This document shows positions 1 through 64,000 of a stretch of DNA of 64,000 nt, piece by piece. The stretch's first letter is position 1. The number at the start of each line of letters is the position of its first letter. The notes beneath the pieces are model-generated. The model did no database searches, had not been told where the DNA came from, and worked only from the letters and a program-made list of their open reading frames with translations. A program made the position numbers and the translations under genes. The stretch spans positions 124,001 through 188,000 of the IMG/VR virus record IMGVR_UViG_3300031344_000002; one strand, given 5' to 3'.

Positions 1-21
1 GAAAGTAATTTTAATAAGACC

Positions 22-2667
22 ATGCATAATGTTGCACCTGATGTTAAATTAAGTGAAAGTATCGTAATGAATGAAATTGATTCATATTTAAATGAAGAAG
101 ATTTTAAACTTAAGAAAAAAATATTTTCATTACCAAAAATGGAAGCATTAGTTTTTTCTGACCCAAAATTAAGTGCAGAATATAATAAAATGATGGGCGA
201 TGGTAAAGATGATAATACTGGAACAAATCGTTATGGATACCACGCAAACGAAACCGTTCAAAATATATTGTTCAACGACTATGTATTAAACAGTCCAAAA
301 TATTTACAAAAATATAAAATGGCAATACCTGTAAAAAAAGAACGCAGGGACCAAAGCGGAATCAATCAATTAAAACAAGCAGGAAAAGAAAAAATGAAAA
401 AGACAGATAGTACGGGAACTAAAATAGTCAAACCAACTGTTGATGAAAATGATGTGACAAAAACAAAAGTATTATTTTTAGTTAATGAAAAAGACCCAAA
501 AAATCCTGATTTATTTGCATATTTTCCTGAAGAAAATTATGATAATCGAGGAAATTTAAAAGTTGGATATTCTCATGTTGGTCAACATGGTGGGGTAGAC
601 CCAAGATATGCAAAAGAAAGTAGATTAGCAACTCCTGAAGAATATCAAAATCTTAAAACCGAACTTGAAAGTATTGGTTATAATTTTGATGTATTAAATT
701 CTACAAATGAAAGTACTGGTGCTGCAGGTGGTGCTGGTGCATTTAGTCCAGCATTAGGTTATGAAAAGAAAGTTAATGAAATGACTGGTACTGGTGGCGC
801 AGGTGGTGCTGGTGATTCTGGAAGTAATTCAAGTGGTTCTGGTGCATATGTTGGACCATCAGTATGGGGTAGTGGTGATTTGATGAAAGTTAATGGTAAA
901 TCAAAAGTAAAAACCAAACCAATGTTTCCCGGTGGTACAATAATTCAAGAAAATAAAAATTATCTTGTTGACCCAAGTGGTTTTGAAAATTTTGTTAAAG
1001 CATTAAATGAAGAAGACCTTTCATATCAAACAAAATTAGGTCAAGACTATAAACAATCACATACTGATAGTAATAAAGGATTGGGTGTTAGTGAAGTACC
1101 ACAATCAAAAGAACGTGAAAAGAGTAAAAAGGGAATTGATGATAACACATCATTATATATTGGTCAAGATGTTGATAAAATGCGAGATGATGATGTAAAA
1201 ATTCTCCATAATGATATGACACAGAAACATTCATATTTTCCACATCCAGATAATCCAAATTTAAAAAATGATGGAATTTCTGGAGTTAAAAATGAAAATA
1301 AAGAACATGAAGATAATGTAATAATTAATAAAACCAATGCTTTTAATAGTGATACTGTAAAAGATTGGGATAAAAATGATACCAATCTTGAAATGAAAAC
1401 ATTAAAAACAGGTAAAACCGATAATCCAAATCTAAATCAAATGGAAGAAAATAAAAAAATAGCAAAAGATGTTGAAGATTTTGCTTCAACAAAACATAAA
1501 AATTTGCCAGAAAAAGTAGATGAAGATTCTACAACAATGGCAAATGCATCAAAAATGCAACCTAAAGAAGATTCGATGTCTAATAAAATGGACAATACTA
1601 CAATGCCTATTGGTATACAACAACAAGGTGGTGGTATGAATGAAGAATTTAGTTTATTAGAAGAAATAAATAACGAATTGAATGCATATTCAATTCATCA
1701 TCAAAAATTAGTGAAAATGAGTGAAGATAGAAAACCATCTGCTTTGGTTCTTAGAGACCGTGTTGGCAGTGAAAATGAAAAAAACTTTAAGAAAGATTTA
1801 CAAAATAGTGATACCAAAGAAATTATTGACATCGAGAAGGAGTTGGAATGGAAAGACCAACAAAGTAATGTTGGCAAAGACCCACAAAAATTAGGGAAAG
1901 ATATCGAAGAAAAAGAAATTAAAACAACAGATGCTAAAGGTGATGAATCTTTAAAAGATGTTGGTGATAGTACAAACGATAATGGAGATGAAATTCCAAA
2001 ACGCAACATGACAACAGATGAGCAAGATGAAGTAAATATGTATCGTAATGGTCAACATAGTTTAGTATATGATAATGAACCCGGAAAACGTTTTGAAGAC
2101 CGTATGAAAAAAGATATGGGTGATAAAATTTATGATATGAGACAAAAACAACTTAAATTTAAAGGTAATCAGCCTCTTTATAACAAAGATAGTCAGCCAA
2201 TTGAAAAGGGTATCAATAAAACTCAATTTGATAAAGAAAAATCTGGATTTAATGATGGTAAGGGTCTTAATGAATCAATGATTACTGGTAGATATCATAA
2301 TGCATTAAATAAAAGATGTTTAATTGATTTTGCCGTAAATGAAGTTAAAATAATTACTGCAAATAAAATTAATGAAGGATTATTTGAACTTGACTTCACA
2401 GGTCTTGGTAATACATATAATGCAAAAACAATTGATAATAAAGTTGTTGTTAATGAGAATGTTGTTAAAATAATATCAGAACATAAATTTTATACCGATG
2501 GTAAAATAATATTTGCAATAAAAAATCTAGTTCAAAAATTAAATGAAAATATTGATAAAGAAAAACCTATGGTAAATGAACAATTTAATAAAATGAAACA
2601 TTTATTAAATTATAAGCCAGAAACATTTACTGATACGAATAATATAAAGAAAAATAGGGGATTTTAA
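22..2667 (+). CDS. large low-complexity protein, probable head-internal/virion protein with many (I/L/V/M)xE motifs; frame is open from base 1 so it may be 5'-truncated
   Basis: 881-aa ORF with Gly-rich linkers, repeated VNE/LNE/VDE motifs and a DUF3008-like segment DVEDFASTKHKNLPEKV. Confidence 0.55.
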   Translation: MHNVAPDVKLSESIVMNEIDSYLNEEDFKLKKKIFSLPKMEALVFSDPKLSAEYNKMMGDGKDDNTGTNRYGYHANETVQNILFNDYVLNSPKYLQKYKMAIPVKKERRDQSGINQLKQAGKEKMKKTDSTGTKIVKPTVDENDVTKTKVLFLVNEKDPKNPDLFAYFPEENYDNRGNLKVGYSHVGQHGGVDPRYAKESRLATPEEYQNLKTELESIGYNFDVLNSTNESTGAAGGAGAFSPALGYEKKVNEMTGTGGAGGAGDSGSNSSGSGAYVGPSVWGSGDLMKVNGKSKVKTKPMFPGGTIIQENKNYLVDPSGFENFVKALNEEDLSYQTKLGQDYKQSHTDSNKGLGVSEVPQSKEREKSKKGIDDNTSLYIGQDVDKMRDDDVKILHNDMTQKHSYFPHPDNPNLKNDGISGVKNENKEHEDNVIINKTNAFNSDTVKDWDKNDTNLEMKTLKTGKTDNPNLNQMEENKKIAKDVEDFASTKHKNLPEKVDEDSTTMANASKMQPKEDSMSNKMDNTTMPIGIQQQGGGMNEEFSLLEEINNELNAYSIHHQKLVKMSEDRKPSALVLRDRVGSENEKNFKKDLQNSDTKEIIDIEKELEWKDQQSNVGKDPQKLGKDIEEKEIKTTDAKGDESLKDVGDSTNDNGDEIPKRNMTTDEQDEVNMYRNGQHSLVYDNEPGKRFEDRMKKDMGDKIYDMRQKQLKFKGNQPLYNKDSQPIEKGINKTQFDKEKSGFNDGKGLNESMITGRYHNALNKRCLIDFAVNEVKIITANKINEGLFELDFTGLGNTYNAKTIDNKVVVNENVVKIISEHKFYTDGKIIFAIKNLVQKLNENIDKEKPMVNEQFNKMKHLLNYKPETFTDTNNIKKNRGF

Positions 2668-2705
2668 TTATAATATTATTATTTTTGTAAATTATAGAAT
2701 AATTT

Positions 2706-3797
2706 ATGTTGAAATTAACAACCGAAGATTTTATTAAAAAATCGAGGAATATTCATGGTTATAAATATGATTATTCATTAGTTAATTATATTAATAATCA
2801 TATAAAAGTCAAAATAATTTGCCCAAAACACGGAATTTTTGAACAGACAACATATACACATTATAATGGATGTGGTTGTCCTAAATGTGCTGGTCAATTT
2901 ATGAATACTAAATATTTTATTCAAAAAGCAAAAGAAAAACATAATAATAAATATGATTATTCATTAGTTAATTATATTAATAATTATATAAAAGTCAAAA
3001 TAATTTGCTCAAAACATGGTGAATTTTTACAAAGACCTAATGACCATTTATCTGATAAAGGATGTCCAAAATGTAATGGTGGTGTGAAATTAAATTGTGA
3101 GGAATTTATTGAAAAAGCAAAAATAAAACATAGCGATAAATATGATTATTCATTGGTTGATTATATTAACTCAATAACAAATGTTAAAATAATTTGTTCT
3201 ATTCATGGAATATTCAAACAAAAACCAGCCAATCATTTAAGAGGATGTATTTGTCAAAAATGTGCAGCAATAAAAAAAGCAAATAATCGTAAAAAAAGTT
3301 GTGAAGAATTTATTGAACAATCAAATAGAATTCACAATAATAAATATAATTATTCATTGGTTGAATACAAACATGATAAAATAAAAGTTAATATCATTTG
3401 TTCTAAACACGGTGAATTTTTACAAAAACCTAATCATCATTTAAACGGTAATGGATGTCCCAAATGTAATGATTCTAAAGGTGAAAAAAATATTAAAAAA
3501 TTCTTAATGGAAAAAGATATTAAACATGAATGTCAAAAAACGTTTAATAATTGTATAAATGAAAGAAAATTATTTTTTGATTTTTATTTACCCGAACAAA
3601 ATATATGTATTGAATATGATGGTGAACAACATTTTAAAATTGTTAAATATTTTGGAGGAGAAGTTGGATTTAATATACGACAAAAGAGAGACCAAATAAA
3701 AACTAATTATTGTATAGAAAACAACATAAATCTTATAAGAATAAGATATGATGAAAACATTGAAGATAAATTAACACCAATATTAATAAAAAAATAA
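2706..3797 (+). CDS. putative homing endonuclease: four Zn-ribbon repeats plus C-terminal Vsr/DUF559-like PD-(D/E)xK domain
   Basis: 4x KYDYSLVxY...KVKIICxxHG..F.Q...H..G.GCPKC repeats; FDFYLP..NICIEYDGEQHF nuclease motif. Confidence 0.8.
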   Translation: MLKLTTEDFIKKSRNIHGYKYDYSLVNYINNHIKVKIICPKHGIFEQTTYTHYNGCGCPKCAGQFMNTKYFIQKAKEKHNNKYDYSLVNYINNYIKVKIICSKHGEFLQRPNDHLSDKGCPKCNGGVKLNCEEFIEKAKIKHSDKYDYSLVDYINSITNVKIICSIHGIFKQKPANHLRGCICQKCAAIKKANNRKKSCEEFIEQSNRIHNNKYNYSLVEYKHDKIKVNIICSKHGEFLQKPNHHLNGNGCPKCNDSKGEKNIKKFLMEKDIKHECQKTFNNCINERKLFFDFYLPEQNICIEYDGEQHFKIVKYFGGEVGFNIRQKRDQIKTNYCIENNINLIRIRYDENIEDKLTPILIKK

Positions 3798-3826
3798 ATT
3801 TAAAACAATAAATAATATATAACAAA

Positions 3827-4195
3827 ATGGATATAACTACAATTACAAAAGAACAATTCGATACAGTATATAACAAATATTTACCAAATAAATGGATTAA
3901 ATTTGCCTATAAATATTTTTCAAGTGAAACTGAAAGAAAAAATATTGCATTAAAAAATACAATAATATATGTTTTATCCGGATTATTTGGTATTGGATTT
4001 ATATCGACAATTATTGGTTTATCCAAATCATTAATTATTACAATTACAATGATATATAGTATTTTACTTGCAATACTTGTGCTTTATTTATTTATTGCTG
4101 TTTTTCTTAATAATCTTAGGACAAATAAAATCTGTAAAGAACTTGGTGTAACTAAAGAAGAATATGATGATTTAGTTACAAAATTTTATAGCTAA
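3827..4195 (+). CDS. hypothetical membrane protein (2 TM)
   Basis: two hydrophobic segments; lies just upstream of the lysin. Confidence 0.6.
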   Translation: MDITTITKEQFDTVYNKYLPNKWIKFAYKYFSSETERKNIALKNTIIYVLSGLFGIGFISTIIGLSKSLIITITMIYSILLAILVLYLFIAVFLNNLRTNKICKELGVTKEEYDDLVTKFYS

Positions 4196-4220
4196 TTTAA
4201 ATTTTTTGTATTAAATTTGT

Positions 4221-4249
4221 AAAGGACATTGATATAAGTGTCCTTTTTT
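4221..4249 (+). terminator. intrinsic terminator
   Basis: AAAGGACA-10nt-TGTCCTTT hairpin running into a T-tract. Confidence 0.6.
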
Positions 4250-4280
4250 GTTTAACAGTATTTATGAGAAAATTAAAGTT

Positions 4281-4958
4281 ATGGCAAGTACAATTTCAAA
4301 ACAACGATTAGAAAATTTAAATTGTGTCCTAGGACTCGATTGTTCTAAATATCAAAAAGATATAACTTGGAATAAAGCAAAAGCTGCGGGAATTGATTTT
4401 GCAATTATAAAATCTACGGAAGGTGATTATTACTCAGAAGATAATATTTATAATGTAAAAAACAGGGTTCTTAGTGCACAACAAAATAACATAAAAATTG
4501 GTTATTATCATTTTGCCAGACCTTCGCTTAATATTAATCCTGTAGATAATGCAAACGCTGAAATACAAAATGTATTAAATCATTATAATATATTACCAAA
4601 ACCTAATTTTCCATTAGTTTTGGATATTGAAGCATATGCTAATAATGTGATTTGGAACGATACTGACCATATGAGCAAATATATTACAGCATTTATTAGT
4701 GGATTAAAACAACACGGTATTTCAGTAATTATTTATTCATATAGAAGTTTTATTGATACGAATACCAATCATTTATTTGGGATGCATTCACTATGGCTGG
4801 CATCCTATTTAGATGACCCAGAAAATTATCAACCAGCAATACCACAAGGATGGAATGAATGGAAAATCTGGCAATTTACTGAAAAAGGACAAATTGATGG
4901 TTATGTTGGCGATATTGATTTGGATATAATGAAGAAAGATTATTTTAATAATTTCTAA
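4281..4958 (+). CDS. GH25 muramidase (endolysin)
   Basis: LDCSKYQ, IKSTEG, YYHFA, LDIE, IWQF, DIDLD motifs of GH25; ATG 4281 preferred to TTG 4248. Confidence 0.9.
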   Translation: MASTISKQRLENLNCVLGLDCSKYQKDITWNKAKAAGIDFAIIKSTEGDYYSEDNIYNVKNRVLSAQQNNIKIGYYHFARPSLNINPVDNANAEIQNVLNHYNILPKPNFPLVLDIEAYANNVIWNDTDHMSKYITAFISGLKQHGISVIIYSYRSFIDTNTNHLFGMHSLWLASYLDDPENYQPAIPQGWNEWKIWQFTEKGQIDGYVGDIDLDIMKKDYFNNF

Positions 4959-5386
4959 TGAGTAATAATACTCAAAAACATATTATAGTTAAAGATAGGG
5001 TTGAAATCTATAAAGATTTTGCCATGAATTTATTATATTATATTTTTAATTATTATCTTGATAAAGAAAGTTTAAGTGTTGATGAAGATATTCGTAATCA
5101 CTATTTATGGTGTTTTAATAAAGTTTGTGAAGAATTTAAACAAGAAAATATTGATTTCACCCAAAATAAAGAGTTAAAAGAATATTTTTTTGCATATTAT
5201 TATCACCAATTTTATAAAGTTAACAATAATCAAGATATATCAATAGGATATTATGAAAGATTTTGGAAAAACATATTCGAAATCAATAATCAAAAAAACA
5301 AAAACATAATTAATATTCTAATTGAAATATATAAAATTTATGATACATCAATTTGTCAAGAAAATAATATTTTAGAGATTGTTTAA
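4958..5386 (+). CDS. hypothetical protein
   Basis: ORF overlapping the lysin stop codon. Confidence 0.6.
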   Translation: MSNNTQKHIIVKDRVEIYKDFAMNLLYYIFNYYLDKESLSVDEDIRNHYLWCFNKVCEEFKQENIDFTQNKELKEYFFAYYYHQFYKVNNNQDISIGYYERFWKNIFEINNQKNKNIINILIEIYKIYDTSICQENNILEIV

Positions 5387-5464
5387 AAATCCTTGCATAT
5401 TGTATTTATTGTTATTAAATTTACAAGCATAAAAAATAATTTTATTTTAAAACTATAAAGAATT

Positions 5465-5725
5465 ATGGCAAATTTGAAACTTGATTTATTAAATAAATTA
5501 AACAACGACAAGTATTATGAAGAACTTGAATTAGTACGTCTTGCATCAGACCCTAACACAAATTATAAAGAAAAAATTGATAATATGGCATATAGACTTC
5601 AAAGTATTTCAATTTTGAATGCACAAATTGGTTTGGTTGGACAATATTTTCAAGAACCTGCTCCTGCAGTAAATATTCAGCAACCAGTAGCACAAGTACA
5701 TCAAGGTCAGAGTCATGGTGAATAA
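5465..5725 (+). CDS. hypothetical protein
   Basis: ORF track; coupled to the next gene. Confidence 0.6.
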   Translation: MANLKLDLLNKLNNDKYYEELELVRLASDPNTNYKEKIDNMAYRLQSISILNAQIGLVGQYFQEPAPAVNIQQPVAQVHQGQSHGE

Positions 5726-5923
5726 ATGAACATATTTATTGAAACATATCGATTTTTATTTATATCTTCCATCATTTTTATGATATATATCTTTGGTGAT
5801 TTAATTATAAAAATGATTGGGAGGTTTTATCTAAATAAAGAAACACAATTTGTTTTAACAACACCTGAAAAAATCATATTATGGATTTCTTTGGGAATAT
5901 TTTTTACATATTTAATCAAATGA
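5726..5923 (+). CDS. small membrane protein
   Basis: two hydrophobic segments. Confidence 0.55.
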   Translation: MNIFIETYRFLFISSIIFMIYIFGDLIIKMIGRFYLNKETQFVLTTPEKIILWISLGIFFTYLIK

Positions 5924-6447
5924 AAACAATTAATTTAGCATTACAACCAGTAGAAGGACACTTAATTTCAATGACTCGAAATACTGTTAATGGATGGTAT
6001 GAAATAGAAGTTGGATTACCAAGTAGTTGGGTTTTTGATGAAAACAATGAAATTAAATGTGAAGTTTTGGCTGAAGATAAGACAGGTAAATTAATAAAAT
6101 TATCGCCAAAAAATCAGAATATTATAATTGATGATTTAATTACTTTTGTTGAAATTATTATTAATACCAATAAGAAAATTGCTGAGAAGGAAGAAGAATT
6201 TAAATTGCAAATGGAAGAAATGAAAAAAGGTCTTGAAAAAAAAGCAAGTGCATTCTTTAAAGAATTGGATGAATTGAAAGAAAATTCATTTAAAAAAATT
6301 AATGATAATTTTGTTAAAAACATACATAAATCTGATGAAGATGAAAAGAAAATAAAGAAAAATAAACAACCTAAAATAATATTACCTTCCGGAGAAACAA
6401 GTACAACCAAAACAACAACAGAATTATTAGAAATAGGTGAGGAGTAA
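5920..6447 (+). CDS. hypothetical coiled-coil protein
   Basis: ATGA overlap with the previous gene supports a start at 5920. Confidence 0.6.
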   Translation: MKTINLALQPVEGHLISMTRNTVNGWYEIEVGLPSSWVFDENNEIKCEVLAEDKTGKLIKLSPKNQNIIIDDLITFVEIIINTNKKIAEKEEEFKLQMEEMKKGLEKKASAFFKELDELKENSFKKINDNFVKNIHKSDEDEKKIKKNKQPKIILPSGETSTTKTTTELLEIGEE

Positions 6448-6495
6448 ACCTTTTTTGTTTTAAAATTTTAAATCAATAAATTATGAAAGGCGGAT

Positions 6496-6846
6496 ATGAT
6501 TTTTATGAAATCAAAAGAAGAAATTGAAAATATGAAAACTTTAATGAAAAAATATGTAGATGCTGGTGTTTTTCAAAACAAAATTATTGTATCATCATCA
6601 CCATCAGTTTGTAATTGGTCATTATCAAGGAAATGCTTGGTTGGCGAAAATGGTATTGAACCATTAGAATTATTAGATAATGGTGATGGAAACAAACGAT
6701 TATCATTTGAAAACAATAGAATGGTTTCGATGCAAAATAGAACTGAAATAAATGTTGATGAAATTAATAATTCAAATGGTATAATTATTTCAGATGCAAC
6801 TTATGGAAAACCATATTTTAGATTTGGATTTATACCAACAGAATAA
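6496..6846 (+). CDS. hypothetical protein preceding the first attC-like site
   Basis: ORF track. Confidence 0.55.
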   Translation: MIFMKSKEEIENMKTLMKKYVDAGVFQNKIIVSSSPSVCNWSLSRKCLVGENGIEPLELLDNGDGNKRLSFENNRMVSMQNRTEINVDEINNSNGIIISDATYGKPYFRFGFIPTE

Positions 6847-7026
6847 TGTTAAATCGAAGCACTATGGTAGCATTGTGTATAATGGTTCGCAGCTCATATA
6901 AAGGCAGGGTTTAAAAGGCACTTACCTGTCCAGTTACAAAAATTAACCAAGTGCCTGAAATGTTGGCAAACAACAACACCCCTGCTTTTATATGAGCTGT
7001 TGTTATAGCCAGTTAATTTTAATAAA

Positions 7027-7215
7027 ATGGAAAAACACAACAAAAATGATGAAACACGGCAACTTGGATACTATTGGGTTGAATGGGAAGATAAAGGCAA
7101 TTGGTTAATATTTTGGTTTAATCAAGGATATTGGCAATGTGTTGCAATGGGGGAAATAGAATTGAATGATGACTATATTTTATCAGTTGATGAAACCAAA
7201 TTGATTCACCATTAA
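7027..7215 (+). CDS. cassette-borne Trp-rich hypothetical protein
   Basis: single ORF filling cassette A. Confidence 0.55.
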   Translation: MEKHNKNDETRQLGYYWVEWEDKGNWLIFWFNQGYWQCVAMGEIELNDDYILSVDETKLIHH

Positions 7216-7344
7216 TTGGCTATAATGAAAAGCATATGGTTAGTAAGCCATACGCAAAATTATCAAATTAATATTAACCAACAACATTTATTTGAAAGTA
7301 ATGAAATAATTGCTTATATTTGTTGTTATAAAATCGTAAAAATT

Positions 7345-7530
7345 ATGGAACAGAAAAAGTTAGTAGAACAGTTGATTAAGGCAGCAAATGAAATTTATAA
7401 AAATAGAAAACCAAGTGCTAATTATATTCAACTAAGTGAAGAATTCATATAACAACAGGCAGATGAACGAGAAATTTCATTTGATGACATGGTAGAAATT
7501 ATCAAAAAAGAACTGATGTCTAATGAATAA
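7345..7530 (+). pseudogene. cassette-borne small gene with an internal TAA at 7450-7452
   Basis: MEQKKL...EEFI*QQADERE...MSNE*; the frame continues to the cassette end. Confidence 0.5.
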
Positions 7531-7633
7531 TTTTTATGTTTTATAACGGTGGCAAATATATTGTCGTTTTAATGCAATATATTTGTTGTTATAAGTATGT
7601 ATTATTTTTGTTTTACCTTATAAAAACTAAATT

Positions 7634-7879
7634 ATGAAAAGAACATTTTTAAAAGTTACAAAGAAGAAATTAAAAGAAATGACTTGCACTTTTTATGGTG
7701 CTGGAAAACAACTACAAAATAATGATAAGGTTTGTAGTGGATTTACAATAAACTATGCAAATTTGAATGGAACACCATCATCAGAATATAATCCAAATGA
7801 AATAACCTTATCATTAAAAATGTTCGTTGAAAAAGATGGTGTATTGTATGAATTATATAAAAATTCAAAACAAAAATAA
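7634..7879 (+). CDS. cassette-borne hypothetical protein
   Basis: single ORF filling cassette C. Confidence 0.55.
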   Translation: MKRTFLKVTKKKLKEMTCTFYGAGKQLQNNDKVCSGFTINYANLNGTPSSEYNPNEITLSLKMFVEKDGVLYELYKNSKQK

Positions 7880-7996
7880 TATTACTTATAACTATTATAT
7901 ATAAAGTTATATACTTAACTATTTGATTGTGAACAATAAATATGATAATATTTTAAAGATTTGTTTTAAATGATTAAAAAACATAAAAACTAATAT

Positions 7997-8344
7997 ATGA
8001 ATAAAGATATATTATCGATTGATTATGATGATGATAATAAAGATATTACCGCTTTTAATAAATATCTTGAAACTGACCTAATTCGAAAGAAAAATCAAAC
8101 TGCTTTTGAAATTGAAAAAATGGGTAATCTTTATCTAAAAGAAATTGATAAAAAAAGAAAACAAAAGGAACATAAAAAAACAAAACTAATTCCATATATC
8201 ATAAAACATTCAAAAGGTATGTATGATATAGAGGAATTAAATTCATATAGTTTTGAAGATATTCGAGACATTCATAATAAAATAAAAAAAGAAAGTCTTT
8301 CATCAATTTCAAAATTTTTTCATTTTATTTTTAATGTTAATTAA
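7997..8344 (+). CDS. hypothetical protein
   Basis: ORF track. Confidence 0.55.
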   Translation: MNKDILSIDYDDDNKDITAFNKYLETDLIRKKNQTAFEIEKMGNLYLKEIDKKRKQKEHKKTKLIPYIIKHSKGMYDIEELNSYSFEDIRDIHNKIKKESLSSISKFFHFIFNVN

Positions 8345-8385
8345 ATATTAACCACATTTATATTGTAATAAATAAAAACATTAAT

Positions 8386-9213
8386 ATGAGTCAATTATTT
8401 GATACTGTATTTAATCCAAGTAGCATTTATGAACCAAATATGCGTTTCATTAATGTAAAATCTGTTCTTATTTATCCTACATTGGAAGAACTTAAAAAAA
8501 ATAACAAACCTTTGTTTGATAGTTGGAGTAATTTGTCAAAAACCAAGTATGGCTTTGATATGAATGTTACTCATAGTATTGCTGGAACAATGACAGATGA
8601 AACTCCAATATGTGCACAAAAAATATATGAGGACAATGCACCAAACTATCCTGAATATAGTAGAATTATTGCTATAACATATGCAAAGGTATTTGTAGAA
8701 GATAATAAGCCGAAAAGTAATATAATGAATTTTTTTGGGGAAGAAGAACATCGCATACTTGAACAATTTATGGAAGTGTTATATCAATTATCAAGTGATG
8801 GCGTTCAGTCAACCCCAAAATATTTTCCGATGCTTTGTGGACATAATATTATAAATCATGATATTCCTTTTTTAATTAAAAGATTTATTATTAATAAAAA
8901 TAAATTTGAAATAAAAAAGGGATTGCCATTAATTTTAAAAAAGTGTTTAAGTGCAAAACCTTGGGAATCTGATATTGTTGATACTGTTAATGTTTGGAAA
9001 TTTAATGGTTATGATTATATATCATTAATGCTTATTGCTGATTTTATGGGTCTTAAAAAAACAGTAGATTTATTACCAAATAATGAATTATCGAAATATT
9101 ATTGGAATAATGTCAAAGAAAAACCAGAAGAAACACTTAAATTTATATTATTACAATCAGCAACACAAACAAATCTTGTCATTCACCTCATGAATGAATT
9201 GAGACGATTATAA
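8386..9213 (+). CDS. PolB-related 3'-5' exonuclease-like protein (DnaQ fold, possibly degenerate)
   Basis: ExoII-like LCGHNIINHDIPFLIKR and VDTVNVWKF; ExoI/ExoIII acidic residues not obvious. Confidence 0.6.
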   Translation: MSQLFDTVFNPSSIYEPNMRFINVKSVLIYPTLEELKKNNKPLFDSWSNLSKTKYGFDMNVTHSIAGTMTDETPICAQKIYEDNAPNYPEYSRIIAITYAKVFVEDNKPKSNIMNFFGEEEHRILEQFMEVLYQLSSDGVQSTPKYFPMLCGHNIINHDIPFLIKRFIINKNKFEIKKGLPLILKKCLSAKPWESDIVDTVNVWKFNGYDYISLMLIADFMGLKKTVDLLPNNELSKYYWNNVKEKPEETLKFILLQSATQTNLVIHLMNELRRL

Positions 9214-9398
9214 TAATATATTTTATTCACTGAATAGAAGTGGTTTTAATCGATTTTAAGTCATAATTTGTTTTTAATGTCTTCTCCCATATATTTTCAC
9301 AAACATCACCTAAATCCTATCTCAAAACTCTATTTTGATGGTAATTTGATTTGATATCTTATTTTAAGGACATATAAAATAATAATTTAAGAATTTAA

Positions 9399-9698
9399 CT
9401 AATTAATCCATTTTAATACATCAATAAATTTTCCTTCAATATATGGTGCATCATAATAACTATCATATTCTTCTTCATCCATATAAGCACATTTTATTTT
9501 ATATACGCCATTGAGTAAATAATTAAACATATCAAACATAGTATTAAAGAAAATATATATTTTATTTTCATGATTGAAAATAAAAATAAAACTTTCTTTC
9601 CAATCATCATTATCTAATGAATGATTAATTATAACGCCTAGTGTTTTACTACCATCAGAGTATTGTTCTTCATGTGCTGATTTTAATTTTGTTTTCAT
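9399..9698 (-). CDS. hypothetical protein
   Basis: ORF track. Confidence 0.55.
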   Translation of the reverse strand: MKTKLKSAHEEQYSDGSKTLGVIINHSLDNDDWKESFIFIFNHENKIYIFFNTMFDMFNYLLNGVYKIKCAYMDEEEYDSYYDAPYIEGKFIDVLKWIN

Positions 9699-10347
9699 TC
9701 TTTTTTATATTTGTGTAAAATTTATTATTTGAGTGTCTTCTTAAAATATAATCAATATAATCAATTGTTTCTTGAATTGGTGGAACACCACGAAATTTAA
9801 TTACTTTTTTAATACCTGCATTATAACATGCAAGTGTTAATTTCCATGAATATTTATCACTATAACCTTTTGTACGCCAATAATCATGCAAATCTTTTAA
9901 CATTGTTAATCCAATATATATATTTTTTCGATTATAATCCAAATTAAGTGCATTAATATTAAGGATTATAGAATATGCATCTTCTGTTTCTGGCATAAGT
10001 TGAAAAAAACCTTTTGCACCTACAGGTGAAATAATAGTATCAATAAATTTTGATTCTTGTGATATTAATCTAAAAACAGTTCTTATTGGTAATTTAAATT
10101 CAATTGATTTATTATAAATATATTCAATATAATTAGTATCAACATATTTTGGAATTTTAATTTCTGCTTGAAACTCAATTGTATCAATCATTTTACATAG
10201 TTTTTCCAATCTCATTTGTTGTTTGATTTGATTAAATTTTGTTTCATCATTAGCTCTATTATAAATCCCAAACATACTAATACTACCAATATTTGTGGCA
10301 TTCATACAAGTAAAAAGAATTATAATTATAAACAATATTTTTTTCAT
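9670..10347 (-). CDS. lytic transglycosylase (SLT domain) with N-terminal signal/TM segment
   Basis: ISQESKF, GAKGFFQLMP, ACYNAG, PPIQETIDY motifs. Confidence 0.9.
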   Translation of the reverse strand: MKKILFIIIILFTCMNATNIGSISMFGIYNRANDETKFNQIKQQMRLEKLCKMIDTIEFQAEIKIPKYVDTNYIEYIYNKSIEFKLPIRTVFRLISQESKFIDTIISPVGAKGFFQLMPETEDAYSIILNINALNLDYNRKNIYIGLTMLKDLHDYWRTKGYSDKYSWKLTLACYNAGIKKVIKFRGVPPIQETIDYIDYILRRHSNNKFYTNIKKNENKIKIST

Positions 10348-10609
10348 ATTTTAATTTTTAATAGTTCATGTTATTTTTTTGAAAATTAATTAGTTATTAA
10401 CTAAAAATTTTTAAATATTACCACAAATTAGTGGCATTTTTAAACTAAAATGCCTGAAAAATATTATTTTTTCAGGTATTGCTATATATATTGGAGAAAT
10501 TTGTCCTGTACTTTCAGTAGAATCGGCAAAATTGTATGTTCTTTTTAATTGTTTCAAATTTTAATTATTTAAATTTAGTAAATATAAATACTTAGACATT
10601 TTTAATTTA

Positions 10610-11344
10610 TCAACCAATTGATTTTACATATTTACGTTTCTCCAACATTCTTTCAATTGTTTTTTCTGGAGAATATATAAATAAATGAGAATTATTAATT
10701 CTATTAAAGCCACATTTATTAGCAATTGTAAATAACTTATATTCATTTATTTCAGTATCTTTTTTCTTGGTTAATTCATCAAGTGAATAGTATTTAAATG
10801 CTGGAACATTAATAATTTCAGTTAATTTAAGATTTTCTTTAACTTGAACTGATTTTCGATTATAATAATAATCAGCATCGATATAATTATTTTGAAATGG
10901 TTTAATTAATGCAATAATTGCAGTGTTTTTATAATAAAAATCTCTATAAATCATTTCAATGAATTCTTCAGTTATTCCACATTTCCGATAATCTTTACGT
11001 AAAATAAAAGAATGAATAAAAACAATTTTTTTGAAATCTTTTATTTCAATTTCTTTATCTTGAGCCATATCTATCAATTCAGAATAAGTATTTTCGACAA
11101 TACGTTCTGTAATTAATTTGTTTAAATTCGCACCAAATTTTATTCCTAATTCAATATCCCATACAGAGAATCCATATTCACCAATAATAAGTGGCGGTTT
11201 TTGATTAGCTATTCTAATTTCAGATACACATCCTTCATATTCAGTAATAATATTTTCATCATCATTTACAAGGTCAAAATTCTTACGATAACCTTGTGTT
11301 TTGAATGTGATATTACTCCATAATTTCAAATTTATATCATTCAT
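10610..11344 (-). CDS. hypothetical protein, possibly GNAT-like
   Basis: ILRKDYRKCGI resembles GNAT motif A. Confidence 0.4.
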   Translation of the reverse strand: MNDINLKLWSNITFKTQGYRKNFDLVNDDENIITEYEGCVSEIRIANQKPPLIIGEYGFSVWDIELGIKFGANLNKLITERIVENTYSELIDMAQDKEIEIKDFKKIVFIHSFILRKDYRKCGITEEFIEMIYRDFYYKNTAIIALIKPFQNNYIDADYYYNRKSVQVKENLKLTEIINVPAFKYYSLDELTKKKDTEINEYKLFTIANKCGFNRINNSHLFIYSPEKTIERMLEKRKYVKSIG

Positions 11345-11381
11345 TGTGCAAATATATGTAAAATTAATTTAATGTGCAAAT

Positions 11382-11816
11382 TCATTGTAATTCATTTGCC
11401 TTCCCCATTTTACCCAATAGGTCAACATAATAGTTCTTTATTTCATTGGTATGTAAATATTCTTTAGGTTCGAAATTCTCATCTATCCAGTCCATCCAAT
11501 AAAGTTGAATACCAAATCTTTGCATATCATTAATAAAATCATTAATAGTAATTGGTATTGATATTATGTATTTTATAGTATTTGAAACATTTTTATAAAT
11601 AATATAATGTTTTGGATAAAATTCGAGAATAATTTTATCATCATTCGTGAATTTATACCAATTCATCATGTTTTTACAATGCCAACCCTCAAAGAGTGTT
11701 TCACAAGATTTTTCATTAAATACCGGATATAACATATCAATAGTGAATGGAAGAGCGAGAAATTGTTTGAACTTCTCGCTCCCTGTTGTTTGTATGAATG
11801 GAACTACTTTTATCAT
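11382..11816 (-). CDS. hypothetical protein
   Basis: ORF track. Confidence 0.55.
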   Translation of the reverse strand: MIKVVPFIQTTGSEKFKQFLALPFTIDMLYPVFNEKSCETLFEGWHCKNMMNWYKFTNDDKIILEFYPKHYIIYKNVSNTIKYIISIPITINDFINDMQRFGIQLYWMDWIDENFEPKEYLHTNEIKNYYVDLLGKMGKANELQ

Positions 11817-11822
11817 GTTATT

Positions 11823-12596
11823 TTATTTTGAATAATGTTGCCAAATATCATACGTTCCATCATTATTTGGTGTAAAACGCCAAGTTTTCCAAGAATAATC
11901 TTCATCATGTCCATTATCACTGATAAATATCAATAATCGTATTTCTATATTACCATTATCTAATTTTTTTACGTATCCATTGCTAACACCATTTTTAACA
12001 TAAAGTAGGTCTTTAAGGTCATCTCTATTTAAATATGTATAGCTATATGATGCTACACCATCAGAAGTACAACCATAATAATCAGTTTGAATGGCATTTG
12101 ATGCAACATTCCATTTACCGTTATCATAACGAAGTAAATAAAGATTTCTTTCTATTTTTTCTCCATAATGTAAAACAGGAAAATTCCGAAAATTAAGTGT
12201 ATCTGCATATGAAATCAAATATAATTTACCATTTTCACCATAAAATGAATATGTTCTTGTTTTTAAATATTCATTTAAATCTCCACCCTTTTGAGCACAC
12301 CAAATACGAGATTTATCAACATCAACAAATGATGTGTTCGTTCCAAATTGACATATTTGCGACCCAACATGTTCTTTGTGACCAAAGAAATTGGAAGCCT
12401 TAGCGATACTGTCAGCTATAGCTTGAGCTTTAGCTGTAGAATCTGCAATACGCTGATTTTCTGCTTGAACTTTAGCAAGAGAGTCAGCCATTTTGGTAGA
12501 GTCAGCAATTCTTTGTGCTTCAAGTTCTTCAGCACTTGGTTCACATGCAGTGATTATTAAACCTGCAATAACGAATAATAATAATAACTTTTTCAT
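11823..12596 (-). CDS. Bacteroidota-type lipoprotein
   Basis: signal peptide ending in ITAC lipobox; repeated (I/M)ADS linker. Confidence 0.7.
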   Translation of the reverse strand: MKKLLLLFVIAGLIITACEPSAEELEAQRIADSTKMADSLAKVQAENQRIADSTAKAQAIADSIAKASNFFGHKEHVGSQICQFGTNTSFVDVDKSRIWCAQKGGDLNEYLKTRTYSFYGENGKLYLISYADTLNFRNFPVLHYGEKIERNLYLLRYDNGKWNVASNAIQTDYYGCTSDGVASYSYTYLNRDDLKDLLYVKNGVSNGYVKKLDNGNIEIRLLIFISDNGHDEDYSWKTWRFTPNNDGTYDIWQHYSK

Positions 12597-12619
12597 TTGT
12601 TTTATTTTTTCTTTACTTG

Positions 12620-12650
12620 ATTATACGGAAAACAAGTAAAAATGTTGCAA
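12620..12650 (-). promoter_or_regulatory. ECF-sigma-like promoter TGCAAC-N16-CGTATAAT
   Basis: minus-strand copy of the recurrent motif, upstream of the lipoprotein gene. Confidence 0.6.
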
Positions 12651-12679
12651 AAAACACGTATTTTTTGTACGTGTTTTTA
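12651..12679. terminator. bidirectional terminator-like hairpin
   Basis: AAAACACGTA-TTTTTTG-TACGTGTTTT. Confidence 0.55.
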
Positions 12680-12698
12680 TTTTTAGATAAAATATGTG

Positions 12699-12914
12699 TT
12701 ATTTTAATTCATATTCACCGACTACTAATACCATAAGATTGGTTGGCTTTTTTTTATCTTTCATTTCGGTTTTCATCACCGCATCAACATAATAATCAGA
12801 AAAAATTTCTCCAACATTTAACCATGTCCTGTCATTTATTTCAAAGAGTACTGCTTCAGTATCGGCATTAATAAATTTAACAGTTAGTCTTGGTGTTTCT
12901 TTTGTGTATTTCAT
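12699..12914 (-). CDS. hypothetical protein
   Basis: ORF track. Confidence 0.55.
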   Translation of the reverse strand: MKYTKETPRLTVKFINADTEAVLFEINDRTWLNVGEIFSDYYVDAVMKTEMKDKKKPTNLMVLVVGEYELK

Positions 12915-12936
12915 AATTATAATTAATTAATAATGT

Positions 12937-13464
12937 TTATGGTAATTTAATATTAAATTTATTCGATAAATATAATAATGCTTCTGCATTACCTTTACAG
13001 TCATCTAAGGGAAAATGCGAGTGATGTGTTATTCGATGTTTTTTCCATTTATACCACATATCATGTTCTGCTCCACAAAATAAATCACCAATCCTTCTTG
13101 AAGAATAGCCAAATGGATTACTACCATAAAATTTATGAAAATAATAATTAAGACATACACCAAAATCATATCCATTATTATCTGAAATACCAATGGGTTG
13201 ACCATTTACATTTTCTTTCAACCAATCCGCAAATCTTTTCATTACTATTTCTGGCTCATCAAATTTAAGATGTTCTTCACGACTAAAACCACTAATAGCT
13301 AATGCTTCGGGATTCCATTTATCAGAAATTGGTCGCATTTGTCCATAAAATGTTTTGGAAAGTGATGGTTCGACAATAATTGCAGCAAAACAAACTATTG
13401 AATAATCCGGCATATAACCGCCATCGCTCTCACAATCCACACATATTAGTCTATTTTTACTCAT
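12937..13464 (-). CDS. DEDDh 3'-5' exonuclease (Rv2179c/DUF5051-like)
   Basis: VDCESDG, SDNNGYD, HFPLDD motifs. Confidence 0.8.
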   Translation of the reverse strand: MSKNRLICVDCESDGGYMPDYSIVCFAAIIVEPSLSKTFYGQMRPISDKWNPEALAISGFSREEHLKFDEPEIVMKRFADWLKENVNGQPIGISDNNGYDFGVCLNYYFHKFYGSNPFGYSSRRIGDLFCGAEHDMWYKWKKHRITHHSHFPLDDCKGNAEALLYLSNKFNIKLP

Positions 13465-13706
13465 ACTTTTAATGCCATTTTTTGTAAATTTGATTTAAAT
13501 GCTTGTCTTGCAAAAATAAATAAAAATATTTCATAAAATGTATGCATTAATGCAAAACCATAATGAAATATTGTTATAAGTAAGGCAACAATTAAACCAA
13601 AGGTTAATTTATATAACCAGCCATTAAAACGATTAAATAATACTACAATTCGTTTCCAATGAATTTTTTCTTTTTTCCAAAGTATTATAAATAAATTTGT
13701 TTTCAT
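13461..13706 (-). CDS. small membrane protein
   Basis: hydrophobic segment; overlaps the next gene. Confidence 0.5.
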   Translation of the reverse strand: MKTNLFIILWKKEKIHWKRIVVLFNRFNGWLYKLTFGLIVALLITIFHYGFALMHTFYEIFLFIFARQAFKSNLQKMALKV

Positions 13707-13708
13707 AA

Positions 13709-14344
13709 TTAGAATGGTATTTTACGAATTAATGAATCTGGTATTAATTTATATTCTTTTGGCGGAATATAAAGAATTGTAATTGTTTTAATGCTTGGTA
13801 AACTAAAACCAACGAGCCAACTACTTTTACTTTTTGGTATATCATATATTAATTTTTTCTCGCATCGATATGCAATAGTATCTGATTGACTTGGCGCAAT
13901 GTATACTTCGTTCCATTTATCATAATCTTGTTGATATGACTTACAAAAAGTTCCAACATGAAAATTTTTTAATTTTACATCGTTGGTGTCATTAGTATAA
14001 AACAAAATTGTGATAGGAAATTGTTTATGCAACGTATCTTTTCTTTTAAAGAATTCTGTTGCATTATGATTTTCATAATAATTAAATCCTAAAACAACAT
14101 GACTTTTATGATAATCTTTAAAAAGACTTTTTTGCGTAAAAAATGTATGTAATGGACTTGTGGTAATAATTTCAGTTCTGGTTTGTAAACTTCCACGAAC
14201 TATGAAATTAGTTACAAGTGTAGCAACAAATGCTACACCACAAATAATTAAAAGTACTAAATATCTATTTTCCCAAAATTTGTTTTTGAAAAAACAAAGC
14301 GAAATTATTGATGTGATTATAGCTGATAATATAAACGTTAACAT
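13709..14344 (-). CDS. hypothetical membrane-anchored protein
   Basis: two N-terminal TM segments. Confidence 0.55.
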   Translation of the reverse strand: MLTFILSAIITSIISLCFFKNKFWENRYLVLLIICGVAFVATLVTNFIVRGSLQTRTEIITTSPLHTFFTQKSLFKDYHKSHVVLGFNYYENHNATEFFKRKDTLHKQFPITILFYTNDTNDVKLKNFHVGTFCKSYQQDYDKWNEVYIAPSQSDTIAYRCEKKLIYDIPKSKSSWLVGFSLPSIKTITILYIPPKEYKLIPDSLIRKIPF

Positions 14345-14373
14345 AATTTTAAGTTTTAAGTGTTAAAAAATTT

Positions 14374-15771
14374 TTACTTTTCTTCTTCAGTATCAACCCA
14401 TTCAATTCCGGGACAATAATCACTATAACTTGCATTGAAGTATTCACCAAATACCCCACTACTATTTTTGAGACCACTACCAAATGCTTTGAATATCTTC
14501 CAAATAAGGATACCTAATGGTGCAAGTATAAGTTTAAACATAAAACTATAGAATATAATTTTAATTGGTATACATATTACATAAAAAAATCCGTATGCAA
14601 ATCCAAGTACAATATATTTCACAGGATACCAAATTAAATAAATTAATGGTTCAACATACCAAACCTTTTTACCAATTTGATATTTATTAACTATATTTTG
14701 TAACCAACCGCTAATAAGCACATATAGTACATAAAAAATACCAATAATAATTGCAACACAACCAATAAATGCAAAAATCGCCCAATTTGCAATACACCAA
14801 TCAGTAACTACAATTATACAATATACTAATCCATTAACCCCAAAATAAGATACTGCAAGTAGGAATAAAGTAACAATGCCACCAACAAATTGTTTAGTTC
14901 TTTTAATAATGTTTTTTAAATTAGCTGGATTAAAAGTAAATGCGTTAGAAATTGAAGCAAAGATTTTCTCAAAACCATCATTAATTGGTTTCATTTTAGC
15001 ATCCCATTTAGCTTTTCTTTCTGCTTGAAGACGTTTACGTTCAAAATATTTACGTTTATTTTCTTCTTCTCTTTTTTGTGCTTCTTCTCTAATAAATTGA
15101 TGAGATTTTGCTAATTCTTCACGCCATTCTTCCCATTTTATTGTAAGTTCTTTTTTCTTTTTTTGATATTCTTCTGGATTTATTTTACCATCAAGATGAT
15201 ATTTTTCAAGCAAGAAATAATCTAAGAAATTCTCATCAGATTTGTTAAAATATATCTTTGCTGTTATTGGCATTTTTTTATTGCTATACCAATATATGTC
15301 CCATACTTGTCGTTCATCGACATTCATTATCCAATCATCAGTAAGTTTTTTTAGTCCCCAAACTAATGCTTTAGGAATTAATAAAAATATGAATTTAATT
15401 AAATATCCAAGCAATACAAATATTACCACAAATAGTGAAAACAGTAATAACCAGAAATAAGGACAACCATTTTGCATTGTTTTAGGTGTTGGTGCATTAC
15501 TGCGAAGTATGAATTTAATCAAACGATAATGCCATGATTTCATACTAACTCGCATAAGTTTAGGTTTTTCAGATAAAGTGATAAATTGTGCATCGCTTTC
15601 TTTTAAAGATACTTTCTCATCGATGGCAATATTACCATTATCAATTTCAACGACTTTTATGTAATAGCCATCAATACCATTTTTATAGAGAAATCCTCTA
15701 TAATGAGAAATAGTTGATTGATTATATTCAACCACTTTGTTCAACAATAATTCTAATTTTTCGTTTTTCAT
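14374..15771 (-). CDS. multi-pass membrane protein with coiled coil
   Basis: several hydrophobic segments; 465 aa. Confidence 0.6.
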   Translation of the reverse strand: MKNEKLELLLNKVVEYNQSTISHYRGFLYKNGIDGYYIKVVEIDNGNIAIDEKVSLKESDAQFITLSEKPKLMRVSMKSWHYRLIKFILRSNAPTPKTMQNGCPYFWLLLFSLFVVIFVLLGYLIKFIFLLIPKALVWGLKKLTDDWIMNVDERQVWDIYWYSNKKMPITAKIYFNKSDENFLDYFLLEKYHLDGKINPEEYQKKKKELTIKWEEWREELAKSHQFIREEAQKREEENKRKYFERKRLQAERKAKWDAKMKPINDGFEKIFASISNAFTFNPANLKNIIKRTKQFVGGIVTLFLLAVSYFGVNGLVYCIIVVTDWCIANWAIFAFIGCVAIIIGIFYVLYVLISGWLQNIVNKYQIGKKVWYVEPLIYLIWYPVKYIVLGFAYGFFYVICIPIKIIFYSFMFKLILAPLGILIWKIFKAFGSGLKNSSGVFGEYFNASYSDYCPGIEWVDTEEEK

Positions 15772-15772
15772 T

Positions 15773-16270
15773 TTATAATAAATTAATTAATTTAAAAATC
15801 TTATCTTTTATTCCGCTTTGTTTAATACCTTCGTTCGCTATTGGTGTTCTAATGAAATTATTAGGAAGCCATTTTGATAAATCAAGGTCATCAATTGCAA
15901 TAAATTTTTTAATATTATGGTCTTCAACATATTTTAATATTTCATTTGCACGACATTCTTCTAATTTGGCTAAATTGAAATATTTTATCCCCCATAATTG
16001 TGGGGTGACATCAAAAATTTTTGCATTAACCATATTTATTTCAAAAATGCGATTAAGTTGTTCAATAGTATAACTATCTTTCCAATCACTTGACAATACA
16101 ATAACTGGTTTTACTTTTTCAATAATTTGATTAAATACTTTTACGCATTTTTCATCAAATTTATAACGATGATATTCTGAATTCCATTTATCTTTATTAG
16201 TAAAATATTGTTCAGTAACACACAGAACTCCATCAATATCCGTAAACAAAATAATTGAATCATCATTCAT
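15773..16270 (-). CDS. HAD phosphatase, Swiss-Army-Knife RNA-repair family (HAD_SAK_2)
   Basis: FTDIDGVL, VLSSDW, IAIDD motifs. Confidence 0.85.
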   Translation of the reverse strand: MNDDSIILFTDIDGVLCVTEQYFTNKDKWNSEYHRYKFDEKCVKVFNQIIEKVKPVIVLSSDWKDSYTIEQLNRIFEINMVNAKIFDVTPQLWGIKYFNLAKLEECRANEILKYVEDHNIKKFIAIDDLDLSKWLPNNFIRTPIANEGIKQSGIKDKIFKLINLL

Positions 16271-16282
16271 TATTATAATTAT

Positions 16283-16831
16283 TTATTTATTTATATCATG
16301 TATATAATCCAATATTACCCAAAGTTTTTCAACTTCATCCATATTAAGATTATCTTTATACCAAGTTAATGCTTTTTTAAATATTGGTTTGCGATATTTA
16401 TATTCTTCAACATATTTTTTATACATCGAACTACCATGTTCTTTACTATATTGAGCATTGGCATAAATATCACACATTTTAAGAATTATTGCACGATAAT
16501 CTTTTACAGTTTTGGGCATTGTAAGTAAGTGTCGCATTAAACGATTTTCTGCAGGAACATCAGTAACTGCTAAAACAATATCGGCAACATCTTTACCACA
16601 AACTTCACAAATATTATTATATGTTAATTTTGCATCTTCAATACCATCATGAAGGAAAATTGCACCAATGGTTGGTTCAATATCTAATTTATTTTTATAT
16701 ATTAATACATGAGAATTAAATATGTCTTTCACCATATTAATATGAATAAAATAATTTCCACCATTATATTCACAATTAGCATCGTTATAAATTTTTTGTG
16801 CAAATCCTTTTATTTTTTCTAAATTTATCAT
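16283..16831 (-). CDS. HD-domain hydrolase, SpoT/Mesh1 small alarmone hydrolase-like
   Basis: YFIH..MV, LHDGIED, VLAVTD, LKMCD..AN motifs. Confidence 0.75.
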   Translation of the reverse strand: MINLEKIKGFAQKIYNDANCEYNGGNYFIHINMVKDIFNSHVLIYKNKLDIEPTIGAIFLHDGIEDAKLTYNNICEVCGKDVADIVLAVTDVPAENRLMRHLLTMPKTVKDYRAIILKMCDIYANAQYSKEHGSSMYKKYVEEYKYRKPIFKKALTWYKDNLNMDEVEKLWVILDYIHDINK

Positions 16832-16919
16832 GATGCAAAGATAAAACAAAATAATTAATATAAAAATTTTAAAGCAATATTATTATAAAAAATATTAATA
16901 ATTATTAACACCAATGTGT

Positions 16920-16951
16920 GAATTATGTAATTTTTTATCGGAATTATGTAA
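16920..16951 (+). promoter_or_regulatory. tandem direct repeat GAATTATGTAA with 21-bp period, candidate activator site
   Basis: identical 11-mers at 16920 and 16941 upstream of the ice-binding island. Confidence 0.45.
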
Positions 16952-17058
16952 CATTTATTTAAAACAGTTTTCTATTTATGATATATGATGTAATCATACT
17001 TATTCAACATTTACGTCTCTGTTAATTACACATAATAAATTAAGAACGAACATTAAAT

Positions 17059-18537
17059 ATGCAAAAAATGAAAACAAAAAAATTATTGTCAACTATTATG
17101 GGAATTATTATTACATTGATTGTATTAATCACATGTAAAAAAGATGATTTTAAAGAAATTGTTGGTACGTGCCCCCAATCACAAATAGAATTTACTGTTG
17201 CATTATCATCAAAACCTCTTGCTGGCGGAACAACAATTGGTGATGGAACATTTCCTAAAGATTCATCGATAACTGTTGCTGCAACTCCAAATACTGGATA
17301 TGTTTTTACTAATTGGACAAATGAAGCAACAATTGTTTCAACAAGTTCAAGTTATACATTTACTTTAACAAAAAATACAACATTAATTGCCAACTTTACT
17401 CCTGTAATTGCTGGAAATTTTGCTGTTATATTATCATCAAAACCTCTTGCTGGCGGAACAACAAATGGTGGTGGTTCATTTCTTGCTGGTTCTTCAGTAA
17501 CAATTAATGCAATACCAAATATTAATTATAAGTTTATTAATTGGACAAAAGGAACAACTATTGTTTCCGTAACCCCTAGTCATACGTTTATTTTAACAAA
17601 AGATACAACATTAATTGCAAATTTTTTACTTAATGCATATACATTAAATGTTACCGCAGTTAATGGTAGTGTCACAAAAACTCCCAATCAATTTACGTAT
17701 AATAGTGGTACTTCGGTTATCCTTATACCTATTCCTGCTTTAGGATATGTATTTAATTCTTGGAGTGGTGATGCAAGTGGTAATATAAATCCTTTAAATA
17801 TTACTATGAATTCTAATAAGAATATTATAGCTAATTTTACTGCAATTATTATTATTTGCCCTACAATTATTGATTTAGGATTATCAGGTAACTTTGCAAT
17901 ATTTGCAGAATCTGGAATTTCAACCACTGGTGTTACTTTAATTACAGGCGATATTGGAGTAAATCCTGTGACATCTACATCAATAACTGGATTTGGATTA
18001 ATTCTTCCAGCAGGTAGTGCATTTTCAACATCAAGTCTTGTTGCCGGAAAAATTTATGCTCCTGATTATGCTTCACCTTCACCTGCTAACATGGTAACCA
18101 CAAGTGGCAATATGCATACAGCATATACAACTGCAAATGGTTTAGTTGTTCCAGCACCTGTTAATGAATTCATGGCTGGTAATCTTAATGGTCAAACTTT
18201 AACTAAAGGTATTTACAAATGGAGTTCTGGCGTTTCAATAACAAATGGTATTGTATTGGATGGTGGTGGTGATAATTGTGCAACATTCATATTCCAAATA
18301 GCTAAAGACCTTACAGTAGCAAATAGTGCAATTATTACATTACAGAATGGTGCTCAAGCAAAGAATATATTTTGGATAGTTGCTGGTAGTGGTGCAATTT
18401 TAGGAACAAACGTTAATTTTAGTGGAAATATTTTATGTAAGACATTGATTTCAGTGAATACTGGTAGTAAAGTTACTGGTAGATTGCTTGCTCAAACGGC
18501 AGTTACATTAAATGCGGTAACAATAGTTAAACCATAA
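17059..18537 (+). CDS. ice-binding family protein (DUF3494) lipoprotein with Listeria-Bacteroides/InlB-B repeats
   Basis: LITC lipobox; three A.P..GY.F..W repeats; C-terminal FAIFAESGIST..ITGDIG..GIYKW..FIFQI..NIFW..GRLLAQTAVTL. Confidence 0.9.
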   Translation: MQKMKTKKLLSTIMGIIITLIVLITCKKDDFKEIVGTCPQSQIEFTVALSSKPLAGGTTIGDGTFPKDSSITVAATPNTGYVFTNWTNEATIVSTSSSYTFTLTKNTTLIANFTPVIAGNFAVILSSKPLAGGTTNGGGSFLAGSSVTINAIPNINYKFINWTKGTTIVSVTPSHTFILTKDTTLIANFLLNAYTLNVTAVNGSVTKTPNQFTYNSGTSVILIPIPALGYVFNSWSGDASGNINPLNITMNSNKNIIANFTAIIIICPTIIDLGLSGNFAIFAESGISTTGVTLITGDIGVNPVTSTSITGFGLILPAGSAFSTSSLVAGKIYAPDYASPSPANMVTTSGNMHTAYTTANGLVVPAPVNEFMAGNLNGQTLTKGIYKWSSGVSITNGIVLDGGGDNCATFIFQIAKDLTVANSAIITLQNGAQAKNIFWIVAGSGAILGTNVNFSGNILCKTLISVNTGSKVTGRLLAQTAVTLNAVTIVKP

Positions 18538-18567
18538 TAATTATAAAGAAAAATAATAAACAAAAAT

Positions 18568-19863
18568 ATGAAAACAAATATTATAAAGAAAATTTTTAAC
18601 ATTAAAACACTTACATTATGTATTTTAATGTTGATTGGTACAAATCTTCAATCACAAGAAAACCAGATAAATAAAAATGCTCAAAATTATGTAGATACTA
18701 CATTAACAAGAAAAGATACAATACCATCATGGTGGTTTGGTGCTGCTGTTGGTGGAAATTTAAATTATTACCGTGGTTCAACCCAAAATGTGAATGCTAA
18801 TTTATTTTCATATCCTGCTTTCCATAATGGTAATGGTATAGGATTATATATTGCACCTGTTGTTATATTTCATAATCCCGAAAAAGTTTTTGGTGGTATG
18901 TTCGAATTAGGATATGATAACCGTAAAGGTAAATTTAATGAAGTAACAACTCCATGTAATTGTCCTGCAGATTTAAAAACAAATTTAAGTTATATAACAA
19001 TTGAACCAAGTATACATATGACACCATTTAAAGGTAATTTTTATTTATTTGCCGGTCCTCGTATGGGAATTACAATCGGAAAATCATTTGTATATAATAA
19101 AGGTAAAAGTGTTGATGGATTAATACCAGCAGAACCTCAATTAAAAGGTAATTTTACTAATATGTATGAAGCAGTAATATCTATGCATATTGGTGCTGGA
19201 TATGATATTATACTTACATCAAATTTTAATGATAGTATTAAAGGTAGTAAAGAAGGTCGAAAATATAATGAAATGGTATTATCGCCATTTATAGATTTCC
19301 ATCCATACTTTGGTCAGAATCCACGCACAATTGAAACATGGAATCTAACTACAATTAGAATAGGTGCAGTACTTAAATTTGGTCATGTAAAGATTCAAGC
19401 AAAAACAAGACCAATTATAATACCAGTTTCTGATACAATAATACCAGTTCCTGTTCCTGTTGTTGTTATACCTGTTATTATAGTTGTTCCAGAACCAATA
19501 AAAATTACTACGGCATATACTTTATATTTCAAATTTGATGAATCAAACCTTGATAATCAAACAATTAATTATTTAGATAATTTAATTAATGATTTGAAAA
19601 AAGATACAACAATTGGTATTCAAATTAAATCATATGCAGATATGAGAGGAACTGAAGATTATAATATAAGTCTTTCAGAAAGACGTGGTAAAGCAGTTGT
19701 TGATTACATGATTAGTAAGGGTATTGATATATCAAGAATTAACTCAACAGCTTATGGTAAAACAAAAATATTTAATGAATATAAAGAAAGTACTAATGAA
19801 ATTGAATACGCATTAAATCGTAGGTCTAATATAATAGTAATTGGTATTGCAAGTAAAAAATAA
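18568..19863 (+). CDS. OmpA-family outer membrane protein (beta-barrel plus OmpA_C)
   Basis: signal peptide; YFKFDES, YADMRG..YN..LSERRG.AV, LNRRS motifs. Confidence 0.9.
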   Translation: MKTNIIKKIFNIKTLTLCILMLIGTNLQSQENQINKNAQNYVDTTLTRKDTIPSWWFGAAVGGNLNYYRGSTQNVNANLFSYPAFHNGNGIGLYIAPVVIFHNPEKVFGGMFELGYDNRKGKFNEVTTPCNCPADLKTNLSYITIEPSIHMTPFKGNFYLFAGPRMGITIGKSFVYNKGKSVDGLIPAEPQLKGNFTNMYEAVISMHIGAGYDIILTSNFNDSIKGSKEGRKYNEMVLSPFIDFHPYFGQNPRTIETWNLTTIRIGAVLKFGHVKIQAKTRPIIIPVSDTIIPVPVPVVVIPVIIVVPEPIKITTAYTLYFKFDESNLDNQTINYLDNLINDLKKDTTIGIQIKSYADMRGTEDYNISLSERRGKAVVDYMISKGIDISRINSTAYGKTKIFNEYKESTNEIEYALNRRSNIIVIGIASKK

Positions 19864-19891
19864 TTAGATTTTAATAAAAACTCCAAATAAA

Positions 19892-19996
19892 ATGATAATT
19901 AAGATAATATTATTTGTTATTATTGTAATAGTGGTAGTTGCCATATATTTCAAAATAATTAAAGAAAGAAAAAATAAAACAAAAAACTCGTTATAA
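19892..19996 (+). CDS. 34-aa single-TM protein (not in ORF track)
   Basis: MIIKIILFVIIVIVVVAIYFKIIKERKNKTKNSL. Confidence 0.4.
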   Translation: MIIKIILFVIIVIVVVAIYFKIIKERKNKTKNSL

Positions 19997-20032
19997 TCTT
20001 ATTGATTATAATATTTTAAAAAATATAAAATA

Positions 20033-20767
20033 ATGAAAAAAATATTTACATTATTTACTGTAATTAGTATTGCACTAAGTATTTTTATTGTTGAATGTAA
20101 AAAAGATAATAATTCTGTTATAAAAATTAATATCCCAATTCAAACAATAAAAATGACACAACCATCACTTGCAAGTATAACGAATTTTGTAATTCTTGCT
20201 GGTGCGTCAATTACAAGTACAAATGCAACTATAATTACAGGTAATCTTGGATTATGTCCGGGTACTTCTATAAGTGGTTTTCCACCAGCAATATTAAATG
20301 GAACTCTTCATGTTAATGATTTAATTGCAATTCAAGCAAAACTTGATTTGATTTCTGTTTATAATGATTTAATGGGACGTAAAAGTACTGATATTGTAAC
20401 ATTATCGGGAAATATTGGTGGTCTTACATTAACTCCGGGTTTATATAAATCAACATCTACGTTAGCAATATCTTCCGGTGATTTAACTTTTGATGCGAAA
20501 GGTGATACCAATGCTATTTTTATCATACAAATAGCATCAAGTCTTACAACTACTTCTGGACGTAAAGTTATTTTAACTGATGGTGCTGTTGCATCTAATA
20601 TTTATTGGCAAATAGGTAGTTCAGCAACATTTGGAACTACTTCAGTATTTAAAGGAACAATTATCGCATTACAATCAATTACATTTAATACTGGTGCAAC
20701 ACTTAATGGTAGAGCATTAGTAAGAAATGGTAGTATAACAATGATTGGTAATACAATTACAAAATAA
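20033..20767 (+). CDS. second DUF3494 ice-binding family protein
   Basis: FVILAGASIT..ITGNLG, TLTPGLY, IFIIQI, IYWQIGSSAT, LNGRAL motifs; signal peptide. Confidence 0.9.
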   Translation: MKKIFTLFTVISIALSIFIVECKKDNNSVIKINIPIQTIKMTQPSLASITNFVILAGASITSTNATIITGNLGLCPGTSISGFPPAILNGTLHVNDLIAIQAKLDLISVYNDLMGRKSTDIVTLSGNIGGLTLTPGLYKSTSTLAISSGDLTFDAKGDTNAIFIIQIASSLTTTSGRKVILTDGAVASNIYWQIGSSATFGTTSVFKGTIIALQSITFNTGATLNGRALVRNGSITMIGNTITK

Positions 20768-20775
20768 TAAATAAA

Positions 20776-20928
20776 ATGGGAACACTACTTTACATAATAG
20801 CATTTATATTTCTCATAGGATGGGCAATAGGTGTTTTTGTTTTTGCTGTTAGTGGATTTATTCACGTACTTCTAATTATTGCAATAATTGCAATATTATT
20901 TAGACTTATAAAAGGCAAAACAATATAA
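20776..20928 (+). CDS. lmo0937-family (DUF5670) small membrane protein (not in ORF track)
   Basis: MGTLLYIIAFIFLIGWAIG...GFIHVLLIIAIIAILFRLIKG. Confidence 0.75.
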   Translation: MGTLLYIIAFIFLIGWAIGVFVFAVSGFIHVLLIIAIIAILFRLIKGKTI

Positions 20929-20958
20929 AAATAATATTATTAATTAAAAACAAATAAA

Positions 20959-21144
20959 ATGAGTTTAATAAGTATTTTAATTGTACTAATCGTAGTAGGA
21001 ATTCTCCTATGGCTTGTTAATACATACATCCCATTAGACGGAAAAATTAAACAAATTCTTAATATCGTAGTAATAATTGCTATAGTGGTATGGTTACTTA
21101 AGGCATTTGGACTATTTGCTTATTTAAAAGGCATACACTTTTAA
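20959..21144 (+). CDS. Thivi_2564-family membrane protein
   Basis: IVLIVVGILLWLVNTYIPLDGKIKQILNIVV. Confidence 0.75.
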   Translation: MSLISILIVLIVVGILLWLVNTYIPLDGKIKQILNIVVIIAIVVWLLKAFGLFAYLKGIHF

Positions 21145-21232
21145 AAACAATTCTTTTATTTTTAAGAAATGAATGAATGGGATAATTATGTATTTATTCC
21201 ATCCATTTTTTGGATATTTCATTTATTTGTTA

Positions 21233-21240
21233 TATATTTG
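21233..21240 (+). promoter_or_regulatory. Bacteroidota primary-sigma -7 box TAnnTTTG (representative; also at 27696, 32509, 40344, 43008, 50461, 63211 on +, and 11349, 16836 on -)
   Basis: intergenic and co-oriented with the downstream gene at each site. Confidence 0.6.
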
Positions 21241-21307
21241 TCAAACTTTTTAATAAAATATTGTAACCTTTATTATGGAAGATTCGTATTATAGAATAAA
21301 AAATATT

Positions 21308-21526
21308 ATGAATATAATTAAAGTTAGTGGATTTCATATTTTCTCCAAAGGAGATGTAACAATTGATACGAATGATATTCAATGGAAATTACAAGATAAT
21401 TTTTATTTTGATAATGAAGAAGAACTTGAAGTTTTTCAAAAAGACATAAAAACTTTGTTTGAAAATTATTGTGGTGAAGTTACTGTAAAAACTTTTGAAG
21501 AAGTCGATGGAAGCAATATTAAATAA
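21308..21526 (+). CDS. hypothetical protein
   Basis: ORF track; start moved downstream of the promoter motif. Confidence 0.5.
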   Translation: MNIIKVSGFHIFSKGDVTIDTNDIQWKLQDNFYFDNEEELEVFQKDIKTLFENYCGEVTVKTFEEVDGSNIK

Positions 21527-22094
21527 ATATAATTCGGTCCTATTCTTAGATATTGATGGTGTAGTAAATTCGGAGCTATTTTATAAAGAAAAATTTGCGC
21601 ATTTGGATAAATATAATAACATACCTTTATATAGGGTAGTAAAAAAACATTTACTTAAATTGGTTAAATCAAAAGAAATTTTGGAATTGGATTTTTATAA
21701 AAGTCAAATGTGTTCAATTCGAATTGGTTGGTTAAATGCATTATGTGAAGAAACTAATTCAGCAGTTGTTCTTTCAGCTTCAATGAGAAGTCATCATGAT
21801 GTGGAAAAATTAAATCAGATTTTTAAATATTGTGGAGCGACATTCACAATTATTGATAAAACCCCATATACTGGATATGAAAGAGGAACTGAAATTAGTA
21901 AATGGTTAAAAGAAAATTGTATGAAATGGTTTGGTGTTCATTATTATGATTTTTATCGTTTCGCTATAATTGATGACGATAGTGATGTTCTTTTAAATCA
22001 ACAATTTAACTTTTTTCAAACAGATAATTATTCAGGTTTAACCCCAAATATTTGTTATAGAATAAAAAGATTTTTAACACATAAAACATTTTAG
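21507..22094 (+). CDS. HAD phosphatase, HAD_SAK_2 family
   Basis: FLDIDGVVNS, VVLSAS, RGTEI..WL, IIDDDSD. Confidence 0.85.
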   Translation: MEAILNKYNSVLFLDIDGVVNSELFYKEKFAHLDKYNNIPLYRVVKKHLLKLVKSKEILELDFYKSQMCSIRIGWLNALCEETNSAVVLSASMRSHHDVEKLNQIFKYCGATFTIIDKTPYTGYERGTEISKWLKENCMKWFGVHYYDFYRFAIIDDDSDVLLNQQFNFFQTDNYSGLTPNICYRIKRFLTHKTF

Positions 22095-22096
22095 AT

Positions 22097-22321
22097 ATGA
22101 AAAAAATTATATTTTTTTTATTTGTTGTACTAATTACAATAGATACATTTTTTATTATTAAAATTAAACAAAAACATGATAGTTTTAAACCAAATTACGA
22201 GCAAGGACTTCGGGATGGTTTTATAAGAACTTTAAAATATCTTGAACATAAAAATTATCTTACAAAAGATACTGTTATAATTAAAAACAGAGAAATTGAT
22301 AGTATTTTACATCCAAAATAA
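22097..22321 (+). CDS. small membrane-anchored protein
   Basis: N-terminal TM. Confidence 0.5.
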   Translation: MKKIIFFLFVVLITIDTFFIIKIKQKHDSFKPNYEQGLRDGFIRTLKYLEHKNYLTKDTVIIKNREIDSILHPK

Positions 22322-22327
22322 ATAATT

Positions 22328-22519
22328 ATGAGTAATATTAGGATTCAATCAACAATTAGACAAGGAAATGTCTATATTAGACAAAGTGATATCATTAAAT
22401 CATTATATTCTGATTTAGCAAATGCTACTGATGATATTCTTAAAAAATATTTAAGAGCGCAAATTGAATTATGGGAAGAATATGAAATAAATATTTTGAA
22501 ACAAGCAAATTTATTATAA
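22328..22519 (+). CDS. hypothetical protein
   Basis: ORF track. Confidence 0.5.
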   Translation: MSNIRIQSTIRQGNVYIRQSDIIKSLYSDLANATDDILKKYLRAQIELWEEYEINILKQANLL

Positions 22520-22521
22520 TT

Positions 22522-23271
22522 ATGATAAAGTTTTTAATTCAAAAAATCAATAAAGAAATTAGACATGATTTTGCATTTACATTGCTTGAATCTGTAAATT
22601 ATAATAATTGGTATAATCCCGCATCAAATATGCGTGTAATGTTCTTTAATACTAAAGCTGAACAAACAGATTTTGTGTTCAATGAACGATTTCATACTTA
22701 TATTCCTATTGGTAGTGTTGAATTTGTATCAGCATTTTTACGACAATTTTATAATAAAGAATTAAAACCATTAAATGTTCCTGAAGAATTATTTGGTTTC
22801 GCAGGTCGTGATATACTTAATGGTAATCAAATGTCTTTAAATGAAACTAATGTTGGTACATATTTTATTAAAAGTAATGATAAAATAAAAGGATTTACTG
22901 AAGTAATTAGAATGGACTCTAAGCATTTAGTAAATATTCCAATAGGTAATTATCAAATATCAGAATATATAATCATTGATAGTGAATGGCGTGCATTTGT
23001 GTATCAAAATAAATTAGTTGGATTACAAAACTATTTGGGAGATTTTACCATGTTCCCAAATATTAATAAAATTAATGGCATGATTAAAGCATTTAAATCA
23101 GCACCTATTGCATATACTCTTGATGTGGGTATTAGTAATTCAGATACATTTGTAGTTGAATGCAATTCTATGACAAGTGTTGGTCTTTATGGATTTTCTG
23201 ACTATAGAATATTACCACATATGTTTTATAGATGGTTTTATCAATACGTAAGAAATATTAAAAATAAATAA
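22522..23271 (+). CDS. ATP-grasp protein (DUF4343/R2K-like)
   Basis: PIGSVEFV, FIKS..KIK, SEWRAFV, YTLDVG, VVECN..SVGLYG. Confidence 0.75.
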   Translation: MIKFLIQKINKEIRHDFAFTLLESVNYNNWYNPASNMRVMFFNTKAEQTDFVFNERFHTYIPIGSVEFVSAFLRQFYNKELKPLNVPEELFGFAGRDILNGNQMSLNETNVGTYFIKSNDKIKGFTEVIRMDSKHLVNIPIGNYQISEYIIIDSEWRAFVYQNKLVGLQNYLGDFTMFPNINKINGMIKAFKSAPIAYTLDVGISNSDTFVVECNSMTSVGLYGFSDYRILPHMFYRWFYQYVRNIKNK

Positions 23272-23445
23272 TAATATGAAAAATAAAAATATGAATCGTT
23301 TTTGTGAATATCATGTATATACAAAAGAAAATCCTGATGGAACTGATTGCGCAGCACATTTAGCTGAAGCAAGAGTTTTTAAATGTCCATATGACATTGA
23401 AAAGGCAAAACAAAAATGTTCGGATTATGAATCAATAAAAGATAT

Positions 23446-24825
23446 ATGAAAATTAAACAGATTTTTGACGAAATTGCTAATGAATCGAGTACTAATGAGA
23501 AGATGAATATCCTTTCAAAGTATAAAGATAATGAACTTTTAGTACGAGTATTATATTTAGCTAATTCAAAACGAATTAAGTTCTATATTAAGCAAATTCC
23601 TTCACATTCTGGAAGTTTAAAAATGTCATTAACTGGTGCGCTAGATTTGTTGTCGACTTTGAGTGATAGAAGTGTTACTGGTTATGATGCAATAGCACAT
23701 TTAATAAATATACTTAATTCAGTTGACCCCGATGATGGATATATTATTGAACGTATTATTGAAAAGGATTGCAAAATTGGTATGGGAACTAGAAATATCA
23801 ATAAGGTGATTCCTGATTTAATAGAACGAACTGGTTATATGGGTTGTAAGCCATATTCAAAGGAATTAATTAATAAATTGTTAGCTAAAGGTACTTGTTA
23901 TAGTCAAGAAAAAATGGATGGTAGATTTGTTAATATTATTATTCAAGGTGGAGAAGTATTGAATGAATCTCGTCAAGGTGAACCAACATTATTAGATAAT
24001 CCAGCATTTATGCAGGAATTAACGCAATTAAAAGATTGTGTATTGAATGCTGAATTAACTATGGGCAAATACAATGGAATTCCAATTTCACGCTATGAAA
24101 GTAATGGAATTATTGCATCTTTAATAAGTATAGCCAATAAAAAATCTGCTGGCGATGATGTTACAAAAGATATTCAAAAACTTGAAGCTAAACATTTACC
24201 ATATAGAGAAGCATTAGATTTAATTCGAGTTACTGCTTGGGATATTTTAACTATTGATGAATATTTTACAAGGAAATGTAATAGGAAATATAAAGAAAGA
24301 TTTGTAGATTTAAATTCAACCTTACAAGGATTTAAAATGTTATCGGTTGTTGAAACTAGAGAAGTTTCTACCATTGAAGAAGTAATGGCACATTTTAATG
24401 AAATTGTTTCTCGTGGTAATGAAGGTACTGTCGTTAAAAGTATGGATGGAGTATGGGCAGATACAAAACCTTCATATCAAGTGAAAATTAAACTGGAAAT
24501 TAATTTAGATTTAAAAATTGTTGGATTTAATTATGGAACAGGAAAGAATTTAAAACTGATTTCATCACTTAATGTTGAATCCGAAGATGGTTTATTAAAA
24601 ACTTCACCAACCGGAATAAATGAAGATGATATGGAATATATTACCACTAATCAAGATAAATTATTAAATACAATTGTTGAAGTTAAATGTTCTGGTTTGT
24701 CACAAGATAGTAGGGGAAATTATTCAGCACTTCATCCTGTTTTTAAATTACTTAGAACAGATAAGACAATTGCCAATACATTAACAGAATGTATTGAAAT
24801 TAATAAATCCTCATCATTACTATAA
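23446..24825 (+). CDS. ATP-dependent DNA ligase (T4 gp30-like)
   Basis: QEKMDG motif I, EGTVVK, VKIK, C-terminal OB fold with HPVF..LRTDK. Confidence 0.92.
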   Translation: MKIKQIFDEIANESSTNEKMNILSKYKDNELLVRVLYLANSKRIKFYIKQIPSHSGSLKMSLTGALDLLSTLSDRSVTGYDAIAHLINILNSVDPDDGYIIERIIEKDCKIGMGTRNINKVIPDLIERTGYMGCKPYSKELINKLLAKGTCYSQEKMDGRFVNIIIQGGEVLNESRQGEPTLLDNPAFMQELTQLKDCVLNAELTMGKYNGIPISRYESNGIIASLISIANKKSAGDDVTKDIQKLEAKHLPYREALDLIRVTAWDILTIDEYFTRKCNRKYKERFVDLNSTLQGFKMLSVVETREVSTIEEVMAHFNEIVSRGNEGTVVKSMDGVWADTKPSYQVKIKLEINLDLKIVGFNYGTGKNLKLISSLNVESEDGLLKTSPTGINEDDMEYITTNQDKLLNTIVEVKCSGLSQDSRGNYSALHPVFKLLRTDKTIANTLTECIEINKSSSLL

Positions 24826-24840
24826 TTAATTAAAAATATT

Positions 24841-25056
24841 ATGATAAAATTTTTAAAAGAAAATGGTTATCCAATGACAATATTTATTGAAACTTCAAAA
24901 ATAATAGACCTTGAAAATGAATTTAATGAATTCGAATCAATAGTTACTGATAAAAAAAGTAATGAAATATTAAGATTTAGTCATCATAATTTACGTGATA
25001 GAATTCATTGGGTATCTGGATTCTTCACTGCATTAAGAATGAATAATGGAAATTAA
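24841..25056 (+). CDS. hypothetical protein
   Basis: ORF track. Confidence 0.5.
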   Translation: MIKFLKENGYPMTIFIETSKIIDLENEFNEFESIVTDKKSNEILRFSHHNLRDRIHWVSGFFTALRMNNGN

Positions 25057-25336
25057 AGGAACTTATAAATTAATATATAGCGTAGATAAACATGAAGAAG
25101 AATTACGAGTTGATGTTGAATTAAAACCAAACGAATTTCCATTAAAACCTTTTCAAAATGTTTATCGTGGCATTGCTTATGTAAACGGTTCAATATATAA
25201 TGGAATTGATATTTCTCATTCAGTAAATGCTAAATTTGCTGCAGAAGAAATTGGTTTAAATTTAAAAGAAGAATTAAAGAAAAATTTGCGACAAGAAGGT
25301 AAAAGTTTTAGATTAAAAAAAGAAGAAATAAAATGA
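25046..25336 (+). CDS. hypothetical protein
   Basis: ORF track. Confidence 0.5.
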   Translation: MEIKGTYKLIYSVDKHEEELRVDVELKPNEFPLKPFQNVYRGIAYVNGSIYNGIDISHSVNAKFAAEEIGLNLKEELKKNLRQEGKSFRLKKEEIK

Positions 25337-25650
25337 TAAATGAAGAATTTAAAGAACGGTTATTAAAAGAAATAATTCTTTGTAAAGAATTAAAAGAACT
25401 TACTATTGAAATTAAAGATTTGTTTTTCGAACTAATTAATAGTGAAATCGAAAAACGAGATATGAAAAGATTTAAATTAAATGAAGAAGAAAAAATTATT
25501 TTCGAAAATAATGCATATATTGCATGTAATAATAATGCATTAAAATTTAACTCAAATAAAACTAATAATGCATATGCATATGTAGTAACAATTATTAGAT
25601 GTTCTTTTTCAGATACAATTGTAAAAAGAAGAAAAGGTCTTGAAATTTAA
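25333..25650 (+). CDS. small protein resembling region 2 of T4 gp55-type sigma factors
   Basis: KFNSNKTNNAYAYVVTIIRCSF resembles F.P.KS.N.FAY.T.I...F. Confidence 0.4.
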   Translation: MINEEFKERLLKEIILCKELKELTIEIKDLFFELINSEIEKRDMKRFKLNEEEKIIFENNAYIACNNNALKFNSNKTNNAYAYVVTIIRCSFSDTIVKRRKGLEI

Positions 25651-25675
25651 AACTAAAATAATTTTAATATAAAAT

Positions 25676-26680
25676 ATGAAAAGTTTTACTGAAATTGGTC
25701 AATATCGACAAGTAGTTAGAGAAGTTAAATCACATCATGATTATACTGGTAAAGATGAAAATGGCGATGCCATATATAGTCATACATCTCCATATCCAGT
25801 ATTAACATTTCGTGGTACAGTTAAATTGCATGGAACTAATAGTTCTATTGTTAAATACATTAATGATGGTCAGATTAAATATGATTTTCAAAGTAGAGAA
25901 AGAATAATAGATTTGACCGGAAAAGATGGGGATAATTGTGGTTTCATGAGAGAATTTCAAAAAAAAGATTATCAAAAACTTTTTGATGATATTGATTGTA
26001 AATCATCAATTGCAATTTTTGGCGAATGGTGTGGAAATGGTATTCAAAAGGGCGTTGCAATTGTAGAATTGCCAAAAATGTTTGTAATATTTGCGGTTAA
26101 AATCGATGATGTATATCAAGATATGAATAGCTTCAAACATTTAAAAAATGAAGAACAAAATATTTACAATATTTTACAATTTCCTACATTTTCAATTGAT
26201 ATTGATTTTAACAATCCTGAATTAATTCAAAATAAATTGGTTGAATTAACCACTAATGTTGAAAAAGAATGCCCTGTTGCTAAACAATTTGGTATTACTG
26301 GTATTGGAGAAGGAATTGTTTGGGAACACATCAATGGCAATGAAAGATATATTTTTAAAGTTAAAGGTGAAAAACATCAAAATAGTAAAGTAAAAACTCT
26401 CACAACAGTTAATGTTGAAGAAATTGAAAACATTAAAACATTTGTTGAATATGCAGTAACTGAAAATAGATTATTGCAAGGAATTGATAAAATGAGAGAA
26501 CTTGGTTTACCTATTGAAAGTAAAACCACTGGTGATTATTTAAGATGGGTTTATAATGATGTTATTAAAGAAGAAAGTGATACTATTGCAGAAAATAATA
26601 TTGATGTAAAGAAAATAGGTTCTGCAATTTCAGCAAAAGCCAGAATGTTTTGGTTAAATTATTTAAACACGCATTTATAA
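25676..26680 (+). CDS. RNA ligase, Rnl2 family
   Basis: VKLHGTN, QSR, FGEWCG, GEGIVW, FKVKGEKH. Confidence 0.88.
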   Translation: MKSFTEIGQYRQVVREVKSHHDYTGKDENGDAIYSHTSPYPVLTFRGTVKLHGTNSSIVKYINDGQIKYDFQSRERIIDLTGKDGDNCGFMREFQKKDYQKLFDDIDCKSSIAIFGEWCGNGIQKGVAIVELPKMFVIFAVKIDDVYQDMNSFKHLKNEEQNIYNILQFPTFSIDIDFNNPELIQNKLVELTTNVEKECPVAKQFGITGIGEGIVWEHINGNERYIFKVKGEKHQNSKVKTLTTVNVEEIENIKTFVEYAVTENRLLQGIDKMRELGLPIESKTTGDYLRWVYNDVIKEESDTIAENNIDVKKIGSAISAKARMFWLNYLNTHL

Positions 26681-26722
26681 TGGAAAAAAAATTAATTAAA
26701 TCAAATATAAAAAAGTAATATT

Positions 26723-27196
26723 ATGAAAAAAACATTATTAACAATTATGATTCTATCACTTTCATTAGTGGTAATGGCACAAAATCCTTTTAAGTATTTT
26801 TTTAAATCGAATAATGAGATTGAAACTAGTACCAATACTTTAAAATCGGGAATGCTCAATACAACTCCAGTTCCAATCCCACAATGGTTTTTTAAATTAG
26901 ATGGGTCAGTATCTCTTTTAAGATTTCAGTATGTTGGAGGTACGCAAGGAGTAGAAGTAAGTACTTTCAAAATGGTTGGATTGGGAGTTTCTTATCAAGA
27001 AATTAAAATTATAAATAGCAAAAATTATGCCGATTTAACATTAAAGATTTTACTTGATTTACCTACAATAAATAATGAAAAAATGGGCGGATGTTTTGGA
27101 GTATCTTTATGGGATAATAAAATTGGTGCAATCATTGGTTATACTGTAGATGAAAAATATCCTTTTCTGGGCATAAACGGTAGTTATAACTTTTAA
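26723..27196 (+). CDS. secreted protein, possible small outer-membrane beta-barrel
   Basis: signal peptide (VMA-Q), amphipathic strands, terminal GSYNF. Confidence 0.5.
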   Translation: MKKTLLTIMILSLSLVVMAQNPFKYFFKSNNEIETSTNTLKSGMLNTTPVPIPQWFFKLDGSVSLLRFQYVGGTQGVEVSTFKMVGLGVSYQEIKIINSKNYADLTLKILLDLPTINNEKMGGCFGVSLWDNKIGAIIGYTVDEKYPFLGINGSYNF

Positions 27197-27324
27197 ATAT
27201 TTTATAAATAATTAACGCAATTAAAAAAATAAAAAATTATAAAAATATTATACTTAATTATCAAGGATACTAACATCATTATTTTCATTTTAACATATAA
27301 TTAATCCTTCTTCCTTTTCAAAAA

Positions 27325-27334
27325 AGTATTTATA
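27325..27334 (+). promoter_or_regulatory. AGTATTTATA motif, candidate late promoter (also at 41102, 41879, 50226, variant at 4257 on +, and 10583-10592 on -)
   Basis: recurrent and intergenic, usually ~20-30 nt before an ATG. Confidence 0.5.
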
Positions 27335-27348
27335 ATAAACTGTTTATT

Positions 27349-27630
27349 ATGAATGCTGTATCGTCAATTATCGCAAACATTAGTTTAAAGAAAATAGTAG
27401 ACTTAATGGCTGTTTATATTCATGAACAAGCGTTAGAAATTCGAAAAGAAAATAATATTGAAGATGGTCATATAAAAATATATTCCGATTATGTCGTTTA
27501 CCCAACAAATAATAATGAATATTATGCCTTTCATTATGTCGTTCATGTTGATAATCAAAGTGAAAGGTTTTTCATAGTATCTTGGACTCCTTCAACAGAA
27601 GATGAATTCTTAGACTCAATTAAATATTAA
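27349..27630 (+). CDS. hypothetical protein
   Basis: ORF track. Confidence 0.55.
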   Translation: MNAVSSIIANISLKKIVDLMAVYIHEQALEIRKENNIEDGHIKIYSDYVVYPTNNNEYYAFHYVVHVDNQSERFFIVSWTPSTEDEFLDSIKY

Positions 27631-27639
27631 CCGTATATT

Positions 27640-27665
27640 TGTAACATTATTTATTTTTTTTCGTA
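27640..27665 (+). promoter_or_regulatory. ECF-sigma-like promoter TG(T/C)AAC-N16-CGTA (representative; also at 36874, 37929, 42113, 47245, 48549, 54456; N17 variant at 21262)
   Basis: bipartite motif with fixed spacing, always intergenic and upstream of a co-oriented gene. Confidence 0.7.
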
Positions 27666-27724
27666 ATATATAGTATTGTTATTGAAATATTTATTTATCT
27701 TTGTCAAACAAAAAATAAAATGAA

Positions 27725-28615
27725 ATGAGAAAAGCATCTTGTGATAATGGAATAATCATTCATGAAAATAAATTTATTGGTATTTCGCTTGGTTATGATT
27801 ATTGTGCAGAACATGAGGGCGGTATTAAAGGAATAAAACGTATTGTTGGAATTCCAGAATCCTCCAAAGAAAATATTGGTGTTAAAAGTCGTAGCATAAC
27901 CATTTGTCCAAAAAATCTTATTTTCAAAGAAGAAATTGATGGTAAAGAAAAATATGCAACACTTATAATTGCATATATGGGATGGAATGAAGAAATTGAT
28001 GAAGGTCTTCCACATGACCTAATAAATTATAAGGATGATATAAAATGGAATATTAAATGGAGTAAAGGTAATCCTAATAGCGAGAAAAAAGACCAATTAA
28101 TTACTGCATGGGATGAAAATAGTTTTGGTATTGCAGTAATGGGTGAAAAAGAAGTTAGCTATCTTAAAGAACTTCATAAAGCATTTCAAAATAAAAATAT
28201 TACAATTGCCAGATTAAATTTTGGCGGTATAAATCCTTTTAGTAATGCAAGTCTATCTATATTAATAGCTGACCGTTTACCACAGATTGCATTAGATGGT
28301 TTTCTTCATTCCGATAAAGAACTTTATGACCGTGAAGATTATGAAGAAAAAATTGGTATGAAAGAAATAATCAAAAAATATGGCAATAAAAACGGTAATA
28401 AATATTTCTTGGCTTGTAGTCCTAAATGGATTGATTATGATAATGTGGATGCTCGTGAAAAAACTAAAACAGAATTAAAAACCGAGTATGACATCCGATA
28501 TTGGATTAATTATAGTGATGATGATAATAATTTTGGCTGGTATACTGTTGAAGAAATTAGAAAATGGTTAACAACGCCTAATTTACATCTTGTACAAATT
28601 AGAAAAAGAAAATGA
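27725..28615 (+). CDS. hypothetical protein
   Basis: 296-aa ORF. Confidence 0.6.
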   Translation: MRKASCDNGIIIHENKFIGISLGYDYCAEHEGGIKGIKRIVGIPESSKENIGVKSRSITICPKNLIFKEEIDGKEKYATLIIAYMGWNEEIDEGLPHDLINYKDDIKWNIKWSKGNPNSEKKDQLITAWDENSFGIAVMGEKEVSYLKELHKAFQNKNITIARLNFGGINPFSNASLSILIADRLPQIALDGFLHSDKELYDREDYEEKIGMKEIIKKYGNKNGNKYFLACSPKWIDYDNVDAREKTKTELKTEYDIRYWINYSDDDNNFGWYTVEEIRKWLTTPNLHLVQIRKRK

Positions 28616-28732
28616 ATGTAATTGATGATATTTTTAAAATTCTTTTTCTTGTTATTATATTTGTACTATTACTGTATGTGGGACATGTAATTAAACATGA
28701 AAAAGAAAAAAAAATTAAATTGAAATAAACAA

Positions 28733-29299
28733 ATGGAAGAAGAAAAAGTATTGGAATATAGAATGTATTTCTTTGTGCCTTATAATGTTAGCGAGATACA
28801 AAAAAGTTTACAAGCCGGGCATTCGGCATTAGAATATGCTCAAAGATATGGTCAATCAGAAGAATTTAAGAATTTTATGAATGATAAAACTTGGATTATC
28901 TTAAATGGCGGTACAACTAATGATGAAAGGGATTTTAATGAAATTGCATTAGGAACTCTAAATCAAATTGCTGATGGTTTATTGGAGAATGATATACAAT
29001 TCTCATATTTTCGTGAACCAGACCTTAATAATGCACTTACTGCAGTTTGTTTCATTTGTGATGAAAGAGTATTTAACGGAAAAGATTATCCAGATTTTGT
29101 GGATTATATTCTTGATATCAAAATGTATACCAAAACAGAAGCAGCAACACCCGCAGAAAATATGATTATGTTAAAAATAAAAACTAATGAAGAATTAATA
29201 ATAATGTTTCCAGAATATTATAAAGAATGGGTGCGCTTTATTGGTGGAATTAAGAATGTATTTCTACGTGAATTAATTAAAGATAAAAAATTAGCATAA
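28733..29299 (+). CDS. peptidyl-tRNA hydrolase Pth2-like protein
   Basis: QAGHSA..., WIILN, FREPDLNNALTAV motifs. Confidence 0.65.
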   Translation: MEEEKVLEYRMYFFVPYNVSEIQKSLQAGHSALEYAQRYGQSEEFKNFMNDKTWIILNGGTTNDERDFNEIALGTLNQIADGLLENDIQFSYFREPDLNNALTAVCFICDERVFNGKDYPDFVDYILDIKMYTKTEAATPAENMIMLKIKTNEELIIMFPEYYKEWVRFIGGIKNVFLRELIKDKKLA

Positions 29300-29336
29300 A
29301 TAACAAATAAAATTAACTTTTAAATAAATTATTAAT

Positions 29337-29744
29337 ATGGAAAAAGAAATAAAGATTAACGTACCAGATGGTTTTGAAATTGATAAAGATAATTCTACTT
29401 TTGAATTAATTAAATTCAAACCTGTTGTAAATAAGGAAGATAAGAATAAATCTATGTCAGATTTCTTATTTCAGATGTTTAATAATGCTGTATGCAAAAT
29501 TACTGGTGAAAAAGAATTAATATATTATAAATTAGATGGATATAATCCAAATTCTGATAATAATAAGTGGTTATTTCAACAGGATTGGAAAAGTGGTAGA
29601 CTTTGGATAAGATATACTTTAATTTGGCAAATTTTCGAAGAAAGATTTGGTCTTAACTACGAGCAAATCAGAGATTTCATTCAAGATTGGGTGGAAACCA
29701 ACCTAAATTGGAAGGGTTTAACACCCCAACGATTCTTGCCATAG
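29337..29744 (+). CDS. array-associated protein A, whose C-terminus is encoded by repeat 1 and spacer 1 of array 1
   Basis: 135 aa ending ...IQDWVETNLNWKGLTP-QRFLP*; paralog of 30748-31161. Confidence 0.8.
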   Translation: MEKEIKINVPDGFEIDKDNSTFELIKFKPVVNKEDKNKSMSDFLFQMFNNAVCKITGEKELIYYKLDGYNPNSDNNKWLFQQDWKSGRLWIRYTLIWQIFEERFGLNYEQIRDFIQDWVETNLNWKGLTPQRFLP

Positions 29745-30055
29745 ACTATTTTTTTGGTGGAAACCAACCTAAATTGGAAGGGTTTAACACCTGTAATTGG
29801 TGTTGAGATAAGTGCCAAAATGGTGGAAACCAACCTAAATTGGAAGGGTTTAACACCTGTAAATGCAATCTTTCTAAAGGAAGTAAAGGTGGAAACCAAC
29901 CTAAATTGGAAGGGTTTAACACCTAAACATCCTTATAGTCATCTTGTGTTCGGGGTGGAAACCAACCTAAATTGGAAGGGTTTAACACCACATAGACATT
30001 GACATAATCTGCGTTATACGGTGGAAACCAACCTAAATTGGAAGGGTTTAACATA
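29690..30055. CRISPR. CRISPR-like array 1: six 36-nt repeats and five 30-nt spacers; no cas genes
   Basis: GGTGGAAACCAACCTAAATTGGAAGGGTTTAACACC at 29690, 29756, 29822, 29888, 29954, 30020 (last ends TA instead of CC); spacers unique. Confidence 0.9.
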
Positions 30056-30111
30056 TTGATTGTAAAAATAATAACAATAATATCAACAACTGAAACTAAA
30101 TTTGAAGAATA

Positions 30112-30711
30112 ATGAATATACGAAAAATTTTAAATTTACCAAATAAAGCTCAAAGAAGATTTATTGAACTTAGTAATGAAATTGTTTTAAATAATTGTGA
30201 AGTTATTGCTCGTGAAGAAATGGAAGAACAGCAAGATAATAAACTTTTTCATGACAGTCGGTGTCCAATATGTAAAAGTAGAAAAGATATTATAAATAAA
30301 ATTGTTAATATTCAAAGTCTTAATCATATTGAAGGTAATTTCAAATTTGGTTTTGGTAAAATAAAAACTGTTATCACAACTAATACTTATAAAGTAAATC
30401 ATTGTAATTCTTGTGGTAATGAATGGGAAATGTATAAAACCAAACCAATTTCACGAACTAATATATTAAATGTTGCTTTTAAATATTTGAAAGAAATATT
30501 GGAAGACCCAGAAAAAAATAAACAAGATTATAAAATGGAAGCCATACAGGTTTTTGAAAATTCATATGCAGAAACATTGTATGAACTTAATGTATGGGTG
30601 AGAACTGATATTAAATTATCTGTTTTAAGAAAACATTATAAATCAGTATATGACAAATATATATTTCCACAAGTTTCTCAATCATTTGTTGATAAATATA
30701 TTAAAGAATGA
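30112..30711 (+). CDS. Zn-ribbon protein between the two array modules
   Basis: CPIC ... HCNSCGNEW. Confidence 0.6.
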   Translation: MNIRKILNLPNKAQRRFIELSNEIVLNNCEVIAREEMEEQQDNKLFHDSRCPICKSRKDIINKIVNIQSLNHIEGNFKFGFGKIKTVITTNTYKVNHCNSCGNEWEMYKTKPISRTNILNVAFKYLKEILEDPEKNKQDYKMEAIQVFENSYAETLYELNVWVRTDIKLSVLRKHYKSVYDKYIFPQVSQSFVDKYIKE

Positions 30712-30747
30712 TAATATTGAAATAATAATATTTAAAAATAATTTTTT

Positions 30748-31161
30748 ATGGAAAATAAAGAAATAAAGATTAACGTACCTGATGGGTTTGAAATTGATAA
30801 AGATAATTCTACTTTTGAATTAATTAAATTCAAACCTGTTGTAAATAAAGAAGATAATAAATCCAAAGAAATGTCGGATTTATTATTCTCAATGTTTAAT
30901 AACACTGTGTGCAAAATTACTGGTGAAAAAGAAATAACTTATTATAAATTAAATGGATATAATCCAAATTCTGATGATAATGAGTGGTTATTTCAACAGG
31001 ATTGGAAAAACGGTAGATTATGGGTAAAATATTCACTTATTTGGAAGGTTTTTGAAGAAAGATTTGGTCTTAACTACGACCAAATCAGAGATTTCATTCA
31101 AGATTGGGTGGAAACCAACCTAAATTGGAAGGGTTTAACACCAATTCAAGGCGGATATTGA
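30748..31161 (+). CDS. array-associated protein B, whose C-terminus is encoded by repeat 1 and spacer 1 of array 2
   Basis: 137 aa ending ...IQDWVETNLNWKGLTP-IQGGY*; paralog of 29337-29744. Confidence 0.8.
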   Translation: MENKEIKINVPDGFEIDKDNSTFELIKFKPVVNKEDNKSKEMSDLLFSMFNNTVCKITGEKEITYYKLNGYNPNSDDNEWLFQQDWKNGRLWVKYSLIWKVFEERFGLNYDQIRDFIQDWVETNLNWKGLTPIQGGY

Positions 31162-31340
31162 CGACAGCAAAAGGTGGAAACCAACCTAAATTGGAAGGGT
31201 TTAACACCGTTGCCAGTAATGCCCTTGCGGAACTATATGGTGGAAACCAACCTAAATTGGAAGGGTTTAACACCAGAAAAGGATAACTGGTTTTCCTATT
31301 GTTTGGTGGAAACCAACCTAAATTGGAAGGGTTTAACACC
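31107..31340. CRISPR. CRISPR-like array 2: four 36-nt repeats and three 30-nt spacers
   Basis: same repeat at 31107, 31173, 31239, 31305; no spacer shared with array 1. Confidence 0.9.
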
Positions 31341-31554
31341 AGATAAATAAATTAATAAGAAAAAATTATGAATAAAATTATATTAAAAATAATTGATAAA
31401 AAAATAGTTGAAAAGGATTTCAGTTTGATAACTAAAAAGTTTGAAACTATTGAAGAACAAATTATAGAAACGAAAAAAATGTATGAATTTGAGAATGATA
31501 AAATTCAAATGAATAAAATTATTAAACAAATAAAAAAAATATAAAATTAAAACT

Positions 31555-31932
31555 ATGCAATATCCTTTTGAATTTAGAGAATTATTATTAACTGATTTAC
31601 TTCTTAAAGAATTTGGATTTGTTAAATGGACAGATGATTGTGGAGATTCTAATCATTGTTCAATAACACTTGCAGGGGTGAAAATTGAAATTCATGAGAC
31701 CGATGAATTAAGTGATGGTGGTGTAGGTAGTTATGCAGAACCTGAATATTCTTCTGCACATTTTACTGATAAAAATTTTTATCCAATATATTTTCTTCAT
31801 GATTTATATGAATATATGATATCATTTAAAAATGAAGATGTTATATCAGAATTTTTAAAATTATGTAAAAAGAATAATATGTATAATTATATTGAAACAT
31901 ATATTAATTATAAAACAACATCAAAAAAATAA
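31555..31932 (+). CDS. hypothetical protein
   Basis: ORF track. Confidence 0.55.
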   Translation: MQYPFEFRELLLTDLLLKEFGFVKWTDDCGDSNHCSITLAGVKIEIHETDELSDGGVGSYAEPEYSSAHFTDKNFYPIYFLHDLYEYMISFKNEDVISEFLKLCKKNNMYNYIETYINYKTTSKK

Positions 31933-31956
31933 CTTTAAATGTTTAGTTTATGAAAA

Positions 31957-32493
31957 GTGGCTATAAAAAGAAAACCCAAACAAAAACTTATATCAACAAT
32001 TGAAATTGAAGTAGCAATTGCAGAACTTTTTGATGTAAGAAAACACATAATTGTTCCAAATATTTCTTGGGGTTTTAATTCGCACGAAATGGACATGGCA
32101 CTAATAGCTAAAACAGGTTTCTTAAAAGAAATTGAAATAAAAATAAGTAAATCTGATTTTATAAAAGATTTTAAAAAAAATCATCATCATGTTGATAGAT
32201 TTCATAGAATTAATCAATTTTATTATGCAATGCCATTATATTTATATGAAAAAGTTAAAGAATTAATACCTGAAGATGCTGGAATTATAACATGCAATAA
32301 TATTGAATATAGGTCAGGATTTTATGTACGAACAACAATTTTAAGACAAGCAACAAAAATTAAAGATAGTAGAAAACTTACTGTTGAAGAACAATTAAAT
32401 ATAGCTAGATTAGGTACAATGAGGATTTTTAAATTAAAAAGAAAATTAATTGTATTAAATAATGACATAAAAAATTTAAAAATAGTCAAATAA
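31957..32493 (+). CDS. PD-(D/E)xK nuclease-fold protein (MmcB-like)
   Basis: HEMDMA...EIEIKISKSDF..D..K, FYYAMP, AGII. Confidence 0.65.
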   Translation: MAIKRKPKQKLISTIEIEVAIAELFDVRKHIIVPNISWGFNSHEMDMALIAKTGFLKEIEIKISKSDFIKDFKKNHHHVDRFHRINQFYYAMPLYLYEKVKELIPEDAGIITCNNIEYRSGFYVRTTILRQATKIKDSRKLTVEEQLNIARLGTMRIFKLKRKLIVLNNDIKNLKIVK

Positions 32494-32534
32494 TTAAAAA
32501 TAAATAACTATCTTTGTGTTTTAAATTTTAAATT

Positions 32535-33101
32535 ATGAATGACAAAACAATTTGGAATTATTTCTATGAATGGATTGATTACCCACAAGAAGTAGCACAT
32601 AACCCAATTCCTTATGGAACTGTTTGGTGTTATATATCTTCAACATTTTTAAATGGATTTATTAATTATGTTACTCCAATTAAATGTTATTTAATTGATA
32701 GATATACACCAAATAATGAAAAAGTTGATGATAATCATACAAAAGGCGAATTAAAACAGAAAATTTTATATGGCGAAAATGAAATGTTTCATACCGAATT
32801 AAATTGTTTTAGAGACGATATTGTTATTCTTGCTGAAATTGATGCAGAAGATTATGATTCTAATAATAATAAATTAAATAAATTTATGTTTTTTTATTTT
32901 GATGAAGATGTTTCGGATTGTTGTATTGGTAAATTTGAAACTAATGATTCGAAAGAAGAAGTTATACAATCAATAATTAATTGGTTGGAAAGAGAAAAAT
33001 TAAATAATATTGGTAGAACAGTTAAAGAACATACTGAGAGTGGAATTATTAATTATACTGAACTTCCATTATCTTTTATCAAAGGTTGGGTTAAATTTTA
33101 A
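32535..33101 (+). CDS. hypothetical protein
   Basis: ORF track. Confidence 0.55.
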   Translation: MNDKTIWNYFYEWIDYPQEVAHNPIPYGTVWCYISSTFLNGFINYVTPIKCYLIDRYTPNNEKVDDNHTKGELKQKILYGENEMFHTELNCFRDDIVILAEIDAEDYDSNNNKLNKFMFFYFDEDVSDCCIGKFETNDSKEEVIQSIINWLEREKLNNIGRTVKEHTESGIINYTELPLSFIKGWVKF

Positions 33102-33113
33102 TGAATATTAAAA

Positions 33114-33707
33114 ATGGAAATAAAAAAATTTAATAATAGACCAAATGACCATATTATGTATGGTTTTGATTCTCAATCATCAGATGTTAAAATAAGACAG
33201 GATTATTGGATAAGCAGGTCTGTTACTACAGTTGGTATTGTATTTGTAATTCCTTCATTTAGTGATATGCAGATTCTTATTACTCAAAGGTCAAATAAAA
33301 TGCGTGACGAAAAAAATAAATATTGTTTACCTTGTGGTTACGTTGATTGGAATGAAACAATTTTTGAATCAATGATAAGAGAAGTTTACGAAGAAACTAG
33401 TTTATATCTTCCAGATTATAAAGATTTGTTAATTACAAATTATAATGAAAAACCAATAGAAATTAGGGATAATCCGGGTAATCATCTTCAAAATATATCA
33501 TTTATATATCTTTCAGTATATGATTTTACTAAAAATAATGAACGTTTTCCAATTGAAATTGAAAAATATTCAGATAAAGAAACAAAATTAGTTAAATGGA
33601 TATCACTTAATAATTTTTATAATAGTTATGATAAAGAACTTAATTGGGCTTTTGGTCATAACGAAACAATAAAAAGAGCAATTGAATTTTATAAAATAAA
33701 TGAATAA
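33114..33707 (+). CDS. NUDIX hydrolase
   Basis: GYVDWNETIFESMIREVYEETSL Nudix box; WAFGH. Confidence 0.85.
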   Translation: MEIKKFNNRPNDHIMYGFDSQSSDVKIRQDYWISRSVTTVGIVFVIPSFSDMQILITQRSNKMRDEKNKYCLPCGYVDWNETIFESMIREVYEETSLYLPDYKDLLITNYNEKPIEIRDNPGNHLQNISFIYLSVYDFTKNNERFPIEIEKYSDKETKLVKWISLNNFYNSYDKELNWAFGHNETIKRAIEFYKINE

Positions 33708-33710
33708 AAT

Positions 33711-34364
33711 ATGACTAATTTTAATTCTGATATAGATTGGATTGCTAATAAAATAGCAACAAAACCTATAAATGAAAACACAAGAATGGAATTTTTAAAT
33801 GATGTCAATAATTTAAAATATAGAATTATTTGTTATTTTGAAAATCATATTAATATTGATGATATTAAATTTAATGGATTAGATGAATATAAGATAAATC
33901 CTGCTGATTTATATACTGCTTGTCTAATTAATAAACTTGAACCATTTTCAACTGTTGTAAATAAGAAAGATTATATTGATTTTATTGGTGGAATTAGAGT
34001 TAGAAAAATTGGAGAAATAAATACATATAATTGTGCTAACTTTGATAATTTTTCAATTAAATATTATAATCCATATCAATTAACTAGATTTGAATATTAT
34101 TTAATTGAAAATAACAATAGTGATTTTTATGATAATATGGAATATGGACGTTTTTTAAATGAATGGCTTTTTTATTATCGGTTTCCGTTTACAACAAAAT
34201 GTAAAGTTTATTTATTATCTGATTATAAAGATATTGGATTTTATTGCAAGGGATTTTGTGATTTAATTGTAATTGATAAACTAACCAATGTCGAAAATTT
34301 CAAGAAATTTAAAGAAACTTGGGATTATAAAATAATTGAATTTCACGATAATTTGAATTTTTAA
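33711..34364 (+). CDS. hypothetical protein
   Basis: ORF track. Confidence 0.55.
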   Translation: MTNFNSDIDWIANKIATKPINENTRMEFLNDVNNLKYRIICYFENHINIDDIKFNGLDEYKINPADLYTACLINKLEPFSTVVNKKDYIDFIGGIRVRKIGEINTYNCANFDNFSIKYYNPYQLTRFEYYLIENNNSDFYDNMEYGRFLNEWLFYYRFPFTTKCKVYLLSDYKDIGFYCKGFCDLIVIDKLTNVENFKKFKETWDYKIIEFHDNLNF

Positions 34365-34369
34365 AAATT

Positions 34370-34828
34370 ATGTTACAAATTTTTGATGAAGAATATTCAA
34401 ATTTACAGCCAGTAATACCGGAAAAAAATGCTGTTGCTGTTTTTAAGATTAAATGTGCAAAAATGGCATTTCAACATCTACGTATGGATTTTGTTATAGC
34501 ATTAAATGAAAAAACTAATAAATTTGCATATTGTTTTAGTGTAAAAGAATGTGAAGATTTTTTTAGTGAATATAATGAAAGTATTTTTAAAGTAGATGAT
34601 AGAGTTATGGCTTTTGATGGTGTTGAATGGTCAAAAACTGGTGATTCACCAGAAGGAAATGATAAATTTTATAAACCTGCAACAGTAAAATTTATTAGAA
34701 TTGATAAAATGTCTGGAAGATGGCTTGCTGATATTATTTTCGATTTTGAACAAAAAGATAAAATATTAAGTAGAGGTCATTTTCAAGATGGATTAAAATT
34801 GATTTCTATTGATTATGATAAAATTTAA
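34370..34828 (+). CDS. hypothetical protein
   Basis: ORF track. Confidence 0.55.
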   Translation: MLQIFDEEYSNLQPVIPEKNAVAVFKIKCAKMAFQHLRMDFVIALNEKTNKFAYCFSVKECEDFFSEYNESIFKVDDRVMAFDGVEWSKTGDSPEGNDKFYKPATVKFIRIDKMSGRWLADIIFDFEQKDKILSRGHFQDGLKLISIDYDKI

Positions 34829-34842
34829 ATAAAATTAAAACT

Positions 34843-35361
34843 ATGAAAAACAAAGAATTGTCAATAAGAGAAATGGTTATTAAAGCAAATATAGCTTATT
34901 TAGATGGAAAAACATTTAAAGATAGATGGAACGAAGAAGATATCACCGATGCTGCTTTAATACGTGAAATAATAATTAATAATGAAAATAAATATTATGT
35001 TGAAAATTTTAAAGGTGGTATTTTATCTCTTAGAACAAAAATAAAAGAATCTCCAATAACCGAAAAAACTTTATTATCTTTGGGTTTTGAAAGAGAAGAT
35101 GTTTCTGCAGAAGAATCGGGTGATGAACCATATTTTTACTTTATATATAATTTAAAAAACGAAAGAGCAATACTAATTTCATGTGCAAATGATGAATGTA
35201 AAGATTATCCTTATAATGATGATAATGCTGATATAGATTATGATAGTAGATGTAATAATTATACGGTTGAATTCTTTAATGAAGAAGATGCTGGATATAT
35301 CGATAATGCAAATGTTCTTGAAAGTTTAGTTAATGCTTTAAAATCTTTGAAAAATAACTAA
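34843..35361 (+). CDS. hypothetical protein
   Basis: ORF track. Confidence 0.55.
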   Translation: MKNKELSIREMVIKANIAYLDGKTFKDRWNEEDITDAALIREIIINNENKYYVENFKGGILSLRTKIKESPITEKTLLSLGFEREDVSAEESGDEPYFYFIYNLKNERAILISCANDECKDYPYNDDNADIDYDSRCNNYTVEFFNEEDAGYIDNANVLESLVNALKSLKNN

Positions 35362-36845
35362 TGAGCGAAGAATTAATAACAGATGATGATATTTTAAGTT
35401 TCTTAGATGAAGAACCTGAAGAAAAAGTAACGGATAATCAATTATTACTTTCTTCAGGTAAACTTATTACTTTCAATGACCAACAATTCGAAGCAATTAA
35501 TAAAATTAAGAAATGGCTTAAAGAGAAAGATAAAACGTTCTTTACACTGGAAGGACAGGCTGGCAGTGGAAAATCGACAATTATTAAAAAAATTTTGGAT
35601 GATTATCGATATGGTGTTGTAGTGTCAGCACCCACGCACAAAGCTAGGAAGGTAATTGAGGATTTTACTGGAATACAAAGTAAAACTATTCATTCTTTGC
35701 TTGGATTAAAACCGGATTGTGAAATTGAGGCGTACAATCCTAACGACCCTAAATTTGCACCAATTGCCCCCTCAAGAATTACGGAATATAATTGGGTCAT
35801 TGTCGATGAAGCGTCACAAATAAATAATGAACTTTTTGAACTTATTAAAGAAAAAGTAAATGATAGTAGAACAAAAATATTATTTATGGGAGATGCGTGT
35901 CAATGTCCGCCTGTTGGTGAAAAGATTTCGGTTATTTTTAATCAATTAGATATTGAAATTTTTACACTTAATAAAATTGAAAGACAAAATGTTGGAAATC
36001 CATTAATTTTATTATTTAATATATTAAGAAATAATTTAAGCTCAATTGATGGTGGATTTGAAAGAAAAACAAATGTAAATAAGAAAGGGGAGGGCATAAT
36101 ATTTACGGTTGATAAAAAAGAATTTCGTAAAGCAATGCTTGAGAAATTTTGTTCGGAAGAATTTCAAAAAAATGACGATTTTTGTAAAACGATTGCATGG
36201 AAAAATGATACAGTCATGGCATCAAATAAAATAATTAGAACAGCAATTTTTGGTAATAATACTGAAATTATTAATATTAACGAATTATTATTTGGTTACA
36301 GAACCATAATGGATGAAAAACAAAGATATAATATTATTGAAAATTCTGCTGATTATCGGGTGGTTGAAAAATCAAATTTAGAAGAAAATGAATATGGTAT
36401 AAATGGATATCGTGTAAAATTAAAAGAAGACCTTGCCAGAGGAAAATTTAAATTTCAAGATGTTTTTATTATAAATTCAAATAATCATGAAAATTTACAT
36501 CTTTATGCTCAAATGCATGATTTCTTTAGAGATATGGCAAAAAATAATAAAAAATTGTGGAATAAATATTATGAATTTCGTAGACAAAATTTATTAATGG
36601 AAACAATTGATAAACATCAAAATGGTCAACTTAGAAGTTCTAAAGATATTATCGTTAAAGACATTTCATATGGATATGCCATTACGGGGCATAAGAGTCA
36701 GGGAAGCACATATAACACGGTTTTCGTTTTAGAATCTGACATAAAAGATAATTGGATGATTCGTGAGCGAAATCAAATTTTTTATGTAGCCGTAAGTCGT
36801 CCAACAACTTGTGCTTATGTCCTTTGTAATAGAATTGATAAATAA
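35361..36845 (+). CDS. dda: SF1B DNA helicase, T4 Dda/RecD-like
   Basis: GQAGSGKS, APTHKA, TIHSLL, IVDEASQ, MGD..Q..PV, IERQ, YAITGHKSQGSTY, YVAVSR. Confidence 0.88.
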   Translation: MSEELITDDDILSFLDEEPEEKVTDNQLLLSSGKLITFNDQQFEAINKIKKWLKEKDKTFFTLEGQAGSGKSTIIKKILDDYRYGVVVSAPTHKARKVIEDFTGIQSKTIHSLLGLKPDCEIEAYNPNDPKFAPIAPSRITEYNWVIVDEASQINNELFELIKEKVNDSRTKILFMGDACQCPPVGEKISVIFNQLDIEIFTLNKIERQNVGNPLILLFNILRNNLSSIDGGFERKTNVNKKGEGIIFTVDKKEFRKAMLEKFCSEEFQKNDDFCKTIAWKNDTVMASNKIIRTAIFGNNTEIININELLFGYRTIMDEKQRYNIIENSADYRVVEKSNLEENEYGINGYRVKLKEDLARGKFKFQDVFIINSNNHENLHLYAQMHDFFRDMAKNNKKLWNKYYEFRRQNLLMETIDKHQNGQLRSSKDIIVKDISYGYAITGHKSQGSTYNTVFVLESDIKDNWMIRERNQIFYVAVSRPTTCAYVLCNRIDK

Positions 36846-36934
36846 TTATAATTTTAGAAAAGTATTATAATTATGCAACAATTTAAATATTTTTTCGTAA
36901 TATTGCATAATATTTAATCTTAATTTAATGTATT

Positions 36935-37135
36935 ATGGATAAAACAATTGAATTAAATGGTGATATAATATCATCGGATGAACATGTTTTTACAACCAAT
37001 AATGGTTTAGTAAAAGCAAAAGAATTAAAAATTGATGATGAAATCATTGGTTTTGATGGAAACACCATAAAAATCACGAAAATCATGAAATGTGGTAAAA
37101 GACCTGACGCACCAATTATTGGTAATACGATTTAA
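36935..37135 (+). CDS. 66-aa protein resembling a Hint/intein block-B fragment
   Basis: IISSDEHVFTTNNGLVKAKELKIDDEI. Confidence 0.45.
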   Translation: MDKTIELNGDIISSDEHVFTTNNGLVKAKELKIDDEIIGFDGNTIKITKIMKCGKRPDAPIIGNTI

Positions 37136-37156
37136 AAACATTAATTTAAAAATATC

Positions 37157-37420
37157 ATGGCAAAGAAAAAAACAAAATCACTAGAATTACCCAAATATGT
37201 GAGTTTAAAAGGAGTTGCAATGCGTTTAACACCACATGAAGAACAGTATTATAGGCATGCTGGTCAATGGGGAGTTTATTATAAAATAGTAGATGGAAAA
37301 GTATTTTCGAAATGTCCACACTTACCTTGGATACATAATGTTGAATTAATACCAATAACTGAAGAACAATGGAAAATTGATAATCAAGGTTATTTACCTA
37401 ATGACAAAGAGATTGAATAA
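37157..37420 (+). CDS. hypothetical protein
   Basis: ORF track. Confidence 0.55.
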   Translation: MAKKKTKSLELPKYVSLKGVAMRLTPHEEQYYRHAGQWGVYYKIVDGKVFSKCPHLPWIHNVELIPITEEQWKIDNQGYLPNDKEIE

Positions 37421-37437
37421 ATAATAACATAATAATT

Positions 37438-37923
37438 ATGGAAAGAATAACTGATAAATATGTATTTTTTTATAAATCAAGAATATCTAATTGGCACATG
37501 TGTCAATTTAAGTATAAAGGAATTACATTTTTTAATACCGAACAAGCATTTATGTGGGAAAAAGCAATTTTCTTTGGTGATATGGAAACAGCAAAGAAAA
37601 TTGTTGAAACTCCAAATCCTGCTGAAAATAAAAAACTTGGTCGCATGGTTAAAAATTTTAATACGGAAAAATGGGATGATGCTTGTTTTGATTTTATGGT
37701 AGCTGTTAATTATGCTAAATTTAGTCAAAACAAATATTCAAAAGAATTGTTATTATCAACTAATGATAAAATACTAGTTGAAGCGAGTAAATTCGATAAA
37801 ATATGGGGTATTGGTTTACACTGGAGTGATGATGATGTACTTGATGAAACTAAGTGGCAAGGTAAAAATTTGCTTGGAAAAGCGTTGATGGTAGTAAGAG
37901 AACAATTAAAACAAGAAAATTAA
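37438..37923 (+). CDS. NADAR (YbiA-like) family protein
   Basis: SNW, EQAFMWEKA, KKLGR.V, AKFSQN, LVEAS..D.IWGIG, GKNLLGKALM.VR. Confidence 0.92.
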   Translation: MERITDKYVFFYKSRISNWHMCQFKYKGITFFNTEQAFMWEKAIFFGDMETAKKIVETPNPAENKKLGRMVKNFNTEKWDDACFDFMVAVNYAKFSQNKYSKELLLSTNDKILVEASKFDKIWGIGLHWSDDDVLDETKWQGKNLLGKALMVVREQLKQEN

Positions 37924-37980
37924 AATTTTGTAACAATTTCAATAATTATTCGTATAATTGCAATATTAATTAAAGTAATT

Positions 37981-38409
37981 ATGAAAAATAAAAATAATAT
38001 AAAAGAAGACTCTTCAAAATATTTGATTATTTTGAGGGGTCTTCCTTAACTTGGTTCGGGAAAAAGTTCATTTGCAGAATTGTTAAATACTAAAGCTATT
38101 TGTTGTGCTGATGATTATATTACACGTAATGGTGTATATAATTGGAAACCTGAAACTGTAAATGCTTCACATGAATGGTGTCAGCGTAAATGCCGTAGAT
38201 TCATGAAAATTGGCGTTGAACGTATTATTATTGCCAATACAAATACAAGAATGAAAGAAATGCAACCATATTTTGATATGGGAAAACAATTTGGGTATAA
38301 AATTTATTCGGTGATTATTGAAAACAGACATAATGGTACTAATAATCATAATGTACCAGAAAAAACAATTGAAAAGATGATAAATCGTTTCGAGATGAAA
38401 TTAAAATAA
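37981..38409 (+). pseudogene. P-loop kinase (AAA_33/PNK-like) with Walker A interrupted by TAACTT
   Basis: LIILRGLP-[TAA CTT]-GSGKSSFA...ADDY...IANTNT...HNVP. Confidence 0.75.
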
Positions 38410-38649
38410 TGAATAGAATTGAAATTAAAACAATAATAAAACCTGAAACAGGAATTGAAATTGCAATTATAAATGATGCTGATTTTATTATTGGTGCAAA
38501 TTGGGGAAAAAGCAAATAGTCTTATTAATGGACTTTTAGTTGAAGGTTATTTAGACCTTTACGTAAAGTTTTTTCATTGTGATAATGCAACTGGTGATAA
38601 ATCACAAGAAAATTATGAATGGTTTAAAAATTTAATTAAATAATTAATT

Positions 38650-38913
38650 ATGAAAACTGTAAAATTTGAAGAACAGAAAAAAGAAAAGATTTCAATATTA
38701 AGAAATGTTGAAGCAGGTAAAATAGTACGATTTGAACATATTTCTTATGAAGAAGCAATAAAAGATGATTTATTTTATTGTGTTGTTGGAAAACCTAAAG
38801 ATAATAGGATTAAATTATTTTGCATAAGTAATGCAGAATTAATTGAAAGAGATGATGATTGGAGAGTGATTGAGCATGAAAGTAAATTATATGTTAAACC
38901 AAACATAATATAA
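38650..38913 (+). CDS. hypothetical protein
   Basis: ORF track. Confidence 0.5.
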   Translation: MKTVKFEEQKKEKISILRNVEAGKIVRFEHISYEEAIKDDLFYCVVGKPKDNRIKLFCISNAELIERDDDWRVIEHESKLYVKPNII

Positions 38914-38919
38914 ATAAAA

Positions 38920-39240
38920 ATGAGTGATAACTTAGAAAATAAAACTTTTTTTGAAGAATTAAAACAGCAACATATTAATGATGGTGGTAAATGTCCAGAA
39001 GCATTTGCTATTACCGAATTAATTGAAAATGCAATTCGTAATAAAAATTATAAAATTTATTGTGGTGGTGGTGGTTACGAATATAATACTGAAAACGAAA
39101 TAAAAAAATTTGATATTGTTGTTTGGTTTAGTTGGGGTGGTGACCCTCATTTTCAGGTGTGCATAGATAATTCAGAAGGTGATTCTTGTATTTTAATTAA
39201 TTTTAATGATAAGGGTGAACTTGTTCAAACAATAAAATAA
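38920..39240 (+). CDS. hypothetical protein
   Basis: ORF track. Confidence 0.5.
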   Translation: MSDNLENKTFFEELKQQHINDGGKCPEAFAITELIENAIRNKNYKIYCGGGGYEYNTENEIKKFDIVVWFSWGGDPHFQVCIDNSEGDSCILINFNDKGELVQTIK

Positions 39241-39361
39241 TTATGAAAACATTCGTTGATTTTCTTAGAGAGGATGCCCCAATTATAACATTTTTGTTTA
39301 TTATGTTATTACTTCTTATTATTATAGGATTAAATGAATTTTCTTTTAAAAAGAAATAATT

Positions 39362-39550
39362 ATGAAAACAATAACTATTTCATTTGATATTAGTGTCCGC
39401 ATTAAATGGAAATGTCCTCATTGTGGCGCAGAACAAGAAACATTATTTAGTGCTTCACCATATAGAAGTATTGCTGAAGACCCGCCTGATGAAATGTGTA
39501 AAAAGTGTGAGGAATTTGTAACACTTAATTTTTATAAAAACGAAGAATAA
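39362..39550 (+). CDS. small Zn-ribbon protein
   Basis: CPHC...CKKC. Confidence 0.55.
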   Translation: MKTITISFDISVRIKWKCPHCGAEQETLFSASPYRSIAEDPPDEMCKKCEEFVTLNFYKNEE

Positions 39551-39568
39551 ATTTTAAAAATTAAATAT

Positions 39569-39697
39569 ATGTTCGAACTATTATTGGGTCATCTTTGTGG
39601 TGATTTTCTTTTTCAGACGGAAAATATGGCTTTAAACAAAAGTAAAAATACTTTTAAGGGTTGGTATTATGCCATAATTCATTGCCTAACTTATTAG
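39569..39697 (+). pseudogene. truncated DUF3307-like membrane protein
   Basis: MFELLLGHLCGDFLFQT..MA..K...HCLTY* stops at the junction with the IS remnant. Confidence 0.6.
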
Positions 39698-39752
39698 GAG
39701 TGATGACTTACGAAGCTCATCCCATCGCCTTTGGCGTGGGTGGGTAGTTCAC
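39682..39752 (+). mobile_element. remnant right end of an IS200/IS605-type tnpB element
   Basis: GC-rich hairpin CCCATCGCC-TTT-GGCGTGGG followed by TAGTTCAC; encodes LPNLLGVMTYEAHPIAFGVGG*, like TnpB C-termini as I recall them. Confidence 0.65.
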
Positions 39753-39785
39753 TTTGTAACACATTATGTATAATATAATTAAATT

Positions 39786-40307
39786 ATGAGAGAAGGTATT
39801 TCTAAACACTTAGCATTGATATGTATTAATTATTATGAAATTAGTGATAATTTCATTTATAAATTAAGAGAATCACATCCAAATCCACAACAAGCATTTG
39901 ATTATCTTCCCAAGTATACAATTAATACTAACGAAAAAGGTAATAATCAAATTATTGAAGCAGAATATTTTTTACAATTTGCTGGTTGTTTTGAAAACAC
40001 AAATGAAAATCCAAAATATTTGATGTTTGATATTGAAACATTGGATGCCACACTTAATCAAGAAATAAGTGATGCAGGTATTGATGAGGTTTTTAAAAAC
40101 ATTGATTTTAAAAACATATTATCTGTTTTTAAACCACAAACCGAAGAAGATGAAATGAGTTTTGTATTTCCAAATTCAAATTATTTAACTTTTGAAATAT
40201 CATATGACACTTCATATAATAATGAAAATGGATATGATTGTGAAGTGTATTATAAATTTATAGGTTATCTTGACGATATTATGAATGTGGTTTATTTTAA
40301 AGAATAA
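39786..40307 (+). CDS. hypothetical protein
   Basis: ORF track. Confidence 0.55.
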   Translation: MREGISKHLALICINYYEISDNFIYKLRESHPNPQQAFDYLPKYTINTNEKGNNQIIEAEYFLQFAGCFENTNENPKYLMFDIETLDATLNQEISDAGIDEVFKNIDFKNILSVFKPQTEEDEMSFVFPNSNYLTFEISYDTSYNNENGYDCEVYYKFIGYLDDIMNVVYFKE

Positions 40308-40373
40308 TTTTTTATTATTCTTGCATTTCTTCCGAAAATCAAATATATTTGTAATTAAATTAAAATAAAAATT

Positions 40374-41101
40374 ATGAAAAAATTTGAAGTAGAAGCAACT
40401 GGTCTAGTTTCTTTATTTATAGATAATATTGAAGCCGAAAATAAAGAAATCGCCAATGGAAAAGTATTAGAATTACTTGGGTGTGAACCCAATGAATTGG
40501 GTGGTTATTCTGTTACTTTCGAAAATTTAAGACTTCCAAATGGAATTGTTTTAGATGAATTAAGTATGTGTTTTAAAACATTTGTAGTCCCAGATGATAT
40601 CGTTAAAGATTTAAATGAATGTTTTAATACTGACGAAATTGAAGAAAATGATGATGTGTCATATAATTAAAATAATAATATGAATTTAGAAATTGGCGAT
40701 AAATTAAAATGTTTAAATTCAATATATAATATTTTTCAAAAACCATTATTCATTAAGAATTATATTTATGAAGTATTAGGTGTTGATGGAGATGAAATAA
40801 CATTGAATCATATATTATATGCTAATGAATATGATAGTTATAATATAAATTTTATTTTAGAAAATTTTGAAAAACAATAATTAATATTAAATAATAAAAT
40901 AATATGGAAATCGTAAAAGTTTATTCACCAATTGAAGACAAAAACATTCAAAAGAATCTTCAAGACTCACCAATTTGGAAGAATGCCCACCACTTTGATG
41001 AACTTACAGATACACAAATGAAATATGGAAATATGTTTGAGTATACCATAAAATTTTCTGGATTGCAGCCAGTAATGGTAACTAAAGTAAAGAAACTTTA
41101 G
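40374..41101 (+). other. three small hypothetical genes (40374-40670, 40680-40880, 40904-41101)
   Basis: tandem ORFs with AT-rich leaders. Confidence 0.5.
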
Positions 41102-41130
41102 AGTATTTATATATAGTAAAATTAAATACT

Positions 41131-41880
41131 ATGTATAAAGGTGTTATTTATTGTGCAATCTCTCCATCAAATAAAAAATATTATGGACTTACTTTAAATT
41201 TTTCAAGAAGAAAAAATGGTCATAAAAGATGTGCTGAATTTAAAAAATGTCGTTTTTATATTGCAATTAAAAAATATGGTTTTGATAATTTTATTTGGAA
41301 TATAATAGAAACACATGAAAATGAAAGTAAAGGGAATCTTCAAAATATTTTAAATGAAAGAGAAAAATATTGGATTGAAAAAGATAAAACATATTATTCT
41401 GAATTTGGATATAATATGACTCGTGGAGGTAATGGTGGTGATGCATTTACAAACAAATCTAATGAAGACAAGGAAAGAATACTTTTATGTAAAAGTAATA
41501 GATTTAGTGGTAAGAATAATCCAATGTATGGAAAAAAGGTTTATGATATTTGGTTAGAAAAATATGGAAAAGAAATTGCTGATGAAAAATTAATGGAAAG
41601 AAAAAAAAGAACAAGTAATTCGCTTAAAGGAAAAAGTCATCCTTGTTCAAATGAAACAAAAGAAAAAATAAGAAAAAAACTTTTAGGACATAAAATTTCG
41701 GAAATTTGTAGACAAAAACGTTTAGGCAAAAAAAATGCTGCTGGAAAAAGAAATGATGAATTTAAATTAAAAATGAGTATATCTCATAAGGGATTACCAT
41801 CACCAAGAAAGGGATGCCATCTTACAATTGAAACAAAAAGAAAAATTAGTGAATCAAAATTAAATAAAAAGATTAATTAG
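41131..41880 (+). CDS. GIY-YIG homing endonuclease with NUMOD3-type tail
   Basis: GVIYC..SPSNKKYYG.T, EKYWI, GYNMTRGG, GKNNPMYGK, ETKEKI/ETKRKISES repeats. Confidence 0.88.
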   Translation: MYKGVIYCAISPSNKKYYGLTLNFSRRKNGHKRCAEFKKCRFYIAIKKYGFDNFIWNIIETHENESKGNLQNILNEREKYWIEKDKTYYSEFGYNMTRGGNGGDAFTNKSNEDKERILLCKSNRFSGKNNPMYGKKVYDIWLEKYGKEIADEKLMERKKRTSNSLKGKSHPCSNETKEKIRKKLLGHKISEICRQKRLGKKNAAGKRNDEFKLKMSISHKGLPSPRKGCHLTIETKRKISESKLNKKIN

Positions 41881-42169
41881 TATTTATATTGAAATAATAT
41901 GAAAATAATATTCTATATGAATGAGGGTATTGAGAATTGTAATGTTCGCAATGTATTTTCTTATTTATGGATATTCAATGTCAAAAACCACAATTGAACC
42001 AAACCGTCCTGTTTGGGGATACATATGCACATTGGTATTTTCGATATTATCTATATGGGGCGTGGTAATTTTCATGGAAAATAATAAAAAAGATGAAAAG
42101 AACAAATGAATTTGTAACAATTTTTTCTAATTTTCGTATATGAACTATTAATTAATTAAATATAATATT

Positions 42170-42996
42170 ATGAAAAATAATGAAAAATTTACACCAAGAA
42201 TTAGCATGAAAGAACGTTGGTCATTAGAAGGTATGGCTAAAACGAACAAAATGACTGTTGAAGAATTCTTAGAAAATATCAAATTTCGGGAAGAATATAA
42301 ACAGAAATGTATTAAAAGTTTCATGGATAATGGTATGAATAGAGAAGGTGCTGAACTACAAACTATGAGAATGATGTATATTTGTGGATAAATTTATAAA
42401 ATAATTATGCATAAAAATTTTTTTAAATCTAATTCTGAACGTAATTTATGGATTAAATTAAATGCTGAACGCATTATGTATTCAAATCATGTTATCAATC
42501 CTGCACTAAATGAAGATATAGGGGGTGTTGATGAAATAGATACACCAATGTATATTTCAAGCAATCAATTGGGATATGATGAAAATGAACGTAATGTTCC
42601 TCGTTTTAGTTTTGAAGAACTTCTTTTACTTTCGCCAAATGATTTATTTAAACTTGCTAATGAAAGACATGGGATTAAAACGCAAGAATTCTCTGATATG
42701 AATGGACAACAGACCAAGTAAAACCAAAATAATTAAATTAATTAATACTTAATATTATGCTAAAAAATAAAAAGAATATTCTAAAGAAAATTGAAGAATT
42801 AAAGAAAATATATGAAATTAGACATCTATATGCAGGAACTTGTGGTATTAAATTGAATTGCGATTGTTGTGGTGGTGAAACACATAATGTTGAAAATCTT
42901 TATAATAAAGATTCTGAAAAGAAAGATGGAATTAATCTTTGTTTTGATTGTTCAATATTATGGAGAAATAATATTCCAATTAATGTTGTGGTTTAA
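42170..42996 (+). other. three small hypothetical genes (42170-42391, 42407-42721, 42757-42996)
   Basis: tandem ORFs; the last has CDCC..CFDC. Confidence 0.5.
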
Positions 42997-43050
42997 AATA
43001 ATATGATTATATTTGCAGTCTTAATTTTGTTTAACTAAAAACTTGAAGTC

Positions 43051-43992
43051 ATGAAAAAAAATAACTTAGTTCCAAATAAAGGTTTATCTCTTTCACAAGC
43101 ACAGTCAATTTCTAATCTTTGTAATCAAAGAGCAAATGAAATTGCTAATCAATTATCTGCTGTAAATAATTACAGTAAATCTGTAATGGTTGAAGGTAAA
43201 TCACATGAAACAGTTAAAGGTGTTAAACTTCCTGACGATGTTATTTCATTATTACAAGAAAAAGCAAAACTTCACTCTTGTCAGGCGTTTCTCATGGAAA
43301 ACATGAAAGCAAAAGAAAATTTGCTTAGTGTTGCAAAAAAAATTGCATATACTATACCTGATGGTTTAAAAAGTATTGCTCCTGAAAGACCTAAATTCGT
43401 TACTCCTATAATTTTATCACAAGTTAATGAAGAATTTGGTTGGGAACAACTTACTGCAGCCGAATATAATGAATATCTGGAAGCTGAAGCATATGCTTCA
43501 CACCTTGGTGAATTTATTCATAAAGGTTCAATTCTTGCAGGTTTACGTAATGAAATAAATAGTATTCCTTCAGTTGAATGGATGGTTATTAAAGGCGATG
43601 GAACTAAAACTCCTGTTGAAATAAAGGTGCATCACACTCCTGAACAACTTCTTACCATTCACGAAAAACTTGCTACAATACATCGTGCCTTCGAACAAAA
43701 TGTAAATTATTATAAAGCAAAAGTTAAAAATCTTACTACTGAAGAAAATGCACGTATTGCTAAACTTAATGCTGATGCTCAAAATGATGCAGAAAAAATT
43801 AACAATGACCTGCAACTTACTTACGATACTGCAATGAAAAAAGTGAGCGAAGCAATTAATACTGCTAAAGCTGAATTTGAAAAAGACCGTCAGGTAAAAA
43901 TTAAAGAAATTGCCAGTATGCGTATTGAAATCGATTTAAGATTTCAAGAAACAATTGATTTATTTTTAAATCAACTTCCAAAACAAGAATAA
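43051..43992 (+). CDS. coiled-coil-rich hypothetical protein immediately upstream of a structured RNA
   Basis: 313 aa, helical; own TAnnTTTG box at 43008. Confidence 0.7.
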   Translation: MKKNNLVPNKGLSLSQAQSISNLCNQRANEIANQLSAVNNYSKSVMVEGKSHETVKGVKLPDDVISLLQEKAKLHSCQAFLMENMKAKENLLSVAKKIAYTIPDGLKSIAPERPKFVTPIILSQVNEEFGWEQLTAAEYNEYLEAEAYASHLGEFIHKGSILAGLRNEINSIPSVEWMVIKGDGTKTPVEIKVHHTPEQLLTIHEKLATIHRAFEQNVNYYKAKVKNLTTEENARIAKLNADAQNDAEKINNDLQLTYDTAMKKVSEAINTAKAEFEKDRQVKIKEIASMRIEIDLRFQETIDLFLNQLPKQE

Positions 43993-44003
43993 AAATTTAA
44001 GGT

Positions 44004-44326
44004 GAAAGACAGATAGAGCACAAGCCGAGTTTGTTTTTCTTTGTATCATATGATGAGTTCTTTAATATATATGAAAAATTAACAACGTTAATTAGAAAAT
44101 GTCCCTTCGGGGGCGTTTCCGACATCTGAAAGTAAAATCGCTTCCTTTGCAAAAAAACAAGTTTTCTATGGGATTTTTACAAAACCACCATGACTACTAA
44201 CTAAGTTACCTTCGGGATAATTAGAGTAGGAAAACGACTTCGCTTTTGTCCTTGCCATTGTGCAATGGAAGGTCTGTAACTTTGGCGTTAACATTGATTT
44301 TATCTATATAAATTCATCATATGGTA
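44004..44326 (+). ncRNA. candidate structured non-coding RNA (~320 nt)
   Basis: long closing stem 44044-44059/44311-44326, two C(UUCG)G hairpins, several further stems with G-U pairs. Confidence 0.65.
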
Positions 44327-44359
44327 ACTTATTTTTAAATATTAAATAATAATAATATT

Positions 44360-45825
44360 ATGGGTATTAAACACGTAAGTTGGATGCCGGGATTTAATGG
44401 TGAACCCCCCAAACCAATGTATTATACAATTGGAATTACTGAAGAAATGTCTAATGCTGATTTAATGTGGCAAATTAGATGTTGTAAAGAACCGGGAAAA
44501 GTAGAATTAATAGCAGCATTTAAAGAAAGTAAAGACGCAGTATCTTATATGACATCTGTTATATTTAAAAATAATAAAAAAGATAATGAAACAATATTAG
44601 GCGGAAGTATTGAAGGATGTTCTTATTTTATTGAATATAATTCTTCAACCGAATATATGGTATTAACAACTTAGTGGTAAAAATTATGGATAGATTAGAA
44701 CAAATCGAAAAAGAAATTGAAATACTTGAAAATAAAGTAGATGAAAAGAATAAAATTTGGGATGATAAATTCAGAAGTAAACTTTCTTGGGATGAATATC
44801 AAATGTATATGTTCAAAGAATGGAAAGCAATTGCCAAATTAGATAGAGAAAGACGAATGATAATGCCATATAAACTATCTGAATTACCAAATTATGGCGA
44901 TGTAATGTCTTTAAATGATTTTATTAAATGTGTTAAATGTGGCGGATTTATTGATTATGATGGTTTTGGCAATTATGTTAAAGATGGTAAAGAAACTGAC
45001 ATTGTAATACAGCCAAGTGATGTTAAATATAAAGCAATTAGAAAAGATTTTGATACAATAATTTGGTATAATAGATAATATTATGATAACAAAAATAAAA
45101 GAAATTATTAATAGTGCTAATGATAAAAAATCATTAATTTCTGAAAAATTTGATAATTCTAATAGGACAATTTCTAATATAGCTGAATACTATATGGATA
45201 ATTCTAATGCATTTATTGAATTACTTGGAGATTTAAATAAAATATTGGATAAAGATGAATCATATTGTACTTGTGGAAATCCAAGTAAAGAAGGTAATTG
45301 TCATTTTGAAGGTGATGAAAATTTAATATATTGTTGTGCTGATTGTGGTAAACAAGTGAAAGATAACGAAAAATTTAGTGATGATGAAAATTAAAAAAGG
45401 GGATAAATTAAAATTATTTAATTTATTAATTAGTTTTGGTTTTATTAAACATATAACTCAACATTATATAATGTTTATAAAAGATAAACAACTTTTAATT
45501 TATCCTAAAGGTAAATTAAATATTCAACATTTTGAATCAGCAAGACATCAATTAGATATGAATGGTCATATAAATAAAAGAGAATTTGCTTTAATGTTTA
45601 ATTTTTTAATTAAATGAAATTATGAAAGTAGAAACACAAGTTCACATCTATGTGATAGATGGTAAAGAAACTAAAGTAGGTGACAACAAAATTCTTAATG
45701 TTAGAAATGTTTGGAACAGAAACCAATTAGTAGAAATACAGATTGGTGAGAATGGAGAAAAGGTTGTCGTTCATGAAGTTGATTTAATTAAGGCAATTAG
45801 TAATGCAACAGGTAATGAACGATAG
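44360..45825 (+). other. run of small hypothetical genes (44360-44674, 44674-45078, 45083-45394, 45378-45617, 45622-45825)
   Basis: tandem ORFs. Confidence 0.5.
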
Positions 45826-45850
45826 ATATAAATAATTTAATAAATAAATT

Positions 45851-46405
45851 ATGATATTTGAAATAATTCCAAATCAGCAAACTCCATGTATATTCGAACT
45901 TGTTCATGATTTCGAAGCCAATAAAGAAATATTTAATACATTTCTCGAATTTGCTTCTAATCATCGCAATGCGGTTGGACTAGCAGCAAATCAATGTAGT
46001 ATTGATGGAGAAAGATTTATGCAAAATGTCTTTGCTCTTAGAAATTTAAAAATCAATACTTGGAAATTAATTATTAATCCAAAAATCGATTTATATTTTG
46101 GAATGGTTGAACCCAAACTTGAAGGTTGTCTTACTTGGGTAGGCAAATCTATTCTTGCTGATAGATTGCGTGCGGTTAAAGTTAGTTATGATGATATTGA
46201 TGGTAATCATTATACTAATCAAATTTATGGTGGTTTTGAAGCTCAAATCTGGCAACATGAGATTAATCATCTTAATGGTATTGAAGAAAATGTTGTCGAT
46301 TATAATTATAAATTACCACCAATAAAAAAGATTGAAAGAAATGATAAATGTCCTTGTCTTTCAGGTAAAAAATATAAAAACTGTTGTTTAATATTTGAAA
46401 GTTAA
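45851..46405 (+). CDS. def: peptide deformylase with C-terminal SEC-C motif
   Basis: GLAANQ, EGCL, QHEINHLNG; ERNDKCPCLSGKKYKNCC. Confidence 0.92.
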   Translation: MIFEIIPNQQTPCIFELVHDFEANKEIFNTFLEFASNHRNAVGLAANQCSIDGERFMQNVFALRNLKINTWKLIINPKIDLYFGMVEPKLEGCLTWVGKSILADRLRAVKVSYDDIDGNHYTNQIYGGFEAQIWQHEINHLNGIEENVVDYNYKLPPIKKIERNDKCPCLSGKKYKNCCLIFES

Positions 46406-46416
46406 AACAATTTATA

Positions 46417-49400
46417 ATGAGAAAACATACTATATTGATACAATATTTACGTAAATTGGGATTTATTATTGATATGCAACCAGATGAAACTGTTTGTACA
46501 CATGGAAATAATATAATTGTATTTAAACGTGGTAAATTAAGTGAACCGCATTATCAGGTAATTAAAACGCAATTGATGTATCAAGGTTATAAAATTCCTG
46601 ATTATGATTCATTATTTCTTACAGCAAAAAAATATAATAAATTCGTTTATGTTACGGTTGACCCCTTATTAGAAGAAGTGATTTGTGTTCATGCTAAACC
46701 AAATAAACTATGCTCTATATGTAATGACACATATTTTACCAGAATAAAAGAAGATTCATTTTATCTACTATATGAAAAAAAAATGTTAATTAGAACAAAT
46801 TTAATTATATTATGATAACAAAATTTGAATTAAACGAAAATGAGGCTAAAGCAGCAGAAGAATTTATTGCTAAATTGCCTAAGAAATATAAAAAAATGTC
46901 ACAAGAATTAATTATTACTTCTGGTGGTGGTATTGGTATTGGCGTAACAATTAGAGTTGGAGATAGAGAAAAAGATATAACTGATTATAATGCTTGGTAA
47001 TATGAAAAAACAAATAACAATTGATTTGGATTTAACTGAAGAACAAATATTAGAATTTATTTCAAATGAGTCAACAAATAATTATTCAATGTTTAAGATA
47101 GCGGATAAAGCATTGAGTGAAGTTAGTTGGCATAATAATATGCCCAAATCAAGTAAATTATACTATATCGCAATGTTACAAAAACACATCAATGCATTTT
47201 TAAAAGATATTGATTATAATAATGATTTAAATGTGTTATGATTTTGTAACATTTTTCATTAAATTTCGTATTAATGCTCATGATGATACCAAAAGAACAT
47301 ATTGAAAAGCAAAAGGAATTTGTAATGACTCTTCAAGATAGTAAATATCTTCATTATCGAGATATTTACAAAAATATTGATAAATACAATTTTCAAATTT
47401 GTACTAAAGTGGATTTTAAAGCTGTAGGAAATTCTTGCGGTGATATTTTTGAAACATGGGATAAGCTAAAACAAGCAAGTAAAATCACATATGAAGCCAA
47501 TACCAAATCAGGTAGTAGGTATTTTATTGATGAATACAATAATGTATATCGACTTTCAAATCATTGGGGTGCAGTTGCAACTTGTGAATGGACACGAGAA
47601 GGTAAAGGTCAATTAAGTATGTCTATTTTTGAAACAGGTGAATGGGAAATTGGTGTTGCTAATCTTAAAGATTTTAAAATATTTAGAAGAAAACAAGATA
47701 GAAATATAGATTTTATAATTAATCCTAAGTGGCTTAATCAAATGAAAGAAGTAATTCAACTAAAAAAGGAATTATTTAAATTAAAATCTTTACCAGAATT
47801 TAAAGAACTTCCTGTTGAAGATAAAATATTAATTGGAACTTCTTATCATTTTTTTAATAAAGAATTGGGTGGAATTGAAAAAAGAAAATGATAAAACAAA
47901 AAGAATTTATATTGTGTGCAGCTATTGATTATAATGGAACAATTATTTGTGGGCATAGACATAGTGATTGTTATTTTGTTTTAAAAGAATTAATAACGAA
48001 TCCAGTCTTACCACCTAGAGAAAAACAAGGTTTTCTTACTTCGAAAAATCGTTTTGTCAATAGAAGTGAAGCATGGAAAATAGCTAAAGAAAATAATCAA
48101 ATAAAATATGGTTATGATGCAAGTGAAAATGATGAAGATTCAATACTTATTTCTGAAAATTTATACTAAAATTTAATGTATGGGATGGCGACTTGAAATA
48201 AAAGATGAAAAATATCGTATCTATAGTACAGTAGTTGACGATTATATTTCTAATTATATGAATAAGAATGAATTAATTAGATTTTTATTTTGGCATAGAT
48301 TTGAAGAATTAATGAGAAAAATGTTAGAAGATATAATCATTTTTCCAAACAATTGGATAGATAAAGAAACTGAAAAATATTTAAATTGTGATGAAGAAAA
48401 ACGTAATGAATTCTTTACGATGCTAAATGATAGAAAAAAGGTATTTGAACAGTTTTTCACTAAAATAAAAGACGTGGGAATTGATATTTCGTTAAGTGAT
48501 ATTGATGGCGTTGATATACATACTAAAAAGTTAATATAACTTAATTGTTGTAACATTTTTAATTAATATTCGTATAATCATTTGTTATTAGTATTCACTA
48601 AAAAAGAAAGAAGATGAAAAAATTATTTAAAATCACAGTCTTATTAGTTGTTTTAGGAATTTTTGCATTCAGTTCAAATCCTATAATTACTAAGGTTAGA
48701 ACCTTTACTATTGAAAATGGCAAGAAAGCCTATGATTATTGCACTGGTTCGTTGAAAGAAAGTAAGAACGAAACTGTTAAGAAATACAGTTCAATAATTC
48801 TTTAATCTCAGAAATATGGTAAGAACTATAGAACAAATTAATGAGCAACTTGATAGAGTTGCAGAAGCCGAAAAGAATGGCGGAAAATATCATGGAATGA
48901 CCTATGAAGGAGGCGTAAAATACGCACTTGATTGGATATTAGGTAACAGTGAAGATGAACCAATGCCAAATGAAGAATAATTATGAAAAATTTAGCAGGA
49001 GATAAAGATGCAGACAAAATCGTAAGAGAAGAACTCTGGCTTGCTGACATACCAATGGAAAAAGAAATATCAAAAGGTGAAGTACCTTATAATACTATTG
49101 GTAAAATTGCTAATTGGACTTTTAGACGTGCATGGTATTATTGGATAGTCAATATACCTGATGGCGAAAAAGGTCTACCTTTAGCAATTGCAATGGAATT
49201 GCATCTGAGAAAAAATCCAACTGATGGCAATAAAATCATGGGTAATTCAATTAGATGTGGTGGTCATGCAGGTGCTCCTTCTCCTATAGAATATGGTTCT
49301 TATCCATTTTATGATGAAAAAGGTGAACCAACTATTGAACGTTATGTCAGTTCTTATCATGTTGATGACCAAATTGGTTTGAATATGTTAGCGGACGTGC

Positions 49401-50162
49401 TGAAAAAATATTATCATTTATAAATTGAAATATTATGTTAATGAATTCAGAAATACAAATAAGTAATCCAAGTGTAAATCAAATAGTATTTTTTAAACCT
49501 TGGCAGGATAAATATGATAAAAGAAGAAAAGCATATCCTGTCATAATTAATTCCGGTCATTATGAAATTGACGGTAGACTTTCAAATTTCTGGTATTGGC
49601 AAAGAATATCTCCATCAGGTAAAATTAACCCAATTGTTGAACATGGTTATGGTAATTTTACTGAAGCTACTGGATATGAAGTTAAAAGAAAAATAATAGT
49701 TATAAAATGAGCATATATTCTGATAAAAAGATGGATATTTGGTATAATGGCGATATAATACAAATACCAATAGCCAGAATACAAATACGCAGTAAAAAAG
49801 CAAAAAAAATTCTTAAAGACCCAACTAAACATTATCCAAATAAGAATGAAATGCGTTTATTGCGTAAAATAAAAGCAGAAACCGGGTTAAGTGAAGAAGA
49901 AATACGTGCAGATAAGAAGTATCGTAAAATGCTTTCAGAAGCACAAAAACAAGGTCAAAAAGGTAAAAAAACTGAACTTGAAAAGTTTTATCGGAATCTT
50001 ATTAAAGAAGCGTGTAAAAAAACTGGTTTAGTACCACAACATCCAGATACATTAGCTGCTCTCGATGAAATAATAAAAGAAAGAGGTGGTCAGGATTTTT
50101 TTAAGTATTATCATGCTTCTCTGACTACTGCAAAAAGTATTGTTAAATATTACTCAAAATGA
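46417..50162 (+). other. run of small hypothetical genes (46417, 46812, 46990, 47274, 47888, 48180, 48614, 48983, 49435, 49707)
   Basis: co-directional tandem ORFs with no recognisable motifs. Confidence 0.5.
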
Positions 50163-50183
50163 AATATTCACAACTTATAATAC

Positions 50184-50216
50184 AAACCCTGTAATTAATC
50201 ATTGCAGGGTTTTTTA
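50184..50216 (+). terminator. intrinsic terminator
   Basis: AAACCCTGTAAT-TAATC-ATTGCAGGGTTT followed by a T-tract. Confidence 0.7.
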
Positions 50217-50246
50217 TTGTCATTAAGTATTTATATTAAAATACTC

Positions 50247-50438
50247 ATGGTAGATATTAAACAAATTGTTAAAGAAGAATCTCAAAAGTTTTTAAATGAG
50301 GTTGATGTTGCTAATTTTCCTTCTTTTGGTGACCATTTACCTAGTATAAGTGAAGAAGATGAAGAACAAAATCAAGAATTAATAACAACAGTATTAAAAG
50401 AAATAAATAATTTTATTAAAAAATATAAGAAAAAATAA
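50247..50438 (+). CDS. small acidic protein, possibly late/virion-associated
   Basis: follows AGTATTTATA; IKQIVKEE..FLNE motif. Confidence 0.45.
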   Translation: MVDIKQIVKEESQKFLNEVDVANFPSFGDHLPSISEEDEEQNQELITTVLKEINNFIKKYKKK

Positions 50439-50526
50439 TTGTTATTAAATAAATTATTAGTATATTTGCCCTTGTAATAATACAAGGGTTTTTTATTTAA
50501 AATAATAAACATTAAAATTCACTAAT

Positions 50527-50811
50527 ATGAGTATGTCAACTTACATTAAAGCATTCACTCCAGATACTGACCCTGAATATCAGAAACATAAAAAACTTTG
50601 GGATATTTGTGAAGAAATGGGAGTAAGTCTTCCAAAAGAAACTGAGGAGTATTTTAAAAATTGTGATACACCCGAAGATAAACTTGAAATCGATTTAGAA
50701 AAAGATGTTCATTTTGAAGAATATGAAGATGATTCAAGTCAAGGTGTTGAAGTCGATATTACAAAACTTCCAAAAGGTGTAACAAAACTCAGATTTTATA
50801 ATAGCTGGTAA
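50527..50811 (+). CDS. hypothetical protein
   Basis: ORF track. Confidence 0.6.
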   Translation: MSMSTYIKAFTPDTDPEYQKHKKLWDICEEMGVSLPKETEEYFKNCDTPEDKLEIDLEKDVHFEEYEDDSSQGVEVDITKLPKGVTKLRFYNSW

Positions 50812-50844
50812 AAAAATAACTTTATATATAATCAATAAAAAATA

Positions 50845-51288
50845 ATGTCAAAAAAAGTAATTTATTTAATAGGTAGTTTAAAAAATGAACAAATACCTCA
50901 TATTGCCAATAAAATCAGAGAATTAGGATTTGAAGTTTTTGATGATTGGTTCAGTCCCGGTCCTGAAGCAGATGATTTTTGGCGTAATTTTGAAAAAGTT
51001 AGAGGCACTACACATAAACAAGCACTTAGCAATTATGCTGCGAAACATATTTATGAATTTGATAAGTTTCATATAGACAGAAGTAATATGGGTGTTTTAG
51101 TTATGCCAGCAGGAAAATCTGGTCATTTGGAATTGGGTTATATGATAGGGCAAGGTAAACCTTGTTTTATTTTATTTGATGAAGAGCCTGAAAAATGGGA
51201 CATAATGCATGCTTTCACTAAGGAAAATGGTGGTGACATTTGTTATTCTTTTGAAGAATTACAAGAAGGATTAGAAAAATTAAAATAA
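50845..51288 (+). CDS. nucleoside 2-deoxyribosyltransferase-like protein
   Basis: IYLIGS, FD..HID, GKSGHLELGY..G.GKP. Confidence 0.7.
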   Translation: MSKKVIYLIGSLKNEQIPHIANKIRELGFEVFDDWFSPGPEADDFWRNFEKVRGTTHKQALSNYAAKHIYEFDKFHIDRSNMGVLVMPAGKSGHLELGYMIGQGKPCFILFDEEPEKWDIMHAFTKENGGDICYSFEELQEGLEKLK

Positions 51289-54200
51289 TTGAATTTATTT
51301 AAAAAATTAAAACATATGAATTTTATCACATCACATATTATATTAACACTAATTTTAATATTATATTTAATTGGTGTTATTTATTCGTATTATTACTTCA
51401 ATAAAGAAGTTAGGAAAGAAATAATACTTTTATCAACACGAAATTATTTTGGTTTAATAATTATTTCATTATTAAGTTGGTTTTCATTAATTATTGAAAA
51501 ATATAGTAAATATAAAACAAATGAATATGATTAAACAAAGTAATTCAGGTATGGTAAATTATAATACTGATTTAAGTACTGCAATTAATACACCAATAAT
51601 AACCATTGAAGAAGTGTTACAACAACAATCCAAACCCGATGGTTGGATTTGCCTTGATTGTATTCATCATGATGGTAATTTAAAGTGTGAGAAAAATATG
51701 TTTATATCCTTTGTTGGTTGTTATACAAAGGATTGTCAAACTTTTAAAGAAAAAATTTAATATTTAAAATAATGGAAGAAGTAAAAAATGAAATCGATGC
51801 TCTAATTCAACAGAAAGAAAAAGAAATTAAGATTTGGCAAGATATGTTGAACGAAACCAAATTTGAAGGACTTACAGTAATGTATAAAATTATGTACGAA
51901 TTACATATATCTCAAACTAAAGATATAATTGAAATTCTTAAAATTTTAAAAGAAAAGTAATGAAAAAACAAAAATTAGAAGCATCTAATTCGATTATTAT
52001 TGATGCTGGAATAGATGTATGGAAACCAACAAATAATCTTAGATTTGTGTATAAGGATATGAAATATCCAAAAGAACATTGGGTAGATGTTATAAGAGAA
52101 AAAACATTACAACAAATGTGGATTTCAAATTTAGGAAAAGTAGATTGGAGAGATATTGAACTTGTAAATATAGTTATTTAATGATATCATAAAATTTTAA
52201 AAGCAAATGAAAAACAGCGAAATTCATCATGGTTTAGAAAAAAGTGAAATAAGAGATTTCCTTTCAATTGGATTGTTAAAATTAAATAAAGAAGAAAGTG
52301 AAAATCAAAAAGAAAATGTATTATTGAAACACAATATTCTTCTTGATAGAGATGACTCATTTGAATGGTGCATAAATGATGCGAAAGCACAAATTATCTT
52401 CTTAGAAAAATATATTAGAATTAATAGAAGTAGACAAGCAATCATAACATTAATTAAAATGAATGGTTGGGAAGAATTTGATGTAAGTGATTTAACAACT
52501 GAAACTGATACAATGTGTTTCATTGGTACTGCAGAAGAATATAATAAATTATTAAGTAAAATCGAAGATTTATATTCATAAATAATGAAGAAAGTTTTAT
52601 TAAATGGTAAGTTTGTTGATGCAACAATAATTGATGCAAATAAACATAAATTTATTGGTTTGTTTAGAACACCAACACAACCCGATACATCATTTTTAAA
52701 TGAAAATAATATAAAAGAATCTGCAGATATTTATGCTTGCCCATGTGGACAAATGCTATGGACAATTAATGGAATATTTAACCATTGGAGAGATGGACAT
52801 ATGGATATACCGCAATATATTGATATTATATAAATTAAATAATAAATAATGCTACCTACGCCTATAATAAAAGAAATAATATTTTCGGGAATTAAATTTT
52901 CTTACGAAAGTTATAATTATAAAAAAGCAAAAGCTGAAGTTGAAGCACTTAATACTATACAACCATCAACTCCATTTCCACAAAATTTTTTTAAAATGGC
53001 TGGCATTCATGGTAATGGTATTCCTAATGAAATAAAGAAAAATCACGTGGTTTGGCGTACAGGTAAATTATGGGAAGTAAAATTTAATCATACTGGTGAT
53101 ATTACTTCATTAAAAATTGGAAGATACTATGGTTATTTTAAAACTTTTTTTATATCTGAATTTGGTGTTAAATTTAAACCATTATTATTTAAATCCGAGG
53201 ATAAATATGATTTAATTAAACAAGGTCTAGCAATTGAAGAAACAATATAAATTAAAAATAATAAATATATGAAAAGAATGTTTAAATTTTCACTTAAATG
53301 GTTAATTATTCTTATAATGACATTTGGATTCTTAGCTATGTGTAACTGGTCATATCATCTGGCAAGTTGGAATGGTTTTTCAAGATTTATTCTTGGAACA
53401 GAAGGAATTTTATTTCTTCTTGATTTATTTCATGAACTATAAAAAATAAAATATTATGAACATATCTTATTTCAGCAAGTATGAAGGTGAAGTAAAAACA
53501 CTAATACTTAAAAAAAATCCATTATATTATGGATTAGGAAACTATACTGATATTAATGGAATTGTTTGGGATGTTATGTGTGTTTTTGGTGCAGGTGTAT
53601 TTAATGATTGTAATAAACCAGTGATAAATGCACGACCAGTAACTGATATTCCATATTATTCTACAGCTACTAATGCAAATTCATATGGAATTCATGAATG
53701 GCTACCATATTATTTCGAAGTACAAGAAATTGGAGCAAAAGAACAAAAACCAACTATTTTTATTGGAGTTATTGCAAAAAATATTAAAGATTTTATTAAC
53801 TGGAAAGAAGAAAATCTTCATGTTGCAACACATAAAGATACACAAAGAATATATACTGTCGATAATACAACATATGTTTGTTTATCTTCTCCAAATCATT
53901 GTAAAGGTTATAGTTTTGATGAACTCAAGGAAACAAGTGCAGCATACCTTAATCCAAACTATCAAAAGATATTGGAATGTGTGAAACATAATCTTAAACC
54001 ATCAAATGAATTTAAAATTTAATTATGGAAATAATTAAACAAACTAAATTTCTCATCTTTGTTCAACTAACACGTGATAAAGATAGAAAAACTGAAGTTG
54101 TTACAGTTAATAACAAACACCACAACATGACTATTGGTGTCATTAAATGGTATGGGAGTTGGCGACAATATTGTTTCTTTCCAAATGGTGAAACAATTTG

Positions 54201-57200
54201 GAATAAGGATTGTCTTGATGATATTAATTCAGTTATTCGGGATTTAATGAATTTAAAAAATAAGAAAAAATTAGAAAAATTATGAGATATATATTTAGTG
54301 TTCTGGTATTATTAATTTACTTAATTATTATAGGAATTGGTATGTTTTTCTACATTATTTGGTATTTAAAATTACCAAAACATAAATATCGTGCAAAAAT
54401 TATAAAAGAAGTAAAAAACTGGTTTTGATAATTTTAATTGAAATTAGATATTTTTTGTAACATATTTAAATATTTTTCGTATTATTGCATAATATTTAAT
54501 TTAAAATAAAAATATATTATAATGAAAAAACTTGATATTCAATACGATTTAAAGCCAAATGGTGCTGTTATTCGAATAAATAATTACAGTGGTTGCATAT
54601 TTAGAATATGTAGAATACCTAAAGAACTTGTCTTTGATGAAAATGGTAATGTTAAAGAATTTATTGATTTAGCTTATCCACAATCAAAAGTTATTAAAGA
54701 AGATTTAGAAAATAACATTTCTAAGTGTAAAGAAAATGACTCATATCAAACTGATAGTGGTATATATTTGTTTTATATATGACAATAAAACATAAATGTG
54801 AGGATAAGACTATTTCAAATAAAGCAACATTTGAAACAGTTAGAACCAGTCATATCATGAAAATTTTAATTATGATGGTGATGGCTGGTCATATTGGGAT
54901 GAAACAACGTTTTATGTAAAAAATTGTAAAAATTGTGGTGAATCACATACAATAGAGGAAGAAGAATTATTATGAAAATAGAACGCAAAGGATTTGTTCA
55001 AGCCATGAATGGTGAAGAACTTTGGGTGAATACTGAACAAGATGAAATGGTTAAATTTGTTGTAAAAGATAATAATCTGAGGTGGAAATTATATTGTGCT
55101 CATGTAAAAGTAACTATAGAAATTATTGATTAAATGGAAAAACCAGTAGTTAATGAAGTTTTTACAGATAATGGAGAACATAGTCATTGGAATTTGATTG
55201 ATGCTGAAACAGGTGAAAATCTGTGGTCTGAATTTCCAGAAGAAGATTTAGCAAGAGGTCATCCAGTAAAATCATTCGAATATGGTGATGAAAAATTAAA
55301 AATAAATAACACTAGTATTGAAAAAAAACTTGGACGTAGATATTATAGAGATTGGATTCAAAAACTAGCATGGGAAGAAGAAGATTAATAATTAAAATAT
55401 AAAATGATGAAAACTGTAGTTCAATTAATACTTATGATAGTTATTATAATTATCTTATCAATACTTGTTAATATATTTAAGTTTGAAACTATTGTAATTG
55501 GTGCTTTAGGAGTAATAATTTCAAAAATGATTGTAAATGAAATCTGGAAACAATAAAGTTGTAAAAAAATACTTACTTAATTTAATTGATTATGATTTAC
55601 GTAAGTTACGTACTGCAATAAATTTTCTTTTGTTAAAAATAAAAGAAAATCCTGATGATACTTATTGGATAAAAAGAAAAGATACTACAACAAAAAAATT
55701 ACAAACAAGAGAAAAATATTATCAGAAAATATTAAATGAAAAATATTTTGCGCAAAATATGAAGAAAGCAAAGACTTCAATAAGGATTGATAAAACAATT
55801 GAACAATTAGAAAAAGAAATTGATGATTTATCCACTAAGTTAATTGATTTAACCTTTGAATTAAATTATAATAAAGAAAAGGAATTACTTGAATTGGTAA
55901 GAGAAATTTATAAAAGCATAAATGAAGAACTTGTTTGTAAAGAAAGTAGACTAACAAAAAAACAAATTCTAATGAATATTAAAAGATATTTGGAAGAATT
56001 TGCAAAAAATACTAAACTAAAATTATGAAAATTTTAATTACAAATTGTAGCGGTGAATATTATTGGTATGGAAATGATATTGGAAAAACATTTGAACTTG
56101 TCTCAAATCAAATTTGTTTTAAAGGTGTAAAACATCAAGTAATTAAATCAGGTTTTTTAGAATATTTCGTTGATTATAACGATGCTAAAGTTATAGATGA
56201 AGTTGATATGAATCATGAAGTATTGCTTGATTCAAATTTTATGTATTGGCTAATGACAAATAAAAACTCGACTTGGATTAGTTTAATCGAAGATATAAAA
56301 TTATACAAATTAATTAATAATTTAAAATCATGAAAACATTAAAAATTGAAATTGGCGATAGGATTAGAATAAATAGTAATCCTAATATATGGTCTGGTTC
56401 TGCTGGCGGTCAATATCCGGGAAATTTAAAGTACCCCGTAGAGGGTGTTGTTAAAAATAAAAAACAGTGTTCCGAACCTAATTTTATTGCTATTTGTATA
56501 ACAATAGATGGTGTAGATTATGGTTTTAGTGATGATGAACTTTTTCCAGTTTGTGAATTACTACCTAAATTCGACAAACTCCCAGAAGAATACATAGTTG
56601 AATGTAAGAATCAGGAAGAAACAAGAAAGATAGTGAATGAATTAAACTATGAATATCGTTGGAGTTATTGGAGTTATGTTATAAAATCTAATAAATTTGA
56701 TGGGGATGATAATGTTGCTCTTCAAAATTCAATTGGTTCGAAATTTATTCATCTTCCAGTTTTAACATTCCAAGAATGGGAAGAATTATATTATACTACC
56801 TCGGTAAATCCTGCCAATAAAAATGTTGATTTGGATTGTGACCCAAATTCTGCTAATAAAATAGCTGATTTGTATTGTAAACCAAATACTGCCAATAAAA
56901 TAAAAGAAGCTGATTATTATAAATTAAAAGAAAATCTTGAGCTTGCGCTTAGTAAGGTTAACGAAACTTTAAAAAATATAAAACCTAAATATGAAGTAAA
57001 TGATATTGTTACTTGTTTACCAAAATTTCAAAATGGTAATTATTCTTATGATAAAGATATGGGAGGGTGCGGATATGAAAAGGGTTTAACATTTAAAATT
57101 GGTAAAATAACTGAAACAAATAAAGATTATAATGTTTTATGGTTTGGTCATAATAATAATGGTGTTTATGATTATGCTGTTCGCTATGCTACATTAGAAG

Positions 57201-59059
57201 AAATAGAAACATTTAATAAACAAAATATTACTATTTCTGGTTATAATGCCGATATATATAGAGACAAAAAATTTGTTAAATTCGGTTGTAAATCAATAAC
57301 ATTAAAAGAACTAGAAGCGGTTTTAACTGTGATAGAATTAAACAAAAAATTTGAATTTGCTTTTTTGGTTGGTTCACATAATATCAAACCCTCAACAGGG
57401 AATGAATTTGAACAAGTTTCAAAGGAAACCATTGAAAAACTCATTAATTTAATTAAATAATATTATGAAATACTATAATGGTGACATGGATGAAAAAATG
57501 TTCTTAAGATATGTTGAATCACATAGCGAATCAGAACGAGCATTATTTTCTAAAGCAATGGTTGCGGAAATATGTGAACTTAATGATGACCACGAAACAG
57601 CCGAAGCAGTTTCAAACGGAATTAAAGAATGGTTTAGTATTGATATGAGGGAAGATGTAAAAGAAATTCGTGCAAAGAAAAAAGTTATTGAAAAACAATG
57701 TGATGTAAAGGAAGAAATGAAAGAAGAAATGAAAGAAGAAATGTATTATATCCAAAATGGATATGTGGGCAATGCAATACTTTGGTGGGCAATAAATTCT
57801 AAAGGCTATACAACTGATTTAACTAATGCAGGTAAATATACTAAAGAACAAGCCGAAAAAATCATTGAAAGACCACAAGATATTGCATGGAAATGTTCTT
57901 ATGTTGATAATTGTATAGATGCCCAGAAATTAATTATTGATGGGCAGTATCTTGATGGCAAATATAAACTTGTTGGTAAAATTAAATAATTATAAAATGA
58001 AAAATCAGGTAATTGAAGTGTTAAATTTAGAACACGGACAGAAAGTAATCAAATACTGGAAAAGTAAGGGTGTGAAGAATGCATCAGCATTTTTGGGTAC
58101 TTATACTAAAGAAGCTGGGGAATCTCATCGTTATTATGGTATAATTAATAATCATTTTAGTAATTATTCAGAAAACACAGTAAGACAATATAATGCTGAA
58201 ATTATAACATTACTAACATTTCCTAGAAAAATGTTAGTGTGGGATTATCATGAAAAGAATGCAATAGAAAAAATTGTAATACGTGATTTAGGTGTAAAAG
58301 TTAAGAATCGTTATATAGCTGTTAATACTTTTAATGTTGAGGATTACGAAGAAGGGAATAAATTTTCAGTTACTACTTGGAATTATGCTAAAGAACTTTC
58401 CAAAATAAATAGTAAAAAACAAGAATTATTAAATAAAGCTGACGAATTAATCCAAAATGCAAAAGAGTTAAAAGAACAAGCTGAGGAATTATGAACTATT
58501 TTCAAAAAATAAATGATTATGAAAATAAATTTTGAATATAAAGAAACTAAAATGATATTAGATTATGATAACGAAGGTTATTTAAATCATATCACAAATT
58601 CTGAAACTGGTAAGAAAATGATGGTTGAATATACTCAATATGGGAGTGGTTATGAATTTACTCATAATAATGGATATGTTGCTATGGATATGTGTCATGC
58701 AGTTTATGTAAGAATAATGGAATTAGATTTATTCATTCCAAAATTCATTTTCATACCAAACAAAAAAGAATAATATGGACAGTATGTGCTTCAATTTAAG
58801 GATATTTAATATTCACATTCAAGTTTTTCGTAATTTTAAAATTAAACCAATATGTAAATGGTATGATTTGTGGATAGGGGTATTCATAGACACTAATAAA
58901 TGTTGTACATACATATTTTTATTACCAACATTAGGAATACAACTAATTGGTTTTAGATTGGTTGTTAATCAAAAATATTCATTTAAGAAAGATTCAATAA
59001 TACGATTGATTCAATGTGGTAACAACTATTATCCAATGCAAGATTATAATAATATATAA
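51289..59059 (+). other. long run of co-directional hypothetical genes (largest: 53456-54022, 55537-56028, 56330-57460, 57465-57989, 57997-58494)
   Basis: tandem ORFs typical of jumbo-phage accessory regions; no motif recognised with confidence. Confidence 0.5.
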
Positions 59060-59234
59060 AAATAAAAATTATTAATATAATGAGAAAAGTTAAGATTTTT
59101 TTTATTAAATTTGCATATTATTATGCTAAGAAAAATTATGAACACCATGAAGTTTTTCATTCTGAAAGAGAATGGATATTATTTAAATGGTATTTGTTGA
59201 GAAAAATAATTAAAATTAATGAAAAAAATTTAAT

Positions 59235-60266
59235 ATGAAAAGAAAAGAATGGCGGGAAAATTCCGAAGTAAGAGAAGAAAAACCAGCAATTATATTTGAA
59301 GAAGATGCAGAAAGAAAATCAACTACATCTGATAATTATTGCGAATGGATTGAATCAAAAAATAATAATTATATTCCAACATCTCCATTAATAATTAGAA
59401 AAAAATTACCTGCAGGAATTTATGATATTAGTTGGGATGGTGAGAGACATGTTTATATTTTCAACAAACAAAAACTTGAATTGGATGAATTATTAAATCT
59501 ACCAAATCCATTATTTAAACAAATTTTAAATGATATGGAATATTTCTGGGACAATGAAGATAAATTCAAGAAATATAAATTTGCATATAAAAGAGGCATT
59601 TTACTTCACGGTCCAGCAGGAAATGGTAAAACATGTTTAAGTGCATTATTAACTCAAATGATAATAGATACTAAACAAGGTGTTGTTTTTTCCATTAAAT
59701 CAACAAGAGACTTAGAAAATTACTTTGATGCAGTTACTAAATTTTTTAGAATAATAGAAGAACATACACCAATCTTAACAATTATTGAAGACCTTGATGG
59801 ATTACTCGAATATCAAGAAAATGAAACGAGGCTGTTAAACATACTTGATGGGTTTTATCAATCACAAAACATTGTTTATCTCGGTTGCACAAATTATCCT
59901 GAAAAATTAAAAGATAGAATATTAAATCGACCCTCAAGATTTGATAAACGATATTATATCGGTAATCCTGAAGCAAGTGTTAGAAAATTTTATTTTGAAC
60001 ATAAAATAAAGGGTGATGATTTAAAAAAAATTAATATTCAAGAAATGGTCGATAATACTGAAGGTCTATCATTATCACATTTGGGTGAATTAATTAAGTC
60101 TGTTTTTATTTTTGGTAAAAATATAGATGAATCAATTCAAGAATTAAAAAATATGGGCAAGTTTATTTCTAGTACAAAATATAATGATAAACCCACAGGA
60201 TTTACAGCAGGTATTTCAAAAGCAGCAAGTATTTCAAAAGCAGTAGATAAAATAAATGATAAATAA
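59235..60266 (+). CDS. AAA+ ATPase
   Basis: KRGILLHGPAGNGKT, IIEDLD, LLNILDG, TNYPE, RPSRFD. Confidence 0.9.
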   Translation: MKRKEWRENSEVREEKPAIIFEEDAERKSTTSDNYCEWIESKNNNYIPTSPLIIRKKLPAGIYDISWDGERHVYIFNKQKLELDELLNLPNPLFKQILNDMEYFWDNEDKFKKYKFAYKRGILLHGPAGNGKTCLSALLTQMIIDTKQGVVFSIKSTRDLENYFDAVTKFFRIIEEHTPILTIIEDLDGLLEYQENETRLLNILDGFYQSQNIVYLGCTNYPEKLKDRILNRPSRFDKRYYIGNPEASVRKFYFEHKIKGDDLKKINIQEMVDNTEGLSLSHLGELIKSVFIFGKNIDESIQELKNMGKFISSTKYNDKPTGFTAGISKAASISKAVDKINDK

Positions 60267-60272
60267 ATAGAA

Positions 60273-60488
60273 ATGAGAAATATTATAATTGAAAAAATAA
60301 GTGAATTAATTAACTTGACTAATGAAAACGATGAAGTTAGTGTTAAATTGATATTGTGTTCATTAAAAGGTGCAATATTGGCAAATGACGATGAATTACT
60401 TGCTAATATGGTTGGTGAATTTACTAAAAATGTATTATTGCCAAGGCTAGTTCAAAAACAAAATGAACATTTAAGTAGAAATAATTAA
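60273..60488 (+). CDS. hypothetical protein
   Basis: ORF track. Confidence 0.5.
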   Translation: MRNIIIEKISELINLTNENDEVSVKLILCSLKGAILANDDELLANMVGEFTKNVLLPRLVQKQNEHLSRNN

Positions 60489-60502
60489 TTAAAATTAATG
60501 TT

Positions 60503-60988
60503 ATGTTAAAATACGCATATTTATACAAAGAAAAAATACAAAAATTATTAACAATGAATGTTGTTACTGATAGATGTAAATATTATCAATTAGGGGGATA
60601 TGTTAGATTTGAGACCGAAATTGATGATAATAATTACTATAAAGACCAATATGTATCTATTGATGCAAATAATAACATTATGGGTTATTTATGTGCTTAT
60701 ATAGATAGACCAATAAATAATGTTAGTCAAATTGCTGCAATGTCATTTCCTGATTGGAATAATTGTAATAAAAGTATTTGGATAGAAGATAAACACGAGT
60801 TTTTTCGTCTAATGTTAGAAAAACACAACAAAATTAAATTTTCAACATTGGTTGGAAGTAATGGCGAAAAAATGTGGGATGCATTGGTTGAAAAAATGAA
60901 TGGCAGAATCGTGGGAATATTTAAAAATGATGAAATGAATACTGAAGGCAAGATTTTCGACCAAAAATGGTATGAAATATTAAAATAA
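60503..60988 (+). CDS. possible GNAT/RimJ-like fold protein
   Basis: C-terminal N....W..L..K..G..VG..K......G..FD...YEIL pattern. Confidence 0.4.
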   Translation: MLKYAYLYKEKIQKLLTMNVVTDRCKYYQLGGYVRFETEIDDNNYYKDQYVSIDANNNIMGYLCAYIDRPINNVSQIAAMSFPDWNNCNKSIWIEDKHEFFRLMLEKHNKIKFSTLVGSNGEKMWDALVEKMNGRIVGIFKNDEMNTEGKIFDQKWYEILK

Positions 60989-60998
60989 ATATAATATA

Positions 60999-61184
60999 AT
61001 GAAAACATTTTGGATTATTTATGGAATAATTGCTTTAATAAATGGAATATGGGCAATTAAAATGCAAAAGAAATATCATCCATTATCTATGGAATGGTGG
61101 CGAATAACATTAGTATTTGTATTAAATAGCATTGGATTTCCAATTACTATTCCATTGGCAATTTATTTTAAAAAACTTTGGTAA
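60999..61184 (+). CDS. small membrane protein
   Basis: two TM segments. Confidence 0.5.
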   Translation: MKTFWIIYGIIALINGIWAIKMQKKYHPLSMEWWRITLVFVLNSIGFPITIPLAIYFKKLW

Positions 61185-61185
61185 T

Positions 61186-61623
61186 ATGAGAAATAGATAC
61201 ACAATTGGAATATATTTTGATTCTTCTTTAAAGAAAGTGGCATTAATTCTTAAAAGAAGACCAGAATGGCAAGTAGGTAATTATAATTTTCCCGGTGGAC
61301 ATATAGAAGAAAACGAAAATGGTTATGCCTGTGTAATTCGTGAGTTTAAAGAAGAGTGTGATATTAATACAATTACTTCTGATTGGCGTTATATTGGTAT
61401 TATTAAAGGTGATGATTATACTGTTGAAATTTTTACTGCGCTTCATGGTTTAAAACACGGTAATTTAACCACAATAACAGATGAACTTGTAACTTGGGTT
61501 AATATTAATGAAATACCTAATAATATAGTACCAAATGTATCATGGTTATTACCATTTGCAATTAATTATTGGAATGATAAAAATTTAAAATTTGGAACTT
61601 TTGAATATAATGAACTATTATAA
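61186..61623 (+). CDS. NUDIX hydrolase
   Basis: PGGHIEENE....CVIREFKEECDI Nudix box. Confidence 0.85.
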   Translation: MRNRYTIGIYFDSSLKKVALILKRRPEWQVGNYNFPGGHIEENENGYACVIREFKEECDINTITSDWRYIGIIKGDDYTVEIFTALHGLKHGNLTTITDELVTWVNINEIPNNIVPNVSWLLPFAINYWNDKNLKFGTFEYNELL

Positions 61624-61635
61624 ATAATTAAAACT

Positions 61636-62585
61636 ATGAAATTAAAAGAAGCAATGTCGATTATCAATGAAAAAGAAAAAGGTTTTATGGTAAGTTTTGA
61701 AAAAAGAAATGGCGGTATTTTATCGAATGACCATTTTCCAGATAAGCATGCTGGTGAAGGTTTAATAACAACTGAAAAATATGCGTGGGAATTAGCAGAA
61801 AGATTTGCAAAAGCTACTGATGATACTTATGTGAATATTTATGTTATTGATAATAATTTTTCGCCTGTAATAGGATATGAAGGAAGATTATTGAAAAAAT
61901 ATTAATAATTGACCTAAAGAAAATTTATAATGAAAATCGAATATAATAAAGCAATTGAAGTAAACAAGGAACAATATGATTTCTTGGTTAGAGAATTTTC
62001 TGGCATTATTGCACATAGTAGAAAGCATGATGGAAAAGATGGTTATTTTATTTTTGTGTGGATAATGAAATATGCTTCAATAATTGAGCAATTTATCGAA
62101 AAAACTGCAAGAGGCATCCATATCACAACTCAATAAAATGATATAATTGTCATGAAAAAGAATATACAATATCATGTATCATATAATTTCGATGCCCCAA
62201 CATTAAAATTTGAATGTAATAATTGTGGTGAAAAATTGGAAATCAAATTTCCTGAAACAATGAAAGAATTATCTGAAATTGGTATAAGCAATCCTACTAA
62301 AGAATGCATTTCTTTCATAGAAAAACATGATAAATGTAAAAAGAAAAATAATGTTAAATTATTAAATAAAAGGAAATAAAAATCATGTGGCGTTCATTAA
62401 AAAATAGTAGACCTCATGAAGGAATAAGAGTTAAGTTAAAACATATAATAACTGGAACTGGAGCACCTGAACGTGAAGGATGGGAAAGTACCGGAATATA
62501 TAAAAATGGAAACTGGATTATTAAACAAAATGAAACAGTAAAAATTGAACTCAAACCAACTCATTGGGACTGGATACCAAAATAA
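61636..62585 (+). other. four small hypothetical genes (61636, 61930, 62152, 62385)
   Basis: tandem ORFs. Confidence 0.5.
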
Positions 62586-62588
62586 ATC

Positions 62589-62969
62589 ATGAAATTAATG
62601 TTTGTTGGAATGCATAATAAGATTGGTAAAATGCCTTTATGTAGTAGTACAAGGTCAGGGAAACTTATTGATAAAATTATCGATAAATTAAAACCAATTG
62701 AATGTATAAAAACAAATTTATATGATGTTGATTATCTTCCTAAAACTAATGAAGAAAAGTTTAGTTTAGCTGCTGAATGGCATAATAGAATTGAACCAAA
62801 ATTAAATGATATAATTGTTTTACTTGGTGCTGAAGTTCATAAAAACTATATTTTAATTTCAAGTAATAAAATTATAAAAATTGCACATCCTAGTAGCAAT
62901 AGAAGTCATGAAGCAATGAATAAATATGTTTCAAATACTGTCGAAAAAATAAATAAAATTTTATTATGA
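62589..62969 (+). CDS. uracil-DNA-glycosylase-like fold protein
   Basis: MFVG, SGK.I, TNL, IVLLG, HPS motifs. Confidence 0.5.
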   Translation: MKLMFVGMHNKIGKMPLCSSTRSGKLIDKIIDKLKPIECIKTNLYDVDYLPKTNEEKFSLAAEWHNRIEPKLNDIIVLLGAEVHKNYILISSNKIIKIAHPSSNRSHEAMNKYVSNTVEKINKILL

Positions 62970-63148
62970 AGGAAGAACAAATACATTATCACAAACTAAC
63001 TAATGGTGATATGGGAAGATTTTATTTTTATTCTCTGTGTAGAAAAAAACTAACATTACCTATCTATTACCCTAATTCCACTAGTGTTCCAGAATATGTT
63101 ACTTGCGAGAAATGTTTAAAAATGCTCAAACAAAAACATTTAATATGA
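62966..63148 (+). CDS. small Cys/His protein
   Basis: H..SLC...VTCEKC. Confidence 0.45.
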   Translation: MKEEQIHYHKLTNGDMGRFYFYSLCRKKLTLPIYYPNSTSVPEYVTCEKCLKMLKQKHLI

Positions 63149-63261
63149 AATTAATCAATGATAACAATAAAAAATAGTCATAATTTATTGTTTATTATTG
63201 AAATTATTATTATATTTGCCGTTGAAATTGTTTATTATTAATTAACTAAATAAATTTTATT

Positions 63262-64000
63262 ATGAAAACACCTAAGTATGACAATAATGTTTATAAAAAG
63301 AAACTTATTGAATGTCAATCACAACAATCAGCAACATTAGAAACTATAACTCCTGCAGTTGCTGCTCGTTATCTTGCTTCAAATTATATTGATAAAGAAA
63401 ATCGAGTTAAAAACAGGGAATTGGATGATAAAACCATTGCTAGATACATGAATGATATTAAAAACGGTAGATGGGAAGTTGCAGAACCTATATTATTTGA
63501 TAATCAAAATCGTTTAATTGATGGTCAGGGCAGATGTACTGCCGTAATAAAAACCCAAACACCTATTATTTCTTGGGTAATAAGAGGATTATCACCAAAT
63601 GCATTTGCTGTAATTGACTGTGGTAAAAAAAGAAGTCTTAAAGATAGTCTTACTACATTAATGATAGAAAATTCAGAAGGTCATTCACTATCACTTAGTA
63701 GTCCTGCACGTGTTGGAACTGCCATTAATATTATGCATAATATGAATAACAATTCTCCAAATATAGATAAAGATAGATATCTTACTACACCAGAAATTAC
63801 TGAAATGGTAAGAAATGATTTTGATTTCTATGAAGAACCATTTCAATTTGGTGGTAAATCCAAAATTAAATTCTGGCAAAAAAGAATTAAATATTCAATT
63901 CCTGCAAGTTATTTTGCTGCATTTTATTATATGTATAAAAGAACTTATGGCGATACTACCGATGAATTTTTAAATGTTTTAACTTCTAATGATAATACTA
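63262..64000 (+). CDS. ParB/Srx-like N-terminal domain protein, truncated by the window end (not in ORF track)
   Basis: ITPAVAARYL..N..NR....IARY..DI..GRW...PILFD....LIDGQGR. Confidence 0.65.
   Translation, partial: MKTPKYDNNVYKKKLIECQSQQSATLETITPAVAARYLASNYIDKENRVKNRELDDKTIARYMNDIKNGRWEVAEPILFDNQNRLIDGQGRCTAVIKTQTPIISWVIRGLSPNAFAVIDCGKKRSLKDSLTTLMIENSEGHSLSLSSPARVGTAINIMHNMNNNSPNIDKDRYLTTPEITEMVRNDFDFYEEPFQFGGKSKIKFWQKRIKYSIPASYFAAFYYMYKRTYGDTTDEFLNVLTSNDNT

Follow-up and report, generated by a model that had tools for sequence, protein, structure and literature searches.

In the 64,000-nt stretch of viral DNA analysed here (the window), a small conserved phage gene ends in the first repeat of a CRISPR-like array. 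This gene–repeat fusion is the most unusual feature of the locus, and we found no published description of such a gene-plus-array design in the literature. The gene, ORF1 in the ORF list (29337..29744, + strand), encodes a 135-aa protein of unknown function whose last 12 conserved codons constitute repeat 1 of the array (29690..29725, + strand), read as (W)VETNLNWKGLTP, while the tail of the ORF and its stop codon are located within spacer 1. We tentatively read loci of this kind as Cas-less mini-arrays made by host adaptation enzymes and acting on a class 2 effector of the host, most likely Cas13b, either as guides or as decoys, a reading that we regard as plausible and hold with somewhat less than even confidence.

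Array 1 (29690..30055, + strand) consists of six 36-nt repeats (GGTGGAAACCAACCTAAATTGGAAGGGTTTAACACC) that start at window positions 29690, 29756, 29822, 29888, 29954 and 30020, giving a period of exactly 66 nt and five 30-nt spacers, all of them unique. The 36 + 30 geometry, which had been claimed in an earlier note on this DNA made from the letters alone, is thus real; the same note overlooked that repeat 1 is the protein-coding 3′ end of an ORF, as well as the arrays beyond array 1. The 3′ end of the array repeat reads ...TTAACACC, and that of the terminal copy is degenerate, terminating in ACATA. No match to the repeat is expected by chance (0 in shuffles), and array 1 is unchanged in 3 further assemblies, the arrays being identical across four assemblies in all. 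With 6, 4 and 6 repeats of 36 nt and spacers of 30–31 nt, the three arrays of this phage show the near-identical direct repeats (23–50 nt) and unique spacers of comparable length that are expected of CRISPR arrays in general. A search against Rfam matched no CRISPR-DR family and no other RNA family.

The same design recurs in this phage. ORF2 (30748..31161, + strand, 137 aa), a paralog of ORF1 with 86% amino acid identity, has as its 3′ end repeat 1 of array 2 (31107..31340, + strand), which comprises four identical repeats and three 30-nt spacers; together they form a module spanning 30748-31340 (+ strand). A third module, with array 3 on the − strand at G000:2902-3269, lies elsewhere on the 218-kb phage contig (G000), where a decayed repeat copy was also noted (G000:207259-207294, strand not given). 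DNA identity between the gene regions of the paralogs is ~90%, and a dN/dS of 0.20–0.23 among the three ORF1 paralogs shows that the ORF1-family protein is under purifying selection. An upstream region common to modules (29289..29336, + strand), possibly a promoter or 5′ leader of ORF1, has its second copy upstream of the third module; a promoter and terminator scan, whose models do not cover Bacteroidota promoters, returned counts equal to chance and no reliable promoter. Between the first two modules lies an ORF of 199 aa with CxxC pairs (30112..30711, + strand, from the ORF list), for which matches to Phage_Gp168 and zinc-ribbon families were weak and below threshold. Module 1 as an insertion/deletion unit (29296..30108, no strand assigned) is missing in a population variant, as one contig of run X11 fuses 29295 to 30109, omitting 813 bases. 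Coverage in this metatranscriptome, a single RNA run, is low and direction-less and is therefore evidence neither for nor against processing of the array.

The protein family of ORF1 comprises 763 clusters at 50% identity, and ORF1 has 46 close homologs. Family-wide, the gene's own last 12 codons recur 66 nt downstream; in close homologs, the frame continues into a second repeat that co-varies with the first and lies exactly 22 codons on, and very distant members show the same pattern (e.g. VEEHLKLEGFTP-x10-VEEHLKLEGFTP), with 36-nt repeats and 29–30-nt spacers in their DNA. For the retrieval of loci, the wider protein alignment was too divergent, and a narrower one yielded one locus. A 9-mer pattern scan produced candidates among which many were Thr/Pro-rich coding repeats, and these were discarded.

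Third codon positions are the most variable within the repeat (0.81 vs 0.44 bits). The Thr codon at repeat positions 32–34 is ACA in 35/35 variants, whereas all four possible codons occur for the other Thr. The codon preceding TGG ends in T in 28/29 homologs regardless of the amino acid, and because this T before repeat 1 is kept whatever residue is encoded, the junction is conserved at the DNA level. Extra DNA-level conservation is thus seen in two places, namely the 3′ end of the repeat and the junction that precedes repeat 1.

Comparisons at the protein level placed ORF1 in no described family. Its AF2 model has a pLDDT of 83, and a fold search with this model gave no PDB match and only two unnamed clusters in AFDB; scores against the ESM Atlas were at chance level. 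Pfam, PHROG and PADLOC offered no usable family match. Two candidate assignments were rejected, namely Ntox23, a weak match below the cutoff, and a relationship of the family to BzCas13b, for which profile comparison showed no homology.

A likeness of the repeat to Cas13b repeats, suggested in the earlier note, survives an alignment test: the phage repeat agrees with the repeats of five cas13b loci (4 of which were located via the gene, not the repeat) at 18–20/36 positions, in register and in the same orientation, with P about 1e-4 vs shuffles. For comparison, genuine VI-B repeats match one another at 16–33/36, and the real cas13b loci have the same 66-nt period. The ends of the phage repeat do differ from GTTG...CAAC, as had been pointed out, but GGTG...CACC is compatible with the covarying GTTG/CAAC and GCTG/CAGC ends of real VI-B repeats. 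Because a repeat beside a Cas12f/V-U4-like gene (503 aa) on another phage contig of 107 kb is at least as similar (24/36), we assign no single subtype and call the phage repeat, judged by its sequence, class 2-like. An assignment to type II (Cas9) was rejected: Flavobacteriales II-C repeats are mostly 46–47 nt, the sole 36-nt example matches the phage repeat at 15/36, and neither this phage nor its complete relative (G001) contains a reverse-complement match to the repeat longer than 12 nt, matching the absence of a tracrRNA-like anti-repeat noted before.

The repeat is predicted to fold through GGUG/CACC, AAACC/GGUUU and CC/GG pairing around a 6-nt loop (−10.9 kcal/mol), which is the end-paired hairpin drawn earlier. 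This fold is not clearly better than chance, given a z of −1.69 and 14/200 equally stable shuffles, and it is not kept among 32 repeat variants from related loci, for which RNAalifold found no consensus structure. Pairs 4-33, 8-28 and 14-21 are retained in 7/32, 3/32 and 16/32 variants, respectively; the retained pairs are invariant, with no covariation, and most relatives carry an A at position 4 and have a break in the terminal stem that is typical of Cas13b repeats.

A screen for Cas13b, in which the positive control worked, detected no such gene in this phage or in its complete 365-kb relative, and PADLOC, run on ORF1 and the intervening ORF, gave no match. The earlier note had proposed comparing the repeat with Bacteroidota genomes, and a scan of 185,579 species genomes with a 12-position skeleton did return Cas13b arrays, exclusively from Bergeyella and Capnocytophaga, but with a different repeat; no cas locus with the phage repeat was found. 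Searching called proteins for host arrays mis-called as proteins likewise found none. Copies of the module, or of a prophage bearing it, number 0 in 401 Flavobacteriales genomes, and Cas13b is itself rare (7/401 Flavobacteriales and 3/401 Bacteroidota genomes sampled), the phage family being large by comparison. Since Shine-Dalgarno-like motifs occur at only 1–4% of ORFs in this phage and the complete relative, the phage looks, by this sequence signal, like a Bacteroidota phage.

The spacers of this phage are foreign to its genome in composition, with a GC content of 35.5% vs 26.3 ± 2.6% for random 30-mers of the phage (P = 2.5e-4). They match neither the phage's own 218 kb nor the complete 365-kb relative, and none matched related phages; those of arrays 1 and 2 gave only chance matches, none significant, against 50,697 cultured phages, and four spacers (three full 30-mers and one 26-nt prefix) had no exact match in IMG/VR. 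At the sister-strain locus, array 2 has the distal spacer only, the two ORF-proximal spacers being absent, as would fit polarised growth at the ORF side, although in this single comparison deletion is also possible. ORF-distal repeats are degenerate, and the protein tail alters when spacers change.

Spacers that match their own carrier do occur in some relatives. Five such spacers, from four smaller relatives, correspond to genes of the phage that bears them, four of them perfectly (30/30) and one at 22/23 positions; every protospacer is in reverse complement, falls within a + strand ORF of that phage and has A-T at flank positions +3 and +4. The targeted genes include those for a GIY-YIG endonuclease, a DnaD/O-like replication protein and a NinB-like protein. 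These perfect antisense self-targets suggest either RNA-guided self-regulation of the phage or an effector that is bound but inactive.

To account for these loci, we propose that host machinery of the Cas1–Cas2 type would take the 3′ end of the gene for a leader–repeat junction and insert 30-nt spacers there, duplicating the repeat at each insertion; as the repeat would be copied with every acquisition at the gene end, the short C-terminal tail of the protein would be rewritten each time. Gene and array would be co-transcribed on the + strand, and a host class 2 effector would process the transcript into spacer-plus-repeat guides, in which case the phage would be loading this effector with guides of its own. 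Cas13b uses 36-nt repeats and 30-nt spacers in a guide-then-repeat layout, without a tracrRNA, and on account of these features it would be the most likely effector. The guides of the giant phage may be aimed at non-self, GC-richer targets, and the gene-embedded first repeat may also yield a guide-less ‘extraneous crRNA’ like that soaking up Cas13b.

Among described systems, VI-B arrays such as those of Bergeyella zoohelcum and Flavobacterium columnare share with the phage arrays the 36-nt repeat and 30-nt spacers without a tracrRNA, G-N-T-G ... C-A-N-C ends, a 3′ block like GGGTATT-ACA-C (18–20/36 identity overall), and arrays without cas1-cas2 of their own; spacers antisense to mRNAs may be a further common trait, to judge by the self-matching spacers of the relatives. 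Natural VI-B spacers of F. columnare target mRNA strands only and are acquired in trans by a II-C Cas1 (PMC8092290). The phage arrays differ in having no cas13b nearby or elsewhere in the phage, in their GGTR...CACC ends, in a terminal stem that is broken in most relatives, in the absence of a leader–repeat hairpin from the modules and in a leader that is a translated gene. Several observations count against the proposed reading: no host or phage cas locus with the repeat was found in the 185,579 species genomes or among called proteins, the module was not found in the 401 Flavobacteriales genomes, the searches with this phage's spacers gave no protospacer, Cas13b is rare, the terminal stem is not kept in relatives, and the likeness to VI-B repeats is modest and matched by the Cas12f/V-U4-like-adjacent repeat. 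Moreover, with an active Cas13b, antisense self-targeting guides should induce dormancy to the detriment of the phage; nonetheless, such guides persist.

A doubtful though conceivable alternative is that the modules act purely as an RNA anti-CRISPR decoy, in which the gene-embedded repeat, present in an abundant mRNA, would occupy the host effector, and the spacers would be by-products of adaptation whose content is irrelevant. Such a role would fit the observations that the conserved unit is the gene with repeat 1, arrays coming and going between relatives, that about one-third of the modules bear a solitary, spacer-less gene-embedded repeat, that several copies occur per genome and that spacers matching self are tolerated. 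An extraneous crRNA derived from the first repeat sequesters Cas13b, and its overexpression raised plaque counts ~1000-fold; the leader plus first repeat that gives rise to it has an architecture identical to that of the modules, which lack the leader–repeat hairpin suppressing extraneous crRNA in host VI-B arrays (PMC13187072). A repeat mimic expressed by the phage could occupy an effector in the same way, as could Racrs (PMC10651486, PMC13187072). However, the Racrs described so far lie between genes, behind a promoter of their own, and share at least 90% identity with a host repeat (PMC10651486). No such host repeat is known here, and the phage mimic lies within a coding sequence and grows arrays; any inhibition by it is putative. 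The five self-protospacers, moreover, share one orientation and a common flanking motif, which points to selection, or at the very least to a specific mechanism, and the spacers of this phage are non-self in composition within arrays that are identical in four assemblies.

We consider it unlikely that the phages encode a self-contained, Cas-free system, in which the small protein would bind the repeat RNA, perhaps in cis on its own mRNA at the end of translation, and the spacers would be antisense guides for regulating transcripts of the phage or of competitors. This would agree with the fact that gene and repeat are inseparable and co-diverge over the 763 protein clusters, and that gene and array are duplicated together, with as many as five modules in tandem, as well as with purifying selection on a protein of no known fold or family, self-targets antisense to neighbouring early genes, and the finding that the neighbourhood of the modules contains no recognised cas gene, Cas13b going undetected even in the complete 365-kb genome. 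On the other hand, no RNA-binding or nuclease motif is recognisable in the protein of 135 aa, the repeat is similar to those of class 2 CRISPR systems, and giant phages have no self-targets (0 among 13 + 2 spacers). Precise insertion geometry, a flanking motif and polarised growth are hallmarks of Cas1–Cas2, and the phages offer nothing that would explain the 36 + 30 insertion, the motif at the self-protospacers or the polarity. An unrecognised phage RNA-guided system may also be conceived more broadly, with the 3′ end of the gene as its guide-RNA scaffold and with arrayed antisense guides that the protein, either by itself or together with a recruited host nuclease, would use to control genes of the phage or of competitors; we judge this improbable, and the same low probability applies to it jointly with the further proposition that bacterial VI-B-type arrays would be its relatives and not its source.

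Similarly unlikely is a type V-like system on the opposite strand, in which the array would be transcribed antisense to the ORF as repeat-then-guide units, and a small Cas12/TnpB-like DNA binder, encoded by phage or host, would use these to repress transcription of the target genes. The opposite-strand 5′ flanks of the five self-protospacers (ATAG, ATTT, ATTG, ATTT and ATTT; an ATTK motif) would then represent a T-rich 5′ PAM, which is typical of type V; the template strand would be the partner of every guide, the best-matching repeat found beside a cas gene is the one that adjoins the Cas12f/V-U4-like gene, and non-destructive self-targets fit an effector that only binds. In addition, this phage and its complete relative encode one TnpB-like protein each, and TnpB- and Cas12f-type guide RNAs likewise have a scaffold that overlaps the 3′ end of a coding gene, a guide directly downstream and a T-rich 5′ motif. 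The ORF1 protein, in contrast, is a 135-aa protein without RuvC or TnpB similarity, the phage scaffold measures just 36 nt and recurs in array form, and no effector gene adjoins the arrays. The TnpB-like gene, which carries a guide-RNA-like tail of its own and has no similar repeat close by, lies ~60 kb from arrays 1 and 2, and the array-3 module is at the other extremity of the contig, which is incomplete; the PADLOC model behind its identification also matches ordinary TnpBs in 9/14 control genomes. Among incomplete relatives, it was not seen in G003 (27% complete), G005 or G778; of the self-targeting phage records, this search covered G003 alone. ORF-proximal growth and the decay of ORF-distal repeats also contradict a leader at the far side. 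Finally, a device working at the level of protein or recombination, by which repeats would swap short C-terminal tails or form an in-frame coding tandem repeat with no guide RNA, would accommodate the 66-nt period (22 codons), the frame that is frequently open across several units and the variation of the tail with the spacers, but it is very improbable and largely refuted by 29- and 31-nt spacers that break the frame and spacers that are perfect reverse-complement copies of distant genes, with stop codons in many spacers and unconserved tails adding to this; an in-frame repeat protein was rejected on the grounds of the 29- and 31-nt spacers and the stop codons.

Cas-less mini-arrays, the reading that we prefer, have precedents in viruses. 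Virus-borne CRISPR mini-arrays and solitary repeat units were reportedly described by Faure and by Medvedeva in 2019 and are reviewed in PMC11656645. Both are known, and none of type VI has been reported among them, in surveys of which that of solitary repeats masked ORFs prior to searching (PMC11656645, PMC10651486). The phage modules resemble them as array-only viral loci with few spacers, no adjacent cas genes and presumed use of host Cas proteins. They differ in a coding first repeat, fused to a conserved gene, in having no known identical host repeat, in relatives' spacers that match the carrier phage and not a competitor, and in a VI-B-like class 2 repeat, a type unreported among viral solitary repeats (PMC10651486). 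An assignment to mini-arrays of interviral conflict was rejected, as neither an identical host repeat nor a spacer match to related phages was found.

Cas-less phage arrays are already known; a coding sequence that doubles as a leader–repeat junction is not, and the family of 763 protein clusters in which it occurs has so far been wholly unannotated. If host adaptation enzymes do extend the 3′ end of a phage gene, these loci show how an array can be born from a single repeat-like sequence. The source of spacers in VI-B-type arrays is an open question in most Bacteroidota, and the modules would, if this reading is true, offer a natural substrate for studying their adaptation in trans (PMC8092290). 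As a type VI-like repeat mimic, they would also be without precedent among viruses, in which surveys that masked ORFs found none (PMC10651486). If either reading of the self-targets is true, it would amount to new biology and might provide compact RNA-binding or anti-Cas13 tools.

The repeat in this phage is the end of a gene, a relationship that the earlier note overlooked. Array 1 comprises six copies of the 36-nt repeat GGTGGAAACCAACCTAAATTGGAAGGGTTTAACACC (window positions 29690, 29756, 29822, 29888, 29954 and 30020) separated by five unique 30-nt spacers, with the final copy terminating in ACATA; shuffled sequence yielded no match to this pattern. It is preceded by ORF1 (29337-29744), just as array 2 (31107-31340, four identical repeats) is preceded by ORF2 (30748-31161) and array 3, on the minus strand of the whole contig (G000:2902-3269; six repeats with spacers of 30, 30, 31, 31 and 30 nt), by a third paralogous ORF on that strand (G000:3625-3233). 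In all three ORFs, the first repeat constitutes the final conserved codons, (W)VETNLNWKGLTP, and the stop codon sits within spacer 1. The array 3 repeat carries ACT AAT instead of ACC AAC, both changes being synonymous and G-U compatible. Because the three paralogs share 85-86% protein identity with a dN/dS of 0.20-0.23, the ORF is a real gene. A decayed single repeat with 6 mismatches lies at G000:207259-207294, within the remnant of a fourth module (G000:C1:207199-207298) whose short ORF retains the N- and C-terminal ends of the protein. An identical copy of the array 3 module (G000:C1:2902-3625) is present on IMG/VR contig 3300028653_000035. The carrier is a giant phage, as its IMG/VR record, of which the window covers bases 124001-188000, spans 218,381 bp (26.3% GC) and is estimated by CheckV to be 66% complete.

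Several other features occur in the window. Its two modules are separated by an ORF of 199 aa (30112-30711) that contains two CxxC pairs and bears a weak, below-threshold likeness to Gp168, a family of phage sliding-clamp inhibitors. A 334-aa ORF with a Pfam RNA_ligase domain (25676-26680), about 2.7 kb upstream of module 1, keeps its position in sister strains. The long tandem repeats at 2761-3246 and 17191-17625, with periods of 189 and 228 nt, probably represent repeated protein domains.

The module protein matched no Pfam, PHROG or PADLOC family, and its confident AlphaFold model (pLDDT 83) matched no PDB fold, resembling only two unnamed AFDB clusters. A word-based search retrieved 46 homologs, all unannotated and metagenomic, in whose alignment the C-terminal motif is the best-conserved part. 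In many of these ORFs, the frame runs on through another copy of the ORF's motif, offset by exactly 22 codons, and the two copies co-vary (VEANLGWKSLTP, VEKNTKWSGITP, IETNIGWKGLIP). Searching 1.84 billion representatives with a profile extended the family to 763 clusters at E <= 1e-3 (132 at E <= 1e-10), the very distant members following this pattern even though their motifs are very different (VEEHLKLEGFTP, LLQDNKMNVLTP, VETTYKMKVGTP, VEHHFKWKEVTP) and a gap between copies that is always 10 residues. At the DNA level, about 40 loci drawn from IMG/VR, JGI, ENA, Logan and NCBI have 36-nt repeats, 29-31-nt spacers and 1 to 6 repeats per module, the gene-embedded repeat standing alone in about a third of modules. 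Modules also multiply in tandem, since called proteins of 588-760 aa, such as P0062 (588 aa) and P0047 (760 aa), consist of five consecutive modules read through in a single frame. The carriers are phages. RusA, Sak and terminase genes occur on the smaller contigs (about 13-80 kb); at the other end of the range are giant phages, one of which, G001, is a complete genome of 364,702 bp that has terminal repeats.

In a set of 35 repeat variants, variation is highest at the third position of codons (0.81 versus 0.44 bits), which indicates selection on the protein. Nucleotide identity at the junction and at the 3′ end of the repeat (...TTAACACC) is constrained at the DNA or RNA level as well, because Thr is encoded by ACA at repeat positions 32-34 in 35 of 35 variants but by any of the four Thr codons at positions 8-10, and because a T three bases before the repeat is kept in 28 of 29 homologs regardless of the amino acid. 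The hairpin proposed in the earlier note is indeed the predicted minimum (-10.9 kcal/mol), but it is not clearly superior to shuffles (z -1.69; 14 of 200 fold equally well), nor is it kept in relatives, which show no consensus fold and in at least half of which 3 of its 11 pairs (4-33, 8-28 and 14-21) are broken.

The behaviour of the arrays is that of CRISPR arrays. In a sister strain with a 98% identical ORF, array 2 has only its distal spacer, to which this phage adds two spacers adjoining the ORF, and degenerate distal repeats are frequent. In one peat metatranscriptome run, a contig connects 29295 directly to 30109 and lacks the intervening ORF1-array 1 module (29296-30108), which is therefore an insertion/deletion unit in the population; in other sequencing runs, the repeats are flanked by spacers not found in this contig. 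The 13 spacers of this phage average 35.5% GC, compared with 26.3 +/- 2.6% for random 30-mers of its own genome (P = 2.5e-4). In four smaller relatives, spacers match the carrier's own DNA (four perfectly, 30/30, and one at 22/23) at sites 0.7-5 kb from the array. All five self-protospacers are reverse-complement and lie within + strand ORFs, among them a GIY-YIG homing endonuclease, a DnaD/O-like replication protein, a NinB-like protein and two unknowns; their 3′ flanks in spacer orientation are CTAT, AAAT, CAAT, AAAT and AAAT.

The repeat is class 2-like, and VI-B is the best single guess for its type. Aligned in register and in the orientation of the crRNA, it shares 18-20 of its 36 positions with the repeats of five cas13b loci, four of them located via the gene rather than the repeat (P about 1e-4); genuine VI-B repeats share 16-33 among themselves. 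Its GGTG/CACC ends, noted earlier as a departure from VI-B, fit the covarying ends GTTG/CAAC and GCTG/CAGC, and a search bore out the absence of a tracrRNA-like anti-repeat. II-C repeats of Flavobacteriales are mostly 46-47 nt, the single 36-nt example agreeing at 15 of 36 positions. Across this phage and six relatives, Shine-Dalgarno-like motifs are scarce, preceding 1-7% of ORFs (1-4% of ORFs of at least 100 aa in this phage and G001, with A-rich sequence upstream of start codons), as would be expected for Bacteroidota phages. When 185,579 species genomes were scanned for three copies of a 12-position repeat skeleton, four loci emerged, none with the phage repeat itself; at three of them, the array is built of the Bergeyella-type Cas13b repeat, and cas13b adjoins it in Bergeyella zoohelcum and Capnocytophaga stomatis but was not detected in C. 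cynodegmi. A Cas13b model that detects the Bergeyella and Capnocytophaga genes found no match in this phage, G001 or four other records.

The resemblance to Cas13b repeats is, however, not exclusive, and a small type V effector may instead serve this repeat. A 107-kb phage contig (IMGVR_UViG_3300028886_000064, 5076-7082), picked up as a side match of a 9-mer scan, has a Cas12f/V-U4-like gene of 503 aa immediately preceded by two short 36+30 arrays. Their repeat agrees at 24 of 36 positions, or at 16 of the 27 not covered by the 9-mer used for the search (P = 2e-4). The opposite strand of the self-protospacers offers a T-rich 5′ motif, ATTK, and this phage encodes a TnpB-like ORF (G000:214945-216183), yet no array-type repeat lies near it. 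That ORF (G000:C1:214945-216183; 412 aa) matches the PADLOC Cas12u4 model at 8e-63, a model that also matches ordinary TnpBs; G001 has a TnpB-like ORF too (G001:218239-218844). An 8-repeat array flanked by type I-F variant Cas3 and Cas7 on a 282-kb phage contig (IMGVR_UViG_3300045988_163575, 3382-8809) is unrelated, sharing only a 9-mer with the modules.

Viral mini-arrays and solitary repeats have been described (PMC11656645, PMC10651486), the solitary-repeat survey having masked ORFs before searching and reported zero type VI examples (PMC10651486); our literature search found no description of a repeat fused to a conserved gene. That gene and array form a new self-contained RNA-guided system seems improbable.

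Gene-proximal growth, distal decay and the leader-distal flanking motif are mutually consistent with the ORF serving as leader, with co-transcription of gene and array from the + strand, and with units laid out guide-then-repeat, the layout of VI-B and II-A. F. columnare VI-B arrays acquire spacers in trans via II-C Cas1, and their natural spacers target mRNA strands only (PMC8092290). A VI-B leader and first repeat can yield an extraneous crRNA that sequesters Cas13b, which a hairpin in host leaders suppresses (PMC13187072), and no such leader hairpin is predicted at the module of this phage. On these grounds, we tentatively propose, at somewhat less than even odds, that these are Cas-less arrays supplying a host effector with phage-chosen guides, with repeat 1 as a decoy. 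Antisense self-guides may persist because the complex is inactive, which would favour the decoy, or through acquisition strand bias; alternatively, they may regulate the phage's own genes or allow lysogens to exclude kin phages.

Follow-up and report, generated by a model that had tools for sequence, protein, structure and literature searches.

What is encoded by the intergenic stretch that follows a 313-aa protein gene in an uncultured phage, and what might its product do? The window analysed here, i.e., the whole stretch of 64,000 nucleotides (positions 124,001 to 188,000 of IMG/VR record IMGVR_UViG_3300031344_000002), produces from its positions 43998-44336, plus strand, a structured non-coding RNA of ~340 nt. 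It represents a new and large RNA family without a match to known RNA families, and there is little doubt that the region is a real, expressed member of a new structured family. The original prediction, made from the sequence alone, had proposed a plus-strand RNA of no recognised type, co-transcribed with a coiled-coil gene. This overall interpretation is supported, with caveats concerning one hairpin, the co-transcription and the coiled-coil label.

A structured non-coding RNA of the plus strand

The plus strand folds with -83.5 kcal/mol (z = -3.39), an energy equalled by none of 100 shuffled sequences, while the minus strand gives a weaker z of -2.47. In the supported helices of the alignment, G-U or U-G combinations occupy 192 cells as opposed to 7 cells with A-C or C-A, which indicates that the plus strand is the RNA strand. 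The region is non-coding: across the members, the longest open reading frames encode 27-79 aa and differ in strand and position, and the member lengths are spread over all three classes modulo 3, with 1-nt indels within the periodic region. Coding potential of the hexamer region was considered for either strand and rejected on the grounds of these indels and the lack of a conserved ORF.

The search of the whole window with Rfam 15 in gathering mode gave zero matches; in E-value mode the best score in 43900-44420 was 15.3 bits, compared with gathering thresholds of 35 to 80 bits. For 20 other members, Rfam 15 in gathering mode gave no match on the RNA, the only matches being to tRNAs elsewhere in locus L070. 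The families covered by this search include tmRNA, RNase P, 6S, SRP, group I/II introns, GOLLD, ROOL and HEARO, as well as raiA, pRNA, self-cleaving ribozymes and riboswitches. ARAGORN detected no tRNA or tmRNA in the window.

The fold was inferred by comparing the window RNA with 46 relatives (47 distinct members gathered by a DNA pattern scan), using RNAalifold and our own controls, namely 300 shuffles and slid-partner pairings. The consensus comprises 50 pairs, 41 of which show compensatory changes. The 5' and 3' ends are brought together by P0 and the 14-bp P2, with H1 branching off at a basal three-way junction; the interior is made up of a second rod (P3 and junction helices), tipped by the arms P4 and P5, and of a variable region (Table 1). 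Covariation is strong in four helices, H1, P2, P3 and P4, where 97-99% of the cells are paired and all 300 shuffles and all slid controls are exceeded; P5 and the junction helix covary too.

Table 1. Features of the partner gene and the RNA (window coordinates)
Feature	Position	Strand	Remarks
TAtaTTTG box	43008-43015	+	35 nt upstream of the 313-aa ATG; Bacteroidota-type -7 element
313-aa conserved phage protein gene	43051-43992	+	ORF; partner of the RNA
P0, 5' strand UAAG	43998-44001	+	pairs with CUUA 44328-44331, bringing 5' and 3' ends together
H1 hairpin	44004-44039	+	11-bp stem 44004-44014/44029-44039
H1 interior			conserved 3x3 purine-rich internal loop; GC/GC tip, ACAA loop (AGAGCACAAGCCGAG)
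P2 closing helix	44044-44057/44313-44326	+	14 bp
Junction strand GUUCUUUAAUAUAUAU	44057-44072	+	conserved; boxA-like in near clade
Variable region	44073-44133	+	window hairpins 44077-83/44087-93 and 44097-105/44110-118 (UUCG loop)
AAUUAAC/GUUAAUU stem	44077-83/44087-93	+	within variable region
AAAUGUCCC-UUCG-GGGGCGUUU hairpin	44097-44118	+	within variable region
P3 long-range helix	44141-44150 (CUUCCUUUGC)/44262-44271 (GCAAUGGAAG)	+	10 bp
Junction helix	44161-44167 (GUUUUCU)/44229-44235 (GGAAAAC)	+	
P4 hairpin (AUGG...CCAU)	44168-44191	+	conserved bulged A
P5 arm	44194-44229	+	outer CUACU/AGUAG, then CUAA/UUAG; variable tip (UUCG)
CUACU...AGUAG	44194-44229	+	encloses CUAAGUUACC-UUCG-GGAUAAUUAG
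P5 internal loop UAAGUUAC/GAUAAUUA	44202-09/44216-23	+	near-invariant
First hexamer run	44236-44261	+	after invariant GAC; GACUUC GCUUUU GUCCUU GCCAUU G
Local hairpin CCUUGCCAUU-GUGC-AAUGGAAGG	~44250-44272	+	originally predicted; not conserved
Hexamer array	44272-44309	+	unpaired; ends in invariant CUAUAU
P0, 3' strand CUUA, straight into U-tract (UUAUUUUUAA)	44328-44338	+	

In H1, ten of the 11 stem pairs carry compensatory changes in at least 10 sequences each, 97.7% of the cells are paired, and covariation amounts to 0.73, compared with values that do not exceed 0.42 for shuffles and 0.30 for slid partners; the C-G pair of the tip is replaced by U-A in 3 members. P2 shows double changes at 13 of its 14 pairs (99.2% of cells paired, covariation 0.60 vs. 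at most 0.37 in shuffles), P3 compensatory changes at all 10 pairs (99.4%, 0.67 vs. at most 0.40), and P4, with 7 pairs, reaches 97.3% and 0.42 (vs. at most 0.23), its column pair 256/269 being C-G in 26 cases and U-A in 21. As to P0, columns 6/455 are G-C in all 47 members, columns 5/456 are A-U in 39, G-C in 4 and G-U in 4, and columns 4/457 are A-U in 44, G-C in 2 and U-A in one. Some members (L007, L011, L013) have an extended form of this helix, the distant clade only a short, weak one; an invariant G-A juxtaposition (44002/44327) adjoins it.

The equivalent of the junction helix in most members is AAAACCAA-UA-GUCUU with AAGAC-UUGG-A-UUUU, and duplexes computed for each sequence show CCAA/UUGG replaced by CUAA/UUAG, CAAA/UUUG or UUAA/UUAG. 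The outer helix of P5 changes in sequence with pairing kept (GUGG/CCAC, GUAGUA/UACUAU, CCUUA/UAAGG, GUGCA/UGCAC), and in the distant clade UAAG...UUA of this arm becomes CAAG...UUG, which is again compensatory. The junction strand is highly conserved (G64 100%, U65 96%, U66 100%, C67 96%, UUU 91-98%), and its AUAUAG may pair with CUAUAU at 44304-09. Candidate pseudoknots are the pairing of CAAG in the H1 loop with CUUG and that of GUU in UAAGUUAC with the invariant GAC. The variable region differs between members in both length and sequence, often carrying one to three UUCG-capped hairpins.

Every stem listed in the original prediction is present in the window sequence, and those corresponding to H1, P2, the junction helix and the P5 arm proved to be conserved and covarying among the 46 relatives; the assignment to the plus strand was likewise borne out by the G-U excess. 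The two hairpins placed at 44077-44118 exist in the window, while other members have different hairpins there. The local CCUUGCCAUU/AAUGGAAGG hairpin is present in the sequence but failed the conservation analysis: the pairing CCTTGCCATT/AATGGAAGG is not conserved, and its 3' arm pairs with 44141-44150 instead, forming the long-range P3. The claim that the RNA belongs to no known family held (Rfam 15 matches on 0 of 21 members, ARAGORN negative), and the loose 6-nt periodicity turned out to be real and family-wide, with G-N-C-N-U-U units.

These units constitute the hexamer array, which reads GUCUUU GACCUU GACGUU GGUUUU GACUUC GACUAU AU in the family and is degenerate in the window (GUCUGU AACUUU GGCGUU AACAUU GAUUUU AUCUAU AU). 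G is found at columns 398, 404, 410, 416 and 422 in 100, 97, 93, 91 and 85%, C is located two positions after G, and UU stands ahead of each G; GUCUUUG (columns 398-404) is invariant, and 4-5 related units come after it. RNAalifold proposes only 3 bp within the array, without compensatory change. In the distant clade the array is the best conserved portion, recognisable even in L266 and L269. The first hexamer run also has G every 6 nt (columns 367, 373, 379 and 385; 100, 100, 97 and 100%); its beginning supplies, in most members, the junction helix with its 3' strand, and the remainder is an asymmetric bulge.

At the 3' end, nearly all members of the near clade have ACUU with 5-8 U behind it. 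The end has not been mapped, and we infer that it is likely to be formed at the U-tract by intrinsic termination. A simple terminator scan found no terminator at this place, owing to the long-range nature of the terminator stem.

The partner gene, distribution and expression

The 313-aa protein has more than 2000 homologs at E<=0.001, falling into 713 clusters at 50% identity. It belongs to no Pfam or PHROG family, the same searches with ten distant homologs being equally uninformative; nothing informative was obtained from the PDB sequence search, VIA-align wide or ESM Atlas, and the structural model has no fold match in Foldseek comparisons with PDB, BFVD and AFDB clusters. The AF2 model (pLDDT 83) combines helices with a beta-hairpin, and the family has many invariant His, Cys and Glu residues. 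With its pI of ~6-7 the protein is without a recognisable RNA-binding fold. The coiled-coil label of the original prediction thus held only in part, as the protein is not simply a coiled coil.

In a protein-first sample of 80 IMG/VR loci containing homologs of this protein, the RNA lies downstream on the same strand in 78; of the remaining two, one is truncated and the other has an inserted gene with the RNA after the insert. In these loci the linkage holds down to 47% protein identity, and very distant homologs have gaps of ~300 and ~350 nt behind the gene with the same RNA hallmarks. The family now counts roughly 130 or more members. The RNA usually starts 3-12 nt past the stop codon of the partner gene, and in many members a hairpin overlaps this codon. 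In L005, a 468-aa RHS-repeat gene is located between the partner gene and an intact RNA, and inserts of 200-600 nt are present at this place in other members. The predicted protein-plus-RNA unit is therefore upheld, and the check that had been proposed for it, namely an analysis of the regions downstream of homologs for covariation, found these regions both conserved and covarying.

The TAtaTTTG box is inferred to be the promoter of the 313-aa gene; the pattern TTTG-N19-TAnnTTTG(CAGTC) is kept upstream of the gene in eight further loci (L003, L005, L007, L191, L193, L196, L207, L209). The phage fragment encodes a sigma factor, and no RNA polymerase beta homolog was found in it, from which we conclude that the phage relies on the host polymerase. 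Co-transcription of gene and RNA from the box at 43008, as originally proposed, fits the promoter, the short gap and the U-tract; it remains inferred, since no transcript bridging the gene and the RNA was seen. The genes downstream of the RNA vary between loci and often carry a promoter-like motif of their own; the 104-aa protein encoded downstream in the window has no relatives in IMG/VR. A riboswitch or leader acting on the downstream genes was rejected because of this variation.

The RNA is confined to uncultured phages, many of them on contigs of 320-675 kb, and the RNA or its partner come from peat, permafrost, lake, rhizosphere, soil and sediment samples. Many of these phages, including that of the window, have Bacteroidota-type promoters. 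Across 185,579 bacterial and archaeal species (one genome each) only two true matches were found, both on phage-like MAG contigs, and GenBank phages (INPHARED) gave no match to either the RNA DNA or the 313-aa protein. Across deep divergence the RNA is single-copy and keeps a fixed position. In part of the distant clade a direct repeat, AAAAUAAUU, occurs on both sides of the RNA. In L070, tRNA genes are located 1-2 kb downstream of the RNA.

Expression is evidenced by RNA contigs from three peat metatranscriptome runs, covering 44015-44216, 44080-44255 and 44023-44188 with 98.8-99.4% identity to the window (1-2 differences each). In the same runs no other contig of at least 31 nt fell within 41000-46999, the flanks of the RNA and the ORF being absent. 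The contigs provide neither strand information nor ends, and carry-over of DNA is unlikely, though not formally excluded. A C>T strain variant at 44123 is seen in the RNA contigs.

In the peat metatranscriptome run X18, a 335-nt RNA contig of a relative has this relative's own P2 3' strand, followed by A-CUA-UUUUU, immediately before its 5' start. This head-to-tail junction hints at a possible circularisation of the RNA; it rests on one assembled contig only, and raw junction reads were not counted. The DNA of this relative was not found among the gathered loci or in IMG/VR. Tandem DNA copies as the source of the contig were considered and rejected: the 47 member loci contain none (one pattern match each), and the sole match of the IMG/VR scan was a false positive inside a coding gene. 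The window also encodes an RNA-ligase-family protein (25676-26680).

What the RNA may do

Our preferred proposal, to which we assign a probability of about 40% and which could thus well be wrong, is that the RNA works in trans, serving as a scaffold or decoy to which protein binds; it is inferred, without any binding data. The RNA would be transcribed together with the upstream gene from the promoter of that gene, its 3' end would form at the U-tract past P2/P0, and it would then be freed from the mRNA part, or outlast it, and accumulate as a stable RNA. The unpaired array of ~5-6 overlapping G-N-C-N-U-U-G units would be the functional core, each unit being occupied by one subunit of a protein whose binding site on single-stranded RNA measures ~6-7 nt, and the remaining fold would present the array and shield the ends. 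Host cold-shock proteins are the leading named candidate for binding, because the invariant first unit, GUCUUUG, coincides with the published optimal heptamer of a cold-shock-domain protein (PMC1904285); the 313-aa protein is the other candidate. In the consensus of CspB, 5'-GTCTTTG/T-3', position 3 is preferentially C, and positions 2, 4 and 6 favour T (PMC1904285). As far as sequence is concerned, the criterion for binding of such proteins, i.e., unpaired pyrimidine-rich heptamers close to GUCUUUG/U, is met, again in the absence of binding data. Array units 2-5 have A, not U, at position 2, and their position 4 is variable. The match is a single 7-mer, noticed after many known motifs had been considered, and the 218-kb phage fragment contains no cold-shock-domain gene. 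What speaks against the scaffold or decoy is the fold itself, which with its ~50 invariant or near-invariant positions exceeds the needs of a simple sponge; such an elaborate fold could also be compatible with a ribozyme or a larger ribonucleoprotein.

The RNA might instead be a cis-acting 3' untranslated element, i.e., a large terminator and stabiliser that guards the mRNA of a highly expressed phage gene against 3' exonucleases or sets its decay and has no independent life. This reading is favoured by the start of the RNA a few nt past the stop codon and its end in a U-tract, by its constant position behind one gene with a hairpin over the stop codon in many members, and by the varying downstream genes, often with promoter-like motifs of their own. 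Still, we consider it unlikely: the (near-)invariant positions, the internal loop and the unpaired array go far beyond what a stabiliser needs, the RHS-repeat gene of L005 and the 200-600 nt inserts separate the gene from the RNA, and the RNA contigs span the RNA, not the ORF. Nor is a catalytic or self-processing RNA, perhaps circularised by itself or by the phage RNA ligase, a likely explanation, although large RNAs with many invariant junction nucleotides often are ribozymes, P0 and P2 place the 5' and 3' ends side by side, an RNA-ligase-family protein is encoded in the window, and the X18 contig joins the 3' end to the 5' start in the absence of detectable tandem DNA copies. However, this contig is a single one, from a relative only; a rare template switch of reverse transcriptase could be assembled, since the ends of linear RNAs are dead ends in the assembly graph; and no known self-cleaving motif of Rfam 15 matches. 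A bolder variant, also improbable, is that the RNA is cut or terminated from the transcript and its ends, kept close by P0 and P2, are ligated, giving a circle whose multiple sites trap some abundant protein of the host that binds single-stranded RNA. If true, this would be the first case of a DNA phage that encodes a circular non-coding RNA; the molecule would be exonuclease-proof and long-lived, and its target in these phages of cold soils, peat and sediments might be, e.g., the cold-shock proteins.

Antitermination of the nut/put kind, in which the boxA-like GUUCUUUAACA would load NusB/S10 or bind polymerase for downstream read-through, seems very improbable. The boxA of lambda nut and rrn, approximately GCUCUUUAACA, is bound by NusB/S10, and lambda nutR, too, follows the first gene of its operon. 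In favour of this idea, GGUUCUUUAACA agrees with the E. coli consensus UGCUCUUUAACA (PMC13753749) at 10 of 12 positions, and the phage uses the host polymerase; in the near clade GUUCUUUWACA has >90% conservation, NusB/S10 binding data being unavailable. We downgraded the idea because the motif degenerates and disappears in the distant clade, which has GGUUUUAAAU, GAUUUAAAUAU and similar in its place. In addition, the 9-mer is frequent in this genome, the window alone containing 12 copies, a promoter-like motif stands straight after the RNA in many members, the RNA ends in a U-tract and accumulates without flanks, and boxA needs no 340 nt of conserved structure; the position criterion (start of a long operon, acting on downstream terminators) is not met either. 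As for a DNA-level element (origin, packaging site, mobile element) or a small protein gene, they are largely ruled out. One could take the long inverted repeat and the hexamer repeats for DNA signals, the AAAAUAAUU direct repeat surrounds the RNA in part of the distant clade, and the hexamers in one frame resemble alternating codons (GUC UUU GAC CUU ...). Against a DNA element stand the 192 to 7 ratio of G-U to A-C, the existence of RNA contigs, the constancy of copy number (one) and position even between deeply diverged members and the absence of a GC-skew turn here, and against a small gene the lack of a conserved ORF, lengths that are not multiples of three and the 1-nt indels in the periodic region.

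Likeness to known systems and significance

GOLLD and ROOL are large ornate non-coding RNAs, often found in phages or prophages and having no known function. The new RNA resembles them as a large multi-helix phage-borne RNA with many conserved positions, found comparatively and visible in RNA data; unlike them, it matches no Rfam model, is at most half their size, accompanies a single protein gene instead of tRNA clusters, and has the unpaired hexamer array. With CsrB/RsmZ, which act on CsrA, and 6S, which acts on RNA polymerase, it would share the proposed mode of action, in which a stable RNA offers repeated or mimicking sites to a protein abundant in the host (without binding data so far), and, as in protein-sponge RNAs, a repeated short motif is its most conserved feature. 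However, this motif is G-N-C-N-U-U in an unpaired run instead of GGA in hairpin loops, the fold is large, conserved and tertiary-looking, and there is no homology. The phi29 pRNA is also a phage-encoded stable structured RNA, which works with phage proteins and not as a regulator of a neighbouring gene; the new RNA differs from it in size and fold, has no Rfam match and shows no link to packaging genes. Lambda nut, rrn boxA and HK022 put are similar in their position behind the first gene of a unit and in the boxA-like 11-mer of the near clade, but here the motif is not family-wide, and the RNA is about five times larger and accumulates alone. Archaea have circular non-coding RNAs made by RNA ligases, and the likeness to them consists in the terminal helix that keeps the ends together, the one 3'-to-5' contig and the RNA-ligase-family gene in the same phage; to our knowledge, no circular non-coding RNA is known from a DNA phage.

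Several further candidates were rejected. For a retron msr-msd, the inverted repeat (P2) is present, but the 218-kb phage record has no RVT_1 match, and no reverse transcriptase gene was found beside the RNA in any locus examined. A telomerase-like template is contradicted by the lack of a reverse transcriptase and of other hexamer arrays in the same record. The TnpB/IscB omega RNA or another guide RNA does not agree with an upstream protein that has no Pfam/PHROG family and no nuclease fold match. Type III antitoxin RNAs consist of ~34-36 nt tandem repeats upstream of the endoribonuclease toxin gene, whereas the repeats described here are 6 nt long, lie inside a larger fold and belong to an RNA that follows its partner gene rather than precedes it.

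Bacteria and phages have few RNAs that exceed 300 nt and possess a complex, conserved fold, and where the function of such RNAs became known, they proved to be ribozymes or core ribonucleoproteins. Protein-RNA gene pairs of such kind are unusual in phages. The RNA described here is abundant in nature, with more than 2000 protein partners recorded, belongs specifically to one clade of giant phages, all uncultured, and is locked to one conserved protein without known function. It is also tractable: it is compact, its domains are clearly delimited, and it offers both a candidate array for protein binding and a candidate circular form. If the RNA does trap a host RNA-binding protein, it would represent a new route by which phages seize the gene expression of their hosts.

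Fold and conservation of the RNA

Directly behind the gene of the 313-aa protein lies the sequence of a structured RNA that is new, expressed, specific to phages and tied to this one protein gene. All the stems listed in the original prediction are present, and the plus strand folds with an energy of -83.5 kcal/mol (z = -3.39), matched by 0 of 100 shuffles; for the minus strand z = -2.47. In an alignment of 47 distinct members (pairwise identity 53-96%; window versus others 53-84%) RNAalifold found 50 pairs, 41 of them with sequences changed on both sides and the pair kept. The covariation of the helices was compared with that of 300 shuffles and of slid partners (see the table). Since the supported helices contain 192 G-U/U-G cells versus 7 A-C/C-A cells, the RNA is read from the plus strand, as had been predicted. 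The RNA region contains no conserved ORF on either strand.

Window coordinates of the RNA elements, the partner gene and other genes, with helix controls
Feature	Position (strand)	Cells paired, %	Covariation	Best shuffle	Best slid	Remark
H1, 5' hairpin	44004-14/44029-39	97.7	0.73	0.42	0.30	
P0, short outer helix	43998-44001/44328-31					followed by U-tract
P2, closing helix	44044-57/44313-26	99.2	0.60	0.37	0.17	
P3, long-range helix	44141-50/44262-71	99.4	0.67	0.40	0.27	
P4, arm	44168-91	97.3	0.42	0.23	0.12	
P5, arm	44194-44229					outer helix kept through many sequence changes
Partner ORF, 313 aa	43051-43992 (+)					
Next ORF	44360-44674					gap of 367 nt after partner ORF
GIY-YIG/NUMOD3 homing endonuclease	41131-41880 (+)					free-standing, ~1.2 kb upstream of partner gene; Pfam, PHROG 314
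Phage peptide deformylase with C-terminal SEC-C motif	45851-46405 (+)					downstream of the RNA, a few small genes away; conserved in several relatives (L003:4533-5087; L005:5783-6343)
Protein with Listeria-Bacteroides repeats and ice-binding-like domain	17059-18537 (+)					
OmpA-domain protein	18568-19863 (+)					next after ice-binding-like gene
ATP-dependent DNA ligase	23446-24825 (+)					
RNA-ligase-family (PF09414) protein	25676-26680 (+)					

As to the individual predicted elements, the local hairpin CCUUGCCAUU/AAUGGAAGG failed as a conserved element, having no consistent register in other members, and its 3' arm is used in the long-range helix P3. The junction helix GUUUUCU/GGAAAAC has in most members a longer, interrupted equivalent (AAAACCAA-UA-GUCUU with AAGAC-UUGG-A-UUUU), which covaries as well. 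Two further predicted hairpins, in 44073-44133, belong to the variable region of the family. The internal loop of P5, UAAGUUAC/GAUAAUUA, is near-invariant, and at one pair of this arm U...A becomes C...G in the distant clade (the more diverged members). P0 and an invariant G-A juxtaposition hold the RNA ends together.

The predicted 6-nt periodicity was confirmed, G recurring every 6 nt from an invariant GAC (44236) to an invariant CUAUAU (44304-09). Part of the first hexamer run (G in 100, 100, 97 and 100% of members at alignment columns 367, 373, 379 and 385) serves as the 3' strand of the junction helix, and the remainder forms an asymmetric bulge. The second (columns 398, 404, 410, 416 and 422; G in 100, 97, 93, 91 and 85%) has UU ahead of each G and C two positions after it; its consensus, GUCUUU GACCUU GACGUU GGUUUU GACUUC GACUAU, stays single-stranded in the consensus fold. 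At 47% protein identity no other part of the RNA is as well conserved as this array, which persists in the most distant gaps behind partner homologs.

No Rfam 15 model matched any of 21 members, and the window itself matched no known family at gathering score, E-value mode yielding chance-level matches only; no tRNA or tmRNA was found. The original prediction, according to which this is not a tRNA and not recognisable as tmRNA, RNase P or a group I intron, thus stands. Given the lack of an Rfam match, of any description in the literature searched and of any annotation of the partner protein wherever we examined it, the RNA very likely represents a new class, although absence from Rfam and the open-access literature is no proof that it has not been described before.

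Linkage to the partner gene, distribution and expression

A similar sequence lies downstream in each of five IMG/VR loci whose homologs of the 313-aa protein are 59-87% identical to it. Regions downstream of such homologs, whose inspection had been proposed with the prediction, were then sampled protein-first: among 80 IMG/VR loci (homologs at 47-87% identity) the RNA lay downstream on the same strand in 78 (nhmmer E values between 6e-9 and 1e-95). The exceptions were the record of locus L005, whose RNA lies further away than the 1500-nt flank, and a locus that is cut off 124 nt past the gene. As a rule the RNA begins within 10-60 nt of the stop codon; about ten loci have it 200-600 nt further on. 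In L005 the gene of a 468-aa RHS-repeat protein (L005:4014-5420) is inserted between the partner gene and the RNA, which begins right at the stop codon of the inserted gene; since it is intact despite the insertion, the RNA constitutes a separate unit. After two very distant homologs (profile E about 1e-27) come gaps of ~300 and ~350 nt that the HMM no longer recognises; both combine a 5' hairpin with a long closing helix and have a run of G-N-C-U-U-U hexamers towards the 3' end, and one also begins with AAGGUG.

A search pattern derived from the best conserved stretches revealed two further phage records and, in JGI metagenomes, at least 120 stretches, about 45 of them distinct true members and the remainder chance matches. 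Among bacterial and archaeal genomes (one per species, 185,579 species) there were only two true matches, a 362,763-bp contig (L147, JBAZIW010000001.1) binned into a 'Candidatus Paceibacterota' MAG and a 3-kb contig (L170) of a 'Gammaproteobacteria' MAG; both are likely to be mis-binned phage, and the size of the former matches that of RNA-bearing phage genomes. No relative was found among GenBank phages. A direct repeat, AAAAUAAUU, borders the RNA in its 5' leader and its 3' trailer in the distant clade (e.g. L243, L244, L247, L221, L233); it may have arisen by chance, the DNA being AT-rich, or be left over from an old insertion. Locus L070 carries four tRNA genes 1-2 kb downstream of the RNA (L070:485-1373, minus strand), and in L258 the 3' end of a tRNA gene sits just upstream of the partner gene.

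Homologs of the partner protein number more than 2000 at 90% clustering (713 clusters at 50%); they measure ~310 aa throughout, and no fusions were found among them. The protein belongs to no Pfam or PHROG family and has no named fold relative, solved or predicted. Its AF2 model is confident (pLDDT 83) and consists of long helices and two beta-hairpins. The invariant residues C24, H75, C77, H151, H157, H194, H195, H204, H211 and several Glu suggest a metal site, and the pI of 5.5-7.2 is atypical for an RNA-binding protein.

As for expression, RNA runs found by an index search with 2 kb contained 5-6% of the sampled words, a share that rose to 17-40% in the same peat metatranscriptomes when the query was the RNA alone. 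Three of these runs (X18, X24, X25) contain one contig each, 166-202 nt long and differing at 1-2 positions (98.8-99.4% identity); aligned to window 42800-44800 and 41000-46999, all lie within the RNA (44015-44216, 44080-44255 and 44023-44188) and have C>T at 44123 in common, while the rest of the 6 kb is represented only by stray pieces of 18-26 nt. DNA carry-over is an unlikely source, because the flanks serve as a silent control. A fourth run contains a 170-nt contig within a neighbouring ORF, so that run, too, shows the phage. These contigs carry no strand or end information.

Transcription unit and phage context

The predicted TAnnTTTG box is present at 43008-43015, and at least eight relatives conserve, ahead of their partner gene, the arrangement TTTG-N19-TAnnTTTG, a promoter layout of the Bacteroidota housekeeping type. 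The spacing between gene and RNA is in most members too short for a promoter. Co-transcription, as predicted, with termination after P2/P0 is the simplest reading, inferred without direct evidence. In many members a promoter-like TGTAAC...CGTATAAT lies just after the U-tract. In many near-clade (closer) members (e.g. L052, L060, L066, L083, L120, L128) a conserved promoter-like TGTAACA-N-TTTTCGTATAAT, of a promoter type different from the TAnnTTTG box, follows the U-tract closely and precedes the next gene. In most of the near clade (e.g. L025, L052, L083; weakly in window 43975-43992) a hairpin, CUUCCUGA-NNN-UCAGGAAU, overlaps the final codons (L-P-D/E-x-x-E) and stop codon of the partner gene, immediately ahead of the RNA. 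This hairpin could have a role in processing, could mark the 3' end of the mRNA, or could simply reflect codon conservation.

The source, an IMG/VR virus record of 218,381 bp with ~26% G+C whose bases 124001-188000 make up the window, is estimated to be 66% complete, and contigs of relatives measure 320-375 kb, up to 675 kb. The last ~80 bases of the source record are filled with tandem 12-nt repeats (TAGTGTATTGCC and variants), the probable cause of the assembly break. The window encodes, among others, a DNA ligase, an RNA-ligase-family protein, an SF1 helicase, an AAA ATPase and a GIY-YIG homing endonuclease. In a phage of cold soils and peat the ice-binding fold is noteworthy. The record encodes a sigma-70-family factor, and neither an RNA polymerase beta homolog nor a reverse transcriptase was found in it; lacking the former, the phage probably redirects the host polymerase. 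The sigma-70 region 2 match is outside the window (G000:C1:114017-114214 of the full record), within a 206-aa open frame.

Proposed function and rival readings

We favour the reading that the RNA may act in trans as a stable protein binder, its unpaired hexamer array being the putative working part; this is inferred in the absence of binding data, and at a probability of about 0.4 it falls short of even odds. The period of 6 and the overlapping G-N-C-N-U-U-G heptamers fit proteins whose subunits each bind 6-7 nt of single strand.

A cis-acting stabiliser or terminator, serving the transcript presumably shared with the partner gene, is improbable for an RNA that stands as its own unit in L005. 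Even less credible is a nut-like signal: the boxA-like GUUCUUUAACA agrees with the E. coli boxA consensus at 10 of 12 positions (PMC13753749) and is present in the near clade, but, unlike the hexamer array, it is lost in the distant one. The reading as a ribozyme or circular RNA, also unlikely, touches on a 335-nt contig of a relative's RNA from X18, about one RNA unit long and aligned to window 44000-44042. The 28 letters ahead of its 5' start read AAC-GCAUUGCUAUCA-A-CUA-UUUUU-CAUU, where GCAUUGCUAUCA complements the P2 5' strand of the same relative (one G-U included) and the letters after it follow the family's 3' end pattern; hence the contig joins the 3' end of the RNA to its 5' start. 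It may represent either an RNA circle or a template-switch chimera that was assembled, resting as it does on a single contig without raw-read evidence. Tandem DNA copies were rejected as its source (one copy in each of the 47 member loci; the IMG/VR scan gave a false match only). The PF09414 RNA-ligase-family protein would be relevant if the RNA were circularised.

Returning to the trans-acting protein binder, the invariant first unit of the array, GUCUUUG, coincides exactly with the optimal site reported for CspB of B. subtilis, 5'-GTCTTTG/T-3', which has C at position 3 and T at 2, 4 and 6 (PMC1904285). Later units depart from it and the array of the window itself is degenerate, so that a cold-shock site is no more than possible, by resemblance and without binding data. 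As no cold-shock-domain gene was found in the phage fragment, the target would be a host protein; alternatively, the RNA may be bound by the co-encoded 313-aa protein.
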